Part shown: piece by piece, positions 1 to 64,000 of the stretch
Layout of the letters: each line of letters opens with the position of its first letter
Position numbering within the stretch: the first letter of the stretch is position 1
From: an uncultured bacterium
Lineage (GTDB): Bacteria; Omnitrophota; Omnitrophia; Omnitrophales; Abzuiibacteriaceae
DNA: 64,000 bases
Direction: 5' to 3'
Assembly (NCBI GenBank): GCA_964387845.1
Contig: CAYLXA010000001.1
Span: 1 to 64,000 of the forward strand
The notes under the pieces: model-generated
Told to the model about the DNA's origin: nothing
Databases searched by the model: none
What the model saw: only the letters and a program-made list of their open reading frames with translations
Position numbers and translations under genes: made by a program

Positions 1-119
1 AGAACGCCTGCTGAAGTATTTAATGAATTGTTGCATTAGTAACTTGTATCCACACTGTTCCAAAAGTGCCAGGTTCGCTCTCAAAAATGTCGTATTTTAT
101 GCTTCAAATGAAGAAGTGT

Positions 120-509
120 CTAGCGTGACAATTTTGAACCGGCTCTGCGCCGGCGGGTCTGTTTTGCCACTGAGGGACTTAGTGGCACGGCGCGCATTTG
201 GACGGTGTAGCCGACAAAGCGCAGGACTTTCTGGAGAGTTTCCATGCTCGTAAAATCGCCGCTTTCGATTTTGGAAAGGTGCTGCTGCGAAATCCCAAGT
301 TTCTGGGCAAGCTGCGCCTGCGTCAAGTCATGCTTATTGCGGTAATCGATGATCGGCAGAATGGTGTTTGTTTTCTGCCTTTCTAGCTCATAGAGTTCCC
401 TGAAGTGAGGATCTTTGAGTTCCTCTGCTAACCAATCATCTACTTTTATTAATTTGGGTTTCATTTTAGCCTCTACTTTGCAAATATGAATTCTTACGCT
501 GAACAGCAA
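120..509 (-). CDS. higA: HTH XRE-family antitoxin (HigA-like). The true start is probably near 467 (MKPKLIKV...)
   Basis: The translation has a helix-turn-helix, 'LTQAQLAQKLGISQQHLSKIESG'. It lies immediately downstream of, and overlaps, a RelE/ParE-type toxin ORF. Confidence 0.6.
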   Translation of the reverse strand: MLFSVRIHICKVEAKMKPKLIKVDDWLAEELKDPHFRELYELERQKTNTILPIIDYRNKHDLTQAQLAQKLGISQQHLSKIESGDFTSMETLQKVLRFVGYTVQMRAVPLSPSVAKQTRRRRAGSKLSR

Positions 510-762
510 TCACTTTCTCATGCAGCGGCAATTTATCCGTCTTTTTGATAAAACCGTTTGTAAAGATCACTTCTTCTCCTTTAAAGAAGAAATAAAGCAT
601 TCTCACAGCGCCTTCGTTGCCTGAAAATCTCAACTCAAAGATGCCGTCTCCCACATATTTTGCATAAGGCTCTTTGAGATCCCTGCCTCGATCTTCTAAC
701 AATCTCTTGATGTCAGAAAATTTGGTTCTTGTTCTTCGATCAAGTGACTTGATAAAGTCCAT
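466..762 (-). CDS. higB: RelE/ParE-superfamily toxin (HigB/Gp49-like). The ORF track extends to 816; the probable start is MDFIKSL.
   Basis: It contains 'DGIFELRF...RMLYFFFKGEEVIFTNGFIKKTDKLPLHE', typical of phage Gp49/HigB toxins. The toxin-first order with an HTH partner is typical of HigBA. Confidence 0.55.
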   Translation of the reverse strand: MDFIKSLDRRTRTKFSDIKRLLEDRGRDLKEPYAKYVGDGIFELRFSGNEGAVRMLYFFFKGEEVIFTNGFIKKTDKLPLHEKVIAVQRKNSYLQSRG

Positions 763-858
763 GGCGGGCGAACGGCCCGACGGCAGACAATAGAAATAGC
801 AAACTACTTTACTCACTGACAGCTCCTTTAAGTATACAACCAGATAGTTGTAAAGTCA

Positions 859-905
859 AAAACAAAAAAACCTCCGCGCAGATACCCTTGCGTGGAGGTT
901 TTATA
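859..905 (-). terminator. Rho-independent terminator (hairpin flanked by an A-run and a T-run, so possibly bidirectional) downstream of punA
   Basis: aaaaaaa-CCTCCGCGCA-gataccctt-GCGTGGAGG-tttta: a GC-rich stem with a U-run on the minus-strand transcript. Confidence 0.5.
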
Positions 906-955
906 TGACGATTATGATACTAAATTATTTCTTTTTGTCAATAGAAGATTTTGGC

Positions 956-1777
956 CTAGAGGCTTTTAATCACTGCTTCAAACAGCTGATCTAATTTAGG
1001 ACCGGCCTTCTGGGCGGTTTTGATGATTTCCGAAATGTCCACAGGATGCAGGTTATCGGGATCGCAAGTGTCGGTGACAATGCTGACGCCTAAGATTTCG
1101 AAACCGGCGTGGACGCCCACAATCACTTCCGGAACGGTCGACATGCCGATCACGTCCGCGAATTCGCGGAACATTCTGTATTCCGCGCGGGTTTCGAGAC
1201 ACGGGCCCGTCACGCCCACATAAACTCCCTTTTGCAGCGGAATTTTTTTGGATTGCGCAACTTTCTCTGCAAGTTTCATAAGCTTCTTCGAGAATGGTGC
1301 GCACATATCGGGGAATCTAATTCCCAAACGATGGTCATTCGGCCCTACGAGAGGATTGACGCCCATAAAATTAATTTGGTCTTCAATCAAAATCAAATCG
1401 CCTTTGTTATATTGCAAATTAAGCCCGCCTGCCGCGTTTGACACGAACAAATATTTCGCTCCGAGGCGGCGCATGACTCGCACGGGAAACGTGACTTGTT
1501 CGAGTGAGTAACCTTCGTAGAAGTGGAAACGCCCTTCCATCGCAACCACGACTTGCGAGCCGATTTTGCCGATCACGAGTTTGCCTGCGTGCGACTCGAC
1601 CGTCGATTCCGGAAAGTGCGGAATCGCATCATACGAAAGTTCCACGTCTTTCTTGATTCGTTTCGCAAGATCGCCCAAGCCGGTTCCCAAAATGACGGCG
1701 ACAGTGGGTTTTAACTTGGTGTGCGACTGGATAAATTCCGCCGCGGCTTCAATTTTTTGAAACAGATCTTCAGTCAT
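956..1777 (-). CDS. punA: Purine nucleoside phosphorylase (trimeric PNP-I/PunA type)
   Basis: 273 aa with PNP family motifs: 'VAMEGRFHFYEGY', 'GVTGPCLETRAEYRMFR', 'GMSTVPEVIVG'. Confidence 0.75.
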   Translation of the reverse strand: MTEDLFQKIEAAAEFIQSHTKLKPTVAVILGTGLGDLAKRIKKDVELSYDAIPHFPESTVESHAGKLVIGKIGSQVVVAMEGRFHFYEGYSLEQVTFPVRVMRRLGAKYLFVSNAAGGLNLQYNKGDLILIEDQINFMGVNPLVGPNDHRLGIRFPDMCAPFSKKLMKLAEKVAQSKKIPLQKGVYVGVTGPCLETRAEYRMFREFADVIGMSTVPEVIVGVHAGFEILGVSIVTDTCDPDNLHPVDISEIIKTAQKAGPKLDQLFEAVIKSL

Positions 1778-1835
1778 TTCTCAATCTCCTTCTTTTGGGG
1801 ACAGTCCCAATTGGGACAGTCCCCAATTTCAATTT

Positions 1836-2135
1836 CTAGCCGCTAAATTGGATGGCAAGACGCGTCAAAATACCGACCACAAAATTATCCAGAAAACTAA
1901 TCGCCAGAAACGCAACGATGGGCGATAGGTCCAACATGCCGATCTGGAGCGGCAATTTACGAAACGGCGCCAAAATGGGGTCTGTCACCGCGTAGAGCGT
2001 GCTCACAAAGCCGCTGTAAGGATCCACCGAAAACCACGAAAGAATGATGCGGATCACGAGCAGAAAATACAGCACTTTAAAAATCATGCTGAATAAAAAC
2101 GCGAGACTCGAAAACAATTGCGCAGCAACAAACAT
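1836..2135 (-). CDS. yggT: YggT-family small membrane protein
   Basis: 99-aa hydrophobic protein in the conserved yggS–proC–yggT arrangement. Confidence 0.6.
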   Translation of the reverse strand: MFVAAQLFSSLAFLFSMIFKVLYFLLVIRIILSWFSVDPYSGFVSTLYAVTDPILAPFRKLPLQIGMLDLSPIVAFLAISFLDNFVVGILTRLAIQFSG

Positions 2136-2152
2136 GATTTATCCTTTCGTAT

Positions 2153-2180
2153 GTACGGGCGAGGCATACCTCGCCCCTAC
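2153..2180. repeat. 28-nt palindromic repeat GTACGGGCGAGGCA(T/C)(A/G)CCTCGCCCCTAC, copy 1 (yggT/proC intergenic)
   Basis: Near-perfect 12-bp inverted repeat around a 4-nt centre. Four copies lie between 2153 and 5950. Confidence 0.8.
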
Positions 2181-2182
2181 GA

Positions 2183-2974
2183 TCACGAGCGCGATAATTC
2201 TTTCGCCCGCTTGACCGCTTTTTTCAATGCTTCTTCTACAATTTTGGGCAATTTTCTTTTGAACATCACTTTGAGCGCTGCGTCCGTCGTGCCTTTCTTC
2301 GAAGTGACGCGGGCACGCAGAACAGCCGGTGAGTCTTTCGCGCACGACGCGAGCTTCGCGGAGCCGAGCGCCGTTTGGATCGCGAGCTGGTTGGCTTGTG
2401 CTTCGGACAGTCCACTTTTTTTGGCGTAGCTAGCCAATAACTCCATCAATAAAAAGAAATACGCGGGGCCGCTGCCGCTCACGGCGGTCACTAAGTCTAA
2501 ATATTTTTCAGACGTTCGGATCACTTTGCCGCATGCGGAGAAAATCACTTCCGCTTTTTTTAATCCTTTTGCATCACCCGTCACAGCCGTCATCGATTCG
2601 CCGACAACCGCACCCAAATTCGGCATGGCGCGCACGACGGTGAAATTCTTACCCAAATGTTTTTTGATTTTCGAAACCGGCGTTCCGGCCAAAATAGAAA
2701 TCACGGTGTGACGTTTCGTTAAACCTGCTTTTAATTCCTTCGCAACATTCGCGAGCTCTTGTGGTTTAATCGCGAGAATCACGATACTTGAACTTTTAAG
2801 CACATCGCGATTGTTTCGCACTACGCGAACTCTATACCGCGAGAGATTTCTGGCGTAGGGATCGTGGACAAAAATCTGGCCGGGCGAAGCGAGCTTCTTC
2901 TGCAGAATTCCCTGCAAAATGCCGCCGCCCATGTTGCCGCAGCCGATAAATCCGATTTTTTGGTTTAACATCAT
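2183..2974 (-). CDS. proC: Pyrroline-5-carboxylate reductase
   Basis: 'IGFIGCGNMGGGIL' NAD(P)-binding N-terminus with ProC family similarity throughout. The start is placed at MMLNQK because the longer ORF runs into the palindromic repeat. Confidence 0.8.
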   Translation of the reverse strand: MMLNQKIGFIGCGNMGGGILQGILQKKLASPGQIFVHDPYARNLSRYRVRVVRNNRDVLKSSSIVILAIKPQELANVAKELKAGLTKRHTVISILAGTPVSKIKKHLGKNFTVVRAMPNLGAVVGESMTAVTGDAKGLKKAEVIFSACGKVIRTSEKYLDLVTAVSGSGPAYFFLLMELLASYAKKSGLSEAQANQLAIQTALGSAKLASCAKDSPAVLRARVTSKKGTTDAALKVMFKRKLPKIVEEALKKAVKRAKELSRS

Positions 2975-2986
2975 TTTTATCCTTCT

Positions 2987-3014
2987 GTGCGGGCGAGGCA
3001 TGCCTCGCCCCTAC
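2987..3014. repeat. 28-nt palindromic repeat, copy 2 (proC/yggS junction)
   Basis: gtgcgggcgaggcatgcctcgcccctac. Confidence 0.8.
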
Positions 3015-3700
3015 GTACGCGCTCCAAACACCGCGGTACCGATCCGGATTAAATTGGAACCTTCTTCGATTGCGATTTCAAAATCCGAGCTCATGCCCAT
3101 CGATAATATTTTGAAATCGGGCTTCGCCGTCTTCTTTATTTTTTCAAACAACTCTCTTAACATTTTAAATGAAGCACGTGTTTTTGTTGCGTCATCCGTC
3201 AAAGGCCCGATCGTCATCAGGCCTTTCAAAGCAAGCTGCGGCAAATTCAAAACCGCCTCCGCCAGCTTTTCGGCTTCGTTTGGCGCAACACCGAATTTCG
3301 TGTCTTCCCCGCTCGTATTGACCTGAATCAAGCAATCCACGATCTGGTCTTTCCGGGCAGCTTCTTTATTGATGGTGTTCGCCAGCTTCAAACTGTCGAC
3401 TGAATGAATCAGTACGGGCGAGGCATGCCTCGCCCCTACACAATATTTCACTTTGTTCGTCTGTAAATGCCCGATCAGGTGCCAGCGAATGTCATTCGGC
3501 AGTGCGCGGCTTTTTTCGCGCCATTCCTGGACCCGGTTTTCGCCAAAATCACGGCAGCCGAGCTTATACGCCTCCGAAATCACTTCCGCAGGAATTGTTT
3601 TGGTGACCAAAACCAATTGAATATCCTGAGCGCTTCGGCCTGAGCGTGCACGCGCAGCTTCAATCTTCTCCCTGAGAGTCTCTAAATTCTTGGCAATCAC
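3011..3700 (-). CDS. yggS: YggS-family PLP-binding homeostasis protein
   Basis: 229 aa. 'LVLVTKTIPAEVI', 'FGENRVQE', 'WHLIGHLQTNK', 'LSMGMSSDFEIAIEEGS..IRIGTAVFG' match the YggS/Alr-N-domain fold. Palindromic repeat copy 3 is translated in-frame inside it (VGARHASPVL). Confidence 0.8.
   Translation of the reverse strand: MIAKNLETLREKIEAARARSGRSAQDIQLVLVTKTIPAEVISEAYKLGCRDFGENRVQEWREKSRALPNDIRWHLIGHLQTNKVKYCVGARHASPVLIHSVDSLKLANTINKEAARKDQIVDCLIQVNTSGEDTKFGVAPNEAEKLAEAVLNLPQLALKGLMTIGPLTDDATKTRASFKMLRELFEKIKKTAKPDFKILSMGMSSDFEIAIEEGSNLIRIGTAVFGART
3413..3440. repeat. 28-nt palindromic repeat, copy 3, inside the yggS coding sequence
   Basis: gtacgggcgaggcatgcctcgcccctac at 3413-3440. The yggS reading frame continues through it. 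Confidence 0.8.
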
Positions 3701-3773
3701 AGAGGGACATTTTAGACAAGATTTTATCTGATGTCAATCTAACTGATTGCTGGAAAAAGACTTACAAATAGAT

Positions 3774-3868
3774 TTTCCCTCTCCCTCTGGGAGAGGGATC
3801 AAGGGTGAGGGATTTCAAATCTATCACCCTCATCCTAACCTTCTCCCTCTTCAGAGGGAGAAGGGATA
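3774..3868. repeat. CCCTCTCCC-type hairpin repeat pair (copy A), likely terminator region of the GldG-like gene
   Basis: 'tccctctccctctgggagagggatcaagggtgaggg' plus a perfect hairpin 'ccttctccctc-ttca-gagggagaagg'. It is homologous to 53490-53547. Confidence 0.6.
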
Positions 3869-3871
3869 ATG

Positions 3872-5914
3872 CTAAACCTTATTGAAAACGAGTTTAATAA
3901 ATCCACCTAACAGCAAAATAGCGGGAATAAAGAAAATAGAGACACTAAAGAGAATGGCGTGTTCAGAGCCGCTCAATATAAACGGTTCGCGGGACGACGG
4001 GCTGGCTTTAAATACAAATTTTTCATCCGGGCGCTCAGACATCAGCCATTTAACAATGATGACCAGAAAATCCCGATTCCCGAGCAGCTCAATCCGCGAA
4101 TTCACCAGCCAGTCGCTGTCGCCTATGACCGCCATTTTACCGCCCGACTTTTGCTCCTCCAGCGCGCACACAACCGCCACAGGGCCGGCGATATCTTCCT
4201 TTTCATTAAATTCGGCCTTATCATTTTCCAAATCTGTGAGATTCGTCTCTGCCCAGCTGCCCTTTCCGGTCCGCGCGATTTCGGTAATTTCGATATTGTC
4301 CGGAACGTTGAGGCGCTTGCGGACCGAGCGCGTGACGGGCATGATGACCGGCTTGGTAAAATTTTGGACGCTTGCGTGCGACCCAAAATCGGTGACAACC
4401 ATGGCAAGCTTCTCGACGCCTTGCAGTTGGCTGAATTTATCGATCATCACATTGCGCCCAAAATCAACGCCGAGTTCCCACAAAAACCGCCGGATGTGCT
4501 CGCCTTCTTTGGGAAAGACAGGGTCAACCGCAATCAAAACACTGCCGCCCGATTCAAAATGGCGGCGCAGAACCTCAATCTCATCGCGGCTTAAGTCCGA
4601 ATGCGGGCCGGCCAGCAAAATCAAATCTTGCGGATTCAAATCTTCAATGCGGGTCAAAACCGATTCCTGCAATTCATACCGCAGACTTTTGATTTTGGCC
4701 GCGAGGTTTTCATAGCCCATCTCATTTTGATCCGCGAGACTCGGCTCACCGTGCCCGATGGCAAAAAAAATCCGGCGTTCGCGTTTTTCCAGGAACGACG
4801 CGAGCGCGGCGGTAATTTTATTTTCATCCGGAAAACTGACCGTCATTTTTTTCCCTTTTGCTTCGACAATGGTCGCGCCGTAAGCGTCGACACGGTTTTC
4901 GAGCGCTTCCTCGGGATTTTGATCGGGATCGACGAGTTTGTACTTGAAGCCCGGCGCACGATAAGCGTATTCTTGGAGCACATTCTCAACATTTTTAAAA
5001 TTGACATCGCGGCGCGATAAAAACGCCGTGATTAAAATGGGGTCACGCCCGAATTGTTTTAAAACACCTTCGGTTTGTACGGAAAGAAGATTCTGGTTGG
5101 TGTCTGATAAATCAATCCGGCGTAAAAATTCGGGCGGCAATACGCAGAGCAGCGCAATCACGGCAAGGCTTGTGATGATCCGGCCGTTCGACTTTGATTT
5201 TTGCTTTTTGGCGTAAAAAAGTGTCCGGCTGAAAATAATCCAAACGCACACAGTGTAAATTAAAATCGCTTTGATATCTAAAATTCCCCGGCTGAATTCA
5301 CCGATAAGCGTAAACGGCAGCCATCTTTGGCCCGGCCACGTAAACTGACCGGCAAACCAAAGCAATCCGCACGTGAATAAAGACGCCAGAAAAGCTCTTT
5401 TCCGGTTTTTATCCGCGGCAGTGAAAAAAATCGAGCATGCAACGAACAAAACCGTGACCAACAGAACACCCAGAAAAGCCGATGCAAGCCGCCCGGAATC
5501 CAACCCGCCTTTCATGATCTGTAAAATAAAGAACCCAAGCGACGACGGCAGTAAAATCAAAATCGAAAACGAAAGTACGGTCAAATATTTTCCCGAAAGC
5601 GTTTTGCCGGCCGTCAACTTGATGAAAATCAGTTTTTGGCTTCGGTGAATAACCAAATCCGCCAGGATCGGAACCGCGATGACCAGCACCCACACCACAT
5701 TGACGAGGTGCGGATGGATGAGCGCCTGGTTCAGGTCAAAAAAGTAGTGTGGATCTTCGGCCAGCCGCTTCACGGAAAGTGCGTGCGCCACATACACATT
5801 GGTCCAAAACAGCATTCCTGTGATGAGCGTTCCCAAGATCAGGAACAAAAATTCAAAAAAGGATGATAACTGAAGGTTTAGAAAGGTCCGGGAAGTTTTT
5901 AGAATGGAACTCAT
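3872..5914 (-). CDS. Fused ABC-2-type permease-like N-terminal domain plus GldG-like ABC-transporter auxiliary domain membrane protein
   Basis: 680 aa. An N-terminal multi-TM segment is followed by a central region ('FFAIGHGEPSLADQNEMGYENLAAKI...LILLAGPHSDLSRDEIEVLRRHFESGGSVLIAVDP') matching the ABC_transp_aux/GldG pattern, with a C-terminal TM anchor. Confidence 0.5.
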   Translation of the reverse strand: MSSILKTSRTFLNLQLSSFFEFLFLILGTLITGMLFWTNVYVAHALSVKRLAEDPHYFFDLNQALIHPHLVNVVWVLVIAVPILADLVIHRSQKLIFIKLTAGKTLSGKYLTVLSFSILILLPSSLGFFILQIMKGGLDSGRLASAFLGVLLVTVLFVACSIFFTAADKNRKRAFLASLFTCGLLWFAGQFTWPGQRWLPFTLIGEFSRGILDIKAILIYTVCVWIIFSRTLFYAKKQKSKSNGRIITSLAVIALLCVLPPEFLRRIDLSDTNQNLLSVQTEGVLKQFGRDPILITAFLSRRDVNFKNVENVLQEYAYRAPGFKYKLVDPDQNPEEALENRVDAYGATIVEAKGKKMTVSFPDENKITAALASFLEKRERRIFFAIGHGEPSLADQNEMGYENLAAKIKSLRYELQESVLTRIEDLNPQDLILLAGPHSDLSRDEIEVLRRHFESGGSVLIAVDPVFPKEGEHIRRFLWELGVDFGRNVMIDKFSQLQGVEKLAMVVTDFGSHASVQNFTKPVIMPVTRSVRKRLNVPDNIEITEIARTGKGSWAETNLTDLENDKAEFNEKEDIAGPVAVVCALEEQKSGGKMAVIGDSDWLVNSRIELLGNRDFLVIIVKWLMSERPDEKFVFKASPSSREPFILSGSEHAILFSVSIFFIPAILLLGGFIKLVFNKV

Positions 5915-5922
5915 GTTATTTT

Positions 5923-5950
5923 GTACGGGCGAGGCACGCCTCGCCCCTAC
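5923..5950. repeat. 28-nt palindromic repeat, copy 4 (tyrS / GldG-like intergenic)
   Basis: gtacgggcgaggcacgcctcgcccctac. Confidence 0.8.
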
Positions 5951-7170
5951 TTAAGACTGACGCGGGCAAACTTGCGCTTGCCGCATTGCACAATCACCGC
6001 CGGATCGAGCGCAAAACTGGATTCCGGCGACTCGACTTTTGATTTATTGACTTTGACGCCGCCCTGCTCGACTAAGCGGCGGCCTTCGCTTTTGCTCGCC
6101 ACGAGGCCGGCTTCTTTGAGAAGGTTCACGATATCGATTTTGCCGTTTTGAAGCAAACTTTTAGAAATTTTCACTTCTTCAATTTCATCCGGCATTTCTT
6201 TATTCTTGAATACCTGATCGAACTGGTCGCTCGCTTTTCCGGCAGCGTCTTTTCCGTAATAAATCGTGATAATGTCACGCGCCAGCTGGGCTTTCGCGTT
6301 GCGCGGATTGGTTTCGATTTCTTTGGCGCTGATTTTACTGGAAGTTAAATACTGGAAATATTTGGCAATGAGCGGATCCGGAATCGACATCACTTTTCCG
6401 AACATTTGATCCGGCGCATCCTGCAAAGCAATGTGATTCGAGAGTGATTTGGACATTTTCTGTTTGCCGTCCAAGCCTTCAATGATCGGAAGCGTCATCA
6501 CGACTTGCGGCTCCTGGCCGTAATCGCGCTGAAGTTCACGGCCCACAAGCAGATTGAATTTCTGATCGGTGCCGCCAAGCTCGACATCGGCCTTCAAAGC
6601 AACGGAATCGTAGCCCTGCATCAAGGGATACAGAAATTCCAGAATCGTGATCGGTTGCTTGTCGTCGTAGCGCTTCTTAAAATCATCGCGCTCCAAAATC
6701 CGCGCGACGGTGTATTTAGACGTGAGCGCTAGAAAATCCGCAGGCTTCAAAGCATCCAGCCATTTGGAATTGTAAACCACTTCGACATTTTTATTTTTAT
6801 CGAGAATTTTGAAGACTTGTGCTTGATACGTTTCCGCGTTTTTCTTGATCTCTGCTTCCGAAAGCGGCTTGCGGGTTTCCGAACGGTGCGACGGATCGCC
6901 GATACGCGCCGTAAAATCGCCGATCAGAAAGACGATCGTGTGGCCGAGCTCCTGAAGCGCTTTGAGTTTGCGGAGCGGAACCGTGTGGCCCAAATGCAAA
7001 TCCGGAGCCGAAGGGTCGGCGCCGTATTTGATCCGGAGTGGTTTGCCGCGTTCAAGCTTCTTCAGCAAATCGGCTTCGGAAATCAGGTCGACTGTATTTT
7101 CTTTGAATATTTTGAGCTGGTCTTGGGGCTTCATAGTGTTAAGTTTACAGAAATCAACCGCGCGATTCAA
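5947..7170 (-). CDS. tyrS: Tyrosyl-tRNA synthetase (true start possibly 7134, MKPQDQL)
   Basis: Class I 'HLGH' and 'KMSKS' motifs, with a C-terminal S4-like domain. Confidence 0.9.
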
Positions 7171-7765
7171 TCAATCGTTTAGCACGGAATATTCTTTGAA
7201 TCACCGTGAAATAAATCGCGAAATTGAGGCCGATGAGCGTCCAAAAAAAGAGCGTTTGGCCGGCAATCGTGATTTGAAAAAACTCGGAAATGAAAAACCC
7301 TAGGATAAAAACAATATTGCGCTCAAAACGCTCCATCAAGTCCGGCCATTCCAAGTTCGAGACCGGCGTTTCCATCGCAGCACGCGCTTTCGCATAACTG
7401 ACCAAAAGCCCGCCAGCAAGGCCCGCAAAAATTAAAGTCCACTCGCCCGTAAAAATCGCGGCCGTGAGGGCCGCAACAATATCGAAAATCCGGTCGCACA
7501 TAGCATCCAAATAAGCACCAAACTTACTCTCCGACTTCGTCAGGCGCGCCAGGACACCGTCAAACACATCCACCAGGCCGCTTAAAACGATTAAAACAAA
7601 GAATAGAACGAGATTACCGGTCGCGAGAAAAATCGCGCAGCTTGCGATTCCGAAGATGAGCCCCGCAACCGTCAATTGATTGGGTGTGATTCTTAAAAAT
7701 GCGAAAAACCACGCGACGGGCTTGAACAATCCTTCAAAAAATTGTTTGAAGTTACTGTTGATCAT
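7154..7765 (-). CDS. CDP-alcohol phosphatidyltransferase family protein
   Basis: '[30 protein letters not shown]' matches D-G-x2-A-R-x8-G-x3-D-x3-D in a multi-TM protein. Confidence 0.75.
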
Positions 7766-9011
7766 TTTTCCCTTTCGCCAATTTATAAGTGAAATAAATC
7801 CACAACGTGAGCGCCGAAAACGCGCCGAATCCTAAAAATTTGAAATATTTAACCGCTTGCGCAAAATAAAAAACGGCGGATGTGAGAAGAAACCGCTTCT
7901 CGGTTTTTCTGTTCTTTGCACAGACGCTGATTTGATTGACGAGCACAAGCCACGGGAAAGTCAGAAACACGAAAAAATGGCTGCGCGCTTTCGGTGAAAC
8001 CAATACCATTGTCGTCAAAATCAGGGAAACGGTGTATAAAAATGATTCCTTGTCCTTCATCCGGCCGTTTTTAATCATGATGAAAATAAAAGAGAGAAAA
8101 ATAAATCCGACCGCCGCATTTCCGGCAGTTCCCGACTGCTTTTCACTGAGCCCGTAGGGCAGCCTGAAGAAAAATTCGCGGCCGTGCGGACCTCCCGTCG
8201 CTTCCCTGTGACGCCAATCGATGACCCAGCGAAAGACCACGGCTTTCAAATCTTGGTGGCTCGGGTTGAGCTGGTTGGAATAAAATGCCAAAGTTTTCGG
8301 CATCATGTGGGGCCGGATGGTTTCATCAATCCATTGCCGGTGAAGCTCAATGGTTTTTGAAATACCAAATGAAGCTCCGGGCACCAGACAAATACAAACA
8401 AGAGCGGCCGCCAGCCCGCCCAGCAGCGCAGACCATTTTCGCCTGATGAGAAAATAAGGAAAGAAAATAGCAGGAAACAATTTGATGCAAGCCGCCACGC
8501 CAATCCAAAAGCCCGACCAAAAATCGCGCGCTTTTTCGAGCAGATAAATGCCGAATATAGCGAGAAAAAAAACAAAGCAATTCACCTGCCCCATCACGAG
8601 GTTATCAATCAGGACAGCGGCTGAAAGCACGATAAAAATAATTCCCCAAACAATATTTTTTTGATCCGGGTAAAAAGTTAGATTCATCATCCGGCCCATC
8701 AAAAACAGCGCCGCCAAAAAAGAAAACAAACTGAACGCGTTCCACGCGGCTGCAGCAAAGTAAATCGGAAGGATCGAAAACGGAGTGATGAAAAAAGCGA
8801 AAAACGGCGGATAGACGAACGGGCTTTGGGACAAATTGACAGAATGCTGAGAAATCGTGTAGAGCGGCAAACCTTCTAAAATGGCTTTCCCGGCGTAATA
8901 ATAAGTGTCGAAATCGCTTGAGCCGCTCAAAGCCCGGTGTCCCGCCACCAGAGAGGTCACCGCAAGAATGGTAAGGATTAGGAAAATCTGAAAAATACGC
9001 GATTTGGCCAT
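7752..9011 (-). CDS. Polytopic GT-C-type membrane glycosyltransferase (DUF2029/GT87-like)
   Basis: 419 aa with at least 10 predicted TM helices and a His/Trp-rich loop. It is adjacent to and overlapping the CDP-alcohol phosphatidyltransferase gene. Confidence 0.4.
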   Translation of the reverse strand: MAKSRIFQIFLILTILAVTSLVAGHRALSGSSDFDTYYYAGKAILEGLPLYTISQHSVNLSQSPFVYPPFFAFFITPFSILPIYFAAAAWNAFSLFSFLAALFLMGRMMNLTFYPDQKNIVWGIIFIVLSAAVLIDNLVMGQVNCFVFFLAIFGIYLLEKARDFWSGFWIGVAACIKLFPAIFFPYFLIRRKWSALLGGLAAALVCICLVPGASFGISKTIELHRQWIDETIRPHMMPKTLAFYSNQLNPSHQDLKAVVFRWVIDWRHREATGGPHGREFFFRLPYGLSEKQSGTAGNAAVGFIFLSFIFIMIKNGRMKDKESFLYTVSLILTTMVLVSPKARSHFFVFLTFPWLVLVNQISVCAKNRKTEKRFLLTSAVFYFAQAVKYFKFLGFGAFSALTLWIYFTYKLAKGKNDQQ

Positions 9012-9193
9012 TATTCTTAAGAAGTTATCGGTTAGATTAGATTAAAAACACCTTAATTTCAAGCACAGGTTCGCCTGACAATCACTAAATAAACAGCTTT
9101 AGAAAGCCGATCGGGAGTTTCTCAACTCCTTGTAAGGAGAAGATTAGACTGTTACTTTTTACTTTGTAGAAGCCGATTTTCTATAGGTAACCC

Positions 9194-11203
9194 ATGACAA
9201 ACGCTATCTTCCAGACAGGTTTTTTGATGACGATGTGGGCAGCTGCCGTTTTATCAATCGCCGCCCTGACTGTGGGCGTCAAGCGGCTGAGCGCCATCGC
9301 CCTGTTTTTGATTTTCATGGTGATTGCCGGCTGGGCCTACTTCAGCCAGCAAGCCATGGAACTTATTTTCACGCAAAATGCCGCGCAGCAGTCTTTGCTT
9401 AACCTCGCTTCAATGATTTTGCTTTTACTGCCGCCTCTTTTTTATCATTTAGCCTGCCTCGTGATGCGCAGGTCGTGGACGCTGCGCCTTTCGCTCGGCA
9501 CCATTTATGCCCTGCATCTATTTTTTGTCGGGCTTATTAATTATCGATATGTGCCAGAAGGCGACGAATCGTTCGCGATCCACTTTTGGTTTTTTCAAAT
9601 TTTCCTGTCTGATCTTTACCGCACACTCTTCTTTGCGACTTTCATAGCGGCTATCATCCGCATGGCCCAGTTTCACGTCGAAGTCAACGGGCGACTCCGG
9701 TTCCGGGTCCAGTACCTGCTGCTGTCAATTTTTGTGCTCATCGTCGGATATTTGGGCACACCGGGCTTTAGCAACCTGCTTTTCGGGCTTGATCCGATGC
9801 CGCAAATGCTGCTCGCGTTTCCCTGCTTTGCACTGCTTACTTCTTACGCGATTTTATCCAATGCAACGATGAGCATTCAGCGGGGCACGGTCCGGTTCTC
9901 GATTTTCGCGGCTGTCATCGCCAGTTTCGTCTGGTGCCTGATGACGCTCAGCGCGATTTTGCCGGTCTACGCCGGAAGGCTTGAACTCATCCATCCTTAT
10001 CTGGCGCAAATCCTGGCTGCAGTCATCGTGACCGGTGTTTACATCACCGCATACCGTCTGATTCAAAGTTTGGTTAATAAATTCGCCAAAAAACAAAACG
10101 ACGAGGTCCAAAATACCGTTCTGCAGGTTGCTGCCAAAGCCGCATCCGAAAAGAACCTCACGGAAGCCGTCCGGATTTCGATGGATTTTTTAAGAGATTA
10201 TTTCCGGCTCGACGAAGTAGCGCTGCTTGTTAAAGAGGATGAAAAGGACATTTACACGGTGAAATACTGCCACGGGCTCGATTTCTTCCGGTTGAAGGGT
10301 TTTGAAGTTGCTAAGAGCTTGATCAAATGGCTGAACGACAAGCGCCGCTCTTTTATTTTGAGCGAAGAAATGCAGAACATGACACCTTCGGTTTTTTATG
10401 AACATACTTACACGCTGCGCGATTTAAAATTGGAAGCATGCCATCCGCTGTTCATTAAAGAAGTGTTGGGCGGAATTGTGCTTTTGGGTTTCAAAGAGAA
10501 ACGGCAAATTTATACGCAACGGGATCTGAATCTCATCACCATCATGAGCACCATCCTGGCTTCTATTATCGAAAACCAACGGCTGCTGGGCCAGGCAGTC
10601 ACGGATGGTTTGACCGGCCTTTTCCATCAGAAATATTTCAAGGCCCGCCTGGGCGAAGCGCTTGAGCGCAGCAATCATAATAAATCCGAGCTGGCTTTAA
10701 TTTTGCTCGATATTGACCACTTTAAAAAGCTGAATGATACGCAAGGGCACTTGGCCGGTGACCGGGTCCTTCAGGGCATTTCGAAAACACTGCAGGAAAC
10801 CGTCCGTTCAAACGACATTCTCGCCCGCTACGGCGGTGAAGAATTTGCGGTTTTTATTTACAGGCCTTATGCGGGCAACCAAGTCGAAAAACACGACCTT
10901 TTGACCGCCGCGGAACGGCTTGCCGAAAAAATGCGCGTGAATGTGAAGGACAAGAAAATCCTCTACAACGACCGCCTTCTACAGGCAACCATCAGTGTCG
11001 GCGTTGGCTTTAAAGACCCCGGCGAAACCAATCTTTCGGTTCAGGAACTCATTGAAAGAGCGGATCAAGCGCTTTACCACGCCAAACGGCACGGACGCGA
11101 CCGGGTTGCCATTGCCACGCGGTTCGGGATCCGCATTGAAGAACCTTCTATTGAGCCGCCCGACACCGATCCTTTCTCTAAAAATCCGGGCCCCAACGTT
11201 TAA
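9194..11203 (+). CDS. Membrane-anchored sensor diguanylate cyclase (multi-TM N-terminus, GAF, GGDEF)
   Basis: 'RYGGEEFAVFIY' GGEEF active site. The domain is preceded by a GAF-like region and an N-terminal hydrophobic domain of about 7 TM helices. Confidence 0.85.
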   Translation: MTNAIFQTGFLMTMWAAAVLSIAALTVGVKRLSAIALFLIFMVIAGWAYFSQQAMELIFTQNAAQQSLLNLASMILLLLPPLFYHLACLVMRRSWTLRLSLGTIYALHLFFVGLINYRYVPEGDESFAIHFWFFQIFLSDLYRTLFFATFIAAIIRMAQFHVEVNGRLRFRVQYLLLSIFVLIVGYLGTPGFSNLLFGLDPMPQMLLAFPCFALLTSYAILSNATMSIQRGTVRFSIFAAVIASFVWCLMTLSAILPVYAGRLELIHPYLAQILAAVIVTGVYITAYRLIQSLVNKFAKKQNDEVQNTVLQVAAKAASEKNLTEAVRISMDFLRDYFRLDEVALLVKEDEKDIYTVKYCHGLDFFRLKGFEVAKSLIKWLNDKRRSFILSEEMQNMTPSVFYEHTYTLRDLKLEACHPLFIKEVLGGIVLLGFKEKRQIYTQRDLNLITIMSTILASIIENQRLLGQAVTDGLTGLFHQKYFKARLGEALERSNHNKSELALILLDIDHFKKLNDTQGHLAGDRVLQGISKTLQETVRSNDILARYGGEEFAVFIYRPYAGNQVEKHDLLTAAERLAEKMRVNVKDKKILYNDRLLQATISVGVGFKDPGETNLSVQELIERADQALYHAKRHGRDRVAIATRFGIRIEEPSIEPPDTDPFSKNPGPNV

Positions 11204-11294
11204 TCCTCTTTTTACCTGTCCAAACTGGTAAAACACAAAGTCATACGGCATACTTTTAATAGTAAATGCAGATTAGGAAAGCGTATGAATTTTC

Positions 11295-12419
11295 ATGCCG
11301 CCAAAAGGAGTTCTGTCATTTAAACTTGTCGTGTTATTGGCTTCGGCTGTTTTCGCAGGCTGCAGCGTGGCGCCCAAATCCCCCATCTCCCTTCTTGACC
11401 TGCTTTCAAAACCGGACTCCGGTGAGCATCAAACCTATCGCGGCGTTTTTCATATTCACAGCCGTTATTCACACGATTCTTCGGGATCCGTTTCAAGCAT
11501 CATTAAAACCGCTCGGAAAAACAAACTCGATTTCGTTGTCGTGACCGATCACAACACGACAGAAGCAAAAACCGATCCGGCAGCGGTTCGGCATAGCGGC
11601 TCGCCGCTTTTAATTGTCGGAAGCGAACTTTCGACCACGGACGGCCATCTCATCGCGCTCGGCACTGATCAGAAATTTGAAGATCCGATCAATCCGCAAA
11701 CGGCGATTGATATGATCAAACAAAGCGGCGGATTTTCGGTTTTGGCGCATCCCGTTTGCGACAAATCCTACTGGAAAAATTGGGAAGTCCGGAATTTCGA
11801 TGCCATGGAAGTTTATAATCACGCCTGTGATTTTTATGATGCCAACAAATTCGGCTTTGTGATGAAAACGGTTTTGTTTTCACCGGACCTATTCGCCAAA
11901 TTCATCGTCCGCGAGCCGCGTGAAGCGCTTGGAAAATGGGATACGCTGATGCTCGAACGCGGGCGCGTAATTTCCGCGGTTGGCGCACTCGATGCGCATG
12001 TCCGGTACCGCATTTTGGGATTTCCGCTCATGCGCTACAGCAACGCTCTTCAAATTGTCACGCTTTATGTGCCCGCCAAATCGCTGTCTGAGCAGGAAAT
12101 TTTGCGGAATCTTGCGGCCGGCAACTCTTATTTCGCATTTGAATCGCAGGGCAATGCCGCCGGATTCAAATTTCAGCTCCGGAGCGCTTCGCAAATTTAC
12201 GGCATGGGCAGCACTGCAGAGTCCGAAGCGCCTTTGATGCTGGCGGTTCAGCTTCCCAAATCGGCGGAAGTACGCATCATACACAACGGAAAAATGATCA
12301 AAACGGCATATGCTTCAATCTTTTCGATGGATATTCCGGGTCCCGGCATTTACCGGGTGGAGGTTTTTGAACGTGGAAAAATGTGGATTGTTTCTAATCC
12401 GATTATGGTTCAAGCGTAA
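11295..12419 (+). CDS. PHP-family metal-dependent phosphoesterase, lipoprotein
   Basis: 'VFHIHSRYSHDSSG' and 'DFVVVTDHNT' PHP His motifs. A lipobox-like 'VFAGCSV' follows the signal peptide. Confidence 0.6.
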   Translation: MPPKGVLSFKLVVLLASAVFAGCSVAPKSPISLLDLLSKPDSGEHQTYRGVFHIHSRYSHDSSGSVSSIIKTARKNKLDFVVVTDHNTTEAKTDPAAVRHSGSPLLIVGSELSTTDGHLIALGTDQKFEDPINPQTAIDMIKQSGGFSVLAHPVCDKSYWKNWEVRNFDAMEVYNHACDFYDANKFGFVMKTVLFSPDLFAKFIVREPREALGKWDTLMLERGRVISAVGALDAHVRYRILGFPLMRYSNALQIVTLYVPAKSLSEQEILRNLAAGNSYFAFESQGNAAGFKFQLRSASQIYGMGSTAESEAPLMLAVQLPKSAEVRIIHNGKMIKTAYASIFSMDIPGPGIYRVEVFERGKMWIVSNPIMVQA

Positions 12420-12441
12420 GCCAACGCGCCGCTCAGCGCAA

Positions 12442-13479
12442 ATGATGAGCGCGTGCCTGGCTTTATGCCTCGCGCTCACTTCATGCACAATTTGGCACCC
12501 GATTCTCCCGAGCCAGGATCCGCCGCCGAAACTACCGCCTCAGATTCTAAATTATTATGATTATCCGAAAGCGCCTTACGAATCCGAAGTCATCGAAGAA
12601 AAAGAAGAAAAGAATTACATTTTCAGACAGGTTGAAATCCCGCTTCATTTACCCGAAGACGCGCAGCTGAAACCGCTCGAAGAGTGGAAGCGCGAATATC
12701 ACGACATCAAGCCCACCAATGAGAAAGGTGCGCGCGACCTGAAGCTTCATTTCGTGAACCGGCTGGATATTTATCTGCCGAAGAAAAACCGTCAAAAACG
12801 CCCGCTCATCATCATTTCGCCGATTTTGGGCGGCAACATGGTCGTCGATATCTTCGCGAAATATTTTGCGAAACACGGTTATGTGGCGGTGATCGTCAAC
12901 CGTAAAAAGTCTTTTTACGACGAATCGTTGGGCGGCACGGAGCAAGTTGAGAAATATTTACGCAGCTCCGTCATCCGTCTTCGCCAAGCCATTGATTGGC
13001 TCGAGGTGCAGCCGGAGGTTGATCCGGACCGGATCGGCGCATTCGGCATCAGTTACGGCGCAGTCTTGCACAGTATTTTGGCGGCCATGGAGCCGCGCAT
13101 CAAAGCACACATCCTCGCGATGCCTGCAGGCGACCTGCCGGATGTCATTATGGACTGCCCTGACGGCGGTGTCCGCAAACTCGTCAAACACGTGGAAAAA
13201 ATGGGCTGGTCGCGCGAGAAAATTTATTATTCGCTAAAAGACACCATTCGGACCGATCCGATGCGCTTTGCGCCTTATGTTGATAAAAACCGAATTATGA
13301 TTTTTGCAACACTCTTTGACCGCGTGGTCGGAACTTCGCGCATTTTTAAATTATGGAACGAAATGGGGCGTCCGAAACTCAAAACCATGCCGGTCGGTCA
13401 TTACGGCGCGCTGCTGGTTTACCCCTACCTCGAGTGGGCTTCCCTACGCTTTTTCAAGTCCCGCCTGAAAGTCGTTTAG
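12442..13479 (+). CDS. Alpha/beta-hydrolase (dienelactone hydrolase/S9-like) lipoprotein
   Basis: Lipoprotein signal 'LALTSC'. The 'GISYGA' GxSxG nucleophile elbow follows a beta-strand, and His is near the C-terminus. Confidence 0.55.
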   Translation: MMSACLALCLALTSCTIWHPILPSQDPPPKLPPQILNYYDYPKAPYESEVIEEKEEKNYIFRQVEIPLHLPEDAQLKPLEEWKREYHDIKPTNEKGARDLKLHFVNRLDIYLPKKNRQKRPLIIISPILGGNMVVDIFAKYFAKHGYVAVIVNRKKSFYDESLGGTEQVEKYLRSSVIRLRQAIDWLEVQPEVDPDRIGAFGISYGAVLHSILAAMEPRIKAHILAMPAGDLPDVIMDCPDGGVRKLVKHVEKMGWSREKIYYSLKDTIRTDPMRFAPYVDKNRIMIFATLFDRVVGTSRIFKLWNEMGRPKLKTMPVGHYGALLVYPYLEWASLRFFKSRLKVV

Positions 13480-15916
13480 CAAAGACTCAAAATTGAAGTG
13501 ATGGTACTCGGTTTCAGAGGCCGGCAATTCATCGGTGGCATTCGCCACCCAAAATTCGGGAAATTGATACACCACACTTTGAATATTGGAGTCGGGCGCA
13601 ATTGCCTGCGCGATTTTTCTCGCGATTTCGGGGTCAATTTTTCCGTAATTTTCGATCACAAGCTCGCCTTGCTTTTTGTAGCGTGTTTCATAAGCGCTTC
13701 CGGCCGGAAATTCGAGACCGGGCTTTTTGGGATTGCCTTTCGCGCAAGTCTGCAGATCGCGGACCTGCTGGTCCATCGCCGCATCAGCTCTCAAAAGCGC
13801 GTTTTCAATCGGCATTCCGTAGCTCGCTGCTTTTTCCTTCGGATCATTGTCACGAAAAACCTGAAAGTGATTCGCAGTGGTTTCAATAGCGACAGCTTCT
13901 TTTTTCTTCGCATCTGCAATCATATAATTGAAGCCGCTCGTCCGCGGATTGAGCGTAATGATTTTCTCCGCCGTTTCCAAAGAATCGGCGTTCTGCAGAA
14001 TGCGTTTTAAGAGAAACGGCATCGGCGTTCCTTTGAACGTTTCATCAACCGAATCAGAGCCGACTTGTCCGACCGAAATTCCCTGCTGATTCACGCCCGA
14101 TAAAACGCCCGTAAAGCCGTAATAACCGATGTTCGCGTACGGAATTCCGTTGTCGGGTTTATGGACCATGATAGCCGCCAATCGGTGAACGCCGATGTCT
14201 TTGACCCAATCGAGGTTGCGGATGTGGATTAATTTTTCGCCTTTCGTGGCTTTTCCGAAATAAACGCCGTTGGCACAGAACGATTCGATGTAATCCGGGA
14301 TCGCGTGCAGCCGCTTCACTTCTTTGAATGAAAGTCCTGAGCCGTCGGCAAGACCTTTCATTTCCATCAGTTCACCATATGTCACATAAGGCGCCATCTT
14401 TTTCCAGGCGCGGTTCAGGCGCCATTTCAGAATCCATTTCGAAATGCCCGGAACATAAAGCAAGCGGTTGAGGTAACGGCTGATTTGTTTGTCTGCGGCC
14501 CGGATTTCTTTTTTCATAAGACTTCCGTGCTGAAACCCCATTTCATACGCGCTGCCGTGTAAATACAAAACAGGAATTAGGCCATCGCGGACCAAAATTC
14601 CCTCTTTTGATTCTTTTTTCGAAATTGAATTGAGCAAGCGGTCAAAAGTTTTGTAGAAAAAGAGGTCAAATTTTTTTCCGTAGAAACTCGCGCGGGATTC
14701 ATACTGAGAAGAATCCAAGTAATAACGCTCCGGAATCACGTAGCCCAAGTAATCGTTCGCGTAACCGATTGCAAGCAGCATCAGCTTGCGTGCGTTCATG
14801 AGATTCTCGATTTCGAGCCCAACCTGCGAAGAAGCTTCCGCCGGAAGCGCCGCAAAACCGAGCTCGCCCATTCGGAAAACTTGAAATTCCGATCGGCGCG
14901 GGAAAAACCGGTTTCCGATGACAGGCGGAACACGCAAAAATGATGCGCGCAGCTTGACGCGCGGAAGCCTTGTGCGTTCGTGCGCCGATTTCCATTCGCC
15001 GCTTGCATCCACTTTTTTGAACTGGATAGACTTGATCTTGCTTTTGACGGCTTCTGCATAGAGCTTCATCTTTTTTTCAGGATAATCGGAATCAATACCA
15101 CTCGGGCGCAAATCACCGGAAGCGCCCTGCGCAAACAGTGCGACTGATCCGGGATTCTCGGTTTCCAAGAGTTTCGCGAGCTCGCCGGCGTAATCGGCCG
15201 AAAAATGCCGGTTCATTTTTTTGAGAATGGTTGGATGAGCGCCAAAAAGAACGATTTGAGAAACCAGCCCGTGACCTTCACCGTAAAATCTCACGGCTTT
15301 TACAAGTTCGGGGACTTCAATTTTCTCATCCATCCGGTTTTCAATCAATTCACCCGCATCGATTTCACCGTACTCGATGCGTGAGACTTGCGTTTCATTT
15401 TGAACCGCGAGCACGATGCTTTCTGCAATTTTGTCGGTCGTGAATTCAAAGACCTTGCGGTCAAATCCGCCGCCGATGAACCTTTGCCAGAACCGGCTGC
15501 CGATGGCACCTGTTCCCGAATGCGTGTGCGTCGCGAATATCATCACATGCGATTCAGAAAGGTGCCTGGCACCATTTTGGGCGCCTGGCACCGTCTGGGC
15601 GTTCACTTTTTTGACAACGGATTTTTTCAAATTGGAATCAATGAGGAGAAGATCCGCCGACACAAACACAAACGTTTCTCCGTCTTTTGTAACACTCAAG
15701 GCTCTTGAAAATAGCGGATCGAGAACACCCTTAGACGGCTTTCCGCCCCGCTTACCGTATCCGGCAAGCGGCGTCCCGATGGGCGGCGTAATCTCAATTT
15801 TGGCCGCACCGGCAAAAATCTGGCTCTCTTCGGCAAAAGATTGCTCAGGCAAGCACAATAAGACAAGCAATAGAAAAATGTATATGACGCTAGGACATTT
15901 TAACAACGAAGACATC
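13444..15916 (-). CDS. Secreted two-domain amidohydrolase: neutral/alkaline ceramidase N-terminal domain fused to a peptidase C45 (acyl-CoA:6-APA acyltransferase-like Ntn hydrolase) domain
   Basis: Signal peptide 'KCPSVIYIFLLLVLLCLPEQSFA'. 'AAKIEITPPIGTPLAGYG' and 'ATHTHSGTGA' match the ceramidase family. The C-terminal half ('FCANGVYFG...IRNLDW...IGYYGFTGVLSGVNQQGISVG') matches C45. The ORF track's upstream extension to 16218 is rejected. Confidence 0.55.
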
Positions 15917-16187
15917 GACGAAACCGCGTCTGGAGGCTGCCCGAGCATGGTGGCAAGAATGGGCTTCTCATCCAGCACCGGCACTCGAGCCGCTCCTGCG
16001 GCGCCTCGGTGCCTTCGCTCTCGCTCTTGGGACTTCGCCTTCGGCGAAGACCAAGCTCCCAAGAGCTCCGAGAGATGCTTCTTGAGAAGCCCATTCTTGC
16101 CGAGGGCAGCTGGAAGTCGAGTGAGGATTTCTCGCTGGGAAATCCGAGCGTCGGTAGAGTCGATTGTCTGAGTTAAGTTAAAATGTC
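15894..16187. repeat. GC-rich ~300-nt repeat element with terminal inverted repeats (copy X); overlaps the start of the amidase gene
   Basis: It begins 'gacattttaacaacgaagac' and ends 'gttaaaatgtcc'. It is alignable at roughly 60-65% identity along its length with 59085-59386, with shared blocks (cgcgtctgRagg, ggaagtcgagtgaRga, gagcgtcgg, gtctgag). Confidence 0.6.
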
Positions 16188-16299
16188 CAAAAAGGTCCTT
16201 TTTTATCTGATCGGCCATCTGAAGTTCCTCGCCTTAAAATAGTGCCATCTGTTTTGCTCATCTTCAAGCGGCTTTAAGCCAAACTTCTCTTGTGTTACA

Positions 16300-17160
16300 A
16301 TGCCCGCCATGAAAAATCAGATTCATCCCACAGCCATCATCGGCAAAAAGGTTGATTTGGGCGAAGCGAACGAAATCGGCCCGCATGCCATTATTGAAGA
16401 CGGCGTCAAACTCGGCTCGGCCAACAAGATTCTCGCCAATGCCTACATTTCATCCGGAACCGAATTGGGCAACAATAACGAAATCCACATGGGCGCCATC
16501 GTGGGCCATGCGCCGCAGGATGTGGCTTACAAAGGCGCCAAAACGTTCACTAAAATTGGCGACTCCAATATCATCCGCGAATACGCCACCATTCACCGCG
16601 GCACGAAAGAAGGCACCGCAACCATCATTGGAAACCACAATTTCATCATGGCGAATGCGCATATCGCACACAACTGCGTGCTCGGCAACCGGATCATCAT
16701 GGTGAATATGGCTTCACTCACCGGCCATTGTGAGGTGGAGGACATGGCGTTTCTCTCCGGCATGACGGGCTTTCATCAATTTACGCGCATCGGAACCCTC
16801 GCCATGGTGAGTGCGCTTTCTGCGATCAACAAAGACATTCCGCCCTACATGATTTGCGGCGGACGGCCGGGCGTGATTCAAGGGATTAACGTGGTGGGAT
16901 TAAGGCGCGCCGGAATTTCGCAAGCGATTCGCACGGAAATCAAAGAATCTTACCGGTTACTTTACCGTTCGGGGTTAAATGTAGAACAAGCTCTGAAAGA
17001 AATCGAAAAGAATTTCAAATCCAAAGAAGTCGCTCACCTCACCAGCTTCATCCGCTCCTCGAAGCGCGGCATCTGCGCCGGGCAAAAAGAGGGACTGGAA
17101 ACACTACTCTCCAAAAAAGGCAGCTCCGCTGGAATTCTGGAAGACGAAGAAGAAGTTTAA
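16300..17160 (+). CDS. lpxA: Acyl-ACP–UDP-N-acetylglucosamine O-acyltransferase
   Basis: Left-handed beta-helix hexapeptide repeats and strong colinearity with E. coli LpxA ('HPTAII', 'NAHIAHNCVLGNR', 'DIPPYMI', 'YRLLYRSG'). Confidence 0.85.
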   Translation: MPAMKNQIHPTAIIGKKVDLGEANEIGPHAIIEDGVKLGSANKILANAYISSGTELGNNNEIHMGAIVGHAPQDVAYKGAKTFTKIGDSNIIREYATIHRGTKEGTATIIGNHNFIMANAHIAHNCVLGNRIIMVNMASLTGHCEVEDMAFLSGMTGFHQFTRIGTLAMVSALSAINKDIPPYMICGGRPGVIQGINVVGLRRAGISQAIRTEIKESYRLLYRSGLNVEQALKEIEKNFKSKEVAHLTSFIRSSKRGICAGQKEGLETLLSKKGSSAGILEDEEEV

Positions 17161-18395
17161 ATTTTTCCGATTACAAGAATTGAGTTTTTGCCGCCGAAGC
17201 CGAAGGAATTTTTCATCGCGATGTTGATTTTCGCAGGGCGCGCCTTGTTCGGCACGTAATCCAAATCGCATTCAGGGTCCGGCGTCCCGTAATTAATTGT
17301 AGGCGGCAATGTTTGATTCTCGATGGCGAGCAAAGTCGCAATCAATTCCACGCTTCCGGCCGCACCGATCAAATGCCCGACCATGGATTTGGTTGCGCTC
17401 ACCGGAATTTTCTTCGCGTGATCACCAAACACTTGCTTAATAATCAGTGTTTCGGTTTTGTCATTGAGAGGCGTTGAAGTGCCATGCGCGTTGATGTAAT
17501 CGATTTTGTCAGGCGTGACACCTGCAGTTTTAAGCGCAAGCTGCATCGCGCGAGCCGCTTCTCTGCCGGCCGGATCAGGACTTGTCATATGATATGCATC
17601 GCAAGTCATTCCGCTGCCCAAAACTTCGGCGTAAATATGTGCGCCGCGCTTTTTAGCGTGTTCATATTCTTCAAGAAACATCATGCCCGCACCTTCACCG
17701 AGCACAAAGCCATCACGGTCCCGGCTGAAAGGCCGCGACGCCGTTTCCGGCGCATCATTGCGGGTTGATAGAGCGCGCGCCACGCAAAATGCGGCCAAAA
17801 TTCCGGGATACATCGAAGCTTCAGCACCGCCCGTCAACATGAAATCCGCCGTACCGTTCCGAATCGCTTCCGTCGCGAAACTCACGGCGTCAGACGCTGA
17901 CGAACACGCGGTTGAAACTGAATAACTCGGGCCTGAAATTCCAAATTCGATCGAGACCTGAGATGCGCACGCATCCGGAAACGATGCAAGCGCCGTGTAA
18001 GGGCTGATGCGCATCGGCCCTTTTTCCATCAAAGTTGTGTGCTGATTGAGAATGTAGCCGTGTCCCGCCATCGCGGTTCCGATGATCACGCCCGTACGTT
18101 CGCGGGCCCCATTTTCACCCGGATGAAAACCCGCGTCTTGAACAGCCATCTTGGAACACGCGACCGCAAATTGGGACGTGCGGTCCATGCGCTTCACTTC
18201 TTTGTGTTCGACGTACTGGAGAGGTTCAAAGTTTTTAACTTCGCCACCAAATTTGGTGGTGAAATCGGAAGTGTCGAAAGCGGTAATGGGAGAAACGCCT
18301 GAGCGGCCGTTTTTGAGCGCGTCCCAAAATGCGTCTTTGCCGATGCCATTACAGGCAACGACCCCGATTCCGGTAATGACTACGCGGCGTTTCAC
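17157..18395 (-). CDS. fabF: 3-oxoacyl-ACP synthase II
   Basis: 412 aa KAS II. Active-site Cys is in 'SVSTACSS'. His/His are in 'NAHGTSTPLND' and 'KSMVGHLIGAAG'. Confidence 0.9.
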   Translation of the reverse strand: MKRRVVITGIGVVACNGIGKDAFWDALKNGRSGVSPITAFDTSDFTTKFGGEVKNFEPLQYVEHKEVKRMDRTSQFAVACSKMAVQDAGFHPGENGARERTGVIIGTAMAGHGYILNQHTTLMEKGPMRISPYTALASFPDACASQVSIEFGISGPSYSVSTACSSASDAVSFATEAIRNGTADFMLTGGAEASMYPGILAAFCVARALSTRNDAPETASRPFSRDRDGFVLGEGAGMMFLEEYEHAKKRGAHIYAEVLGSGMTCDAYHMTSPDPAGREAARAMQLALKTAGVTPDKIDYINAHGTSTPLNDKTETLIIKQVFGDHAKKIPVSATKSMVGHLIGAAGSVELIATLLAIENQTLPPTINYGTPDPECDLDYVPNKARPAKINIAMKNSFGFGGKNSILVIGKI

Positions 18396-18482
18396 GATAT
18401 GAAAAACCTTTTTGGGTTACGCGAAAAGCAAGCGGACGATCTCCAGACCTTCTTTCAGCACGTGTCGCCTAGTACAAGAAAA

Positions 18483-20057
18483 TTACTTGGCTTTGAGTGA
18501 AAGTGCGATCTTGCGGGCTTCGGAATCAATGCTGATAACCGAAACCTTAACGCTTTCGCCTGCCTTAAATGCAGATTCAAGCTGAGCTGTTTTCTGATGT
18601 GGAATTTCAGAAATGTGGACAAGGCCTTCCAGCCCGTTTTCAAGCTCCACAAACAATCCGAAATTAACCACTTTGACAATCTTGCCCGATACGGTTGAGC
18701 CGATTTGGACTGCACCGCTCAAACCCGGCCACGGATCATCGGTAAGCTGCTTAACACCGAGTGAAATTTTGTGGCTGGTCGTATCGATTTCGAGAATTTT
18801 TGCCTTCACCGCATCGCCTTTTTTTACAACATCAGACGGCGCTGAAAATTTGCGCGTCCAGGAAATGTCAGAGGCGTGAATCAAGCCGTCAATGCCGGGC
18901 TCGATTTCGAGGAAAATGCCGTAGTCTGTAACATTGCGCACTTTGCCTTCGACGATATCGCCCACATTAAATTTTCCCTGAAGCGATTCCCACGGGCTTT
19001 TTTCAAGCTGCTTGAGGCCGAGGGATAATTTACGGGAAGCTTTGTCGATTGAAAGCACCATCACTTCCACTTCCTCGCCTTGCTTGAGGACTTCAGAAGG
19101 ATGATTGATGCGCTTCGTCCATGAAAATTCACTGATGTGAATCAGGCCTTCGATTCCCTTTTCGAGTTCCACGAACGCGCCGTACGGAAGCAAGTTGGTC
19201 ACTTTTCCGCGGACTTTGGCGCCGGGCGTGTATTTGTCCGCCGCATTTTCCCATGGGCTTGCCGTGATTTGTTTGAGGCCGAGCGACACTTTTTCGTTGT
19301 CGCGGTCAATGCCGATCACAATCACTTGAATTTCATCGCCGAGGTTCAAAATCTCGGAAGGATGCGTAATCCGGCCCCAGCTGATATCCGTGATATGCAG
19401 AAGCCCGTCAATGCCGCCCAAATCAATGAACGCGCCGAAATCCGTGATATTTTTCACGCGGCCTTTCACGACCTGGTTCAGAGACAATGTTTCGAGGAAT
19501 TTGGATTTCGCATGCTCTTTCTCTTTATCGAGAAAATCTTTGCGGGAAACAACAATGTTCTTTCTTTTATGATTGATCTTAACGATCACAAATTTGGAAG
19601 TCTGGCCCAAGAACTGATCGATGTTGCGGACCGGCTTGATATCCAGGAGCGAGGCCGGCAAAAAGGCTTCCATGCCGATATCGACCATGAATCCGCCGCG
19701 GACTTTCTTAAAAATACGGCCTTCCACAACGCCGCCTTCGTTCGCATTGGCGAGCAAATCATCCCAGCATTTCTGGCGGTCAGCCTTGCGCTTCGATAAA
19801 ACCACCATGCCGTTTTCATCTTCCATGAATTCAAACAACACATCGACTTCGTCGCCGACTTTAATGGATTGCGGATCCGCAAATTCATCCAGCGGGAGGA
19901 TTCCTTCAGATTTATAATTGATATCGATGAGAGCTTCGCGCCCGTTGATCGCTACGACTTTACCGCGGACAATCTGACCTTCCTCGAACGACTTGAAAGT
20001 CTGCTCGTAAAGTGCTGCAAATGAAGATGATACTTCTTTCTCTGATTTTAACGCCAT
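18483..20057 (-). CDS. rpsA: 30S ribosomal protein S1
   Basis: 524 aa with multiple tandem S1 domains. Confidence 0.85.
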   Translation of the reverse strand: MALKSEKEVSSSFAALYEQTFKSFEEGQIVRGKVVAINGREALIDINYKSEGILPLDEFADPQSIKVGDEVDVLFEFMEDENGMVVLSKRKADRQKCWDDLLANANEGGVVEGRIFKKVRGGFMVDIGMEAFLPASLLDIKPVRNIDQFLGQTSKFVIVKINHKRKNIVVSRKDFLDKEKEHAKSKFLETLSLNQVVKGRVKNITDFGAFIDLGGIDGLLHITDISWGRITHPSEILNLGDEIQVIVIGIDRDNEKVSLGLKQITASPWENAADKYTPGAKVRGKVTNLLPYGAFVELEKGIEGLIHISEFSWTKRINHPSEVLKQGEEVEVMVLSIDKASRKLSLGLKQLEKSPWESLQGKFNVGDIVEGKVRNVTDYGIFLEIEPGIDGLIHASDISWTRKFSAPSDVVKKGDAVKAKILEIDTTSHKISLGVKQLTDDPWPGLSGAVQIGSTVSGKIVKVVNFGLFVELENGLEGLVHISEIPHQKTAQLESAFKAGESVKVSVISIDSEARKIALSLKAK

Positions 20058-20229
20058 GATGCTTTAGTCCCCTTTCGGACAAATGGAATTGAAGTGCCCG
20101 CTACTTAAAGTCTAATACATAGATTTGAGGAATGGGTCACGACTTGACGCATTATAGCAAAATTACTACCGCTTGAAAAATATTATTTGGTAAAAATAAT
20201 ATTTATATAACCTATTGATATTAATAGAC

Positions 20230-21060
20230 TTACGACAATTTATTAGAAGCGGATTTCAGAAAGGAGGTTAACTGTTTCTGATTGGAACGGCTCAGGCTGG
20301 ACTTTATCTGATTCAAAGTGCGTGAAAATTCTCCTAATTTTCGGAGCAGGTTTCGGCGGTTTGAAAGAAGGATCGGAACCCAAAGCCGTGCGTCACTACG
20401 TGCAATCCGGGTTGTATCGCGAAAGCCGGAACTTGCGAATGGCAAGCTCGTGGTCGAGGCCGACTGGGCGAGAAGCGCCGCAACGACATGCGGCAGGTGG
20501 CTGATTTCGGAAACAATTTTATCGTGCCGTTCCGCAGGCAGGACGACAACTTTCCGGCAAAGTTTTCTCCAAAAAGACACCACCGACTTCAACGATCCTT
20601 TATGAGCGCCCGCATGCTTGGTGACAAACGTGAGCGAATCCCGGTATAAATCGGAACTCGCGTGGCTTAAGCCCGTTAAGTGAGAACCGGCCATGGGATG
20701 AGAGCCGATGAAACGAATGTTTTTGAATTTTCTTTTGGCCGCCCAGCGGATCAGAGTTTCTTTGGTGCTGCCGACGTCCGTCACAATTGCACTTCGCTTA
20801 GCGAAGCGATCGACTTCGGCAATCAGTTTTGGAATGGTATCCACCGGCGTGCAGATGATGATAAAATCCGCGGACTGAACGCCGTTACGTAAATCGCGCG
20901 CGCCATCGGTGATGAGTTTTTTGCGTTTTGCTTCGCGGAGCTTTGAGGCGGAACGGCTGATGCCGATCACGCGCGCATTTCGAAATTGTTTCCGCAGCGC
21001 TCCCGCGAGTGACCCACCCAAAAGCCCGAGGCCGATAATCGCGAAAGTTTGCCGGCGCAT
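20230..21060 (-). CDS. tyrA: Prephenate/arogenate dehydrogenase
   Basis: Rossmann 'IIGLGLLGGSLA' and a TyrA-family C-terminal domain. It is part of an aromatic-amino-acid gene block. Confidence 0.7.
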   Translation of the reverse strand: MRRQTFAIIGLGLLGGSLAGALRKQFRNARVIGISRSASKLREAKRKKLITDGARDLRNGVQSADFIIICTPVDTIPKLIAEVDRFAKRSAIVTDVGSTKETLIRWAAKRKFKNIRFIGSHPMAGSHLTGLSHASSDLYRDSLTFVTKHAGAHKGSLKSVVSFWRKLCRKVVVLPAERHDKIVSEISHLPHVVAALLAQSASTTSLPFASSGFRDTTRIARSDARLWVPILLSNRRNLLRKLGEFSRTLNQIKSSLSRSNQKQLTSFLKSASNKLS

Positions 21061-21065
21061 GCGAT

Positions 21066-22082
21066 TTAAATTTCGCGCCCGACCGCGTGCGCGACCGCTC
21101 TTAATTCCTTCATGAGAGCCACAAAACTCTCCGGCCGAAGCGACTGTTCGCCGTCCGACTTGGCCTCTTCAGGATTGTCGTGAACTTCCAGCATGAGGCC
21201 GTCTGCGCCGGCAGCCACCGCTGCTTTCGCAATCGGCGCCACATAATCCCGCTTGCCGGTTCCATGCGAAGGATCTATTAAAATTGGGAGATGAGTTTCG
21301 TCTTTCACCACCGGAACCGCATTGATATCAATCGTGTTGCGCGTTGCGGTTTCGAAGGTCCGGATGCCGCGTTCGCCTAAGAGTACTTTGAAATTTCCTT
21401 TTGAGAGGATGTACTCCGCCGAAAGAATCAGCTCCTTGATCGTGGCGCTCAAGCCGCGCTTCAAGAGAACGGGTTTCTTGCACATGCCGCATTCCTTCAA
21501 TAAATCGAAATTCTGCATGTTGCGGGCTCCGATCTGCAGCATATCGGAATATTGCGCCACCAAATCCACATTGCGCGGATCCATGACTTCCGTCACAACC
21601 AAAAGCCCGACTTCATCGGCCACTTCACGCAGGTATTTCAAACCCTCTTCGCCGAGGCCTTGAAAACTGTAAGGCGATGTACGCGGTTTAAACGCGCCGC
21701 CGCGAAGGAAGTCGGCGCCTGTTTTCTTCACCGTTTTTGCGATCCTGAGAAGCATGTCGCGGCCTTCCACGGAACACGGGCCCGCCATAACGACAATTTT
21801 TTTGCCTCCGACTTTGACGCCATTGCCCATTTCAAAAACAGTCGGCTCGGGCTTGAAATCTTTACTGGCCAATTTGTAAGGGCGCAGAATCGGAACAACG
21901 TTTTCGACACCTGGAAACGCTTCGAGCGGCTTTACGCGAAGCGTATCTTCTTCGCCGATTACGCCGATGATCGTGCGTTCGACGCCGCGCGAAACCTGGG
22001 GCGTCAGGCCCAACTCTTTTACTTTTTCGCAGATGTGGCTCACCTGCTCCGGCGTTGCATTGGTTTTCAAAACAATAATCAT
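21066..22082 (-). CDS. aroF: 3-deoxy-7-phosphoheptulonate (DAHP) synthase, type I-beta, with an N-terminal ferredoxin-like regulatory domain
   Basis: The '[18 protein letters not shown]' and '[19 protein letters not shown]' KDO8P/DAHPS family core is preceded by an ~80-aa ACT-like domain. Confidence 0.8.
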
Positions 22083-22104
22083 TTTATGTTTTCTCCTTCA
22101 TCTA

Positions 22105-23199
22105 TTATGATTTCAAAACTTCTTTCAGTGCGCGAATGAATTTCTGATTTTCGGCCTGAGTTCCGATCGAAACACGAATATAAGTATCCAATCCGTAAGC
22201 TTTCATTGATCGCACAATAATTCCCTTTTTGAGCAGGGACTCGAACACGTGCGAGGCACTCCGCCTCACGTCAAACAAAATAAAATTGGCTTGGCTTCGA
22301 ACATACCGAAGCTTCAGCTTGTCAAATTCACCGTACAAAAATTTCCGGCCGGCCGAAACGACTTTCTTCGTTTTCGCCAAAAACGCACGGTCATCCAATG
22401 CCGCGCAGGCGGCTTCCTGCGCCAGCCGGTTCACATTAAACGGTTGGCGGATTTTGTCGAGATATTGAATCATCTCAGGACTGCCCAATCCATAACCGAT
22501 CCGCAAGCCCGCCAAGCCGTAGGATTTCGAGAAAGTCCTCAAAATCACCACGTTGGATTTGCCGGATTTTACATGAAAAATCGAATTTGGGAAATCTTTG
22601 CTTTCAACGAAATCATAGTAGGCCTCATCGAAGCAAACGACCACATCGTCGGGCACCTGCCTCAAAAACGCCTCGACTTCGCGCCGGTCCAGATAGGTTC
22701 CGGTCGGGTTATTGGGGTTTGCAATGAAAATGAGGCGCGTTTTGCTGTCAATTTCCCTTAAAATCGCGGCCAAATCATACCGAAAGCTCTTCATTTTGGT
22801 TTCCACATACCGGCCGCCGTAAACCTGGGTAATGATCGGATACACCAGGAACGATGTCTCGGACGAAATCACTTTTTCGCCGTTTCCCAAAAATCCGCGC
22901 GCCAGGAGTTCAATGATTTCGTTCGAACCATTTCCGATGATCACATTCTTCACCGAAACGCCGAGTTCCTTGGCAAGCCGCTTCTTCAAATAAAAACAAC
23001 CGCCATCGGGATATAAAAACGCTTTTTTAGCGCCTTTCCGAAGCGCCTTCACCGCCTTGGGCGATGCACCGAGCGGATTTTCATTGGACGCCAGCTTGAT
23101 AGCTTTTGAAACCCCAAGCTCGCGCTCGACTTCTTCGATCGGCTTGCCGGGTTCATACGGCGCAATTTGAGAAATTTCTTCCTTAAATATTTTTTTCAT
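22105..23199 (-). CDS. hisC: Histidinol-phosphate/aromatic aminotransferase (class II PLP)
   Basis: 364 aa; 'RTFSKSYGLAGLRIGY' contains the PLP lysine motif. Confidence 0.75.
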   Translation of the reverse strand: MKKIFKEEISQIAPYEPGKPIEEVERELGVSKAIKLASNENPLGASPKAVKALRKGAKKAFLYPDGGCFYLKKRLAKELGVSVKNVIIGNGSNEIIELLARGFLGNGEKVISSETSFLVYPIITQVYGGRYVETKMKSFRYDLAAILREIDSKTRLIFIANPNNPTGTYLDRREVEAFLRQVPDDVVVCFDEAYYDFVESKDFPNSIFHVKSGKSNVVILRTFSKSYGLAGLRIGYGLGSPEMIQYLDKIRQPFNVNRLAQEAACAALDDRAFLAKTKKVVSAGRKFLYGEFDKLKLRYVRSQANFILFDVRRSASHVFESLLKKGIIVRSMKAYGLDTYIRVSIGTQAENQKFIRALKEVLKS

Positions 23200-23216
23200 A
23201 GGATTAAATCCGAAAG

Positions 23217-24284
23217 TTACACTTCGCGTATGGATGGATAAGAACCGAGCACTTTCAAAAAGCGCGCGGTCTTTTCAACCTGGTCGAGCGTTTTCTGGAT
23301 GTGCTTGTCTTCAACGTGTCCTTCCAAATCGATGAAGAAATAATAATCCCAGGCCTTTTTCTTGGAAGGCCGCGATTCGATCTTTGTCATGTTAACTTTA
23401 TTCCGGCGGATCGGATCGAGCATTTCATAAAGCGCACCAACTTTATCCTTAATCGAAACCAAAACGGATGTTTTGTCTTTCCCTGTTCTTTTTGAAATCT
23501 GACGGCCGATCACCAAAAAACGCGTTACATTGTTCGGTGAATCTTCGATTCCTTCCGCTAAAATCGGCAGATTATAAACGGATGCTGCCAGCTTCGACGC
23601 AATCGCCGCCGCGCCGTCTTCACGCGAAGCGCGTTCCGCGGCTGCCGTGGTGCTGGTTGTATCGACAAGCTCTGCCTTCGGCAAATTCGTCTCAAGCCAA
23701 ATCCGGCACTGGCCGAACACTTCGGGCTTTGAGTAAATTTTTCGGACTTGCTTCAAATTTGACTGCGACATCAAATAATGCGAAATCTCGAAAATAATTT
23801 CGGAGCAGATTTTGAGATCCGAATCGATAAACATATCGAGTGAGTGGTTCACGGCGCCCTCAATCGAATTTTCAATCGGAATCACGCCATAATCGGCGCG
23901 TTTGCGCGTCACTTCCTGGAAGACTTCCGTAATGCTGATGCAGGGCGTATATTTGACGCTTGTTCCGAATTTTGAGACAGATGCCAAGTGTGTAAACGAT
24001 GCCTGCGGGCCCAGGTACGCAACCGACATCGGTTTCTCAAGCGAAAGGCTGGCCGACATCACTTCGCGGTAAATGGCTTTCAAGGCGTCTTTCGGCATCG
24101 GCCCTTTCGAAAGCTCGTCAATCTTGCGGTACACTTCGCTTTCACGGTCCGGTGAATAAATTTCGGCGCCTTTGGATTCTTTTTCCTTCGCGGTTTTGAC
24201 CGCAAGCTCCGTGCGCTCGTTTAAAAGCTCGATAATTTTCTTATCGAGCGCGTCAATTTTTTTACGGATTTCGTCTAAACTCAT
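23217..24284 (-). CDS. pheA: Bifunctional chorismate mutase/prephenate dehydratase (P-protein) with ACT domain
   Basis: N-terminal AroQ chorismate mutase helix pair ('IDALDKKIIELLNER'), a prephenate dehydratase core and a C-terminal ACT domain. Confidence 0.8.
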   Translation of the reverse strand: MSLDEIRKKIDALDKKIIELLNERTELAVKTAKEKESKGAEIYSPDRESEVYRKIDELSKGPMPKDALKAIYREVMSASLSLEKPMSVAYLGPQASFTHLASVSKFGTSVKYTPCISITEVFQEVTRKRADYGVIPIENSIEGAVNHSLDMFIDSDLKICSEIIFEISHYLMSQSNLKQVRKIYSKPEVFGQCRIWLETNLPKAELVDTTSTTAAAERASREDGAAAIASKLAASVYNLPILAEGIEDSPNNVTRFLVIGRQISKRTGKDKTSVLVSIKDKVGALYEMLDPIRRNKVNMTKIESRPSKKKAWDYYFFIDLEGHVEDKHIQKTLDQVEKTARFLKVLGSYPSIREV

Positions 24285-25069
24285 GGGTTTTCGGTTTGTC
24301 CTTCGGCAGGATTTGCGGCAGGCGCGGACACATTTTCCTCATTCATGACAATCGTCGTTCCTTCGCTTTTGAGCAGGTCTTCACGGCGGACGGAATTTTC
24401 GACGAGTGTTTTAATTTCAGAAATGTTGGGCAAATCATTGAGCGACTTGAGCCCGAAGTGCTCCAGGAATTTGTCGGTCGTACCATACATGTAAGGCCGG
24501 CCCGGGACTTCTTTGCGGCCGACGATTTTAATTAAATTGCGTTCCAGAAGCGTGGACACAACACCCGAAACGTCGACGCCGCGCAAATCCTCGATTTCAG
24601 CACGCGTAATGGGCTGCTTGTAGGCCAAAATCGCAAGTGTTTCGAGTGCAGACTGCGTCGCTTGTTTCGCTTTTTTCTGCAGTTCGAGCTTCACGATCCA
24701 CGGCGCATATTGCGGAAGTGTCGAAATTTCATACCCACCCGCCACTTCATTGATCCGGAATGCGCGGCCGTTCGTTTCATAATCGGTTTTCAGCTCTTCG
24801 ACGATTTTTTGAATCTGCGGCGCCGTGAACCCTTTCAAAACGCGCTTGAATTCCGCAACCGTCATGGTCCGGTTCGATGAAAAAAGAATCGCTTCCACCA
24901 CTTTTTTCACTTCTTCTTCCGACAACTCGGAAGGTTCCACAAACTTGGCAGAACCCGATTGCGCAGGCATTGTGTCCTGCTCGAGCTGCTCTTCCAATTT
25001 TTCTTCAAGCTCCTGGCGGAGGCGCTTCAATTCCAGATTCTTTTCTTTTTCACTTTTGGTTTGTGGCAT
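24281..25069 (-). CDS. scpB: Segregation and condensation protein B
   Basis: Winged-helix 'VVEAILFSSNRTMTV...GGYEI' ScpB pattern, downstream of scpA. Confidence 0.75.
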   Translation of the reverse strand: MPQTKSEKEKNLELKRLRQELEEKLEEQLEQDTMPAQSGSAKFVEPSELSEEEVKKVVEAILFSSNRTMTVAEFKRVLKGFTAPQIQKIVEELKTDYETNGRAFRINEVAGGYEISTLPQYAPWIVKLELQKKAKQATQSALETLAILAYKQPITRAEIEDLRGVDVSGVVSTLLERNLIKIVGRKEVPGRPYMYGTTDKFLEHFGLKSLNDLPNISEIKTLVENSVRREDLLKSEGTTIVMNEENVSAPAANPAEGQTENP

Positions 25070-25072
25070 CGT

Positions 25073-25855
25073 TCAGATCCTTTGAATTAAAATGTCACCA
25101 AAACTTTGTGTTTGAACTACTTTTGCGACTTTTGACCGCACAATTTCGAGAAGCGCCAGAAAAGTCGCAATCAATTCATTCTTCGTTACTTGATCACTGA
25201 AGAGCTTGCGAAACGGGATCGATTCTTCATTCGTAAGCCGGTTTTTAATCATCTCGATTTTTTCTTCGATCGAAACGATTTCCTCGAAAACTTCGTGAAA
25301 ACTTTCTTTTTTGACCTGACTCAGCACGTTGTGAAACGCACCGATCAAATCATACAAATTCGCACTGAAGGTATCGATTCCGACGTCCTCGGGCGACAAA
25401 GTGTTTAAATAATAATCCGAAAGCTGCCGCGTGTAATATTTGCCGCGTTCAGATTCCAATTCGCTTAAGGTTTTTGCCGCTTCACGGAACGCCTGATATT
25501 CCAGAAGTTTGCGCACGAGTTCTTCGCGCGGGTCACCGCCCTCTTCATCCGTTTCAAGCTCTTCGTTCGGCAGGAGCATCTTGGATTTAATGTAAATCAG
25601 CGTCGCTGCCATCACCAAAAAGTCACCCGCTATTTCGAGATTGAGTGCTTTCATTTGACCCAAATGCTCCAAATACTGCTTTGTAATCTCCGAGATTTCA
25701 ATGTTGTAGATATCCATCTCGTTTTTCTTAATGAGATCCAAAAGCAAATCGAGCGGCCCTTCGTAAGCCGCCACTTTGATATGAAGCGGACTGGTCGGGT
25801 CGATCGGTGTTTCAAAACTTTGAACCGGCTGATTGGTATCGTTAGCTTCGCTCAT
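25073..25855 (-). CDS. scpA: Segregation and condensation protein A
   Basis: 'LDLLLDLIKKNEMDIYNIEISEIT' matches the ScpA N-terminal kleisin motif. Confidence 0.8.
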   Translation of the reverse strand: MSEANDTNQPVQSFETPIDPTSPLHIKVAAYEGPLDLLLDLIKKNEMDIYNIEISEITKQYLEHLGQMKALNLEIAGDFLVMAATLIYIKSKMLLPNEELETDEEGGDPREELVRKLLEYQAFREAAKTLSELESERGKYYTRQLSDYYLNTLSPEDVGIDTFSANLYDLIGAFHNVLSQVKKESFHEVFEEIVSIEEKIEMIKNRLTNEESIPFRKLFSDQVTKNELIATFLALLEIVRSKVAKVVQTQSFGDILIQRI

Positions 25856-25861
25856 AATCTA

Positions 25862-26845
25862 TCAAATCCCGACGGCTGTTTTGGCGTCTTGTAATGTTTT
25901 TTCGGCAATTTCGGATGCTTTCTTTGAGCCATTCTTCAAGACATCCAAAACGTAATCTTTCTTCGATTTCAGCTCCGAACGTTTCTCATAAATGGGTGTC
26001 GTAAACGCCTGCAGGCAGCCCGACATCTCGCGCTTGCATTCAACACAGCCGCGCGCAGCCGTCCGGCACTCTTTTGCCACAATTTCGACCTTCTCCGGTG
26101 TATTAAAAATCTTGTGATAAAAATACACCGGACAAACATCCGGATTTCCCTTGTCTTCGCGCCGCTTGCGCGCAGGATCCGTCACCATTTGCATGACTTT
26201 CTTATCCGCTTCTTTCGGCGAATCCGATAAATAAATCGCGTTGCCGTAAGACTTGCTCATTTTCCGGCCGTCGGTGCCGGGCAGCTTTTTTACTTTCGAT
26301 AAAAGCGCTTCAGGCTCCTTGAATGTTTTCTTGCCGTACAAATGATTAAAGCGCCGCGCGATTTCGCGGCAAAGTTCCAAATGTGGCAGCTGATCTTCTC
26401 CGACCGGCACAGTATCTGCTTGATAAAGCAGGATGTCGGCTGCCTGCAGAACCGGATAACCCAAAAAACCGTGCGTGTGCAAGTCTTTCTCTTTGAGTTC
26501 CTGAATCTGATCTTTGTAAGTTGGATTCCGCTCAAGCCACGAGAGCGGCGTAATCATCGATAATAAAAGCGCGAGTTCTGCGTGCTGCCTGACTTGGCTT
26601 TGTATAAAAATTGTCGCGCGGTTCGGATCAAGCCCGCTGGCCAAATAATCAAGTGCAACTTCAAATACATTTTCCCGGATTTTCGTATGAGATTCATATT
26701 CGGTCGTCAGCGCGTGCCAGTCGGCGACCATGAAAAAAGCTTCTTCGCCTTCGAATTTCTTCCAATTTTCAAGCGCGCCCAGCAAATTTCCCAAATGAAG
26801 CTGACTGGTCGGCCGGGTGCCGCTTAAAATCCGTTTTTTTGCCAT
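25862..26845 (-). CDS. trpS: Tryptophanyl-tRNA synthetase
   Basis: 327 aa class I aaRS with 'TGTRPTSQLHLGNLLG' and 'KMSKS'. Confidence 0.9.
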   Translation of the reverse strand: MAKKRILSGTRPTSQLHLGNLLGALENWKKFEGEEAFFMVADWHALTTEYESHTKIRENVFEVALDYLASGLDPNRATIFIQSQVRQHAELALLLSMITPLSWLERNPTYKDQIQELKEKDLHTHGFLGYPVLQAADILLYQADTVPVGEDQLPHLELCREIARRFNHLYGKKTFKEPEALLSKVKKLPGTDGRKMSKSYGNAIYLSDSPKEADKKVMQMVTDPARKRREDKGNPDVCPVYFYHKIFNTPEKVEIVAKECRTAARGCVECKREMSGCLQAFTTPIYEKRSELKSKKDYVLDVLKNGSKKASEIAEKTLQDAKTAVGI

Positions 26846-27039
26846 TTTTACCTGAAATAAGTCTCTATTTTTACCTAAACTACGAAGTTGTCATATCTTA
26901 CAAAAACAGGCAATACTACACTAAAGTACTTAAGAAAGTCAATTAAGCAACGGCCGATCGCTTGTAAAGCTAAAATAATCGGGTTATTCTTAAAGTGTCT
27001 TTAAAAAACTGCTCATTAAAGTGTGAATCGAACGTCCGC

Positions 27040-27215
27040 CAAAGATCGTGGCGGATCCGCTAAGCAGTGTGGCGGAGGTAAACTAACTGAAAAGTTGGGG
27101 CGCAAAGCAAGAGGTCCGAAATGAAATTAAAAGGATGGCTCGGCTGCCGAAATTCATATTCAGAATTTGGAATAAACGCCCGTACTTTTTAGTACGGGCG
27201 TTTATGTTTTTATGG
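27040..27215 (+). promoter_or_regulatory. Candidate c-di-GMP-I (GEMM) riboswitch with an intrinsic-terminator expression platform in the 5' leader of the pilin-like gene
   Basis: 27071-27106 'GGCGGAGGUAAACU-AACU-GAAA-AGUU-GGGGCGCAAAGC' matches the GEMM core 'GGCAAACC-stem-GNRA-stem-GGGACGCAAAGCC' with identical spacing. A 13-bp perfect hairpin plus U-tract sits at 27174-27212, and the ATG is at 27226. Confidence 0.5.
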
Positions 27216-27225
27216 AGAAAAACGG

Positions 27226-28218
27226 ATGAAGCAAAAAAAGTTGGGTGTAACGCTGGTTGAAATCATGATTGTGGTTGCCATCATCGGTATAGTGGCAGCA
27301 TTCGCAATCCCCAACTATCTACGTTCAAGGCAAACAGCCGATACCGCTTCTTTGGAACAAACCGCACGTCAGATTGCGCAAAAAATGGAACAAATTTTCT
27401 GGGGCCAGAATCCAAACGAATATCCGCCGGAATTGTCGATGCCTTCCGGGCTTGTCACGTGGGCTGCGCCAACCAACTTGGGCAATATTCAAGATTTGCT
27501 TGAATTGCTCAAGAAAATTTGTGAACAACAGGGTAAAAGCTTGTCATCCGGCCAAATCGGAGATTTGACGGCCTCTGAAATTGCTGCCGATCCCGAAGCC
27601 ATGCAAGCGCTCGTTGAAACTTGTTTCCAGAACAATCCGCCACTAACATACACAACACCGGCCGGCGGACAAACCTATTTATTTTCTGTGTCATCACCCA
27701 ATGGAACCAACTACACGGCAAGCCCGGGCGGCGTCAGCCAAACGCCTCCCGATTGCACCGGTGATGCCGGATGCGATGACGGTGTTTATTGCAATGGTGT
27801 TGAAACCTGCCAGTACGGAAGCTGCCAGGCCGGAATTAGTCCGTGCGACGAAGGATATACCTGCCACGAATCTTATCAGGAATGTACTGAGGGCATCTGC
27901 GGAAACGGTATTTGGGAAGGTTATGAAGAATGCGGTGAAGAAGATACGGGATTTAGTTATGAATTCATGGAATGCATTAATTGCCGCTGGGAATTCGTCG
28001 GCTGCCCAGAGGGTTACTATTTCTACGACTGGGCATGCTATCCATCGCCGCCCGACTGCCCATCAGGCTCTTACAAACAACCCGGTCTCGGATGCTGTTG
28101 GCCCGATCCCGGCATGCCGCCGTGGCCAAGACCTATTCAACTGCCTACTTGCGGAGAAGTCGCTGAAGTAATCCCGGATGGCGGCGGGCCCCCTCCGATG
28201 GACGACCCGTCATTTTAA
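27226..28218 (+). CDS. Prepilin-type (GspG/type IV pilin-like) protein with a large Cys-rich C-terminal domain
   Basis: N-terminal 'KKLGVTLVEIMIVVAIIGIVAAFAIPNY' class III signal/methylation motif. The C-terminal 160 aa contain about 30 Cys in CGNG..E.CGE-type repeats (myxobacterial Cys-rich-repeat-like). Confidence 0.75.
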   Translation: MKQKKLGVTLVEIMIVVAIIGIVAAFAIPNYLRSRQTADTASLEQTARQIAQKMEQIFWGQNPNEYPPELSMPSGLVTWAAPTNLGNIQDLLELLKKICEQQGKSLSSGQIGDLTASEIAADPEAMQALVETCFQNNPPLTYTTPAGGQTYLFSVSSPNGTNYTASPGGVSQTPPDCTGDAGCDDGVYCNGVETCQYGSCQAGISPCDEGYTCHESYQECTEGICGNGIWEGYEECGEEDTGFSYEFMECINCRWEFVGCPEGYYFYDWACYPSPPDCPSGSYKQPGLGCCWPDPGMPPWPRPIQLPTCGEVAEVIPDGGGPPPMDDPSF

Positions 28219-28264
28219 GATAAGGTTTGGTTGGCTTTTCGATCGTTCGGATCAATTCTGCGGC

Positions 28265-29305
28265 TTACACACTTTGACCAAAAAATTTAACGCCCTCCGC
28301 AGCTGACTTTGGGCAAATCAGAACGGTGTCGTGAGAATCAATCACGATCAAGTCTTTGACGCCCAGCATCGCAACAAGCCGTTTGGGTGAATAAACAAGA
28401 TTATCTCCTGCAGTTTGAGCTAACAACTTCCCAAAAACCGCATTGTTTTGAGTATCTTTCGGCCAAACGGATTCCAACGCGTTCCAGCTCCCGATGTCAT
28501 TCCAATCAAAACGAGCCGGCACAATATAACTTTTCGCTACTTTCTCCATAACACCGTAATCGATTGAAATGGAAGGAAGTTTTTTAAATAATCCGGCTTT
28601 CGGAAGTGTCAGATTTTTCTCAAAAGATCCGGCAATTTGTAAAAGTGTTTTATGATGGCGCGGCAGAAATCGGCGAATCGACTCCAAAATAGTGCTGCAG
28701 CGGAACACGAAGATTCCGGATTGCCATAAAAACCTTCTTCTCTTCAAGAATTGAACTGCTTTTTTGTAAGGCGGTTTTTCAATATACCGCTTCGCTTCAA
28801 AAAGCCCGCTTGCCGGCACTTTCCGGCCGATCTCTAGATAACCATACGCTGTCGAGGGGAAAGTCGGCTTCACGCCAAAAACAACATGATGACTTCCTTT
28901 TGCAGCCCATCGGACTGCGATTTTGAGACAGCGGACAAATTCACGCGTATTTTGAATCACATGATCGGCGGGAAATGCGCACATCACCGCATCGGGATCG
29001 CGTTTGTAAATAATCGCCGCTGCAAGGCCGATGGTTGCGGCCGTATTACGCCCTGCCGGCTCTCCAATGATCTGGTGTCTGGGAATTTTCGGGAAAAGTT
29101 TGCGAACACGCAGAACATGCTCGGCGCCGGTGATAATTAAAATTCGCTTTGCGGGGACAAATTTTGAAATCCGCTCAACGGTGTTCTCAATCAGCGATTT
29201 CTTGCCGAATAGCGTTAGAAATTGTTTGGGATTATCTTTTCGGCTAAGCGGCCACAGGCGCGCGCCCTGCCCTCCCGCCATCACCACTGCCCATGCATTC
29301 ATCAT
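28265..29305 (-). CDS. manC: Mannose-1-phosphate guanylyltransferase
   Basis: 'AVVMAGGQGARLWPLSR' nucleotidyltransferase P-loop with overall GDP-mannose pyrophosphorylase similarity. Confidence 0.8.
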   Translation of the reverse strand: MMNAWAVVMAGGQGARLWPLSRKDNPKQFLTLFGKKSLIENTVERISKFVPAKRILIITGAEHVLRVRKLFPKIPRHQIIGEPAGRNTAATIGLAAAIIYKRDPDAVMCAFPADHVIQNTREFVRCLKIAVRWAAKGSHHVVFGVKPTFPSTAYGYLEIGRKVPASGLFEAKRYIEKPPYKKAVQFLKRRRFLWQSGIFVFRCSTILESIRRFLPRHHKTLLQIAGSFEKNLTLPKAGLFKKLPSISIDYGVMEKVAKSYIVPARFDWNDIGSWNALESVWPKDTQNNAVFGKLLAQTAGDNLVYSPKRLVAMLGVKDLIVIDSHDTVLICPKSAAEGVKFFGQSV

Positions 29306-29525
29306 ATTAACTCCAGATTAAAATTTTCATAACCCATTCAACACAAATAGCTTATGGAAACAAGAGGTATAGTAGCTAAATCGCTTCATAAAGTCAAATT
29401 GACTATTTAAGATGGATTGCAATAGCCCAACATTACAGGTAAATTTTAACAGATGCATCAGAAATGCAGCGACAGCTTACTTCGATTATTAAATTAATAA
29501 AGTAAGCCAAAAGGCCGAAGCAATA

Positions 29526-30779
29526 TTGCACATGAAAACTTCAAAAAAATATGGTTTAACGCTGGTTGAAATTGTGATTGTGGTAGCGCTCATCGCACTT
29601 GTTTCAATGATCGCAATTCCCAACTTTATGCGCAACCATCAAACCGCCAATTCACAATCTTTTGCTCAAACCATTAAACAAATTGCCCAGAAACTGGAGT
29701 TGATATTCTGGGGCCAGAACCCAAACGAATATCCGCCCGTATCCGCCTTTACAAACGGCCTGCAAACCTGGGCAGCGCCTACGAACCTCGGAAACATCGA
29801 GGATTTGGAGCGGCTTCTTCAAAAAGCATGTGAAGAAATTCTAAAACAAAATTTCAGCGCGGCTTCTCTCAACGATCAAACAGTATTTGCCCAGGAACTC
29901 TTTAATTGCCTTGACGGGCATGTGATTGATTATATTGTCACCGAAGACTTACAAAATTATTGGTTTAATTTTGCGGATCCATACACGACCGGCTATTACA
30001 GCATCGGAAATGGTTTTAGCGAACCTAAATACAACGATCCCGTAGTGCCGGCTCCTCCGCCTCCTCCGCCGCCAGCTTGCGGAAACGGCATTGCTGACGC
30101 AGGAGAGTTTTGCGGCGAGCCCCAATTTCCGGGCTGTCACGCAGGTACAACCTGCATTAACTGTCAATGCGAAGCAATAGCAGGCTGTGGTGGCTTCTCA
30201 GGAGGAAGCTGTAATCCTAATTTTCCATCTACCTGTCCGCCCGGATATTCTTGCCATGCACAATGCCGCCAATGCGTGTTCAATAATTGGAACCCTACCG
30301 GGGGCGGCAGCTGTTTTGTCGGTGATACGCAAATTTTGATGACGGACGGAAGCACAAAAGCCATTAGCGATATTCAGGTAGGCGATCAAGTCGCCAGCTA
30401 TAATGAAGAAACTAAAACGGTGGTAGTATCAAAGGTTGATAAATTACTAATCCACGATCCGGAAATTTATTGGATCATCAACGATCGAATCAAAGTAACG
30501 CCGAACCACAGCTTTTATATTGACGGAAAATGGAAGCATATTGGACAAGCTGAGCTGGGTGACAACATGCTCAAGCATGACGGAAATCAGGAAGCTATTG
30601 TAAAAATGGAACTAATTACTATTAAAGAACCTATTTACAACTTGGAAATTCAGGACACGCACACCTACTATGCGGAAGGGGTCTTGGTACATAATGCAAT
30701 CAAGGGGTATACTCCCGGTTGGACGCATGGAAACATGGACGGAATTGAAGCGCCGGACGGTGATGGGGACGGCGGTTGA
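29526..30779 (+). CDS. Prepilin-type (GspG-like) protein with a Pro-run, a Cys-rich module and a C-terminal Hint (intein-like/BIL) autoprocessing domain
   Basis: N-terminus 'KKYGLTLVEIVIVVALIALVSMIAIPNF', paralogous to 27226. The Hint domain lies at nt 30312-30695. Confidence 0.75.
   Translation: MHMKTSKKYGLTLVEIVIVVALIALVSMIAIPNFMRNHQTANSQSFAQTIKQIAQKLELIFWGQNPNEYPPVSAFTNGLQTWAAPTNLGNIEDLERLLQKACEEILKQNFSAASLNDQTVFAQELFNCLDGHVIDYIVTEDLQNYWFNFADPYTTGYYSIGNGFSEPKYNDPVVPAPPPPPPPACGNGIADAGEFCGEPQFPGCHAGTTCINCQCEAIAGCGGFSGGSCNPNFPSTCPPGYSCHAQCRQCVFNNWNPTGGGSCFVGDTQILMTDGSTKAISDIQVGDQVASYNEETKTVVVSKVDKLLIHDPEIYWIINDRIKVTPNHSFYIDGKWKHIGQAELGDNMLKHDGNQEAIVKMELITIKEPIYNLEIQDTHTYYAEGVLVHNAIKGYTPGWTHGNMDGIEAPDGDGDGG
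30312..30695 (+). other. Hint/intein-like domain (blocks A, B, F, G) inside the pilin-like CDS
   Basis: The intein/Hint splicing blocks are present: 'CFVGDTQILMTDGS', 'TPNH' (TxxH), '...YNLEIQDTHTYYAEGVLVHN'. No endonuclease domain is present, and the +1 residue is Ala. Confidence 0.75.
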
Positions 30780-30821
30780 TCAAATTCTCCTTTTTCCGGT
30801 TATGCGATTATTTTGCAAACT

Positions 30822-32222
30822 TTAAGTACCGGAAATTTGATTGACTTTGTCTTCAACTAACTCTCTAATTTCGGCTAGTCTTTTCTCACTTACTGCTTCA
30901 AAACGCATGACCAGTACCGGCTGCGTATTGCTGGCCCGCACCAACCCCCAGCCATCCGGAAATTCAACACGAGCACCATCAATATCCGCTACTTTGTATT
31001 GTTTCTTGAAAAATTCGACTGCCTTCTTAACTACGTCAAACTTTTTTTCATCTGGGCATGTCATACGAATTTCGGGAGTCGCAAACATTTTTGGCAAATC
31101 TGCCAGCAACTCGGAAAGTGGCTTTTTTTCTTGTTCCAAAATTTCAAGTACGCGGCAAGCGGCGTAAATTCCGCTGTCGAATCCGAGCCACCTGTGCTGA
31201 AAAAACATGTGGCCGCTCACTTCGCCCGCAAGCGCTGCATGTTCCTCTTTCATTTTTGCTTTCATCAAAGAATGGCCTGTTTTCCACATAATGGGGCGTC
31301 CGCCGTGTTTGGCAATATCTTTAAACAGCAAACTCGAGCATTTGACGTCTCCGATAATCGTCGCACCGGGATTACTTTTTAAAACACTACGGGCAGCAAT
31401 GATGAGCAAATAATCTCCGTAAATAAAATTTCCTTTTTCATCTACAACGCCTAACCGGTCACCATCGCCATCAAAACCGATTCCAATATCTGCTCCGGTT
31501 TTTTTAACAGCCTTTACGACATCATGCATGTTTTCAGGATCTGACGGGTCCGCCGGATGATTCGGAAATTTACCGTCAATTTCCGTAAATAATTCGACAA
31601 CGTTGTGTCCAAATTTTTTGAAAAGCTGCGGGGCAATCATGGCCGTCATGCCGTTTCCGCAATCAACCACAACTTTGAGCTTCTTTTTGAACTGGAAAAT
31701 TTTGTATATAAAATCGAAATACGCGTCTACTTGTGGTTTTTCCTGAATCGCGCCTTTACCCTTTTCGAAATCGCCTTTTTGAATAATTTTGAGAAGTTCT
31801 TGAATTTGTGACCCAAAGAGACTCGCCTGCCCGATGCACATTTTGAGCCCGTTTTGATCCGGCGGATTGTGAGAACCCGTGATCATGATGCCGCCGTCCA
31901 ATTTTAAATGATGAATGGAAAAATACTGGCAAGGGGTTGTTGCAAACCCGATATCCACCACATCAAGGCCGGTTGATAGGAGGCCTTTCAAAAGCGCTTT
32001 GTGAATTCGGGGAGAACTGACACGCGCATCGCGGCCGATTGAAATCGTATTTTTTTTCTTACGTTTCAGGTAAGTGCCGTAAGCTTTTCCGATAGCTTCA
32101 ACCGCATCATCGGTTAAATCGCGGTCCGCCACACCGCGGATATCGTATTCACGAAAGATGGACGGATTAACTGAAACATTCAATTTCTGACTTGGGACCT
32201 TCTTAATCTTTGTCTGTTTCAT
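30822..32222 (-). CDS. manB: Phosphomannomutase/phosphoglucomutase (alpha-D-phosphohexomutase family)
   Basis: 'GIMITGSHNPPDQNG' active-site Ser motif and 'GFDGDGDR' metal-binding loop. The ORF track extends to 32285; the probable start is MKQTKIKK. Confidence 0.8.
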   Translation of the reverse strand: MKQTKIKKVPSQKLNVSVNPSIFREYDIRGVADRDLTDDAVEAIGKAYGTYLKRKKKNTISIGRDARVSSPRIHKALLKGLLSTGLDVVDIGFATTPCQYFSIHHLKLDGGIMITGSHNPPDQNGLKMCIGQASLFGSQIQELLKIIQKGDFEKGKGAIQEKPQVDAYFDFIYKIFQFKKKLKVVVDCGNGMTAMIAPQLFKKFGHNVVELFTEIDGKFPNHPADPSDPENMHDVVKAVKKTGADIGIGFDGDGDRLGVVDEKGNFIYGDYLLIIAARSVLKSNPGATIIGDVKCSSLLFKDIAKHGGRPIMWKTGHSLMKAKMKEEHAALAGEVSGHMFFQHRWLGFDSGIYAACRVLEILEQEKKPLSELLADLPKMFATPEIRMTCPDEKKFDVVKKAVEFFKKQYKVADIDGARVEFPDGWGLVRASNTQPVLVMRFEAVSEKRLAEIRELVEDKVNQISGT

Positions 32223-32394
32223 AATTGTTAGGATAAAAAATGCGAGCGAGAGGACTTGACGCCTCCAGCTCATTGTCAGCTTCATAATTTGCTTTGCAAA
32301 TTATTCAGCTATTTCGCTTCCGGTCGGTCAGCCGCAGCTTCGAATGAAGTCGATACTCCTAGACGTCGCATCTCCATTTATTTGGCTCAGCTGT

Positions 32395-32460
32395 TCCCAT
32401 TCAAGTCCTGTCATCCATTGTTTTAATTTGGCCTTGAGAAGAAATAAAAGTGATGCTTCG
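32395..32460. repeat. Inverted duplicate of the tRNA-Leu 3' end plus its 3' flank
   Basis: 32395-32460 is the reverse complement, at roughly 85% identity, of 32533-32600 (includes 'ttcaagtcctg', 'cattgttttaatttggcc', 'aaataaaagtgatgcttc'). Confidence 0.7.
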
Positions 32461-32577
32461 CCGCGAGTTCCGCAGGCATCAACCACTTTGTATTTAAGTA
32501 AATATAGAGATGCCGAGGACTGTCTGAGCGCCGAAGCATCACTTTTATTTTGATACGATAAGGCCAAATTAAAACAA

Positions 32578-32658
32578 TGCGCGGGACAGGACTTGAACCT
32601 GCACTCCTTGCGGAACCAGCCCCTCAAGCTGGCGTGTCTGCCATTTCACCACCCGCGC
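32578..32658 (-). tRNA. tRNA-Leu (anticodon GAG), 81 nt with a long variable arm
   Basis: GCGCGGGTGGTGAAATGGCAGACACGCCAGCTTGAGGGGCTGGTTCCGCAAGGAGTGCAGGTTCAAGTCCTGTCCCGCGCA. The cloverleaf has a GTTCAAGTC T-loop and a CTTGAGG anticodon loop. Confidence 0.85.
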
Positions 32659-32935
32659 AAATATAAGCCACTAATCGAAATTTAAAGTCAAAACTGAATA
32701 AGCTGTCACGCCAGCGAAGCGGCGTGTCTGTCCCAGAGTTTCCATAGACTGGTATTCGATTTTTAATTGTAACTCTGGGACTGCCCTGACTTCCGATTAA
32801 AACCCTACTTGTACATCAATGTGAGTCAGGGCTGCCATTTCACCACCCGCGCATAACATAAACTACTAACTAAAATCTAATAAGAAAACGTGATAAGCCG
32901 TCACGCCAGCAAAGCGGGTATTATAGGAAGATTAA
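32659..32935 (-). repeat. Degenerate upstream duplicate of the tRNA-Leu 5' region, interrupted in the D-loop by a two-hairpin ~105-nt element. It also carries a second direct repeat of the tRNA promoter-proximal sequence.
   Basis: Minus strand: 'GCGCGGGTGGTGAAATGGCAG' (32852-32832), then hairpins CCCTGAC..GTCAGGG and TCCCAGAG..CTCTGGGA, then 'ACACGCC...'. A ~95-nt direct repeat is shared with the region immediately 5' of the genuine tRNA. Confidence 0.6.
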
Positions 32936-32957
32936 CAGATAAAGTAAACGGGAATCC

Positions 32958-33407
32958 TTAATGGCCTAAATGATACGGGAGCTTCCGAATGATGGTAAAA
33001 GCCCTATAGACTTGTTCAGCCGCCACAACCGCCGCTAGTTCATGCGGAAGCGTCATTGGTCCAAAACTCCATCTAAAATCAGGTGCGATTTGCTTAATAT
33101 CCGAAAGTCCGTCAGGCCCGCCGATCACGATTTGAAGCTCCTTTGTTCCGGATTGAAGCTCAGTGTCGATCCGTCTCGCCAATTCTTCCGATGAAACCAT
33201 TCGGGATCCGGTATTAAAATCGCAAAACCAGATTTTAACGCCGGATTTTTTCTGATATTGGTCGGCGGAGAAACTCTTAGCTTCAACGGATGAGAATTGA
33301 GAAATGCGCTTCGTGTATTCGGAAAATAATCCGAAGGATTCCGGGTTTTTGAATGATTTAGCGGCAATGTTTCCGCTTTTCTGCCACGCCAGGCAAAATT
33401 GGATTTT
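32958..33407 (-). CDS. rlmH: 23S rRNA (pseudouridine1915-N3)-methyltransferase RlmH (SPOUT)
   Basis: 'MKIQFCL...', 'LQIVIGGPDGLSDI', 'SFGPMTLPHELAAVVAAEQVYRAF...LPYH' are colinear with E. coli RlmH. Confidence 0.75.
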   Translation of the reverse strand, partial: KIQFCLAWQKSGNIAAKSFKNPESFGLFSEYTKRISQFSSVEAKSFSADQYQKKSGVKIWFCDFNTGSRMVSSEELARRIDTELQSGTKELQIVIGGPDGLSDIKQIAPDFRWSFGPMTLPHELAAVVAAEQVYRAFTIIRKLPYHLGH

Positions 33408-33523
33408 CATAGGTAAATTTTGCAGCCCTAAAATATTGATGACCAATCATCTATTTGTTGAGATTTTAGGGCAGCATTTACTTTTGATTAATAAACGAAT
33501 TGACGCTTTAAGGAAAGTAAACG

Positions 33524-33594
33524 CTGGGAGACCTGGATTCGAACCAAGATTGCCTGATCCAGAGTCAGGAGTGCTACCGTTGCACCATCTCCCA
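33524..33594 (-). tRNA. tRNA-Pro (anticodon TGG), approximately 71 nt
   Basis: TGGGAGATGGTGCAACGGTAGCACTCCTGACTCTGGATCAGGCAATCTTGGTTCGAATCCAGGTCTCCCAG. Anticodon loop CTCTGGA, T-loop TTCGAAT. The exact ends are uncertain. Confidence 0.6.
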
Positions 33595-33680
33595 ATGATC
33601 GAACATCGAACGTCGAACGTCGTGATTCGAAAACCGATCTACCATCTAGATAGTCACAATCCGAGGTTCGATGTTCGGCT

Positions 33681-33938
33681 TTATTTATTCAAACAACATT
33701 TCTTATACTTTTTTCCGCTGCCGCAGGGACAAGGATCATTGCGCCCGGCTTTGGCGTGCGGAATATCCTGGATGTCCGCTTTTACTTTCGCCGCGTCTTT
33801 CTTTTTCGCATCCTGCTCCACATGATGCTCGGCATCTTGGCGCATTTTCAGATGCGATTTATCCCGAAAAGAAAGCAAATGGCCCTTGCCCGCTTTTAAC
33901 TGCTGAACTTCTTTCTGGCGATTGTCTATTTGTTTCAT
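33681..33938 (-). CDS. SEC-C motif small metal-binding protein (YecA/SecA C-terminal-like)
   Basis: C-terminal '[14 protein letters not shown]'. Confidence 0.6.
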
Positions 33939-34055
33939 AGATCACCTCTATTTTCAAGGCAGCCCTACGCTTCGCTCAGGGCGATCCCTCAGGAAAACCA
34001 TCGGGAGGGATCGAGTTTAAAGGAAAGAAGGAAGATTTTCAATAGCCAGTGTGGC

Positions 34056-34895
34056 TTATTTCGCGGCGGCTGTTTCCGGCGCAGAGCTTTTTACAAGCAA
34101 GCCCCAAACGACGAACAGATAGATGCCGTAAGCACTGATTTCCACTAATGAAGGATTGCCATTATAACCAAATAGGGCTTTTAAGAACGAGCCGACGCCC
34201 TCTTTTTCATTGAGAATGTGATTGATGTCCCATACATGTTCAATTACAGGCGGAATCCAGTTAATTTCATGCAGTTCGTGAATACCGTACGCCAATAGGC
34301 CCGCCGCTACAAAAATCAGGAAAAATCCCGTGCCGCGGAAGAGCGGTTTTAGCGGCACCCGCTTCCCCCATGCAAAGATCGCAAACGAAATCAAGACGGC
34401 AAGTCCGAATCCTGTAAATCCGCCTATAGCAGAAACCGTTCCGGAATTTTGAAGCGCAACCGCTTTTAAAAACAAAACCGTTTCAAAACCTTCCCGAATC
34501 ACCGCCAAAAAAGGCAGTGATACGATCGCAAAAAGTTCCGAATTGGAAACAGCGCTTTCGAGCTTCGATTCAATTTCAGGACGTATGCGCTTCGCCTGTT
34601 TGTCCATCCAGAAAATCATATACGTAAGCACGCCGCAGGCCAAAATTGAAATACCGCCTTCAAGCGCTTTGGCCGCAACTCCTTCCAGATTCTCGGTCAT
34701 CATATCCAGCGTCCATGCAAGCCCAAGGCTGGCGATCAGCGCTGTTAAAATGCTGGCGCCCACATGCCCCGCATAGCGCATCGCTTTCATGCGATACAGC
34801 AGCGTTAAAATAATTCCGACAATGAGCCCTGCTTCCAAAGTCTCACGAAAAACCACCAAAAAAGTTGACGCCAACACACCTTCGTTCATGACCAA
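34056..34895 (-). CDS. efeU: FTR1/EfeU-family high-affinity iron permease
   Basis: Two REXXE motifs ('FRETLEAG', 'IREGFETV') in a 7-TM protein. Confidence 0.75.
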   Translation of the reverse strand: MVMNEGVLASTFLVVFRETLEAGLIVGIILTLLYRMKAMRYAGHVGASILTALIASLGLAWTLDMMTENLEGVAAKALEGGISILACGVLTYMIFWMDKQAKRIRPEIESKLESAVSNSELFAIVSLPFLAVIREGFETVLFLKAVALQNSGTVSAIGGFTGFGLAVLISFAIFAWGKRVPLKPLFRGTGFFLIFVAAGLLAYGIHELHEINWIPPVIEHVWDINHILNEKEGVGSFLKALFGYNGNPSLVEISAYGIYLFVVWGLLVKSSAPETAAAK

Positions 34896-34903
34896 CTCCT
34901 CAT

Positions 34904-35491
34904 TTAATCTTTGGTTAATACAAAGCGAACCGGAATTTTAACCCACGACGCAAACCGGACACTTCCGACGTGAGCGGGGCTGAACTGCCATTTCCAAATG
35001 GTTTGTACCGCCGAATCATCTAAAATCGTAAAACCTGAGCTGGATTCCACAATCACTTGACTCACTTTCCCGCTATCTTCCACATGAACGCGCAGCACCA
35101 CCAAACCTTCCCACCCGCGTTCGCGCGCATAACGCGGATACGCAGGCGCCGGATTCCGAAGGTATAACGGGTCATTCTCGCGAATCGCCCGCGCTTCCGT
35201 TTCCACCGGCGCTTCCTCAGGTTTTGGTTCCTCTAACTCTTCCTTTTTCTCTTCAACTTGCGGTAATGGCTCAGCCGGCTGGATAGCCGTTAACACTTTT
35301 TCGGGTTCTGCTTTCGGCTTTTGAATATCGGGAACAATCCGGACCGCGATCGTGCTCACGCCCTGGTCTACGGAAAACTCCGGCTTCAAATCCATCAAAC
35401 CCGCGCCGGCAAATGCCGCCAAATGCGCGGCCAGTGAAGCCGCCAGAACCGGTTTAAAAAAATCGTGTTTATAGGAAAAGTGGATTTTCAT
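34904..35491 (-). CDS. tonB: Energy transducer TonB
   Basis: N-terminal anchor, Pro/Glu/Lys-rich spacer ('EPKPEEAPVE') and a C-terminal TonB domain. Confidence 0.75.
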   Translation of the reverse strand: MKIHFSYKHDFFKPVLAASLAAHLAAFAGAGLMDLKPEFSVDQGVSTIAVRIVPDIQKPKAEPEKVLTAIQPAEPLPQVEEKKEELEEPKPEEAPVETEARAIRENDPLYLRNPAPAYPRYARERGWEGLVVLRVHVEDSGKVSQVIVESSSGFTILDDSAVQTIWKWQFSPAHVGSVRFASWVKIPVRFVLTKD

Positions 35492-35889
35492 TTCTTTTGA
35501 CCGTCGTGAATGATATTGATTTGCGAAGCGCCCGCTTGCCGCGCGGAATCCATGACTTCCACAAACAAATGATATGGAATTTTTTCATCACCGCGAAAAT
35601 GCACCGATTTGTCATCGCTAGCTGCCAATTTTGATTCCACCACGGGCTTCAAAGACTGCATCGGTACTTTTTGATTATTGACGAAAATCGATCCCTTCTG
35701 ATCTGCGCTGATCACAATTCTCTCTTGCGGGATGTCATCTTCTATCGAAGCCTTGGGAAGCGTGAGTTTCAAAGCGGGGCTTAAGAACGATGAGCTCAGC
35801 ATAAAAAAAATAAGCAGCTGAAACACGCAGTCAATCAGAGGCGCCATATCGAGCCCAAGTCCGACTTTTTTTGCGCGGATAAAATCCAT
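35488..35889 (-). CDS. exbD: Biopolymer transport protein ExbD/TolR
   Basis: 133 aa with a single TM helix, 'APLIDCVFQLLIFFM'. Confidence 0.8.
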   Translation of the reverse strand: MDFIRAKKVGLGLDMAPLIDCVFQLLIFFMLSSSFLSPALKLTLPKASIEDDIPQERIVISADQKGSIFVNNQKVPMQSLKPVVESKLAASDDKSVHFRGDEKIPYHLFVEVMDSARQAGASQINIIHDGQKK

Positions 35890-36572
35890 CAGGCCGTCAC
35901 TCCAATGTGCTCAGGTTCAACGTCAAAATCTTCCGCTTTGAAATTCTTCTCTGACTGTTTTCCAAAAAATTCATCCAAGTCCAGAACGATATACTGCATC
36001 CGGCGTGCAATTTTATCCGCGCGGCTTTCGAAAGCATGATAGGCCGCCATACAAGGAATCGCCACAACAAGCCCAAAAACCGTGGTGGTGAGAGCCTCCC
36101 AAATTCCGGACGCTAAATCGCCCGGATTAACCTGTCCGCCCAAAAGCTCAATCGCATGAAACGCGCTGACAAGGCCCGTCACAGTGCCCAACAATCCCAA
36201 AAGTGGTGCGATATGCGTCAGCGCCGCAAGCGCACGCAGCCGCTGCTCCACCTTTTCGAGCGCGAGTGAACCCTCGCGCTTCAGGATTTCGCTGCGGATT
36301 TGATCCTCTTTTAAATTGAGAAGGTACTTTTCCGCAATTTTGGCAACCGGATGGGATGACGATTTGCACAGCCGCATTGCATTCTTTAATTTCTTCTTCT
36401 TGAGCTCGGATTTCAACGCGGAACTGAAGCTTGCATAATCAAACCGGAGCCGCAAAAAATAAATCCCCCGCTCCACAATGATGGCAAACCCCACGATCGA
36501 GCAGACCAAGAGCGGCCACATCGCGAAACCGCCCTTTCTGAAGAGTTCAATCAGAGTTTGATCCCAAAACAT
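35889..36572 (-). CDS. exbB: MotA/TolQ/ExbB proton channel
   Basis: 227 aa, 3 TM helices, 'LGLLGTVTGLVSAF' pattern. Confidence 0.8.
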   Translation of the reverse strand: MFWDQTLIELFRKGGFAMWPLLVCSIVGFAIIVERGIYFLRLRFDYASFSSALKSELKKKKLKNAMRLCKSSSHPVAKIAEKYLLNLKEDQIRSEILKREGSLALEKVEQRLRALAALTHIAPLLGLLGTVTGLVSAFHAIELLGGQVNPGDLASGIWEALTTTVFGLVVAIPCMAAYHAFESRADKIARRMQYIVLDLDEFFGKQSEKNFKAEDFDVEPEHIGVTA

Positions 36573-36586
36573 ATTTTTTACCTTTC

Positions 36587-38803
36587 TTAGTAACCAGTCT
36601 TTGCGCTTGCAGGACTTGCAGGATTGGTCTCGCCCGGCAATCCCAAACTGATTTTAAATCCGCCATAGACATTTCGGTCATTGGCAGGATCGATTCCGGC
36701 GCTTGTAACACGCGCATAATAGTTTTCATCAAATAGATTGTTGACGCCTCCGAATAAACTCAGATCAAAAGCATCCCACGCATCCTTGACCAAAACCACT
36801 TCGCCGGTTAAGTCCCAAACCTTATAGGACGGAACCAAACGATTAGGCGTCAATGCATCATCGGCGTATTGATCATCCACAAAAGTACTGAGGATGCTGA
36901 TTTTAACTCTGTCCTTAAAATTATACGTGCTGCCAAACCGCAGAAGATAATCCGGCGCGTACTGAGGCGACTTGCCTTTGTTAGGACCTTGGTCAAATTC
37001 CGCGTCGAGCAAGGTCAGCGCGATAAAAGGCGAAAAAGAACCGATCCTGTTTTCCAACTCGGATTTATTCAGGAAGTCATACAAGCCGACAATGTCGACT
37101 TCTGTGAAAAGCTCGACCCCTTGGTGCCAGGCATCGCCGACGTTAGAAATAGTATTGCCGACTGTTCCGACCTGATCTGAAAAATCCAAGATGAAATAAT
37201 TAATATCCCAGCTCAGAAATGAAAATGGCTCGCCGCGCAAACCAAAATCATACTGTTTCGCAAAACCATCGCTAAGATCATTATCAACAACTTGGTTAGT
37301 TCCAAGCGGCACGCTATCGGCAAAGATTTTAGGCCGGTACGATTGTGACAAATTGATATAAGCCTCCACTTGTTTCACAATTTCGTAGGCAATCCCTAAG
37401 CCGAAAAGCGGAACGGCGCGATGGTCTTTTGCATCCGCAAGCGGAACGGTGGTTTTATCGGCGTTGTATTCCTCATGGATTCTTTGCCAAATATTCTCAA
37501 TACGGACACCGGGCGTGATTGACAACTTTCCGATTCGAAATAGATTTTCCAAAAATACCGAGAGATACCAAAGGCCCCTAAAAACTTCCTTCCGGACAAT
37601 ACCGCTTTCCGCCATCGGATTTGAAGTCCGGCCTTCTACTCGTGGTGAGTGACTGAGAAAAGTATGCGTGCCGGCTGTTAAAGTATGCGTCTCGCCGAAA
37701 AGCTCATAATCGTGACGCACTCTGGGCTCGAAGCCGATATTGTAAAAGTCTTGCTCCTGAATATCGCTCGTTTGGGCTGCCGCTCCGGTTGGCACCGTTC
37801 CGAATCCGCCGCCTCTTTGACGCGTACTCCAACGGCGATAATGGCCGCCGTAGGTCCGCCAATCAAACTGCGTATCCTCTGAAAATTCTTTTTCATAAAT
37901 TAAAGAACCATAATAACGTTCGAGCCTGAAACGATCGTGCTCGCGCGTTGAAAAATTGCGGTTCTGCTCATATGTCGGATTGGCGGTTGTGCTTAAAGAC
38001 AATCCGCCCGGCTCGCCGTGCTCTTCGTGATATTCATCGTAATTAAATGTGAGACGCGAATCGCTCGTTTGATTGAGAACCACTTTAACGCCGGAACTAA
38101 TCACTTCAAAATCACTGTTTGTTTGGCGAAAACCGTCACCCTGCCGTTCATGAAAATACGCGTAATAACCCATCGGACCAACGGTACCGGTTGCGGCATT
38201 GTAAGTTGAAAAATAATTGTCGGAACCAAAAACGTTTTCAGAATAAGTCCGAAGCGGCGTATCCAAGTCAGGCTGTTTTGTAATAAAGTTAAGCGCGCCG
38301 CCGGGCTGAGGGCCGTACATGAGTGCGGAACCGCCGCGAATGTATTCGATATTTTCAATCGATTGGAAAGGCGGTGTGTAATAGGCCTCCGGGTAGCCAA
38401 ACATGTCGGCATGAATCGGAATTCCGTCTTTCATGACTTGAATATATTGAGCCCGGTCCGGCGCAAGGCCCCGCGAACCAATGCTCACAAGCGGCGTTGT
38501 TTCTTCGCTTAGATTAAGCCCCGTTGTTTTCGCAAGAGCTTGGCGATAATTGTTGTTGGTAACGGGAGGAAGTTCTTCAAAATTTAGAAGCGATGTCTTC
38601 TTGCCGGCATTAATCGTTGTCCCTTGGACATCGGGCAGAAAGTTGCTCCGCTCTTCCGGTTTTTTGGCGGCAACCAACACTTCATCGGTTACCGGATCGG
38701 ACGAAGTTGGCTTTTGGACTGCCAAGCCTTCGTTCACTGAGAACAAAGATAAAATTAAAACAAACACTAACGGACGTACCAGCTTCAATCGATGCAAAAA
38801 CAT
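36587..38803 (-). CDS. TonB-dependent outer-membrane receptor
   Basis: Signal peptide, plug domain and 22-strand barrel-length protein (738 aa) with a C-terminal aromatic residue. It lies upstream of exbBD-tonB. Confidence 0.75.
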   Translation of the reverse strand: MFLHRLKLVRPLVFVLILSLFSVNEGLAVQKPTSSDPVTDEVLVAAKKPEERSNFLPDVQGTTINAGKKTSLLNFEELPPVTNNNYRQALAKTTGLNLSEETTPLVSIGSRGLAPDRAQYIQVMKDGIPIHADMFGYPEAYYTPPFQSIENIEYIRGGSALMYGPQPGGALNFITKQPDLDTPLRTYSENVFGSDNYFSTYNAATGTVGPMGYYAYFHERQGDGFRQTNSDFEVISSGVKVVLNQTSDSRLTFNYDEYHEEHGEPGGLSLSTTANPTYEQNRNFSTREHDRFRLERYYGSLIYEKEFSEDTQFDWRTYGGHYRRWSTRQRGGGFGTVPTGAAAQTSDIQEQDFYNIGFEPRVRHDYELFGETHTLTAGTHTFLSHSPRVEGRTSNPMAESGIVRKEVFRGLWYLSVFLENLFRIGKLSITPGVRIENIWQRIHEEYNADKTTVPLADAKDHRAVPLFGLGIAYEIVKQVEAYINLSQSYRPKIFADSVPLGTNQVVDNDLSDGFAKQYDFGLRGEPFSFLSWDINYFILDFSDQVGTVGNTISNVGDAWHQGVELFTEVDIVGLYDFLNKSELENRIGSFSPFIALTLLDAEFDQGPNKGKSPQYAPDYLLRFGSTYNFKDRVKISILSTFVDDQYADDALTPNRLVPSYKVWDLTGEVVLVKDAWDAFDLSLFGGVNNLFDENYYARVTSAGIDPANDRNVYGGFKISLGLPGETNPASPASAKTGY

Positions 38804-38879
38804 CGTACAGCCTCCTTTTTCCTTTTTGCACTTTCTAGCTGGGTATCCATCATTGACTTGAAGGTTTTCCTTGCTGGAT

Positions 38880-39326
38880 TCATGACTTTGGTTGGTTTTG
38901 GTTAATCGGTATCAAAAATTCCATCGGGACCCAAGAGCCGTTTTTGTCGACTTCTACTAATATATGGATTGAGTCAGACCCTGAAACCGGAAGTTCGCTT
39001 TCATAATACTCATCACTCGGACCTGCCTTAAACTCTCCATGGACAGGTTTTTCGCTATCCGGCGATAATGTCCAGCGCGCCTCAATATTCGTCACTTTCA
39101 TTGGCTCCGCTTCTGAATCGTATAAGAAAAAACGAAGCAAATTTTGATTCACCATAAGCAGTTCATAATGATAAATATTCCCGACATCGCCAAAATGACC
39201 GCCGTGACGCGCTTCGTGTCCATGATATTCCTTGGGCATGGTTTCAATAGCAAACATATTGTTCACCAAACCGAAGGAAGCTCCCAAACAGACAAACACG
39301 AAAAGGAAAAATGTGCGAATAATCAT
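38880..39326 (-). CDS. Secreted His-rich small protein, possible periplasmic metal-binding component of the iron-uptake operon
   Basis: Signal peptide followed by 'KEYHGHEARHGGHFGDVGNIYHYE'. It sits between fur and the TonB-dependent receptor gene. Confidence 0.4.
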   Translation of the reverse strand: MIIRTFFLFVFVCLGASFGLVNNMFAIETMPKEYHGHEARHGGHFGDVGNIYHYELLMVNQNLLRFFLYDSEAEPMKVTNIEARWTLSPDSEKPVHGEFKAGPSDEYYESELPVSGSDSIHILVEVDKNGSWVPMEFLIPINQNQPKS

Positions 39327-39489
39327 ATGGTTTATTTATTTAAAATTAACTTGTTGGTTTTTGTGATCAACAACCGGTAGCGGTCCTGATTGTGTAGAAT
39401 CACCACTTCCCGCTTACCCTGAAACAGATGACTGGATTCTAAAACGACCGGGCTGAACATTTCGGCTTTTTCGTTATTTTCGGATTGCT

Positions 39490-39960
39490 TCATGGTTTCT
39501 GGCAATCCTTACATTTTCCAAACAAACGGTGATCATGATACACAAGCTTAAATTGATACTTTTCACAAATTTCTTCCTGCAGCCGTTCGATTTCTTCGCA
39601 TTGAAACTCGATGACTTTGCTGCATTGAATGCAAACCATGTGGTCGTGATGGCCGCGCGCGCTGGTGCGTTCAAAGAATTCTTTTTTGCCGTCGCCCGCC
39701 GATTTTTGGATAACACCGCTTTCGAGCAAAAGCGGAATGGTACGATAAACGGTATCGCGCGAAATCCGGTCGCCGCGGTCTTTAAAGCGGTGATAAAGTC
39801 CGTCGGCGTCGAAATGTTGTTTGAGGCGAGCAACTTCGTCAAAAATAGCCTGACGTTCAAAAGTGTATTTCAAACCCTTCTCTTCCAAGAGAGTTTGAAA
39901 TCGCTTAGCGCCTTCTTTTAGGTCTGAAATTTGGTGATGTTTATGCGCATCCATAATCAA
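39490..39960 (-). CDS. fur: Fur-family transcriptional regulator
   Basis: 'HHDHMVCIQCSKVIEF' and 'HDHRLFGKCKDC' metal sites, with a winged-helix N-terminus. Confidence 0.85.
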   Translation of the reverse strand: MIMDAHKHHQISDLKEGAKRFQTLLEEKGLKYTFERQAIFDEVARLKQHFDADGLYHRFKDRGDRISRDTVYRTIPLLLESGVIQKSAGDGKKEFFERTSARGHHDHMVCIQCSKVIEFQCEEIERLQEEICEKYQFKLVYHDHRLFGKCKDCQKP

Positions 39961-40130
39961 TCTGAATTCGGATTAGTTCCTATTAAGATTCAGTCTTAAT
40001 TGAGGCTATTTTACAGATGGCTGGGTGGATGTCAAATGTTATTTCGAGACCTGGCTAGATTTAAAAGCCAGACCTCGTCCTGAGAGAGCGGAGTGAATCG
40101 AAGGATTACGGCTGGTTTTTGAGCTAATAA

Positions 40131-40796
40131 TCAGCTCTTTTGAAAGCGGCGCTGGAGAAGGAAAAAAACCAAAAGAACAGCTAAAAATAACCACAGATAG
40201 AAGAACTCCATCTGCTGCGAAAAAAGGCCGGTGCCTTCTTGAAACCAAATTTGACGCAGATAGAGACTTGCGATAATCAACCCAATCCCGCTTAACGTGA
40301 TTGGCTCACTGGTTTTTTGGAAACGCGCCCAGCTGAAAGATCCTTCCCCGTTTTTGCGATATTTCTTGAGCGACGGAAAAAAGCGCGGAACTGACTTGCA
40401 ATAATCTTCGAAAGCAGCTCCGTGTTCGCTGGCAAGATATTTTTCTTCCGAAATAATGAGATGACGGTAAAGAAAAAAGAACCCAACAAGATACGCAATC
40501 ACAATCCAAACATTCGACAAGATCAAAACAAAACCAAGGCCGATTAAAAAATTACCCACATACAAAGGATTGCGCACGTAAGCATACGGGCCCCACACCG
40601 CAAGCTTTGTTCTCTTTTCGATACAGCCCTGCGCCCAAATGCGGATTAATTCGCCGAAAATAATAAAAGGAATGCCGGCCAAAAAACCGGCTGTGGAAGT
40701 TTGGGCGATGGAGATAACAACTGCCGCAGAAATCCAGCCGAGGTAAAATCGGAGCTTCGGTTTTTTAAACCGGTTTGAATTTGAATCGGAAGGCAT
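40131..40796 (-). CDS. Isoprenylcysteine carboxyl methyltransferase (ICMT/PEMT)-family membrane methyltransferase
   Basis: 'GPYAYVRNPLYVGNFLIGLG' matches the G-x-Y-x3-R-[HN]-P-x-Y-x-G family motif. Confidence 0.5.
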   Translation of the reverse strand: MPSDSNSNRFKKPKLRFYLGWISAAVVISIAQTSTAGFLAGIPFIIFGELIRIWAQGCIEKRTKLAVWGPYAYVRNPLYVGNFLIGLGFVLILSNVWIVIAYLVGFFFLYRHLIISEEKYLASEHGAAFEDYCKSVPRFFPSLKKYRKNGEGSFSWARFQKTSEPITLSGIGLIIASLYLRQIWFQEGTGLFSQQMEFFYLWLFLAVLLVFFLLQRRFQKS

Positions 40797-40802
40797 GACG
40801 AT

Positions 40803-41147
40803 TTATCTCAGGACAGGGTCTTTTACCTGAATCACGGATGCTTTGAAATCCTCGCCGGAACCAGGCCTTGCAATAATAATCACTTTTGTCCCGGGATTTA
40901 AATCAGCGAGAGACAAAATCTGAGAACCTTTTTTGATCAAAGTATGGTCCGGGTGAACCAGGCATTTGAAAGATTTTCTGAACGAATCCTTGACCAGCAC
41001 GAAAGCGGTCCATTCGCCCGACTTTGTTTCATAAACCCGATCGAGCGACCCGTCAATATACTGGACGGATGATGCAAATCCGCTAACCGGCACAAATAGA
41101 ACCGACAGAATACAGAAAAATAAAATGATAGTTTTCTTCATGACCAT
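40803..41147 (-). CDS. Small secreted hypothetical protein
   Basis: Start MVMKKTIILFFCILSVLFVPVSGFA (signal peptide). The ORF track's longer N-terminus overlaps the upstream gene. Confidence 0.4.
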   Translation of the reverse strand: MVMKKTIILFFCILSVLFVPVSGFASSVQYIDGSLDRVYETKSGEWTAFVLVKDSFRKSFKCLVHPDHTLIKKGSQILSLADLNPGTKVIIIARPGSGEDFKASVIQVKDPVLR

Positions 41148-41803
41148 TTTTTGAACCACTCCGTTTGTAAATCCATGAAAGACCTCCCGCACAAAAATAA
41201 ACCGAACCCCATCAACACAAAACCCGAAATTCTGGCAATCAGCTGCAGCGTTTTCGGATTCAGCATATGATGCGACCGCGCAACATGAAATGCAATTAGC
41301 GAAAACCAGCACATTGACCCGATTCCGCCGAAAACCACAAAAATCAAAATGTTGGATTCGGTCGGATCAAACAGATGGTTCGAAACAATCAAAGTGTAAA
41401 CAATTCCCCACAAAATGAAAAGCCCCGGATTAGACATCGCCATAAAAAACCCGACCGGAAACGCTTTTTGGAAATGGCTCAGCTTGCTTTCCTTTTTCTT
41501 CTCGCGTGGTGTCAGTTTTGTGTGGTCTATTTTCAAATACCGGATCCCGTAAAATAAAATCAAAAGCCCGCTCGTAACTTTGAGAAGGGAACCAACTTCG
41601 TGTGCGCGGTCGGCAAAAGCGGAAAATCCGAAGAACGCCATCGCGCAATAAATCATGTCGCCGGCAACGCCGCCGACACCCACCCATGCTGCACGCCAAA
41701 AACCCTTTCGGAACGCTTCGTTAATCACCATTAGATTAATCGGGCCGATGGGGATCGACAGGAAAAAACCGACCAAAATACCAAGTACGCACGCCACGAT
41801 CAT
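41138..41803 (-). CDS. LysE/RhtB-family amino-acid exporter
   Basis: 'LSIPIGPINLMVINEAFRKG' matches the N-terminal LysE motif; about 6 TM helices. Confidence 0.65.
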   Translation of the reverse strand: MIVACVLGILVGFFLSIPIGPINLMVINEAFRKGFWRAAWVGVGGVAGDMIYCAMAFFGFSAFADRAHEVGSLLKVTSGLLILFYGIRYLKIDHTKLTPREKKKESKLSHFQKAFPVGFFMAMSNPGLFILWGIVYTLIVSNHLFDPTESNILIFVVFGGIGSMCWFSLIAFHVARSHHMLNPKTLQLIARISGFVLMGFGLFLCGRSFMDLQTEWFKKWS

Positions 41804-41807
41804 CGCA

Positions 41808-42146
41808 TCAACCGGGAGGCCAGTGCATGGTCCGTCCGCCCAATAAATGAAGATGAATATGAAAAACCGACTGCCCGGCTCCGGCGCCGTTATTAAAAAC
41901 CAAGCGGTAATCCGAAAGTTTCCGAGCCTGTGCCACGCGTTTGGCAGCATCTGTCAGTTCGCCGATAAGCTGAAATTGATTCTTCTGGACCTCATCGATT
42001 CGAGCAATGTGCTGCTTGGGAATCACCAATAAATGGGTCGGCGCTTGCGGATTGATATCGTGAATGACCACAAGGCTCGCTTCGTCCAACTCGATTTTGG
42101 CCGGAATTTGTTTTGCCACAATTTTGCAGAATAAACAGTCGCTCAT
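41808..42146 (-). CDS. HIT-family (histidine triad) nucleotide hydrolase
   Basis: 'HIHLHLLGG' histidine triad. Confidence 0.85.
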   Translation of the reverse strand: MSDCLFCKIVAKQIPAKIELDEASLVVIHDINPQAPTHLLVIPKQHIARIDEVQKNQFQLIGELTDAAKRVAQARKLSDYRLVFNNGAGAGQSVFHIHLHLLGGRTMHWPPG

Positions 42147-43474
42147 AAAACCTTTTGAGATGAAAAATGCTGCGAAGCTTGCTTTAAACGCTCAATGACT
42201 TTGGTTTTTCCCAATACGCGCATGACCGAAAAAAGGCTTGGACTGACGGACTTTCCGGTCATCGCAATCCGGACCGGATGGATCAAATCGCGCGCCTCAA
42301 TTCCCATCTGTTCGGCGGTATCTCGAAGCGTTAATTCTACCCGTTTTTCATCTGAAAAATCAATTAATTGTTGAAGCGCATCCGACAGTTTTTGCAGCTC
42401 TTTCCCTGTCTTTCCGGCGCGGACATACTGAGCGAGCGCTTCCGGATCATATTGCACTTCATCAACAAACAGGAATTCCGTTTGCCAGATCAAGTCATGC
42501 AGAATGCTGATTCTGGATTTAAAAAGCAGCAAGATCTCGTCGAGATTGAATTGAGAAAGCTTTTCCTTCAAATCAGTATGCGATTCAAGAAATGCGCGCC
42601 CGAGTTTCAAGAATTCCGGATCCGCCGTCGCTCGGAAATGCTCTTTGTTCACCCATTTTAACTTTTCGAGGTCAAATTTGGCGTTGGTTTTGTTAATCCG
42701 GCTGATCGAAAACAGTTTGACTAAATCTTCACGCGTGAAAAATTCCTTGTTGCCGCCCGCAGACCATCCGAGAAGCGCCAAATAATTAAGAAGCCCGTCC
42801 GGCAAATAGCCCTCTTTGCGGTATTGTGTTAAGTTCACAATCGCATCGCGCTTTGATAAGGGTTGCCCGTTGGTGCCGGCCACGAGCGGCAGATGCGCAA
42901 ATTTCGGAGGCTTCCAGCCGAGCGCGATATACATCAAAATTTGACGCGGCGTGTTGGACAAATGGTCATCACCCCGAATCACGTGCGTTATGCCGAATTC
43001 ATGATCGTCCACGACGCACGCAAAGTTATAAGCCGGATAACCGTTCGATTTTAAAATGACAAAGTCATCAAAAGTCGCCGAATCAAACTCGATTTCTCCG
43101 TGCACCAAATCCTTGAACTTGATTTTGGTATGATTCACTTTAAATTTCAGGGCGCCTTGATCGGCGTAAGCTTTTCCCTCCGAAACCAATTGATCCGCAA
43201 ATTTCTTATAAATCGAAAGCCGCGCGCTTTGGCGCTCAACCGGGCCGTCCCATTTGAGGTTGAGCCAGGACAAAGAATCGAGAATATCTTTCTCGAATTC
43301 CGGCTTCGAACGTTCTAAATCCGTATCTTCGATCCGGAGTATGAACGTTCCGCCCTCTTTCTTCGCGTAGAGATAATTAAAAAGCGCGGTCCTGACGCCT
43401 CCGATATGAAGCGGGCCTGTCGGTGACGGTGCAAAGCGAACTTTAATGGCGGCTTTCTCAGCAGTCATGGGCAA
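42143..43474 (-). CDS. gltX: Glutamyl-tRNA synthetase
   Basis: 'RFAPSPTGPLHIGGVRTALFN' HIGH region and 'PLSKRD' KMSKS-equivalent. Confidence 0.85.
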   Translation of the reverse strand: MPMTAEKAAIKVRFAPSPTGPLHIGGVRTALFNYLYAKKEGGTFILRIEDTDLERSKPEFEKDILDSLSWLNLKWDGPVERQSARLSIYKKFADQLVSEGKAYADQGALKFKVNHTKIKFKDLVHGEIEFDSATFDDFVILKSNGYPAYNFACVVDDHEFGITHVIRGDDHLSNTPRQILMYIALGWKPPKFAHLPLVAGTNGQPLSKRDAIVNLTQYRKEGYLPDGLLNYLALLGWSAGGNKEFFTREDLVKLFSISRINKTNAKFDLEKLKWVNKEHFRATADPEFLKLGRAFLESHTDLKEKLSQFNLDEILLLFKSRISILHDLIWQTEFLFVDEVQYDPEALAQYVRAGKTGKELQKLSDALQQLIDFSDEKRVELTLRDTAEQMGIEARDLIHPVRIAMTGKSVSPSLFSVMRVLGKTKVIERLKQASQHFSSQKVL

Positions 43475-43477
43475 TGA

Positions 43478-46400
43478 TTAGGAGGTGTGTAAATCTGCAA
43501 AAAGGTCAGATGAAAGCTGCGCCGGTTTGCCGGATTGGGTTAGCTTTCCGGAGAGAAAATCCTGGGCGCGCGCTTGGGCTTCTTTCATTTTGGGATAACG
43601 GACTTCGCGGTATCCGCGCACGGTTTCCGGAACTTCGAGAGCATTGGCGTAACGTTCGTATTCCTGCGCATTCGCAAACTTGAAATTTTGGGCCAAATCG
43701 ATATACCAATCACGGAATGCCTTTTCCTGCACGTGCCATTCGGGCAGAAGCGCTCTCAAAAATTTCATGTGCTTCATGATCCCGAGCTGCCAATCTTTCG
43801 TCCTGAGTGAAAACCGGATGGTTTTTCCGAAAATCACGAATTCCGGGCTGTTGATGTGCGAATAACGGATTTTATCGCCCTGCTTCGGATTAACGTTGTA
43901 GCGCGCCAAATCCCGCTTGCGCTTTTCTTCACTTGTGAGCAAATGCGCCACATAAACTTCGTCTTTAATCGCCATCACTTTGAACAAATTCCGGATCGCG
44001 GCTTTCGTCGCCCTGAATTGATACGGCCGGGCATCTTTGGCATAAATGCGTTCAACCAATTCGACGTAGCGTTTCGCGAGTTGGAGACTGTCGTATTGAA
44101 TGAGCTCATAAATCCTGAGCGCAAAATGAATCCTCACATCTTCATCAAGGTTCATCTGCGTAGCCGCAGCGCGCGCCAAGCGGCCGTATTCCAACGCAAG
44201 CTCCGGCCCGTACCAAGCTCTGCGCGACAGAATTTCCGATTTCTCATCGATTAATGCGGTCAAAGTTTGAACCGATGTCTCTAAAAAGTCAGTCTCTGAA
44301 ATCGCAAGACGGCGGCCGAGATCAAAAGCTTCCAGATCCTCTTTTAACGCATCTTTGCGGACGGTTTTCTCAATCGCCCACCTTAAATTCTGTAACGTAA
44401 TAGGCAAAAGCCCTTTCTGATAAGCCATGCCAAGCATCATCAAATTCGCATAGAGTTTATTTCCTAAAAATTGTTCGGAAATCGAGGACAGATCAACGCC
44501 CAAATACGACCCTTTTCTGGCTTTGGACCGGATCACGTTTTCAAGCTGTTCAATGTCAAAATCTTCCTTCCCCGTCAAAGTCGCGATAGTCGGTGTTTTG
44601 TGTGTATTGATCAGCGCGGCAGCTCGGCCGGGATGCGCAATGCGCATGTTGGTCGTCGGATCGATGCTCCGCACGGCTTCCAATATATCAAGCCCTAATA
44701 TCAAGTCGGTCTTTCCGTAGGCCGTGACCGGCGATGTATAGTCTCTGTTTTTTAAGAAATGAATGTGGGAATAAACGCCTCCGTTCCGGATCGCAAGTCC
44801 TTTCTTATCGACAAAACGTACTTCATAGCCCTGGCGCATGCCCGCCTGCACCAAAATTGCCGTAATGACGCCGATCCCCATGCCGCCGACGCCGGCCACA
44901 TAAGCGCTCCATACTTTGTCAAAATGAAACGGCCTCGGAATTTCGGGAAGCGTAACGGGTTTCAGCGTCTCCAGCGGCATTGCGGGCGCTTTACTTCTTT
45001 CAATAATCACTTCCTCAAACGAGGGGCATGCGTTGATTTTCGTGCAGGCTCCGTCAGATTTACACCACGACAGATCGGTTTCCAACTTCTTGCCGAACGG
45101 CGTTTCAAGAACCGTCAAGCCGGGACAACCGGTTGCAACCGTGCATTCCAGGCAAAATTCGCAGACGTCCGGCGATAAGTTGATAAAGCGCTTGCGCGGC
45201 AGAAATCCTTTTTGCTTTTTGATTTTTCGCTCAACATCCACAACCTTGCGGTCATACGTAATGCCGCATTCCTTGTCCGCGATAATCACTTTGACACCGT
45301 CTTTTAAAATCGTGTCCTCGATCAGAGATTTGTAGCTCTCGCGGTATGAAGGATCTACGCGATGGACTTGAATATCCGCCAAACTCGCGAGGCCGCGCAC
45401 CACGTTTTCGATATTTTGCGCGACAGTCGGATTGCCTAAAAGATCATATTCCTGCCCCGGCGTCGGCTGATGGCCTGTCATGGCGATCGTGCCATTATCT
45501 AAAATGACGAACGTGATATCCTGTCCGTTTTTAATGGCATCCGAAATCGCGATCATGCCGCTGTGGAAAAATGTGGAGTCGCCCATGAACACGACCTGCT
45601 TGTTGGTAACAAACGGATCAATGCCGGCGCCGGTTCCGCCGCCCAGGCCCATACCCGAATAATTGTGCATGAGGTCCTGATTGGGCTCAAACATGAGCAT
45701 TGTGTAGCAACCCGTATCGCCGTGAAACAAAAGGTCGACCGGTGCGCGGTCAAAATGCTCTTTCATATAGCCAGAATCACGGAACTTGCGTTTCACTTCG
45801 ATAAAAACGCTCGAACTATCGCGATGCGGGCACCCCGGGCAAAAAGTCGGCGTACGCTGCGGAATGGCAATCTGGGCTTCTGCGGTCTGGCGGATCAGCA
45901 CGAGCTCTTTTTCGATCGTTTCCGGCTCAAAATAAATCCGCGCCTGCCGTGCTAGAAAAAGCGGCCCCAAACGCTCGATTAATATGGAGGGATTAAGGCC
46001 TTTGGTAGACGGAATTCCTGCGAGACTATCGGGAAAATGTTTGCCCCAAACAGGCGGCATCCGGTCTAATCGACCGCTCTGAACGGCATCTTTCAGGATC
46101 GCCACCGCCTGAGATTCGACAAAATCGCGTTTTTCTTCGATCACGACAATTTCATCTACTTGGTTCGCAAATTGAATCAAAAGCTGGGCATCCAGCGGAT
46201 AAGTAATGCCGAATTTTAAAACCGGAACTTGCGGCGTCAGGCCGAACGTTTCGAGCACCTGCTCTAAATAAAAATAAGCAAGCCCCGAAGCAACGAAACC
46301 GACGGGCCGTTTTTGAGTTCCCGGCCGGATGATTTTGTTGACCTCCAGTTTGCGGGCTTCATCGATTAACACCGCATAGCGATCCTCCAAAGTCAATTCC

Positions 46401-47077
46401 CGGTCAGCCGTACGCGGCGAAAGAATGACAGTCTCTTTCACGGGAATTGCTTGTGTATCAATCGCGACCGGATGTTTGGTGCTGACCGTCGCGTAATCGT
46501 TTGCGAACACTTCGACTGTGCCGCCGCCGTCCGCAAGGTTTGTGGTTACGAGATATGTCAGATACAGATTGGATTTTTTTGACAAATCAAGCCCGAGGCC
46601 GACCCAATCTTTGAGTTCCTGAAAATTCGAGGGTTCCATGACGGGGATATACAAATGTTTCGAAAGAAACCGGGAATCACTCGGCACCTGCGTGCTGTCT
46701 GACCACGGGTCATCGCCGATCAGGACAAGCGCGCCGCCTTGGTGGCTGGTCTTGGCAAGATTGCCGATGATCAAGCCATCGCTCGCCACATGCGCACCGA
46801 CGCTTTTAACGGCGATAATCGCGCGCACATCCGCCATTTGAGAACCATTTAAGCGCGCCGCTGCAAGCGCTTCATTGTTGGCCATTTCGGCGACAATGCC
46901 ATGCTCATTTAAAATATCTTTGATCGCACGCGCACCGTTAAACACATCCGCAATCGGCGAACCGGGATAGCCCGTGATCAGGCCGACACGGGCTTCAAGC
47001 GCACCTTTCAAGATAAGCTCTGTGCCTGTATAAATTTGCCTGCCGGATTCCTGGAGAAAACGCGGATCAGTGCTCAT
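43478..47077 (-). CDS. Indolepyruvate:ferredoxin oxidoreductase, fused IorA/IorB type (1199 aa)
   Basis: TPP-binding 'GDSTFFHSGM', 4Fe-4S Cys clusters ('CPGCPH', 'CEFCLECTVATGCPG') and a C-terminal IorB-like domain in a single ORF. Confidence 0.75.
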   Translation of the reverse strand: MSTDPRFLQESGRQIYTGTELILKGALEARVGLITGYPGSPIADVFNGARAIKDILNEHGIVAEMANNEALAAARLNGSQMADVRAIIAVKSVGAHVASDGLIIGNLAKTSHQGGALVLIGDDPWSDSTQVPSDSRFLSKHLYIPVMEPSNFQELKDWVGLGLDLSKKSNLYLTYLVTTNLADGGGTVEVFANDYATVSTKHPVAIDTQAIPVKETVILSPRTADRELTLEDRYAVLIDEARKLEVNKIIRPGTQKRPVGFVASGLAYFYLEQVLETFGLTPQVPVLKFGITYPLDAQLLIQFANQVDEIVVIEEKRDFVESQAVAILKDAVQSGRLDRMPPVWGKHFPDSLAGIPSTKGLNPSILIERLGPLFLARQARIYFEPETIEKELVLIRQTAEAQIAIPQRTPTFCPGCPHRDSSSVFIEVKRKFRDSGYMKEHFDRAPVDLLFHGDTGCYTMLMFEPNQDLMHNYSGMGLGGGTGAGIDPFVTNKQVVFMGDSTFFHSGMIAISDAIKNGQDITFVILDNGTIAMTGHQPTPGQEYDLLGNPTVAQNIENVVRGLASLADIQVHRVDPSYRESYKSLIEDTILKDGVKVIIADKECGITYDRKVVDVERKIKKQKGFLPRKRFINLSPDVCEFCLECTVATGCPGLTVLETPFGKKLETDLSWCKSDGACTKINACPSFEEVIIERSKAPAMPLETLKPVTLPEIPRPFHFDKVWSAYVAGVGGMGIGVITAILVQAGMRQGYEVRFVDKKGLAIRNGGVYSHIHFLKNRDYTSPVTAYGKTDLILGLDILEAVRSIDPTTNMRIAHPGRAAALINTHKTPTIATLTGKEDFDIEQLENVIRSKARKGSYLGVDLSSISEQFLGNKLYANLMMLGMAYQKGLLPITLQNLRWAIEKTVRKDALKEDLEAFDLGRRLAISETDFLETSVQTLTALIDEKSEILSRRAWYGPELALEYGRLARAAATQMNLDEDVRIHFALRIYELIQYDSLQLAKRYVELVERIYAKDARPYQFRATKAAIRNLFKVMAIKDEVYVAHLLTSEEKRKRDLARYNVNPKQGDKIRYSHINSPEFVIFGKTIRFSLRTKDWQLGIMKHMKFLRALLPEWHVQEKAFRDWYIDLAQNFKFANAQEYERYANALEVPETVRGYREVRYPKMKEAQARAQDFLSGKLTQSGKPAQLSSDLFADLHTS

Positions 47078-47445
47078 TTGCTCTTCTGCTTTTCCTTTTC
47101 GATATGGCTGATAATGTTTTGAATTTCTTTGATCTTAAACGGCTTGCTCAGGCAGTCATAAGCTCCGGCACGCTTGACCTGAAGCTCCATGTCTTCGGCC
47201 AAATAACCTGACATGATCACGACCGGTGCTTCCGATATCTTTTTGATTTCGACCAGCGCTTCAGAGCCTTCCATTTTGGGCATCAGCATATCCAGAAAAA
47301 TGACGTCGTAAGTTTCTTTTTTGGCTTTTTCAATGCCGTCCTTGGCCTTATCCGTGCAGTGAACCACATGCTTAAACTGTTCTAAAATTTCGGCGAGTTC
47401 GGAACAAACATCGATTTCGTCATCAATCACCAAAACTTTTGCCAT
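47074..47445 (-). CDS. Single-domain response regulator (CheY-like receiver)
   Basis: 'VLVIDDE', 'DVIFLDMLMP', 'KPF' receiver motifs. Confidence 0.8.
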   Translation of the reverse strand: MAKVLVIDDEIDVCSELAEILEQFKHVVHCTDKAKDGIEKAKKETYDVIFLDMLMPKMEGSEALVEIKKISEAPVVIMSGYLAEDMELQVKRAGAYDCLSKPFKIKEIQNIISHIEKEKQKSK

Positions 47446-47478
47446 TCTTCAAGCCCCTCTGCTGTTCGCCAAGCTGGT

Positions 47479-48321
47479 TTAAGCTGGAATCTTAAATTTT
47501 TCCTGCAAGGTTCCCAAATAACTGCGTTTTGAACTTTTGATCAACGGAAATTTGTTGTCGGACGCCGTAATTTCAATCACAAAATGTTTATCGATCTGAA
47601 CGCTTTCCTGCCCGTCGGCTGTGAGCAGCGCCTTGTCCTGCTCCCGGTCACAGGTAATCTGAATCTCTATTTTTTTATCGGCAGAAAGGATGACGGAACG
47701 AAGTGCCGAGACGTGTGGGCAAATCGGCGTGACGACGACCGTATTTAACCCCGGATGAACGATCGGGCCACCGGCCGAAAGTGAGTAAGCCGTTGATCCT
47801 GTCGGGGTTGCGACGATGACGCCGTCGCCCGGAAAACGTGTTACCCGCTCACCGTTTAATTTTAAATCGACATACATATACCGGGTCAATCCTTCGCGAT
47901 TAATCACAAGGTCATTCAAAGCCTGAAACCGCCGTTCAATCGAACCGTTTCCGGAGCGCGCGATTCCGCACAACATCAGCCGGTTTTCAACTTCATATTG
48001 GCCGGAGAGAATGAGTTTGAGCTCATCAAACGCTTCATCAACTTTGACTTCCGTCAAAAATCCGAGACTGCCCATATTGATGCCGAGCACGGGAATCATG
48101 CGCTGGATCATCCGTCCGGCCAGATGCAAGATAGTGCCGTCTCCGCCCAGACAAATGATCAAATCCGCTTCGCGCATGACGCCGTCAAGGTTGTGATCAC
48201 TGCTTTCAATCACCTTGAGACTGCGTTTTTCTAACCAATCTTTCAACTGCTTGGAAAAAGTGCCGATTTCGGGTTTAGCGGAAAAAGCAACAATGCCGAT
48301 TTTATGAAATGCGGTGCTCAT
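47479..48321 (-). CDS. nadK: NAD kinase
   Basis: 'LIICLGGDGTILH' GGDG motif and 'NDLVINR' NE/D motif. Confidence 0.85.
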   Translation of the reverse strand: MSTAFHKIGIVAFSAKPEIGTFSKQLKDWLEKRSLKVIESSDHNLDGVMREADLIICLGGDGTILHLAGRMIQRMIPVLGINMGSLGFLTEVKVDEAFDELKLILSGQYEVENRLMLCGIARSGNGSIERRFQALNDLVINREGLTRYMYVDLKLNGERVTRFPGDGVIVATPTGSTAYSLSAGGPIVHPGLNTVVVTPICPHVSALRSVILSADKKIEIQITCDREQDKALLTADGQESVQIDKHFVIEITASDNKFPLIKSSKRSYLGTLQEKFKIPA

Positions 48322-50222
48322 GAATGAACGAGGCCGGAAATATTTTCCGGCGCTTTAACAGATTGCAGTGCGGCGGATGCAATTTTCTCGGCTGAAAGCC
48401 CGAAACGGTCGAGCAGCGTATCGCGGACACCTTGCTCGATAAATTGATCGGGCAACGCAAGACGTTTCACGTTTGTTTTGATTTGTTTCCGCTCAAAAAA
48501 TTCCAAAACCTTTGAACCGAAGCCGCCTGTAAGGACATGCTCTTCAACAGTGAGAATTAATTTCGTTTTTTTGGCTGCTTCGAGCAGAATTTTTTCATCG
48601 AGCGGTTTTGCAAAACGCATATTGTAAACCGCCGCCGAAACTCCCTGCTTACGCAAAAGACCGGCCGCCTCAATCGACGGGCTGACCATCGTGCCGAACG
48701 CCAAAATGGCTACCTCATTTCCATCGATCAAAAGCTCGCCTTCCCCGATCCGGAAAGGCCGGTTCGAAAGCTGCGGAATTTCGGGAACGCTCGCGCGCGG
48801 ATAACGCAATGCAAACAAATGCGGATATTCGATCCCAAGTTTGAGCATTTGATACATTTCAAATTCGCTCACGGGCGCGGCAATCACTGACTCCGGAATA
48901 TGGCCCAAGTAACTGATGTCAAAAACACCGTTGTGCGTTGCCCCGTCGGCGCCGACAAGCCCTGCGCGGTCAAGGCCGAGTGTGACATTCAGGCGTTGGA
49001 GTGCCACGTCGTGGATTAATTGATCCTGCGAGCGCTGAAGGAAAGTTGAATAAATCGCACAAACGGGTTTCAAGCCGCCTTTCGAAAGCGCGCCGGCAAA
49101 TGTGACAGCGTGCTGTTCGGCAATTCCGACGTCAAAGAAGCGGCTCGGAAATTCCGAAGCGAACTTATTAAGCCCGGTCCCCGAAGGCATGGCGGCCGTA
49201 ATGGCGACCACGCGCTCATCTTCTTTGGCAAGTTTCAATAAAGCATTTGCGAATGCCTGGGTGTATGTGATTTCGGTTTTTGCTTTTACTTCCGCCGGAC
49301 TTTTCATTTTTAGACCCGTCTTAATATCGAAAGGCGTTACGCCATGTAAACGCTCGGGATCTTTGTCTGCAAATTCGCAGCCGAAACCTTTTTTGGTGAT
49401 GACGTGGAGAAAAGAAGCTTCCTCCAGCGGCGCAATGTTGCGTAAAATTTTCACAAGGCCTACGACATCGTGGCCGTCCACCGGGCCGAAATAACGAAAA
49501 CCCAATTCATCAAAAATCAATCCGGGAACCAGCAGATGTTTGAAATTATCGAGCAATTTATTGGCAAGCCGTTCCATGCGCGGAAAATTTTTCAACATGC
49601 GCTCGATTTCGCTGCGGATGCGATTGTACAAAGGGTTTGTGATGACGCCGTTTAAATATTTGCTGATCGCGCCAACATTTTTGGAAATCGACCAGGCGTT
49701 GTCATTCAAAATAATCAGCATCTTCCGCTTGGAGTGCCCTGCGTTGTTCAAAGCTTCATACGCCAACCCGCCCGTTAAACTGCCGTCGCCCACGACCGCA
49801 ATCACATTACCCTTCGCGCCGGTCAGGTCTCTTGCGGCCGCAAGTCCAAACGCTTGCGAAATCGCCGTGCAGGCGTGGCCCACGATGAACTGATCGTGCG
49901 GATTCTCAAACTGGCTCGGGAAGCCGCTCAGGCCTTCTTCCTGGCGGATGGTGCGCATCTGGTCGCGCCGGCCGGTAATCATCTTATGAACATACGCTTG
50001 ATGGCCCACGTCCCAGCAGATTTTATCCGCCGGAGAATCGAACACATAGTGAAGCGCAATATTGAGCTCTAAAGCGCCGAGGCTCGCGCCCAAATGGCCG
50101 CCGGTTTTGGAGATGGTTTCGATTAAAAATTCGCGGTATTCCTGTGCAACCTTGGGAAGCTCCTCAAGCGGAACTTTTTTCAGGTCCTGTGGAGAATTAA
50201 TGTGACGGATATAAGAAAACAT
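48318..50222 (-). CDS. dxs: 1-deoxy-D-xylulose-5-phosphate synthase
   Basis: 634 aa transketolase-like protein with 'GHACTAIS' and 'GDGSLTGGLAYEALNNAG' TPP motifs. Confidence 0.9.
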   Translation of the reverse strand: MFSYIRHINSPQDLKKVPLEELPKVAQEYREFLIETISKTGGHLGASLGALELNIALHYVFDSPADKICWDVGHQAYVHKMITGRRDQMRTIRQEEGLSGFPSQFENPHDQFIVGHACTAISQAFGLAAARDLTGAKGNVIAVVGDGSLTGGLAYEALNNAGHSKRKMLIILNDNAWSISKNVGAISKYLNGVITNPLYNRIRSEIERMLKNFPRMERLANKLLDNFKHLLVPGLIFDELGFRYFGPVDGHDVVGLVKILRNIAPLEEASFLHVITKKGFGCEFADKDPERLHGVTPFDIKTGLKMKSPAEVKAKTEITYTQAFANALLKLAKEDERVVAITAAMPSGTGLNKFASEFPSRFFDVGIAEQHAVTFAGALSKGGLKPVCAIYSTFLQRSQDQLIHDVALQRLNVTLGLDRAGLVGADGATHNGVFDISYLGHIPESVIAAPVSEFEMYQMLKLGIEYPHLFALRYPRASVPEIPQLSNRPFRIGEGELLIDGNEVAILAFGTMVSPSIEAAGLLRKQGVSAAVYNMRFAKPLDEKILLEAAKKTKLILTVEEHVLTGGFGSKVLEFFERKQIKTNVKRLALPDQFIEQGVRDTLLDRFGLSAEKIASAALQSVKAPENISGLVHS

Positions 50223-50236
50223 TTTATCTGTTTTTT

Positions 50237-51067
50237 CTATTTTTTACGCTCAACAACGTAGTCTGCTAAGCTTTCCAATGCTGCTTTCGGCCCCGAAAAA
50301 CCGGACAATTCCTGCTTGGCTTGCTGGATTAATTCCTGGGCCTTTTGGCGGGCTTGGCGCTCATTCATATGATGAAGATAACCATCGGCGTCCATTATAT
50401 CATCGACGATTTGGAAGGCAAATCCCAAATACTCGCCAAACCGTAAGATACGCAATTCTTCTTCATGGCTCACATCCGACACAACCGCCCCGGCCAGGCA
50501 GCTCACCTGGATCAAAGCGCCCGTTTTTTTACGGTTAATGTCGTTTAACTGCTCCAGCGTGATTTTCCGGTTCTTGGCTTCGATATCCAAAACTTGGCCG
50601 CCGATCATTCCAATCGTACCGGCAGCTTTTGCAATATCCGCAACAAGCCGGAAATGTTTCGGATTTTTAAGCCTTCCCAAAATTTCAAAGGCAAGCGTCA
50701 GAAGCGCATCCCCCGTTAAAATCGCCATCGCTTCACCGTAACGCACATGACAGGTCGCCCGGCCGCGCCGCAGCGAATCATTGTCAAGTGAAGGCAAATC
50801 GTCGTGAATGAGTGAGTAAGTATGGATCAATTCGATTGCAGAAGCCGCGATTTTGGCTTGCTCGACCGGTCCGCCGCACATTTCCGCAACCGAAAGCGTC
50901 AGCACGGGCCGAATCCGTTTGCCGCCGCTAAAAACCATGTAGCGCATCGCTTCATGAAGCTTTTCGGGCGATTCGGATTCTTTCGGCAGCAATAAATGAA
51001 GCGCTCGGTCAATCGCATCAGACTTTTGCTGCAAATAACTGTCTAAATCAAACGAAGTGGTCGGCAT
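50237..51067 (-). CDS. ispA: Polyprenyl (farnesyl/geranylgeranyl) diphosphate synthase
   Basis: FARM 'LIHDDLPSLDND' and SARM 'FQIVDDIMD'. Confidence 0.85.
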   Translation of the reverse strand: MPTTSFDLDSYLQQKSDAIDRALHLLLPKESESPEKLHEAMRYMVFSGGKRIRPVLTLSVAEMCGGPVEQAKIAASAIELIHTYSLIHDDLPSLDNDSLRRGRATCHVRYGEAMAILTGDALLTLAFEILGRLKNPKHFRLVADIAKAAGTIGMIGGQVLDIEAKNRKITLEQLNDINRKKTGALIQVSCLAGAVVSDVSHEEELRILRFGEYLGFAFQIVDDIMDADGYLHHMNERQARQKAQELIQQAKQELSGFSGPKAALESLADYVVERKK

Positions 51068-51070
51068 TGA

Positions 51071-51364
51071 TTAAAGTAAAATATCGTCGTCTTCTGATAC
51101 GCTTTTCTGGGGTTTTTTGGATTTGGCCGGTTTTTTAGAGCTTGAATCCGCATCTTCAATATCCGCGGCACCGTTTAAGGAACGCGTCAGCATTTCAATT
51201 TTCTTTTCGGTTTCGTTTAATTTTTTGCTGCACGCACGCGACAATTTGACGCCTTCTTCATATCGTTTGAGCGCTTCATCAAGCGAGAGCTCGCCTGATT
51301 CCAACGCTTCCACGATTTTTTCTAACTTTTCGAGCGCTTTTTCAAATTGAATGTCTTCGTCCAT
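51071..51364 (-). CDS. xseB: Exodeoxyribonuclease VII small subunit
   Basis: 'FEKALEKLEKIVEALESGELSLDEALKRYEEGVKL'. Confidence 0.85.
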   Translation of the reverse strand: MDEDIQFEKALEKLEKIVEALESGELSLDEALKRYEEGVKLSRACSKKLNETEKKIEMLTRSLNGAADIEDADSSSKKPAKSKKPQKSVSEDDDILL

Positions 51365-51365
51365 G

Positions 51366-52610
51366 TTATTCTCCCCGTTCAATTACTTTTGATTTTAAAG
51401 ATCCTTTACTGAATCGCGTTGTCATGGTGCTCCCGACTTGAATTTGTCCTGCGGTTTTAACCAAACTTCCTTTTTCATCCGTCGTCAGACTGTATCCGCG
51501 CTCCAAAACGGACATCGGGCTTAGCGCGTTTAATTTTCCGAGAACATTTTGAAACTCGAGCTTCTTATTTTCTGCCTGAGCACGCAAATAATTCTGCATT
51601 TGCCTCAAGAGCTCATCCACGCGCTGCGACAATTGCCCGAGCTGCGCCATGGGCTGGCGGAATGCATAACTCGTTAAAAGCGATTCGAGATTTTCGCGAT
51701 TGGTTTTCACAATCGACTTCACCGCTATCTGCATCCGGTTTTTGTATTCACGAATCCGCTCATACAATTCATCCCAAAAAAACACAACCTGTTCCGCTGC
51801 AGCGGTCGGTGTGTGCGCTCTTTGATCCGCCACAAAATCGGCAATGGTCCAATCCACTTCGTGCCCGACAGCTGAAATCACGGGAATTTTGGATTTAAAA
51901 ATCGCGCGCGCCACGATCTCCTCGTTAAATGCCCACAAATCTTCCAAACTGCCGCCGCCTCGGCCCACGATCAGCACGTCGGTGTCTTTCTGTGCGTTGA
52001 AATTTTCGATCGCACGCGCAATTTCCGCCGCAGCGCCTTCGCCCTGAACCCGCGCCGGCGTCAAAATGATTTGAAACCCATAAGATTTGCGCTTCAATAC
52101 TTTCAGCATATCCTGCAGTGCGGCGCCCGTCTCGGAAGTCACGATTCCGATCCTATGCGGAAACTTGGGGATCGGCTTTTTCGCCGCCGGATCAAAAAGC
52201 CCTTCGGCCTCGAGTTTCTTTTTTAATTGTTCAAATGCCAGCTGCAGCGCGCCGACACCTTTTGGTTCCACACGTTCGACGTAAAGTTGGTAACTGCCGC
52301 GCGCGTCATAAACGGAAACGCGCCCGATCGCGACGATTTTTATGCCGTCTTCGAGTTTAAAATTAAGCGACTGGTTTGCGCGCGCAAAAAAACAGCAATT
52401 GAGCTGTGCGGCTTCGTCTTTCAGTGTGAAATACATGTGCCCGGACGGCTGTTGGTGTTTGAAGTTGGAAATTTCGCCTTCGACCCACACGAGCGGAAAA
52501 TTTTTCTCTAGCAGTGTGTGAATTTCGCGTGTAATTTCCGAAACTTTGTAAACTTTGCGGCCCGGAACTTGCAGCGGTGGCATTGTCACGGTATTTTTTG
52601 TTTTTTCCAT
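51366..52610 (-). CDS. xseA: Exodeoxyribonuclease VII large subunit (start uncertain; the ORF track extends to 52640, into a palindromic repeat)
   Basis: OB-fold N-terminus with an XseA catalytic core ('GRGGGSLEDLWAFNEE'). Confidence 0.85.
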   Translation of the reverse strand: MEKTKNTVTMPPLQVPGRKVYKVSEITREIHTLLEKNFPLVWVEGEISNFKHQQPSGHMYFTLKDEAAQLNCCFFARANQSLNFKLEDGIKIVAIGRVSVYDARGSYQLYVERVEPKGVGALQLAFEQLKKKLEAEGLFDPAAKKPIPKFPHRIGIVTSETGAALQDMLKVLKRKSYGFQIILTPARVQGEGAAAEIARAIENFNAQKDTDVLIVGRGGGSLEDLWAFNEEIVARAIFKSKIPVISAVGHEVDWTIADFVADQRAHTPTAAAEQVVFFWDELYERIREYKNRMQIAVKSIVKTNRENLESLLTSYAFRQPMAQLGQLSQRVDELLRQMQNYLRAQAENKKLEFQNVLGKLNALSPMSVLERGYSLTTDEKGSLVKTAGQIQVGSTMTTRFSKGSLKSKVIERGE

Positions 52611-52625
52611 TTTTACACTAAATTT

Positions 52626-52687
52626 GTCATTCTGAGGCAAAGCCGAAGAATCTGCGGACTTAGATCCTTCGCTACGCTCAGGATGAC
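52626..52687. repeat. 62-nt imperfect palindromic repeat (copy P)
   Basis: gtcattctgagg-caaagc-cgaagaatct-...-agatccttcg-ctac-gctcaggatgac. Its reverse complement is about 85% identical to 56196-56255. Confidence 0.7.
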
Positions 52688-52695
52688 ACCAAACA

Positions 52696-53478
52696 TCATG
52701 TCAATTTTTCATGGACTCTCTTAATACTTTTTGCCCTGCCGCTTGAGGAGTCAATGTCAATGATCACGCCACTCAGCCGCGCGTCTTCGCTTGCAACTTC
52801 CAAATGAGGCGGCATCTGCGTAATGAAATGCGTGAGCACATCTTCAATTTTGCGGCCGATGACGGATTTGTGCGGCCCGCACATCCCGAGATCCGTGATG
52901 TACGCCGTGCCGTTCGGCAAAATTTCTTCATCCGCCGTTTGCACGTGTGTGTGCGTTCCGACCACTGCGCTCACTTTGCCGTCTAAAAACCAGCCCATCG
53001 CCCGCTTCTCAGACGTAGCTTCGGCATGCAGATCCACAATGATATTGGGCGTTTCTTTACGCAATTTATCGAGCTCTTTCTCGACAGCGCGGAACGGACA
53101 ATCGATGGTTTTAAGAAACACACGGCCCATTAAATTAATCACGGCGACTTTGGTTTTATCCGCGAGTTCAATCACGACGGAACCTTTGCCCGGAGTGCCC
53201 TGCGGATAATTGAGGGGCTTCAAGATGCGGGGATTTTGCTCCAAAAGTTCGATGGAATCTTTTTTGCGGTAAATGTGGTCGCCCGATGTGATCACATGCG
53301 CACCCGAATCAAACAATTCGCGGATGGTATCGGCCGTAATGCTCGAACCGCCCGCGATGTTTTCGCCGTTTACGATAATTAAATCAAGCTTCTCGGATTC
53401 GCGCAGTCTCGGAATAATTTTAAGACATGCCTGACGCCCCGGTTTTCCGACCGTATCACCGACAATTAAAACTCTCAT
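52696..53478 (-). CDS. ymdB: YmdB-like TIGR00282 metallophosphoesterase (2',3'-cyclic-nucleotide phosphodiesterase family)
   Basis: 'MRVLIVGDTVGKPGR', 'GENIAGG', 'DLHAEATSEK', 'GTHTHVQTADE'. Confidence 0.75.
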   Translation of the reverse strand: MRVLIVGDTVGKPGRQACLKIIPRLRESEKLDLIIVNGENIAGGSSITADTIRELFDSGAHVITSGDHIYRKKDSIELLEQNPRILKPLNYPQGTPGKGSVVIELADKTKVAVINLMGRVFLKTIDCPFRAVEKELDKLRKETPNIIVDLHAEATSEKRAMGWFLDGKVSAVVGTHTHVQTADEEILPNGTAYITDLGMCGPHKSVIGRKIEDVLTHFITQMPPHLEVASEDARLSGVIIDIDSSSGRAKSIKRVHEKLT

Positions 53479-53489
53479 TCTTCCTACTT

Positions 53490-53547
53490 TCTAATCATCC
53501 CTCACCCTTCCCTCTCCCTGTGGGAGAGGGATAAAGGGAGAGGGTTT
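53490..53547. repeat. CCCTCTCCC-type hairpin repeat (copy B)
   Basis: 'ccctctccctgtgggagagggataaagggagagggttttt' is homologous to 3785-3830. Confidence 0.6.
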
Positions 53548-54111
53548 TTAATCATGAAAAACGCGCGAGACGGGGATATCAAGTTCCGTCACCGGAAGCG
53601 CGCTTAATATTTGAAATTGAAACGCTATGCCGTAACTCACTGTCTTCTTTGGCAATTTCGCCAAAAAACGGTCGTAGTAACCGCCGCTCCTGCCGAGACG
53701 ATTGTTCGCTTGATCGAACGCAAGACCCGGTACCAATACCAAATCAATTACGTCATTTGAAACCGGCTTCCGGAATTCAGGCTTGGGCTCTAATATTCCA
53801 TAATTACCCGGCACTAAATCTTTTTCCGGATCGTGAATCTTGCAAGGCATGAGCAGTTTACTCTTTGGATCAACCGCCGGCACCACGATGGTTTTCCTCG
53901 CCTTCACCGCTTCTGCCATCAGTTCGTGCGTATCGACTTCTTCATCGGTCGACACGTAAAACATGACCGTTTTTGCCGATTGAAACCGGCTGTCTTTCAA
54001 TATCTTATGACAGACCATGCGGCTGCGCTTCTTACGCTCGCTTGCAGGTTCGGCTTTCAATTTGGTGCGCATTTCAGCGCGTATTTCTTCTTTTTCCTGT
54101 TCGATGGTCAT
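53548..54111 (-). CDS. 5-formyltetrahydrofolate cyclo-ligase
   Basis: 'LVPGLAFDQANNRLGRSGGYYDRFL' matches the 5-FCL signature. Confidence 0.8.
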   Translation of the reverse strand: MTIEQEKEEIRAEMRTKLKAEPASERKKRSRMVCHKILKDSRFQSAKTVMFYVSTDEEVDTHELMAEAVKARKTIVVPAVDPKSKLLMPCKIHDPEKDLVPGNYGILEPKPEFRKPVSNDVIDLVLVPGLAFDQANNRLGRSGGYYDRFLAKLPKKTVSYGIAFQFQILSALPVTELDIPVSRVFHD

Positions 54112-54120
54112 AACGAATCA

Positions 54121-54317
54121 TGCGCCCGGCCGGAATTGAACCAGCAACCCTCTCCTTAGGACGGAGATGCTCTATCCAATTGTCCTGACTTTCATTAAAA
54201 CCCCAATGCGTTTATTCATCGGAAGTCAGGACTACCCTTGCGCTTTCATTAAAACCGATTCATTCGGTCTATCAGTAGCGCAAGGGTTGAGCTACAGGCT
54301 TAGTAAATTTTAATATC
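54121..54317 (-). pseudogene. Second tRNA-Arg(CCT)-like copy with a degenerate acceptor stem and a ~110-nt two-hairpin insertion in the D-loop
   Basis: Minus strand: 'GCCTGTAGCTCAA' + [CCCTTGCGC...GCGCAAGGG, GTCCTGAC...GTCAGGAC] + 'AATTGGATAGAGCATCTCCGTCCTAAGGAGAGGGTTGCTGGTTCAATTCCGGCCGGGCGCA'. Confidence 0.6.
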
Positions 54318-54391
54318 TGCCCTCGGCCGGAATTGAACCAGCAACCCTCTCCTTAGGACGGAGATGCTCTATCCAATTGAGCTACGAGGGC
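54318..54391 (-). tRNA. tRNA-Arg (anticodon CCT), 74 nt
   Basis: GCCCTCGTAGCTCAATTGGATAGAGCATCTCCGTCCTAAGGAGAGGGTTGCTGGTTCAATTCCGGCCGAGGGCA. Confidence 0.9.
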
Positions 54392-54469
54392 ACAATTGTA
54401 GCATTTTATCATAAAACCACGGGGAGATATTCCGAAACTTACAGATAAAAATAAGCCGCAAACGGGAGA

Positions 54470-55003
54470 TTAATACGTGATCAGGGAGTGAAGCGGGAGT
54501 TTGGGAAATTTTGTACGGCCTTTTAAAAATTCAAGCTCGATCACGAACGCGAGGCCGAGCACTTGGCCGCCGAGTTTCTCGACCAACTTCACGACCGCTT
54601 CGGCCGTTCCGCCGGTCGCGAGCAAATCATCAACAATAATGACTTTTTGGCCTTTGTGAATCGCGTCCTTGTGAATTTGCAAATGGTCCTGGCCATATTC
54701 CAAATCATACGAAACCGTCTCGCACGCGTGTGGCAGCTTCCCCTTTTTCCGTACCGGCACAAACCCGGCACCCAATTGATATGCGATCACAGGGCTGAAT
54801 ATAAATCCGCGCGATTCAATTCCAACCACTTGATCAATTTTCTCAGCTTTAAATTTTGACGCCAGCTCATCGCAAATCATGCGCAAAGCTTCCGCGTTCT
54901 GCAAAATGGGCGTGATGTCTTTAAAAATAATGCCCGGCTTCGGGAAATCCGGAACGTCGCGGACGAGCGAGCGGATCAGGGTTGGGTTATATTTCTCAAT
55001 CAT
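54470..55003 (-). CDS. apt: Adenine phosphoribosyltransferase
   Basis: '[14 protein letters not shown]' PRPP-binding motif; 177 aa. Confidence 0.9.
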
Positions 55004-55089
55004 AAGAACCTATTTCGGAATGTGGATTGCGGAATGCGGATTGACCAAATTTTCAATCCGAAATCCGAAATCTGAAATTCGCAATTGAA

Positions 55090-56184
55090 TTACTTTTGTA
55101 CGTAATCGCCTAGCTGATCGGAATCGGATTTGAGCTGGATCCTGATTTTTGCAAGCGCCGCGACTTCGATTTGACGGACACGTTCGCGTGTAATATTGAA
55201 TTTCTTCGCGGTATCTTCCAAAGTTTTCGGCTCATCGCCCCGCAAACCAAATCTTAAAACTAAAATCTCGCGTTCACGCTCGTCCACCATTCCGAGCAAC
55301 TTATCAATCCGTTCAGACGTAAAAAGGTCCTGGATATTCTCCGTTGCGCGCGTAGCGTTTTCGTCCTCGACCAAATCCATGATTTCCGCCGAACCGTCGA
55401 GACTGACGGGCATATTGAGCGAACTCGGCTGCAAAGCAACGCGTTCGATTTCTTTCACTTTTCGAATCGGAATGTCCATCGCGTCCGAAATTTCCTTGCG
55501 CGAGGGCTCGCGGCCAAGTTTCTGCGTGAGACCGTCCCTCACCTTCCGCCACTTGGAAATAATGTCATACATATAAACCGGCACGCGGATCATTTTGCCC
55601 TGGTTGGAAAGCGCGCGCATGATGGCCTGCTTGATCCACCAGGAGGCATAAGTCGAAAAACGGTATCCTTTTTTATAATCAAATTTGTCGACGGCACGCA
55701 TAAGGCCGATGTTGCCTTCTTCCACCAAATCTGAAAATGGAAGGCCGATATTGGCGTAGCGTTTCGCAATGGAAATCACGAGCCGTAAATTGGAACGGAT
55801 CATTTTCGTGCGCGCAGCTTTTGATTCAATCGACTCGCCATCAATCGCTTTGGCAAGACTGACTTCTTCTTCAGGTGTCAGCAGCGGAATGTGCTCGATT
55901 TGCTGAAGATAAATCTTCATCGGCGTTTTATCGAGCGTTGCTTCGCTGGCCAAATCTTCCTCATCCTCGTGCTTGGATTTTTTCTTTTCTTTTTTAGCTG
56001 CTTGCGGTTTCGCGGGTGCTTTTTCCTTGGCCGGAGGCAGGGGCTTGGCCTTTTTGAGAGCTTTTTTTGGTTTTGAGGATTTGAGCTTCTTTTTGGAAGA
56101 ACGCTTGGCGAGTTTCTTGCGAAGTTTTTTCTTTTTCGCGCGCGACAACTTCTTTTTCTTTTTCAAGGACTTCTTTTTTGGCAT
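55090..56184 (-). CDS. rpoD: Sigma-70 family primary-like sigma factor with a poly-Lys N-terminal extension
   Basis: Regions 1.2–4 are present ('YLQQIEHIPLLTPEEE', 'IGLMRAVDKFDYKKGYRFSTYASWWIKQAI', 'TLEDTAKKFNITRERVRQIEVAALAKIR'). The first ~65 aa are K/A/P-rich in place of acidic region 1.1. Confidence 0.8.
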   Translation of the reverse strand: MPKKKSLKKKKKLSRAKKKKLRKKLAKRSSKKKLKSSKPKKALKKAKPLPPAKEKAPAKPQAAKKEKKKSKHEDEEDLASEATLDKTPMKIYLQQIEHIPLLTPEEEVSLAKAIDGESIESKAARTKMIRSNLRLVISIAKRYANIGLPFSDLVEEGNIGLMRAVDKFDYKKGYRFSTYASWWIKQAIMRALSNQGKMIRVPVYMYDIISKWRKVRDGLTQKLGREPSRKEISDAMDIPIRKVKEIERVALQPSSLNMPVSLDGSAEIMDLVEDENATRATENIQDLFTSERIDKLLGMVDEREREILVLRFGLRGDEPKTLEDTAKKFNITRERVRQIEVAALAKIRIQLKSDSDQLGDYVQK

Positions 56185-56195
56185 AGAAAAAGTTC

Positions 56196-56255
56196 GTCAT
56201 CCTGAACGAAGTGAAAGATCTAAGTCCGTAGATTCTTCGCTTCGCTCAGAATGAC
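56196..56255. repeat. 62-nt imperfect palindromic repeat (copy Q)
   Basis: gtcatcctgaacgaagtgaaagatctaagtccgtagattcttcgcttcgctcagaatgac. Confidence 0.7.
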
Positions 56256-56282
56256 GTCGATGATAACGGTTAAAGACAACTG

Positions 56283-58964
56283 TTATTTCAACTTTGCCCG
56301 AACGACTGCCTGTGCTGCCGCAAGGCGCGCGATCGGAACCCGGTACGGAGAACAGCTGACGTAATTCATGCCGATCCGGTCGCAAAATTCAACCGTCGCA
56401 GGATCGCCGCCGTGCTCACCGCAAATACCGACTTTCAGGTCTTTGCGGACCGAACGGCCGCGCTGAATGCCCCACTGAATGAGCTGGCCGATACCTTCTT
56501 GATCGATCGACTGGAACGGGTCCTTCTCCAGAATTCCTTTTTCGACATAAACCTTCAAAAAGTTAGCCGCGTCATCGCGCGAATAACCGAAAGTCATCTG
56601 CGTCAAGTCGTTGGTGCCGAATGAGAAAAACTCGGCTTCCTCGGCGATCTTATCCGCCACAATCGCCGCGCGCGGAATTTCGATCATCGTGCCGATTTTG
56701 TACTCGACTTTCTGCTTTTTCTCTTCGATCACTTCGTCGATCACTTTCTGCATGTCGGCCTTGAGGATTGTAAACTCCTTGATCGTTCCGACCAGAGGGA
56801 TCATGATCTCCGGAATCACCTTGATTCCCTTTTTCTTCATATTGCAGGCCGCTTCCATAATGGCGCGTGTCTGCATGTTATAAATTTCGGGATACGTGAT
56901 ACCGAGACGGCAACCGCGGTGCCCCAACATCGGGTTCATTTCATGAAGGAGCGCGACTTTGCGCTTCACGTCTTCCACCGATTTCCCGATTGATTTCGCG
57001 AGTTCCTGCTGCGCGGCTTCTTCGTGCGGCACAAACTCGTGGAGCGGCGGATCTAAGAGACGGATCGTGACCGGAAGGCCGTTCATTTCTTCAAAGATGC
57101 CTTCAAAGTCTTTCCGCTGCATCGGAAGCAATTTCGAAAGCGCAGCTTCGCGCCCTGCGGTGTCATCCGCCAAGATCATTTCACGGACGGCAACGATCCG
57201 GTCGCCTTCGAAGAACATATGCTCCGTACGGCAGAGCCCGATACCTTCGGCGCCGAACTTACGCGCGACGCGCGCATCGGTCGGTGTATCACCGTTTGTG
57301 CGAACACGCAAACGGCGCACCGCATCGGCCCATTTCATTAAGGTCCCAAAGTGTCCGCTCATCTCAGGTTCCAAAGTAGAAACTTGGCCGAGATAAACTT
57401 CGCCCAAAGATCCGTCCAAGGAAATGTAATCGCCTTCTTTTACGGTCACGCCGCCAGCCGTAAATTTCTTTCCGGCGTAATCAATATGAACATCACCGCA
57501 GCCTGCAACGCAGCAAGTACCCATGCCGCGCGCCACAACGGCCGCGTGCGACGTCATGCCGCCGCGGGCGGTCAAAATGCCTTCTGCTACGTGCATGCCG
57601 CCGATATCTTCCGGCGACGTTTCGATACGGACCAAAATCACTTTTTCCTTCTTTTGTTTGACCCACTCTTCCGCTACATCGGCGTCAAACACGACTTTGC
57701 CGGTCGCTGCGCCCGGAGATGCCGGAAGGCCTTTTGCGATTTTGTTTTTCTTTTCTTTGGGGTCAAAGCGGGGATGGAGCAACTGATCAAGCTGCGCAGG
57801 CTGAACTCGAAGGAGCCCTTGCGATTGCGTGAGCATTTTCTCTTTCACCATTTCAACCGCGATGCGGACTGCCGCGTGAGCCGTGCGCTTTCCGTTTCGG
57901 GTTTGAAGGATGTAGAGCTTTCCTTCTTGGATCGTGAATTCAATGTCCTGCATGTCGCGGTAATGCTTTTCGAGCCGTTCGCGAAATTTGCAGAGCTGCT
58001 TATAGATTTCCGGGTTTTGGCTTTTGAGCTGCGACAAAGGCTCGGGTGTCCGGATACCGGCCACGACGTCTTCGCCTTGCGCATTCATCAAATATTCCCC
58101 GTAAAACACATTTTCACCGGTGGAAGGATCGCGCGAAAAACAAACGCCCGTTCCGGAGGTGTCGCCCATGTTGCCGAACACCATCGACTGAACGTTGACG
58201 GCCGTTCCGAGAAGCCCGCGGATTTCATTGAGTTCGCGGTATTTCAAAGCGCGCGGATTGTTCCACGAATTAAACACGGCGTTGATTGATTTTTGAAGCT
58301 GGAGCCATGGATCGTTCGGAAATTCCTCGCCCGTTTTTTCCTGGTAGATTTTTTTATACTGACGGACAACTTCTTTTAAATCATTGGCGTTGAGGTCGGT
58401 ATCGAGCTTGGTGCCGGCCTTATGCTTGATTTTTTCGAGAATGTGTTCGAAATCATCGTGCGAAACGCCCATCACGACGTTGCCGAACATTTGAATAAAA
58501 CGCCGGTAAGAATCCCACGCGAAACGCTCATTCTCGGTTTTGATAATGAGGCCTTGCACCACTTCGGAAGTGAGGCCCAAATTTAAAATCGTGTCCATCA
58601 TGCCCGGCATCGAAACCGCCGCGCCGGAGCGCACAGAGACAAGCAAAGGATTGTCGCGGCTTCCGAACTTGGCACCCATCGTGCTTTCAAGCTTTTCGAT
58701 GTTGGCTTTCACCTGCGCTTCAAGACCTTCCGGCCATTTGCGCCCGGCTTCATAAAATAAATGACAAGCTTCGGTGCTGATTGTAAATCCTGCGGGAACC
58801 GGAATGCCGAGATTGGTCATTTCCGCGAGGTTGGCGCCTTTTCCGCCAAGGAGGAGTTTTAATTTTGCATCGCCTTCGGCTTTTCCGCCGCCGAAGAAAT
58901 AAACATGCTTTTTGTTCTTGGTTTTTGAGTTTGACTTCGATTTTGACTTGGTCATGGTAGACAT
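56283..58964 (-). CDS. ppdK: Pyruvate, phosphate dikinase
   Basis: 893 aa with the PEP-utilising enzyme phosphohistidine motif 'GGMTSHAAVVARGMG', an N-terminal ATP-grasp and a C-terminal TIM-barrel PEP domain. Confidence 0.9.
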   Translation of the reverse strand: MSTMTKSKSKSNSKTKNKKHVYFFGGGKAEGDAKLKLLLGGKGANLAEMTNLGIPVPAGFTISTEACHLFYEAGRKWPEGLEAQVKANIEKLESTMGAKFGSRDNPLLVSVRSGAAVSMPGMMDTILNLGLTSEVVQGLIIKTENERFAWDSYRRFIQMFGNVVMGVSHDDFEHILEKIKHKAGTKLDTDLNANDLKEVVRQYKKIYQEKTGEEFPNDPWLQLQKSINAVFNSWNNPRALKYRELNEIRGLLGTAVNVQSMVFGNMGDTSGTGVCFSRDPSTGENVFYGEYLMNAQGEDVVAGIRTPEPLSQLKSQNPEIYKQLCKFRERLEKHYRDMQDIEFTIQEGKLYILQTRNGKRTAHAAVRIAVEMVKEKMLTQSQGLLRVQPAQLDQLLHPRFDPKEKKNKIAKGLPASPGAATGKVVFDADVAEEWVKQKKEKVILVRIETSPEDIGGMHVAEGILTARGGMTSHAAVVARGMGTCCVAGCGDVHIDYAGKKFTAGGVTVKEGDYISLDGSLGEVYLGQVSTLEPEMSGHFGTLMKWADAVRRLRVRTNGDTPTDARVARKFGAEGIGLCRTEHMFFEGDRIVAVREMILADDTAGREAALSKLLPMQRKDFEGIFEEMNGLPVTIRLLDPPLHEFVPHEEAAQQELAKSIGKSVEDVKRKVALLHEMNPMLGHRGCRLGITYPEIYNMQTRAIMEAACNMKKKGIKVIPEIMIPLVGTIKEFTILKADMQKVIDEVIEEKKQKVEYKIGTMIEIPRAAIVADKIAEEAEFFSFGTNDLTQMTFGYSRDDAANFLKVYVEKGILEKDPFQSIDQEGIGQLIQWGIQRGRSVRKDLKVGICGEHGGDPATVEFCDRIGMNYVSCSPYRVPIARLAAAQAVVRAKLK

Positions 58965-59084
58965 TCTATCTCCTTTAAATTCAACTAGTTACGCTATATT
59001 ATATATTGCGGAAAGTCAGGTATTGTAGCACATCCACAGATAAAAACCACTGTTTTGTAGACATGTTTTGCGGAGCTGCCGTTT

Positions 59085-59386
59085 GTACATTTTAACAGCG
59101 AAGACCTCAGCTGAGACGCGTCTGAAGGCTCGAGCGGGCATGGGGGGGCGGCAAGGGATATCTTCCGGCACCGGCAGTTCGGCTCTTCCTGCGAGAGCCG
59201 CCTGCCTCGGCGCTCACCGTTTGAATCCCGCCAGAAACGGCGGGAGCCAAGCTTCAAACGGTTGCGCGACGTGCCTACAGATATTCCTTGCCGCCGAGTG
59301 AGAGCCGGAAGTCGAGTGAAGACTTGCCTCGCCGGGGCAAGTCGAGCGTCGGCGAAGCTGAGAGTCTGAGCAAAGTTAAAATGTGC
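59085..59386. repeat. GC-rich ~300-nt repeat element with terminal inverted repeats (copy Y)
   Basis: It starts 'gtacattttaacagcgaagacctcagctgag' and ends 'gtctgagcaaagttaaaatgtgc'. It is homologous to 15894-16187 in the same orientation. Confidence 0.6.
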
Positions 59387-59425
59387 GGGCGCTAGTTCTG
59401 CAGAAAAGTTTTTAGGGTGTGAAAA

Positions 59426-60469
59426 CTACTTGAGCGTCGCGAAAACTTCGCGGTTGGTGGGATACTTGGCGAGCGCTTCTATTAATGTTTTCATGGCTTC
59501 CGGCGGGTTTAGATCGGCGAGTGTATGGCGGATTTTTGCGATTTGTTCGCGCTCTTCTGCGCCAAGCAAAAGTTCTTCTTTGCGCGTACCGCTTTTCGAA
59601 ATATCAACTGCCGGAAAAATGCGCCGGCTCGAGATGTCGCGCGATAAATAAATTTCCATATTCCCCGTTCCCTTGAATTCTTCAAAGATCACTTGGTCCA
59701 TCCGTGAGCCGGTGTCGACCAAAATGGTCGCAAGAATCGTGAGCGATCCTCCGTTTTCGATTTTGCGCGCGGCGCCAAAAATCCGGCGCGGCGTTTCAAG
59801 CGCCCGCGCGTCCACGCCGCCCGAAAGCGTGCGGCCGCTATTACGCTGCTCGGCATTATGAACACGCGCAAGCCGCGTCAGCGAATCCACGAGCAGCACA
59901 ACATCTTTGCCGGCCGCGGTTTCTTCGAAGATTTGCTGCATCAGCGCATTCGCCGTTTCAATATGATGTTCCTGTGATTCGTCAAGTGACGAAGAACGGA
60001 CTTCCGCCGGCACGCTGCGTTTAAAATCGGTGACTTCTTCCGGCCGTTCATTAACGAGCAGGCAATAAAGTTTTGCATTGGGAGAGCATTTGGAAATCGC
60101 GACACAGAGATGTTTCAGAAATGTGGTTTTCCCAGATCCCGGAGGCGCCACGATGAGTCCGCGCTGGCCAAATCCGATCGGACAAATCAGGTCCATCACA
60201 CGCATTGTCATCTCACTTGATCCGTCTTCAAGCCGAATTCTAGGGGACGGATCAATCGCGGTCCCTGCAAGGAACTTTTTCTCCGCTTCACCGGGTTGCA
60301 ACTTCGGACGAGATTTCAAATCTCGCCGAATAGCACTCGAATCATAAGGATTCGAGTGGCGGCGGGACGACGGTTGCTGCCCGCGTTGGCGCGAATCATT
60401 CGGATTCAAGCGGTACGGTTGGTCATAACGATTGTTAGAACGATTATTGGAACGATTGTCTCTTCTCAT
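59426..60469 (-). CDS. rho: Transcription termination factor Rho, short form lacking the canonical N-terminal OB-fold domain
   Basis: The C-terminal RecA-like ATPase is colinear with E. coli Rho from about residue 127 ('[11 protein letters not shown]', '[13 protein letters not shown]', '[39 protein letters not shown]'). The first ~65 aa are R/N/Q/S-rich low complexity. Confidence 0.85.
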
Positions 60470-60517
60470 AATGTATTAATTTGCAGAAGCATATGCCGGA
60501 ATACGGCCGAAGACGGA

Positions 60518-60742
60518 TTAGGAAATAATTCTTTCGTTTTGGGCAATTTGGAATGCTTTATTGGTCGCATCAAACCGGTCAGAAAATTCCACGCCCTCTT
60601 CACGCATTTTAACCATCAGCAGTTCATGATATTTGGTTCTAAGCGCATTCATTTGATCCTTGGCATGATGTTCTTCTTCAGGAATTTCCCGCTCCGCTTT
60701 GACCAAATCCGTATAGATCTTGGCGAGTTCAACTAAACTCAT
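60518..60742 (-). CDS. Hypothetical small helical protein (74 aa)
   Basis: An ORF with no recognisable motif, tightly packed between rho and an SRPBCC gene. Confidence 0.3.
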   Translation of the reverse strand: MSLVELAKIYTDLVKAEREIPEEEHHAKDQMNALRTKYHELLMVKMREEGVEFSDRFDATNKAFQIAQNERIIS

Positions 60743-60752
60743 AATTCCCTAT

Positions 60753-61235
60753 TTACGATCCTGCCCGCTTAATCCTTAATCCTAAAACAGATTCCAGGCG
60801 GTCAAAATTTTCCCCGGTCGCTTGAGAGAGAAAGGCCTTGAGCTTGGCGTTATCCGGTTTGGCATCAAACAGCATCCGCCAGGTCATTTCGGTTTTGCCG
60901 GCGCGCTCCGCGAGCGTGATCGTCATGTAATACCACGGCTGTTTGTGTTCATAAACTATTTTCTCCTCCGGCACGATTTCAAGGAATGTTGATTCGTTGT
61001 TAAAATCCTTGCCGTCAGGACCGTGCATCACAAAAATCCATTTGCCTCCGGGCTTGAATTCAAATGTTTGAAACGTGTTCGTAAAACCTTTCGGCCCCCA
61101 CCATTTGGCAAGTTGTTTGGGATCAGTGAACGCTTCAAACACGCGTTCGCGCGACGCATCAAACACACGCGCCGTGATCACTTCCAGTTCCGGTAGTTTT
61201 GATTTCATAGGTTTTAACACTTCTTTCGCCGGCAA
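60753..61235 (-). CDS. SRPBCC-superfamily (AHSA1/START-like) protein
   Basis: 'WWGPKGFT...FEFKPGGKWIFVMHGPDGKDF' matches the Aha1-C/polyketide-cyclase-like fold family. Confidence 0.6.
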   Translation of the reverse strand: MPAKEVLKPMKSKLPELEVITARVFDASRERVFEAFTDPKQLAKWWGPKGFTNTFQTFEFKPGGKWIFVMHGPDGKDFNNESTFLEIVPEEKIVYEHKQPWYYMTITLAERAGKTEMTWRMLFDAKPDNAKLKAFLSQATGENFDRLESVLGLRIKRAGS

Positions 61236-61238
61236 ACG

Positions 61239-61763
61239 CTAAACAATTTGTTCGACGACGGAACTGCGCGCAATGTCGCCGGGAGAAGTGGTTTCGGATT
61301 TTCCGATTTGGGGCGCGATATCGAGTTTCGATGTGTTAAACGCTTCCCACACGAGTTCGCTGCAGAAATAATCTTTGTCTTTCTGAAATGAATTGTGCAT
61401 CTTAAGCGCTCCGAATGTGAGCAGGCTTCCCGCTTTCATCAGGCCGAGTGAAATCACACCGCCCCAATCATACGGCGCGCCGAGATGGTTCACCAAATAG
61501 GAAATGACTTTCTCAGGGTCAAATTTGTGCGCACTTTTGATGCGGAACAAATCAACGGAAGATTCTTGGAGTTTGCGCAGGTCAAATGCCCGGACGCCGG
61601 CCTGATGCCCCGTGTTGGACTCAATCCCCAAATTCATTTCCGGGTTTACGACCACCGCCACGTGATTATATTTACTCGAGGTTCCGAATTGAATGAGCCA
61701 ACTATTAAATCCAGTGCCTTTGTATAATAAGATATCGCACGATTTGAGTTTGGAGGTGTCCAC
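61239..61763 (-). CDS. YiiX/YaeF (peptidase C92) permuted papain-fold hydrolase family protein
   Basis: 'CDILLYKG...YNHVAVVV' and later 'YDW...YFCSELVWEAF' match the C92 pattern. Confidence 0.45.
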   Translation of the reverse strand: MDTSKLKSCDILLYKGTGFNSWLIQFGTSSKYNHVAVVVNPEMNLGIESNTGHQAGVRAFDLRKLQESSVDLFRIKSAHKFDPEKVISYLVNHLGAPYDWGGVISLGLMKAGSLLTFGALKMHNSFQKDKDYFCSELVWEAFNTSKLDIAPQIGKSETTSPGDIARSSVVEQIV

Positions 61764-61765
61764 GA

Positions 61766-61957
61766 TTAATCAGCTTTTTTGCAGCCCGAATCACAGCCCG
61801 TGAAGTGGCGCAAAATGCACCAGCCGAAAATGCCTTCCGCAACCGGTACCAGACCGATCAAACCCCAGAAACTTTGATAATGATAACCAATTCCCAAAAT
61901 GCCGAGCCCGATTATAACCCTCGCCGCGCGGCCCGCCAGTCCGATATTTTTTTTCAT
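61766..61957 (-). CDS. DUF2892 (YgaP C-terminal-like) small inner-membrane protein
   Basis: 'RVIIGLGILGIG...GLIGLVPVAEGIFGWCILRHFTGC' matches the DUF2892 pattern. Confidence 0.5.
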   Translation of the reverse strand: MKKNIGLAGRAARVIIGLGILGIGYHYQSFWGLIGLVPVAEGIFGWCILRHFTGCDSGCKKAD

Positions 61958-62116
61958 AATGATTGCCTCCGATGCTCAGCTACATTAAAGCTACCCGCAG
62001 AATATCAATTGAAGCTGAGTATCGCCCCTAGGAGCGTTTTTCAGCGACGTGGGGCTACCTTAATTTAAAGTACCTGCTATCCGTAACGAGGCCAACCTTG
62101 AGCCTCGCGCGGAAGC

Positions 62117-62201
62117 ACTCACGCATTAAGCGTGAGCGTCCCCTTTTTTGGTGCCTGGTACTGTCTTACATAGAATCATTTCATCCTGGCACCGTCTTTT
62201 T
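62117..62201 (+). terminator. Two tandem plus-strand intrinsic terminators in a minus-strand gene neighbourhood
   Basis: 'ctcacgc-attaa-gcgtgag-cgtcccctttttt' and 'ggtgcctgg...cctggcacc-gtcttttta'. U-tracts follow the hairpins only on the plus strand. Confidence 0.45.
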
Positions 62202-63105
62202 ATCCCCCGCTTGAACGTGGGGGCACCAGCGCTCCGAACCCACCTGCAGCGGCTCTGCGAAACGCAGAATTTTCAAATAAAGAAAAACTGCTCAGAACCG
62301 TTTTACGCGACTGAACATGATAGGACTCCGGCCTATCAAGAGCTGCCGCTGAAACTTTAAAGATCTGGATTCCTTCACTCGCTAGCGCGCATAAATAGGG
62401 ATTCAAATCATCAGTTTCAACATTTGGATTAAAATTTAGTAAATCACTTTTAATATAATAGATTTGGTAGATACCATGTTGTTTGAAATACTTCGCGGGT
62501 GGTAAATCTTCTTCACTCAGAAAGTATCGATTATCAAAATCATTCTCATTCGGCATGCGATTGCCCAGCCGGCCGCAATCCACCATAAAAAACGGAGGGC
62601 TTTGGCTCGTTAATTTTGAACCGCCCGAAGCCATTTGTGGCGCTAACGCTAGCAAGCTCACTAAAATAGATTCGCAATTGACCAAACCTCTCCAATCTGG
62701 CCAATTGTTAAAAAGCGCCACAGGCTGAAAGCCATAACGGTCTGCAAAATGAGCCGCCAAAATCACAGACTCATCCTGGGACATGTCTGCGATGATTGCC
62801 ACTCCCTGCGAAACCCAATTCAGGGCAGTTAAACTTGTGAGGCGATCTTGAAAAGATCGAGAGAGAATAACCTTGCCCGTCGCGGCAAGCTGCTTATTAC
62901 TGTCGAGACTCGCGAAAAGAGTGGCTTTGTTATAGGGAAACCAAGGGCTATCGGGCCGCGGGGACCAAGCTTTAAAAAGAGTCTCTGCTTTCCACTCGCC
63001 CGCCTGAGCACTCATAACGGCACGTTTAGCGTAAAGGTTACGATGCGGAAATCTCCCCAGCGCGTCAAGAAAGTTTAATAATAGTTGCAACATCCATCGC
63101 CTCAT
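62200..63105 (-). CDS. Hypothetical protein (301 aa), possibly co-transcribed with the GspS-like ATP-grasp gene
   Basis: No recognisable motifs. It overlaps the upstream GspS-like ORF by about 40 nt. Confidence 0.3.
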   Translation of the reverse strand: MRRWMLQLLLNFLDALGRFPHRNLYAKRAVMSAQAGEWKAETLFKAWSPRPDSPWFPYNKATLFASLDSNKQLAATGKVILSRSFQDRLTSLTALNWVSQGVAIIADMSQDESVILAAHFADRYGFQPVALFNNWPDWRGLVNCESILVSLLALAPQMASGGSKLTSQSPPFFMVDCGRLGNRMPNENDFDNRYFLSEEDLPPAKYFKQHGIYQIYYIKSDLLNFNPNVETDDLNPYLCALASEGIQIFKVSAAALDRPESYHVQSRKTVLSSFSLFENSAFRRAAAGGFGALVPPRSSGG

Positions 63106-63943
63106 ACGTGGTTAAAGGAGTTAATGATGCTCTTGTAAAATAACCCGAAAAGCGTCCGTTGATTACAAAAACACCGACGCAAGGATAGCAGTTCGCCAAA
63201 GAAAACTGAACGGGCGCGATATCAAAGCATTCCTGAACGGCATATTGCTCAGGTTTTTTAGACGCGAGGCCGAGGTTTTTTTGCCACTCTTCACTTGTTT
63301 GCAGTTTACCGATACAGACATCATATCCCATTCTTCCGAAAATCGGTTTCAACACCCAACGATCTTTTTCCTCCATATACGCCGGGATTCTCTCCAGCGA
63401 AAAAGGTTCGGTATACGGAATGAAATTTAAACTTGAAGTTGCATCATCCGCCGGAAATAAATGACGCGACTCTTTGTGAAGTACAGCGAAAAAGTTTTTG
63501 CTTTGCGAAATGATCGTGGAAAGCGGGTTGATCATTTGTAAATTTTTTAAGCGAAGCGCGCTTTTCCAATCGGACCTGTTCGGAAGCGCCGAAAACCATT
63601 CCACCGGATAAACTCGATAAATAGCGTCCTGGGGCTCATTCCAGACAGTGGCCTTGTTGCGGGAAGCTCTTAAATGCGAAGGCGAAGCTAAAACAACCTT
63701 CAAGAATGACTGCAAATGGTCTTTCAGAAATAAACAAACCTGTAAATCCTCGGCGTAGGCAGTTCCGTAAATCATAGCCAGCGAACGCAAGTTCTGGGCC
63801 CGAATCGCGCGAACAAAATTTTCGGTCACCGAATCCGGTATATCATACTGCCCCGATCCTTGCCAAGACCGCAGGGCCAATTCGTGCATAAAACCCGACT
63901 CATTGAAGCCGGATGGTACGTCGTTGTTGATTTCGGAAATCAT
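63065..63943 (-). CDS. Glutathionylspermidine-synthase-like (YgiC/YjfC-type) ATP-grasp protein; the N-terminus may extend beyond the window
   Basis: 'WVLKPIFGRMGYDVCIG', 'YAVQECFDI', 'YPCVGVFVINGRFSGYFTRAS' are colinear with the C-terminal half of E. coli YgiC. Confidence 0.55.
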   Translation of the reverse strand: MISEINNDVPSGFNESGFMHELALRSWQGSGQYDIPDSVTENFVRAIRAQNLRSLAMIYGTAYAEDLQVCLFLKDHLQSFLKVVLASPSHLRASRNKATVWNEPQDAIYRVYPVEWFSALPNRSDWKSALRLKNLQMINPLSTIISQSKNFFAVLHKESRHLFPADDATSSLNFIPYTEPFSLERIPAYMEEKDRWVLKPIFGRMGYDVCIGKLQTSEEWQKNLGLASKKPEQYAVQECFDIAPVQFSLANCYPCVGVFVINGRFSGYFTRASLTPLTTYEAMDVATIIKLS

Positions 63944-64000
63944 CCATCGACCATCCGTCGTTTTGAAGAAATCATACCGGGCAATTTCAAGACCTGATTT

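Follow-up and report, generated by a model that had tools for sequence, protein, structure and literature searches.

Transcription termination factor Rho of E. coli (1PV4, 3ICE and 5JJI in the PDB; TIGR00767) represents the canonical architecture, in which an N-terminal domain (NTD), composed of a helix bundle and an OB fold that forms the primary RNA-binding site, is followed by a connector and a C-terminal motor domain (CTD). The primary site is regarded as the source of termination selectivity, and it is still debated whether Rho is targeted via the RNA or via RNA polymerase. Departures from this plan are described in the genome survey by Moreira et al. 2024 (PMC11347177). Type 4 (Group B) Rho, e.g. 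from Fusobacterium nucleatum, exhibits there a shortened N-terminus and is often encoded by a second rho copy; it lacks Rho_N and retains both the OB and the ATPase domain. Type 2 Rho (M. tuberculosis, M. luteus, B. thetaiotaomicron) carries an Arg-rich disordered N-terminal sequence, for which a contribution to RNA affinity or to condensate formation has been either suggested or demonstrated (PMC11347177, PMC12360218). The same survey mentions single-domain 'Rho-like' sequences from 421 species, which were set aside as not functional Rho, with details in the supplement; Omnitrophota genomes are absent from its data set. Our literature searches found no paper on a clade of Rho without the NTD, and those on Rho in Omnitrophota returned nothing.

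The window analyzed here is a stretch of 64,000 nt from an uncultured member of the Omnitrophota. Its minus strand encodes a Rho-family ATPase devoid of the NTD (59426..60469; ATG start, 347 aa and a stop codon), with coordinates and description as given in the initial annotation. Direct reading of the sequence revealed an in-frame TAA (60476-60478) 9 nt 5' of the ATG, within the 48-nt upstream spacer (60470..60517, minus strand), so that there is no room for a 5' extension of this ORF. The Pfam search matched ATP-synt_ab alone (residues 89-293), with both Rho_N (PF07498) and Rho_RNA_bind (PF07497) unmatched in the 347-aa protein. The NCBIfam Rho models were matched solely at their positions ~130-413: NF006886 scored 380.6 bits versus a cut-off of 315 (model positions 130-412), whereas TIGR00767 scored 365.1 bits, below its cut-off of 509.45. 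The Rho chains from the PDB aligned from their residue ~137-143 to residue 65-70 of the query onward, and tblastn placed residues 123-417 of E. coli Rho on window positions 60298-59429 with 48% identity, while residues 1-130 gave no match in the window (best E = 4.4). The match to E. coli Rho thus begins at its residue ~123-130, in agreement with the earlier estimate of about 127.

The search for Rho_N and OB domains suggested in the initial annotation was run over the 64-kb window and identified none, either by Pfam in the protein or by a custom OB-domain HMM in the six-frame translation. Applied to six frames of the window and of 90 loci, tblastn with residues 1-130 of E. coli Rho and the same HMM detected nothing but a genuine canonical Rho in one gammaproteobacterial locus (L062) and two more on viral contigs. 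The flanks (+/-10 kb) of 17 Omnitrophota loci likewise contained no Rho OB or Rho_N signal, which is a low-power test for a second Rho. AlphaFold2 (AF2) predicted no helix before residue 61. Thus, the OB-fold primary RNA-binding domain and the N-terminal helix bundle are both missing from the 347-aa protein, which belongs to the Rho superfamily by its motor domain and lies outside the definition of the canonical three-domain Rho.

None of the described variants corresponds fully to this architecture. Lacking the OB domain, the window protein falls outside Type 4. It resembles Type 2 Rho in having an Arg-rich disordered N-terminal sequence, but in Type 2 this region supplements an NTD that is intact, whereas here it occupies the place of the NTD and is far shorter (with a median of ~30 aa). 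The family NF041509 ('paralog_Rho2, short form') likewise has a shortened N-terminus, retains the OB domain and is often a second rho copy; its model was matched with 333.4 bits versus a cut-off of 628, at positions 77-359 of 360. A gammaproteobacterial short form (L021), one of the Omnitrophota type (P0016) and three other ATPase-only proteins (P0124, P0125 and P0150) also remained below this cut-off, with 289-351 bits, and in all short forms tested the first ~76 model positions, which are probably those of the OB domain, stayed unmatched. The FliI/type III secretion ATPases and the F1-ATPase beta subunit share with the window protein the RecA-type hexameric fold without an OB domain, but their models scored 80 bits or less versus cut-offs of about 380-750, and these proteins lack the Q- and R-loop signatures of Rho. 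With one Rho domain detected, the window protein does fit the single-domain 'Rho-like' category (PMC11347177); the phylogenetic grouping, the conservation of the motor and the basic tails described below are absent from the main text of that survey.

The motor domain and the N-terminal tail

The segment equivalent to the connector (residues 59-90; 60200..60295, minus strand) aligns to E. coli Rho ~125-160 and contains residues F66, P74, P76, R77, E81 and G83, invariant in the alignment of 57 Omnitrophota sequences. An unusual conservation of the connector was considered and rejected, as the ratio of its entropy to that of the core (1.4-2.0) is similar to the value in canonical Rho (1.9). The RecA-type ATPase core (residues 89-293; 59591..60205, minus strand; ATP-synt_ab, E = 6.6e-18) carries on the same strand the Walker A motif or P-loop APPGSGKTT (A108-T116; 60122..60148), in which K114 corresponds to K184 of E. 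coli Rho and G111 replaces K181, the catalytic Glu E141 together with the Arg valve R142 (60044-60049; E. coli E211/R212), and both elements of the secondary, central-channel RNA-binding site, i.e. the Q-loop (residues 206-222; 59804..59854; including G212 R213 T214 L215 S216 G217 G218) and the R-loop DTGSR (residues 252-256; 59702..59716; E. coli 322-326). The motifs of this site are retained as G-R-T-L-S-G-G and T-G-S-R-M-D, respectively. The Arg finger R296 (59582..59584, minus strand; E. coli R366) follows. The Walker A and B motifs, the catalytic Glu, the Arg valve, the Arg finger and both loops are thus common to canonical Rho and to the window protein.

The conservation of these residues was scored over 185 short forms, 121 of the Omnitrophota type and 64 from Gammaproteobacteria. 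K114, T115, E141, R142, D195 and R296 of the window protein are all ~100% conserved in this set, with E141, R142 and R296 reaching 100%; in E. coli numbering, the ~100% conserved positions comprise K184/T185 (Lys184 in 100%), E211, R212, D265, S266, R269, the Q-loop, the R-loop, G337 and R366. Within the Q-loop this applies to G282, K283R, T286S, G287 and G288, and in the R-loop T323, G324 and S325 are present in 100% of the members. Position 326 is Arg in 98% of the Omnitrophota-type sequences, and Arg (84%), Gln (14%) or Cys (2%) in the gammaproteobacterial ones; the replacement of K283 and K326 by Arg is also found in most canonical representatives. Four substitutions relative to canonical Rho can be regarded as signatures of the short forms, namely K181G, V228R/H, F232S and M205Y. 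Position 181 is Gly in 100% of the 185 short forms versus Lys or Arg in 98% of 133 canonical representatives. K181 lines the bicyclomycin pocket, and residues 203-232 probably lie near the docking site of the NusG KOW domain; V228R/H and F232S are suggestive of a lost NusG-KOW docking site, which we offer as a lead.

The AF2 monomer model (mean pLDDT 84.6) exceeds a pLDDT of 90 from residue ~61, and a Foldseek search with it returned E. coli Rho chains as the best matches (rmsd ~2 A over ~285 columns); judged from the aligned residues, the superposed region is the Rho CTD. The structure prediction proposed in the initial annotation therefore bore out a disordered tail ahead of a Rho-CTD fold. 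All the comparisons indicate that the motor of NTD-less Rho is complete, and the identity of 62-91% between cores across a phylum-deep set indicates strong selection.

Residues 1-58 (60296..60469, minus strand) form an Arg/Ser/Asn-rich tail, with pLDDT of 42-54 and hence predicted to be disordered, which comprises 13 R, 9 S, 8 N, 5 Q and 5 P (22% Arg, about 22% N+Q, 10% hydrophobic), has a net charge of +10 and contains a tandem NRSNN-NRSNN repeat at residues 5-14 (60428-60457, minus strand). It was correctly noticed before that this region is of low complexity and too short to encode the NTD. The tails of the closest homologs exhibit an identity of 17-28%, versus 79-91% for the cores. In the pooled Omnitrophota tails Arg accounts for ~20% of residues, Pro for 13-14%, Ser for 10%, His for 8-9% and Asn for 8%, with N+Q of only 14%, a median net charge of +5 to +6 and a median length of ~30 aa. 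These comparisons indicate a tail that is fast-evolving in sequence and kept in composition. In 17/17 Omnitrophota-type loci the protein begins with a basic tail of 17 residues or more, in many cases with MRNF or MKNF at its start, and some seemingly tail-less database entries are artefacts of gene calling, e.g. P0045, for which the genomic locus (L007) contains a 329-aa ORF with a basic tail.

Outside the Omnitrophota the N-terminus is different. The members from Elusimicrobia are nearly tail-less, with about 8-14 residues ahead of the connector, and those from Gammaproteobacteria possess a conserved K-rich motif, MTRKTLxLK, with an acidic stretch behind it (net charge about +2), from which it follows that the tail is not essential to the core function of the clade. 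On the other hand, OB-less Rho proteins from outside the clade (P0125, P0126, P0130, P0168 and P0150, the last one from Hydrogenedentes) carry tails with 17-26% Arg and a net charge of +10 to +16. Such a recurrence of Arg-rich tails in independent OB-less lineages suggests that the function of the absent domain is commonly taken over by a basic disordered segment.

Distribution, phylogeny and genomic neighborhood

The best 120 database homologs of the window protein are, without exception (120/120), proteins of 289-380 aa with PF00006 only; where the source gives a name it is Rho, and most of the organisms indicated are Omnitrophota/Omnitrophica MAGs. Likewise, the open frames are too short to accommodate the NTD in 17/17 Omnitrophota-type genomic loci, and the protein itself was found in identical form, with the same upstream genes, on a Logan contig from the run SRR15237813, possibly the window's own read set. 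A scan of one genome per species yielded the Omnitrophota loci and about 65 marine Gammaproteobacteria, while ATPase-only Rho with basic tails recurs in other candidate phyla, e.g. in Hydrogenedentes and Sericytochromatia. The comparison with related taxa, which had been recommended at the outset, accordingly revealed the ATPase-only architecture throughout the clade.

In the neighbor-joining tree of the CTD (77 taxa, 292 columns) the short forms from Omnitrophota, Elusimicrobia and Gammaproteobacteria group together with a bootstrap of 89/100, which rises to 98/100 once two ATPase-only sequences (P0121 and P0124, one of them named Sericytochromatia) join the clade. The gammaproteobacterial sequences form a monophyletic group (100/100) with Elusimicrobia as its weakly supported sister (62/100), a pattern consistent with acquisition by transfer. 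The tree and the shared features indicate that NTD-less Rho constitutes a distinct, conserved and monophyletic clade of Omnitrophota, Elusimicrobia and marine Gammaproteobacteria, for which a single ancient loss of the NTD followed by long retention would be the simplest reading. The window protein is a typical member, being ATPase-only within the range of 290-380 aa, exhibiting the P-loop APPGSGKT (with Gly at the position of E. coli 181) and branching inside the clade in the CTD tree.

The gammaproteobacterial short forms are typically 314-320 aa long, start with MTRKTLxLK and are 59-67% identical to the window protein, versus 48% for E. coli Rho. They occur in Marinobacter, Halomonas/Vreelandella, Marinomonas, Paraglaciecola, Colwellia, Microbulbifer and Gilvimarinus, and many of the source organisms are cultured RefSeq strains. 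In L062, a canonical 433-aa Rho with an NTD 80% identical to the E. coli type is encoded 5 kb from the short copy, and one genome of Marinobacter contains two short copies in tandem, 6 kb apart. Since no member of the Pseudomonadota in the survey of 2730 genomes lacked a functional Rho (PMC11347177), the gammaproteobacterial short form is a paralog, and with canonical Rho also present it need not serve bulk termination there.

The genomic neighborhood of the window ORF is of a housekeeping type: downstream lie the genes of PPDK and of an rpoD-type sigma factor, and upstream, on the Logan contig, glyQS. An ABC-F ATPase gene adjoins 8/17 Omnitrophota loci, and pyruvate kinase is found in the same 8/17; in about 16 gammaproteobacterial loci a convergent DEAD-box helicase gene lies downstream. 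A conserved operon partner was sought by all-against-all ORF clustering of 82 loci and rejected, as this analysis gave only lineage-restricted neighbors, namely ABC-F, the DEAD-box helicase and a pseudouridine synthase, RsuA-like by inspection of its sequence. Another rejected candidate is the upstream 74-aa ORF, which was earlier remarked to lack OB character, has no homolog in related loci and matches nothing in Pfam, NCBIfam or PHROG. In L007, a co-directional CspA-type cold-shock-domain (CSD) gene lies 79 nt upstream, and CSD genes were also identified within 0.7-2.3 kb in L002/L003 and L040, i.e. in about 4/82 loci, which is compatible with chance; the 64-kb window contains no CSD or OB gene. 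Scans for promoters, terminators and Rfam families around the 347-aa ORF gave nothing informative.

RNA loading and cellular role

The best explanation of these data, to which we assign a probability of roughly 60%, is that the window protein may be an intact hexameric, RNA-dependent translocase of the Rho family, which loads onto RNA without the rut-reading crown and employs its tail as a tether. In its clade the whole NTD, including the helix bundle and the OB-fold primary site, was lost, and the connector and the complete C-terminal motor were kept. The protein would presumably assemble into a Rho-like ring and act as an RNA-dependent ATPase and a 5'->3' translocase, with the RNA gripped solely by the Q- and R-loops in the central channel, and its putative role would be in transcription termination or in RNA surveillance. 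Devoid of the YC-reading crown, it would not read rut sites in the manner of E. coli Rho, and its loading is expected either to be independent of sequence or to require assistance. Most plausibly, a non-specific electrostatic RNA tether replacing the primary site would be provided in Omnitrophota by the Arg-rich disordered tails, of which a ring would have six; an alternative route of loading could be recruitment via RNA polymerase or NusG. The suggestion of the initial annotation that this Rho loads on RNA by a different mechanism is thus plausible, given the preserved basic composition of the tail and the Arg-rich tails of independent OB-less lineages, but the tail is not present clade-wide. 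Partial precedent for crown-free loading exists: only a subset of terminators in E. coli needs a stable contact of RNA with the primary site in vivo (PMC4150792), and Arg-rich insertions raise the RNA affinity of the M. tuberculosis Rho and that of M. luteus (PMC11347177). As counter-evidence from E. coli, the primary-site mutants could not be rescued in vitro, and deletion of the N-terminus abolishes RNA binding. A further and tentative proposal is that in Omnitrophota, and probably in Elusimicrobia, the NTD-less protein could be the sole Rho, with rut recognition replaced by the Arg-rich tail or by recruitment via RNA polymerase or NusG, and that marine Gammaproteobacteria later acquired the motor by horizontal transfer and would use it alongside canonical Rho, as a second terminator that differs in specificity.

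Or perhaps the window protein is an accessory paralog, i.e. a specialized or regulatory factor coexisting with a canonical Rho encoded elsewhere in the genome? Its biochemistry would overlap with that of the tail-tethered translocase and its cellular role would differ: it could form mixed hexamers and dilute the primary-site crown, or remodel RNA and R-loops outside bulk termination. The status of the same clade as a paralog in about 65 gammaproteobacterial genomes makes a canonical Rho possible elsewhere in the source genome as well, and the canonical gene in L062, the tandem pair of short copies, the copy on a phage-plasmid (see below) and the convergent DEAD-box helicase gene all conform to this scenario, as do the functional Rho in every surveyed genome of Pseudomonadota and the occurrence of at least two rho genes in each of 30 Planctomycetota, Verrucomicrobiota or Chlamydiota genomes (PVC group), both taken from the survey (PMC11347177). 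In Omnitrophota, however, the housekeeping context and a degree of conservation expected of a core gene speak against it, together with the recurrence of basic-tailed ATPase-only Rho in Hydrogenedentes and Sericytochromatia and, with low power, the lack of canonical Rho or OB signals in the 64-kb window and within +/-10 kb of the 17 loci. We consider an accessory role possible, though not the favored reading. A split Rho, in which a stand-alone Rho_N+OB or cold-shock-domain protein would dock on the motor and bind RNA in trans, is improbable: the survey does mention stand-alone N-terminal+RNA-binding 'Rho-like' proteins in two Actinomycetota (PMC11347177), and the CspA-type genes near L007, L002/L003 and L040 could be seen as candidates, but csp genes are abundant and the adjacency is rare, and the separately encoded partner envisaged in the initial annotation did not emerge from the loci, in which no neighbor is kept clade-wide.

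Prion-like domains are poor in charged residues. A prion-like N-terminus, as raised in the initial annotation, or a phase-separating one, whose chief role would be to switch or concentrate the activity of Rho and not to bind RNA, is therefore hard to reconcile with the Arg content and the net charge of the window tail, or with the pooled tails, in which Arg exceeds N+Q; these tails are moreover short and absent in the members from Elusimicrobia. Such a role would agree with the low complexity, the N+Q content and the predicted disorder of the window tail, and the disordered regions of Rho from B. thetaiotaomicron and C. botulinum are reported to confer condensate formation or prion behavior (PMC11347177, PMC12360218); on balance we regard it as unlikely for the short forms. 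As to an artefact or a pseudogene, i.e. the removal of the NTD by a frameshift, an assembly gap or a recent truncation, nothing more than the missing domain itself argues for it. With the in-frame stop and the next gene 48 nt away, no NTD remnant in any frame according to tblastn and the OB-domain HMM, the identical protein on the Logan contig, and the same architecture with fully conserved catalytic residues in many homologs from other assemblies, including all of the best 120 and all 17 Omnitrophota loci, the comparative data leave practically no probability to the truncated gene considered in the initial annotation, and we treat this reading as refuted.

A strongly conserved natural Rho without the primary site would provide a ready test case: does it terminate transcription at all, what are its targets, and how is it loaded? 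The occurrence of the clade in cultured, tractable Marinobacter, Halomonas/Vreelandella and Marinomonas makes these questions testable without cultivating Omnitrophota. Should the NTD-less protein be the sole Rho, entire phyla would dispense with a primary RNA-binding site in their Rho-type termination or surveillance of RNA. At present, annotation pipelines label such proteins 'transcription termination factor Rho', while the domain-based survey treats single-domain sequences as not functional Rho, so that calls of presence or absence of Rho-dependent termination in candidate phyla depend on the convention used.

A copy on a phage-plasmid

A short copy is encoded in a phage-plasmid of Spartinivicinus ruber among the capsid, terminase and holin genes, where it is annotated as 'transcription termination factor Rho'. 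A role of the family in mobile elements was considered and rejected, as this copy is the sole clade member among the plasmid and phage matches; the remaining ones exhibit at most 56% identity and are annotated as ordinary Rho or unannotated. Matches to PADLOC and PHROG were weak (28 bits or less), at the level of the P-loop, and assignment to a defense or phage family was likewise dismissed. Three scans of viral contigs identified no further element with a member of the short clade; one of them yielded three Rho relatives with 47-55% identity, at least two of which possess the OB domain.

Sequence features of the short Rho proteins

Throughout the short clade, i.e. the Rho homologs of Omnitrophota, Elusimicrobia and marine Gammaproteobacteria that have no N-terminal domain (NTD), four positions conserved in canonical Rho are changed: K181G, M205Y, V228R/H and F232S (E. 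coli numbering). The first of these corresponds to G111 in the window protein, within the P-loop (60122-60148, minus strand), and K181 belongs to both the P-loop and the bicyclomycin pocket. These substitutions may confer insensitivity to bicyclomycin or alter the docking of NusG. In the disordered Arg-rich tail of the window protein, residues 5-14 (60428-60457, minus strand) form the direct repeat NRSNN-NRSNN, and because the DNA that encodes it is itself a near-tandem repeat, the pattern suggests that this part of the tail was expanded by replication slippage.

Genomic company of the short rho genes

An uncultured Pseudomonadales genome (L062) encodes a canonical Rho of 433 aa (4801-6102, plus strand) and, 5 kb away on the same strand, an NTD-less paralog of 314 aa (9908-10852, plus strand). 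Marinobacter sp. QJJ-212 (L047) possesses two NTD-less copies, separated by ~6 kb (9779-10873 and 16312-17364, both on the plus strand). A further NTD-less gene (319 aa; L085 6908-7867, plus strand, corresponding to NZ_CP048880.1 54176-55135) resides on plasmid pB of Spartinivicinus ruber, which looks like a phage-plasmid by its genes for major and minor capsid proteins, terminase and holins. This rho adjoins the lysis genes, on the strand opposite to its flanking genes, and the pB element was the sole match of the short clade in IMG/VR.

CspA-type cold-shock-domain genes were found near short rho at L007 (9605-9802, plus strand), L002 (13295-13495) and L040 (~11582-11740). In L007, an Omnitrophota-type locus, the gene is co-directional with short rho and lies 79 nt upstream of it, while in a few further loci the distance is 0.7-2.3 kb. 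The domain missing from short Rho is itself CSD-like, yet such a neighborhood is rare (~4 of 82 loci).

Other Rho proteins and database records

An OB-less Rho of 328 aa from the P0273/P0125 cluster (L093 8001-8987), with a tail of 26% Arg and net charge +10, was placed outside the well-supported short clade. Its 4.4-Mb long-read metagenomic contig is a candidate genome for asking whether canonical Rho coexists with the OB-less form. P0123 (400 aa, from a 15 kb ENA contig), in which an Arg-rich linker joins two near-identical Rho C-terminal halves, looks like a chimera of assembly or gene calling. Several MAG records with an Omnitrophota-type short rho (L007, L012, L013, L015, L016, L018, L019 and P0099) are titled Planctomycetales/Planctomycetia, Eisenbacteria or Verrucomicrobiae; the taxonomy that submitters assigned to such bins can probably not be relied on.

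Non-coding elements of the window

Between the rho stop codon and the start of the downstream PPDK gene, which is on the same strand, there is a 460-nt non-coding gap (58965-59425), where the Rfam scan gave no match and the terminator scan found no terminator-like hairpin on the rho strand. Elsewhere, a c-di-GMP-I riboswitch aptamer (27067-27151, plus strand; 52.8 bits, gathering score 35) precedes by 75 nt a 330-aa ORF (27226-28218, plus strand) with an N-terminal prokaryotic N-methylation (type IV pilin-like) motif.
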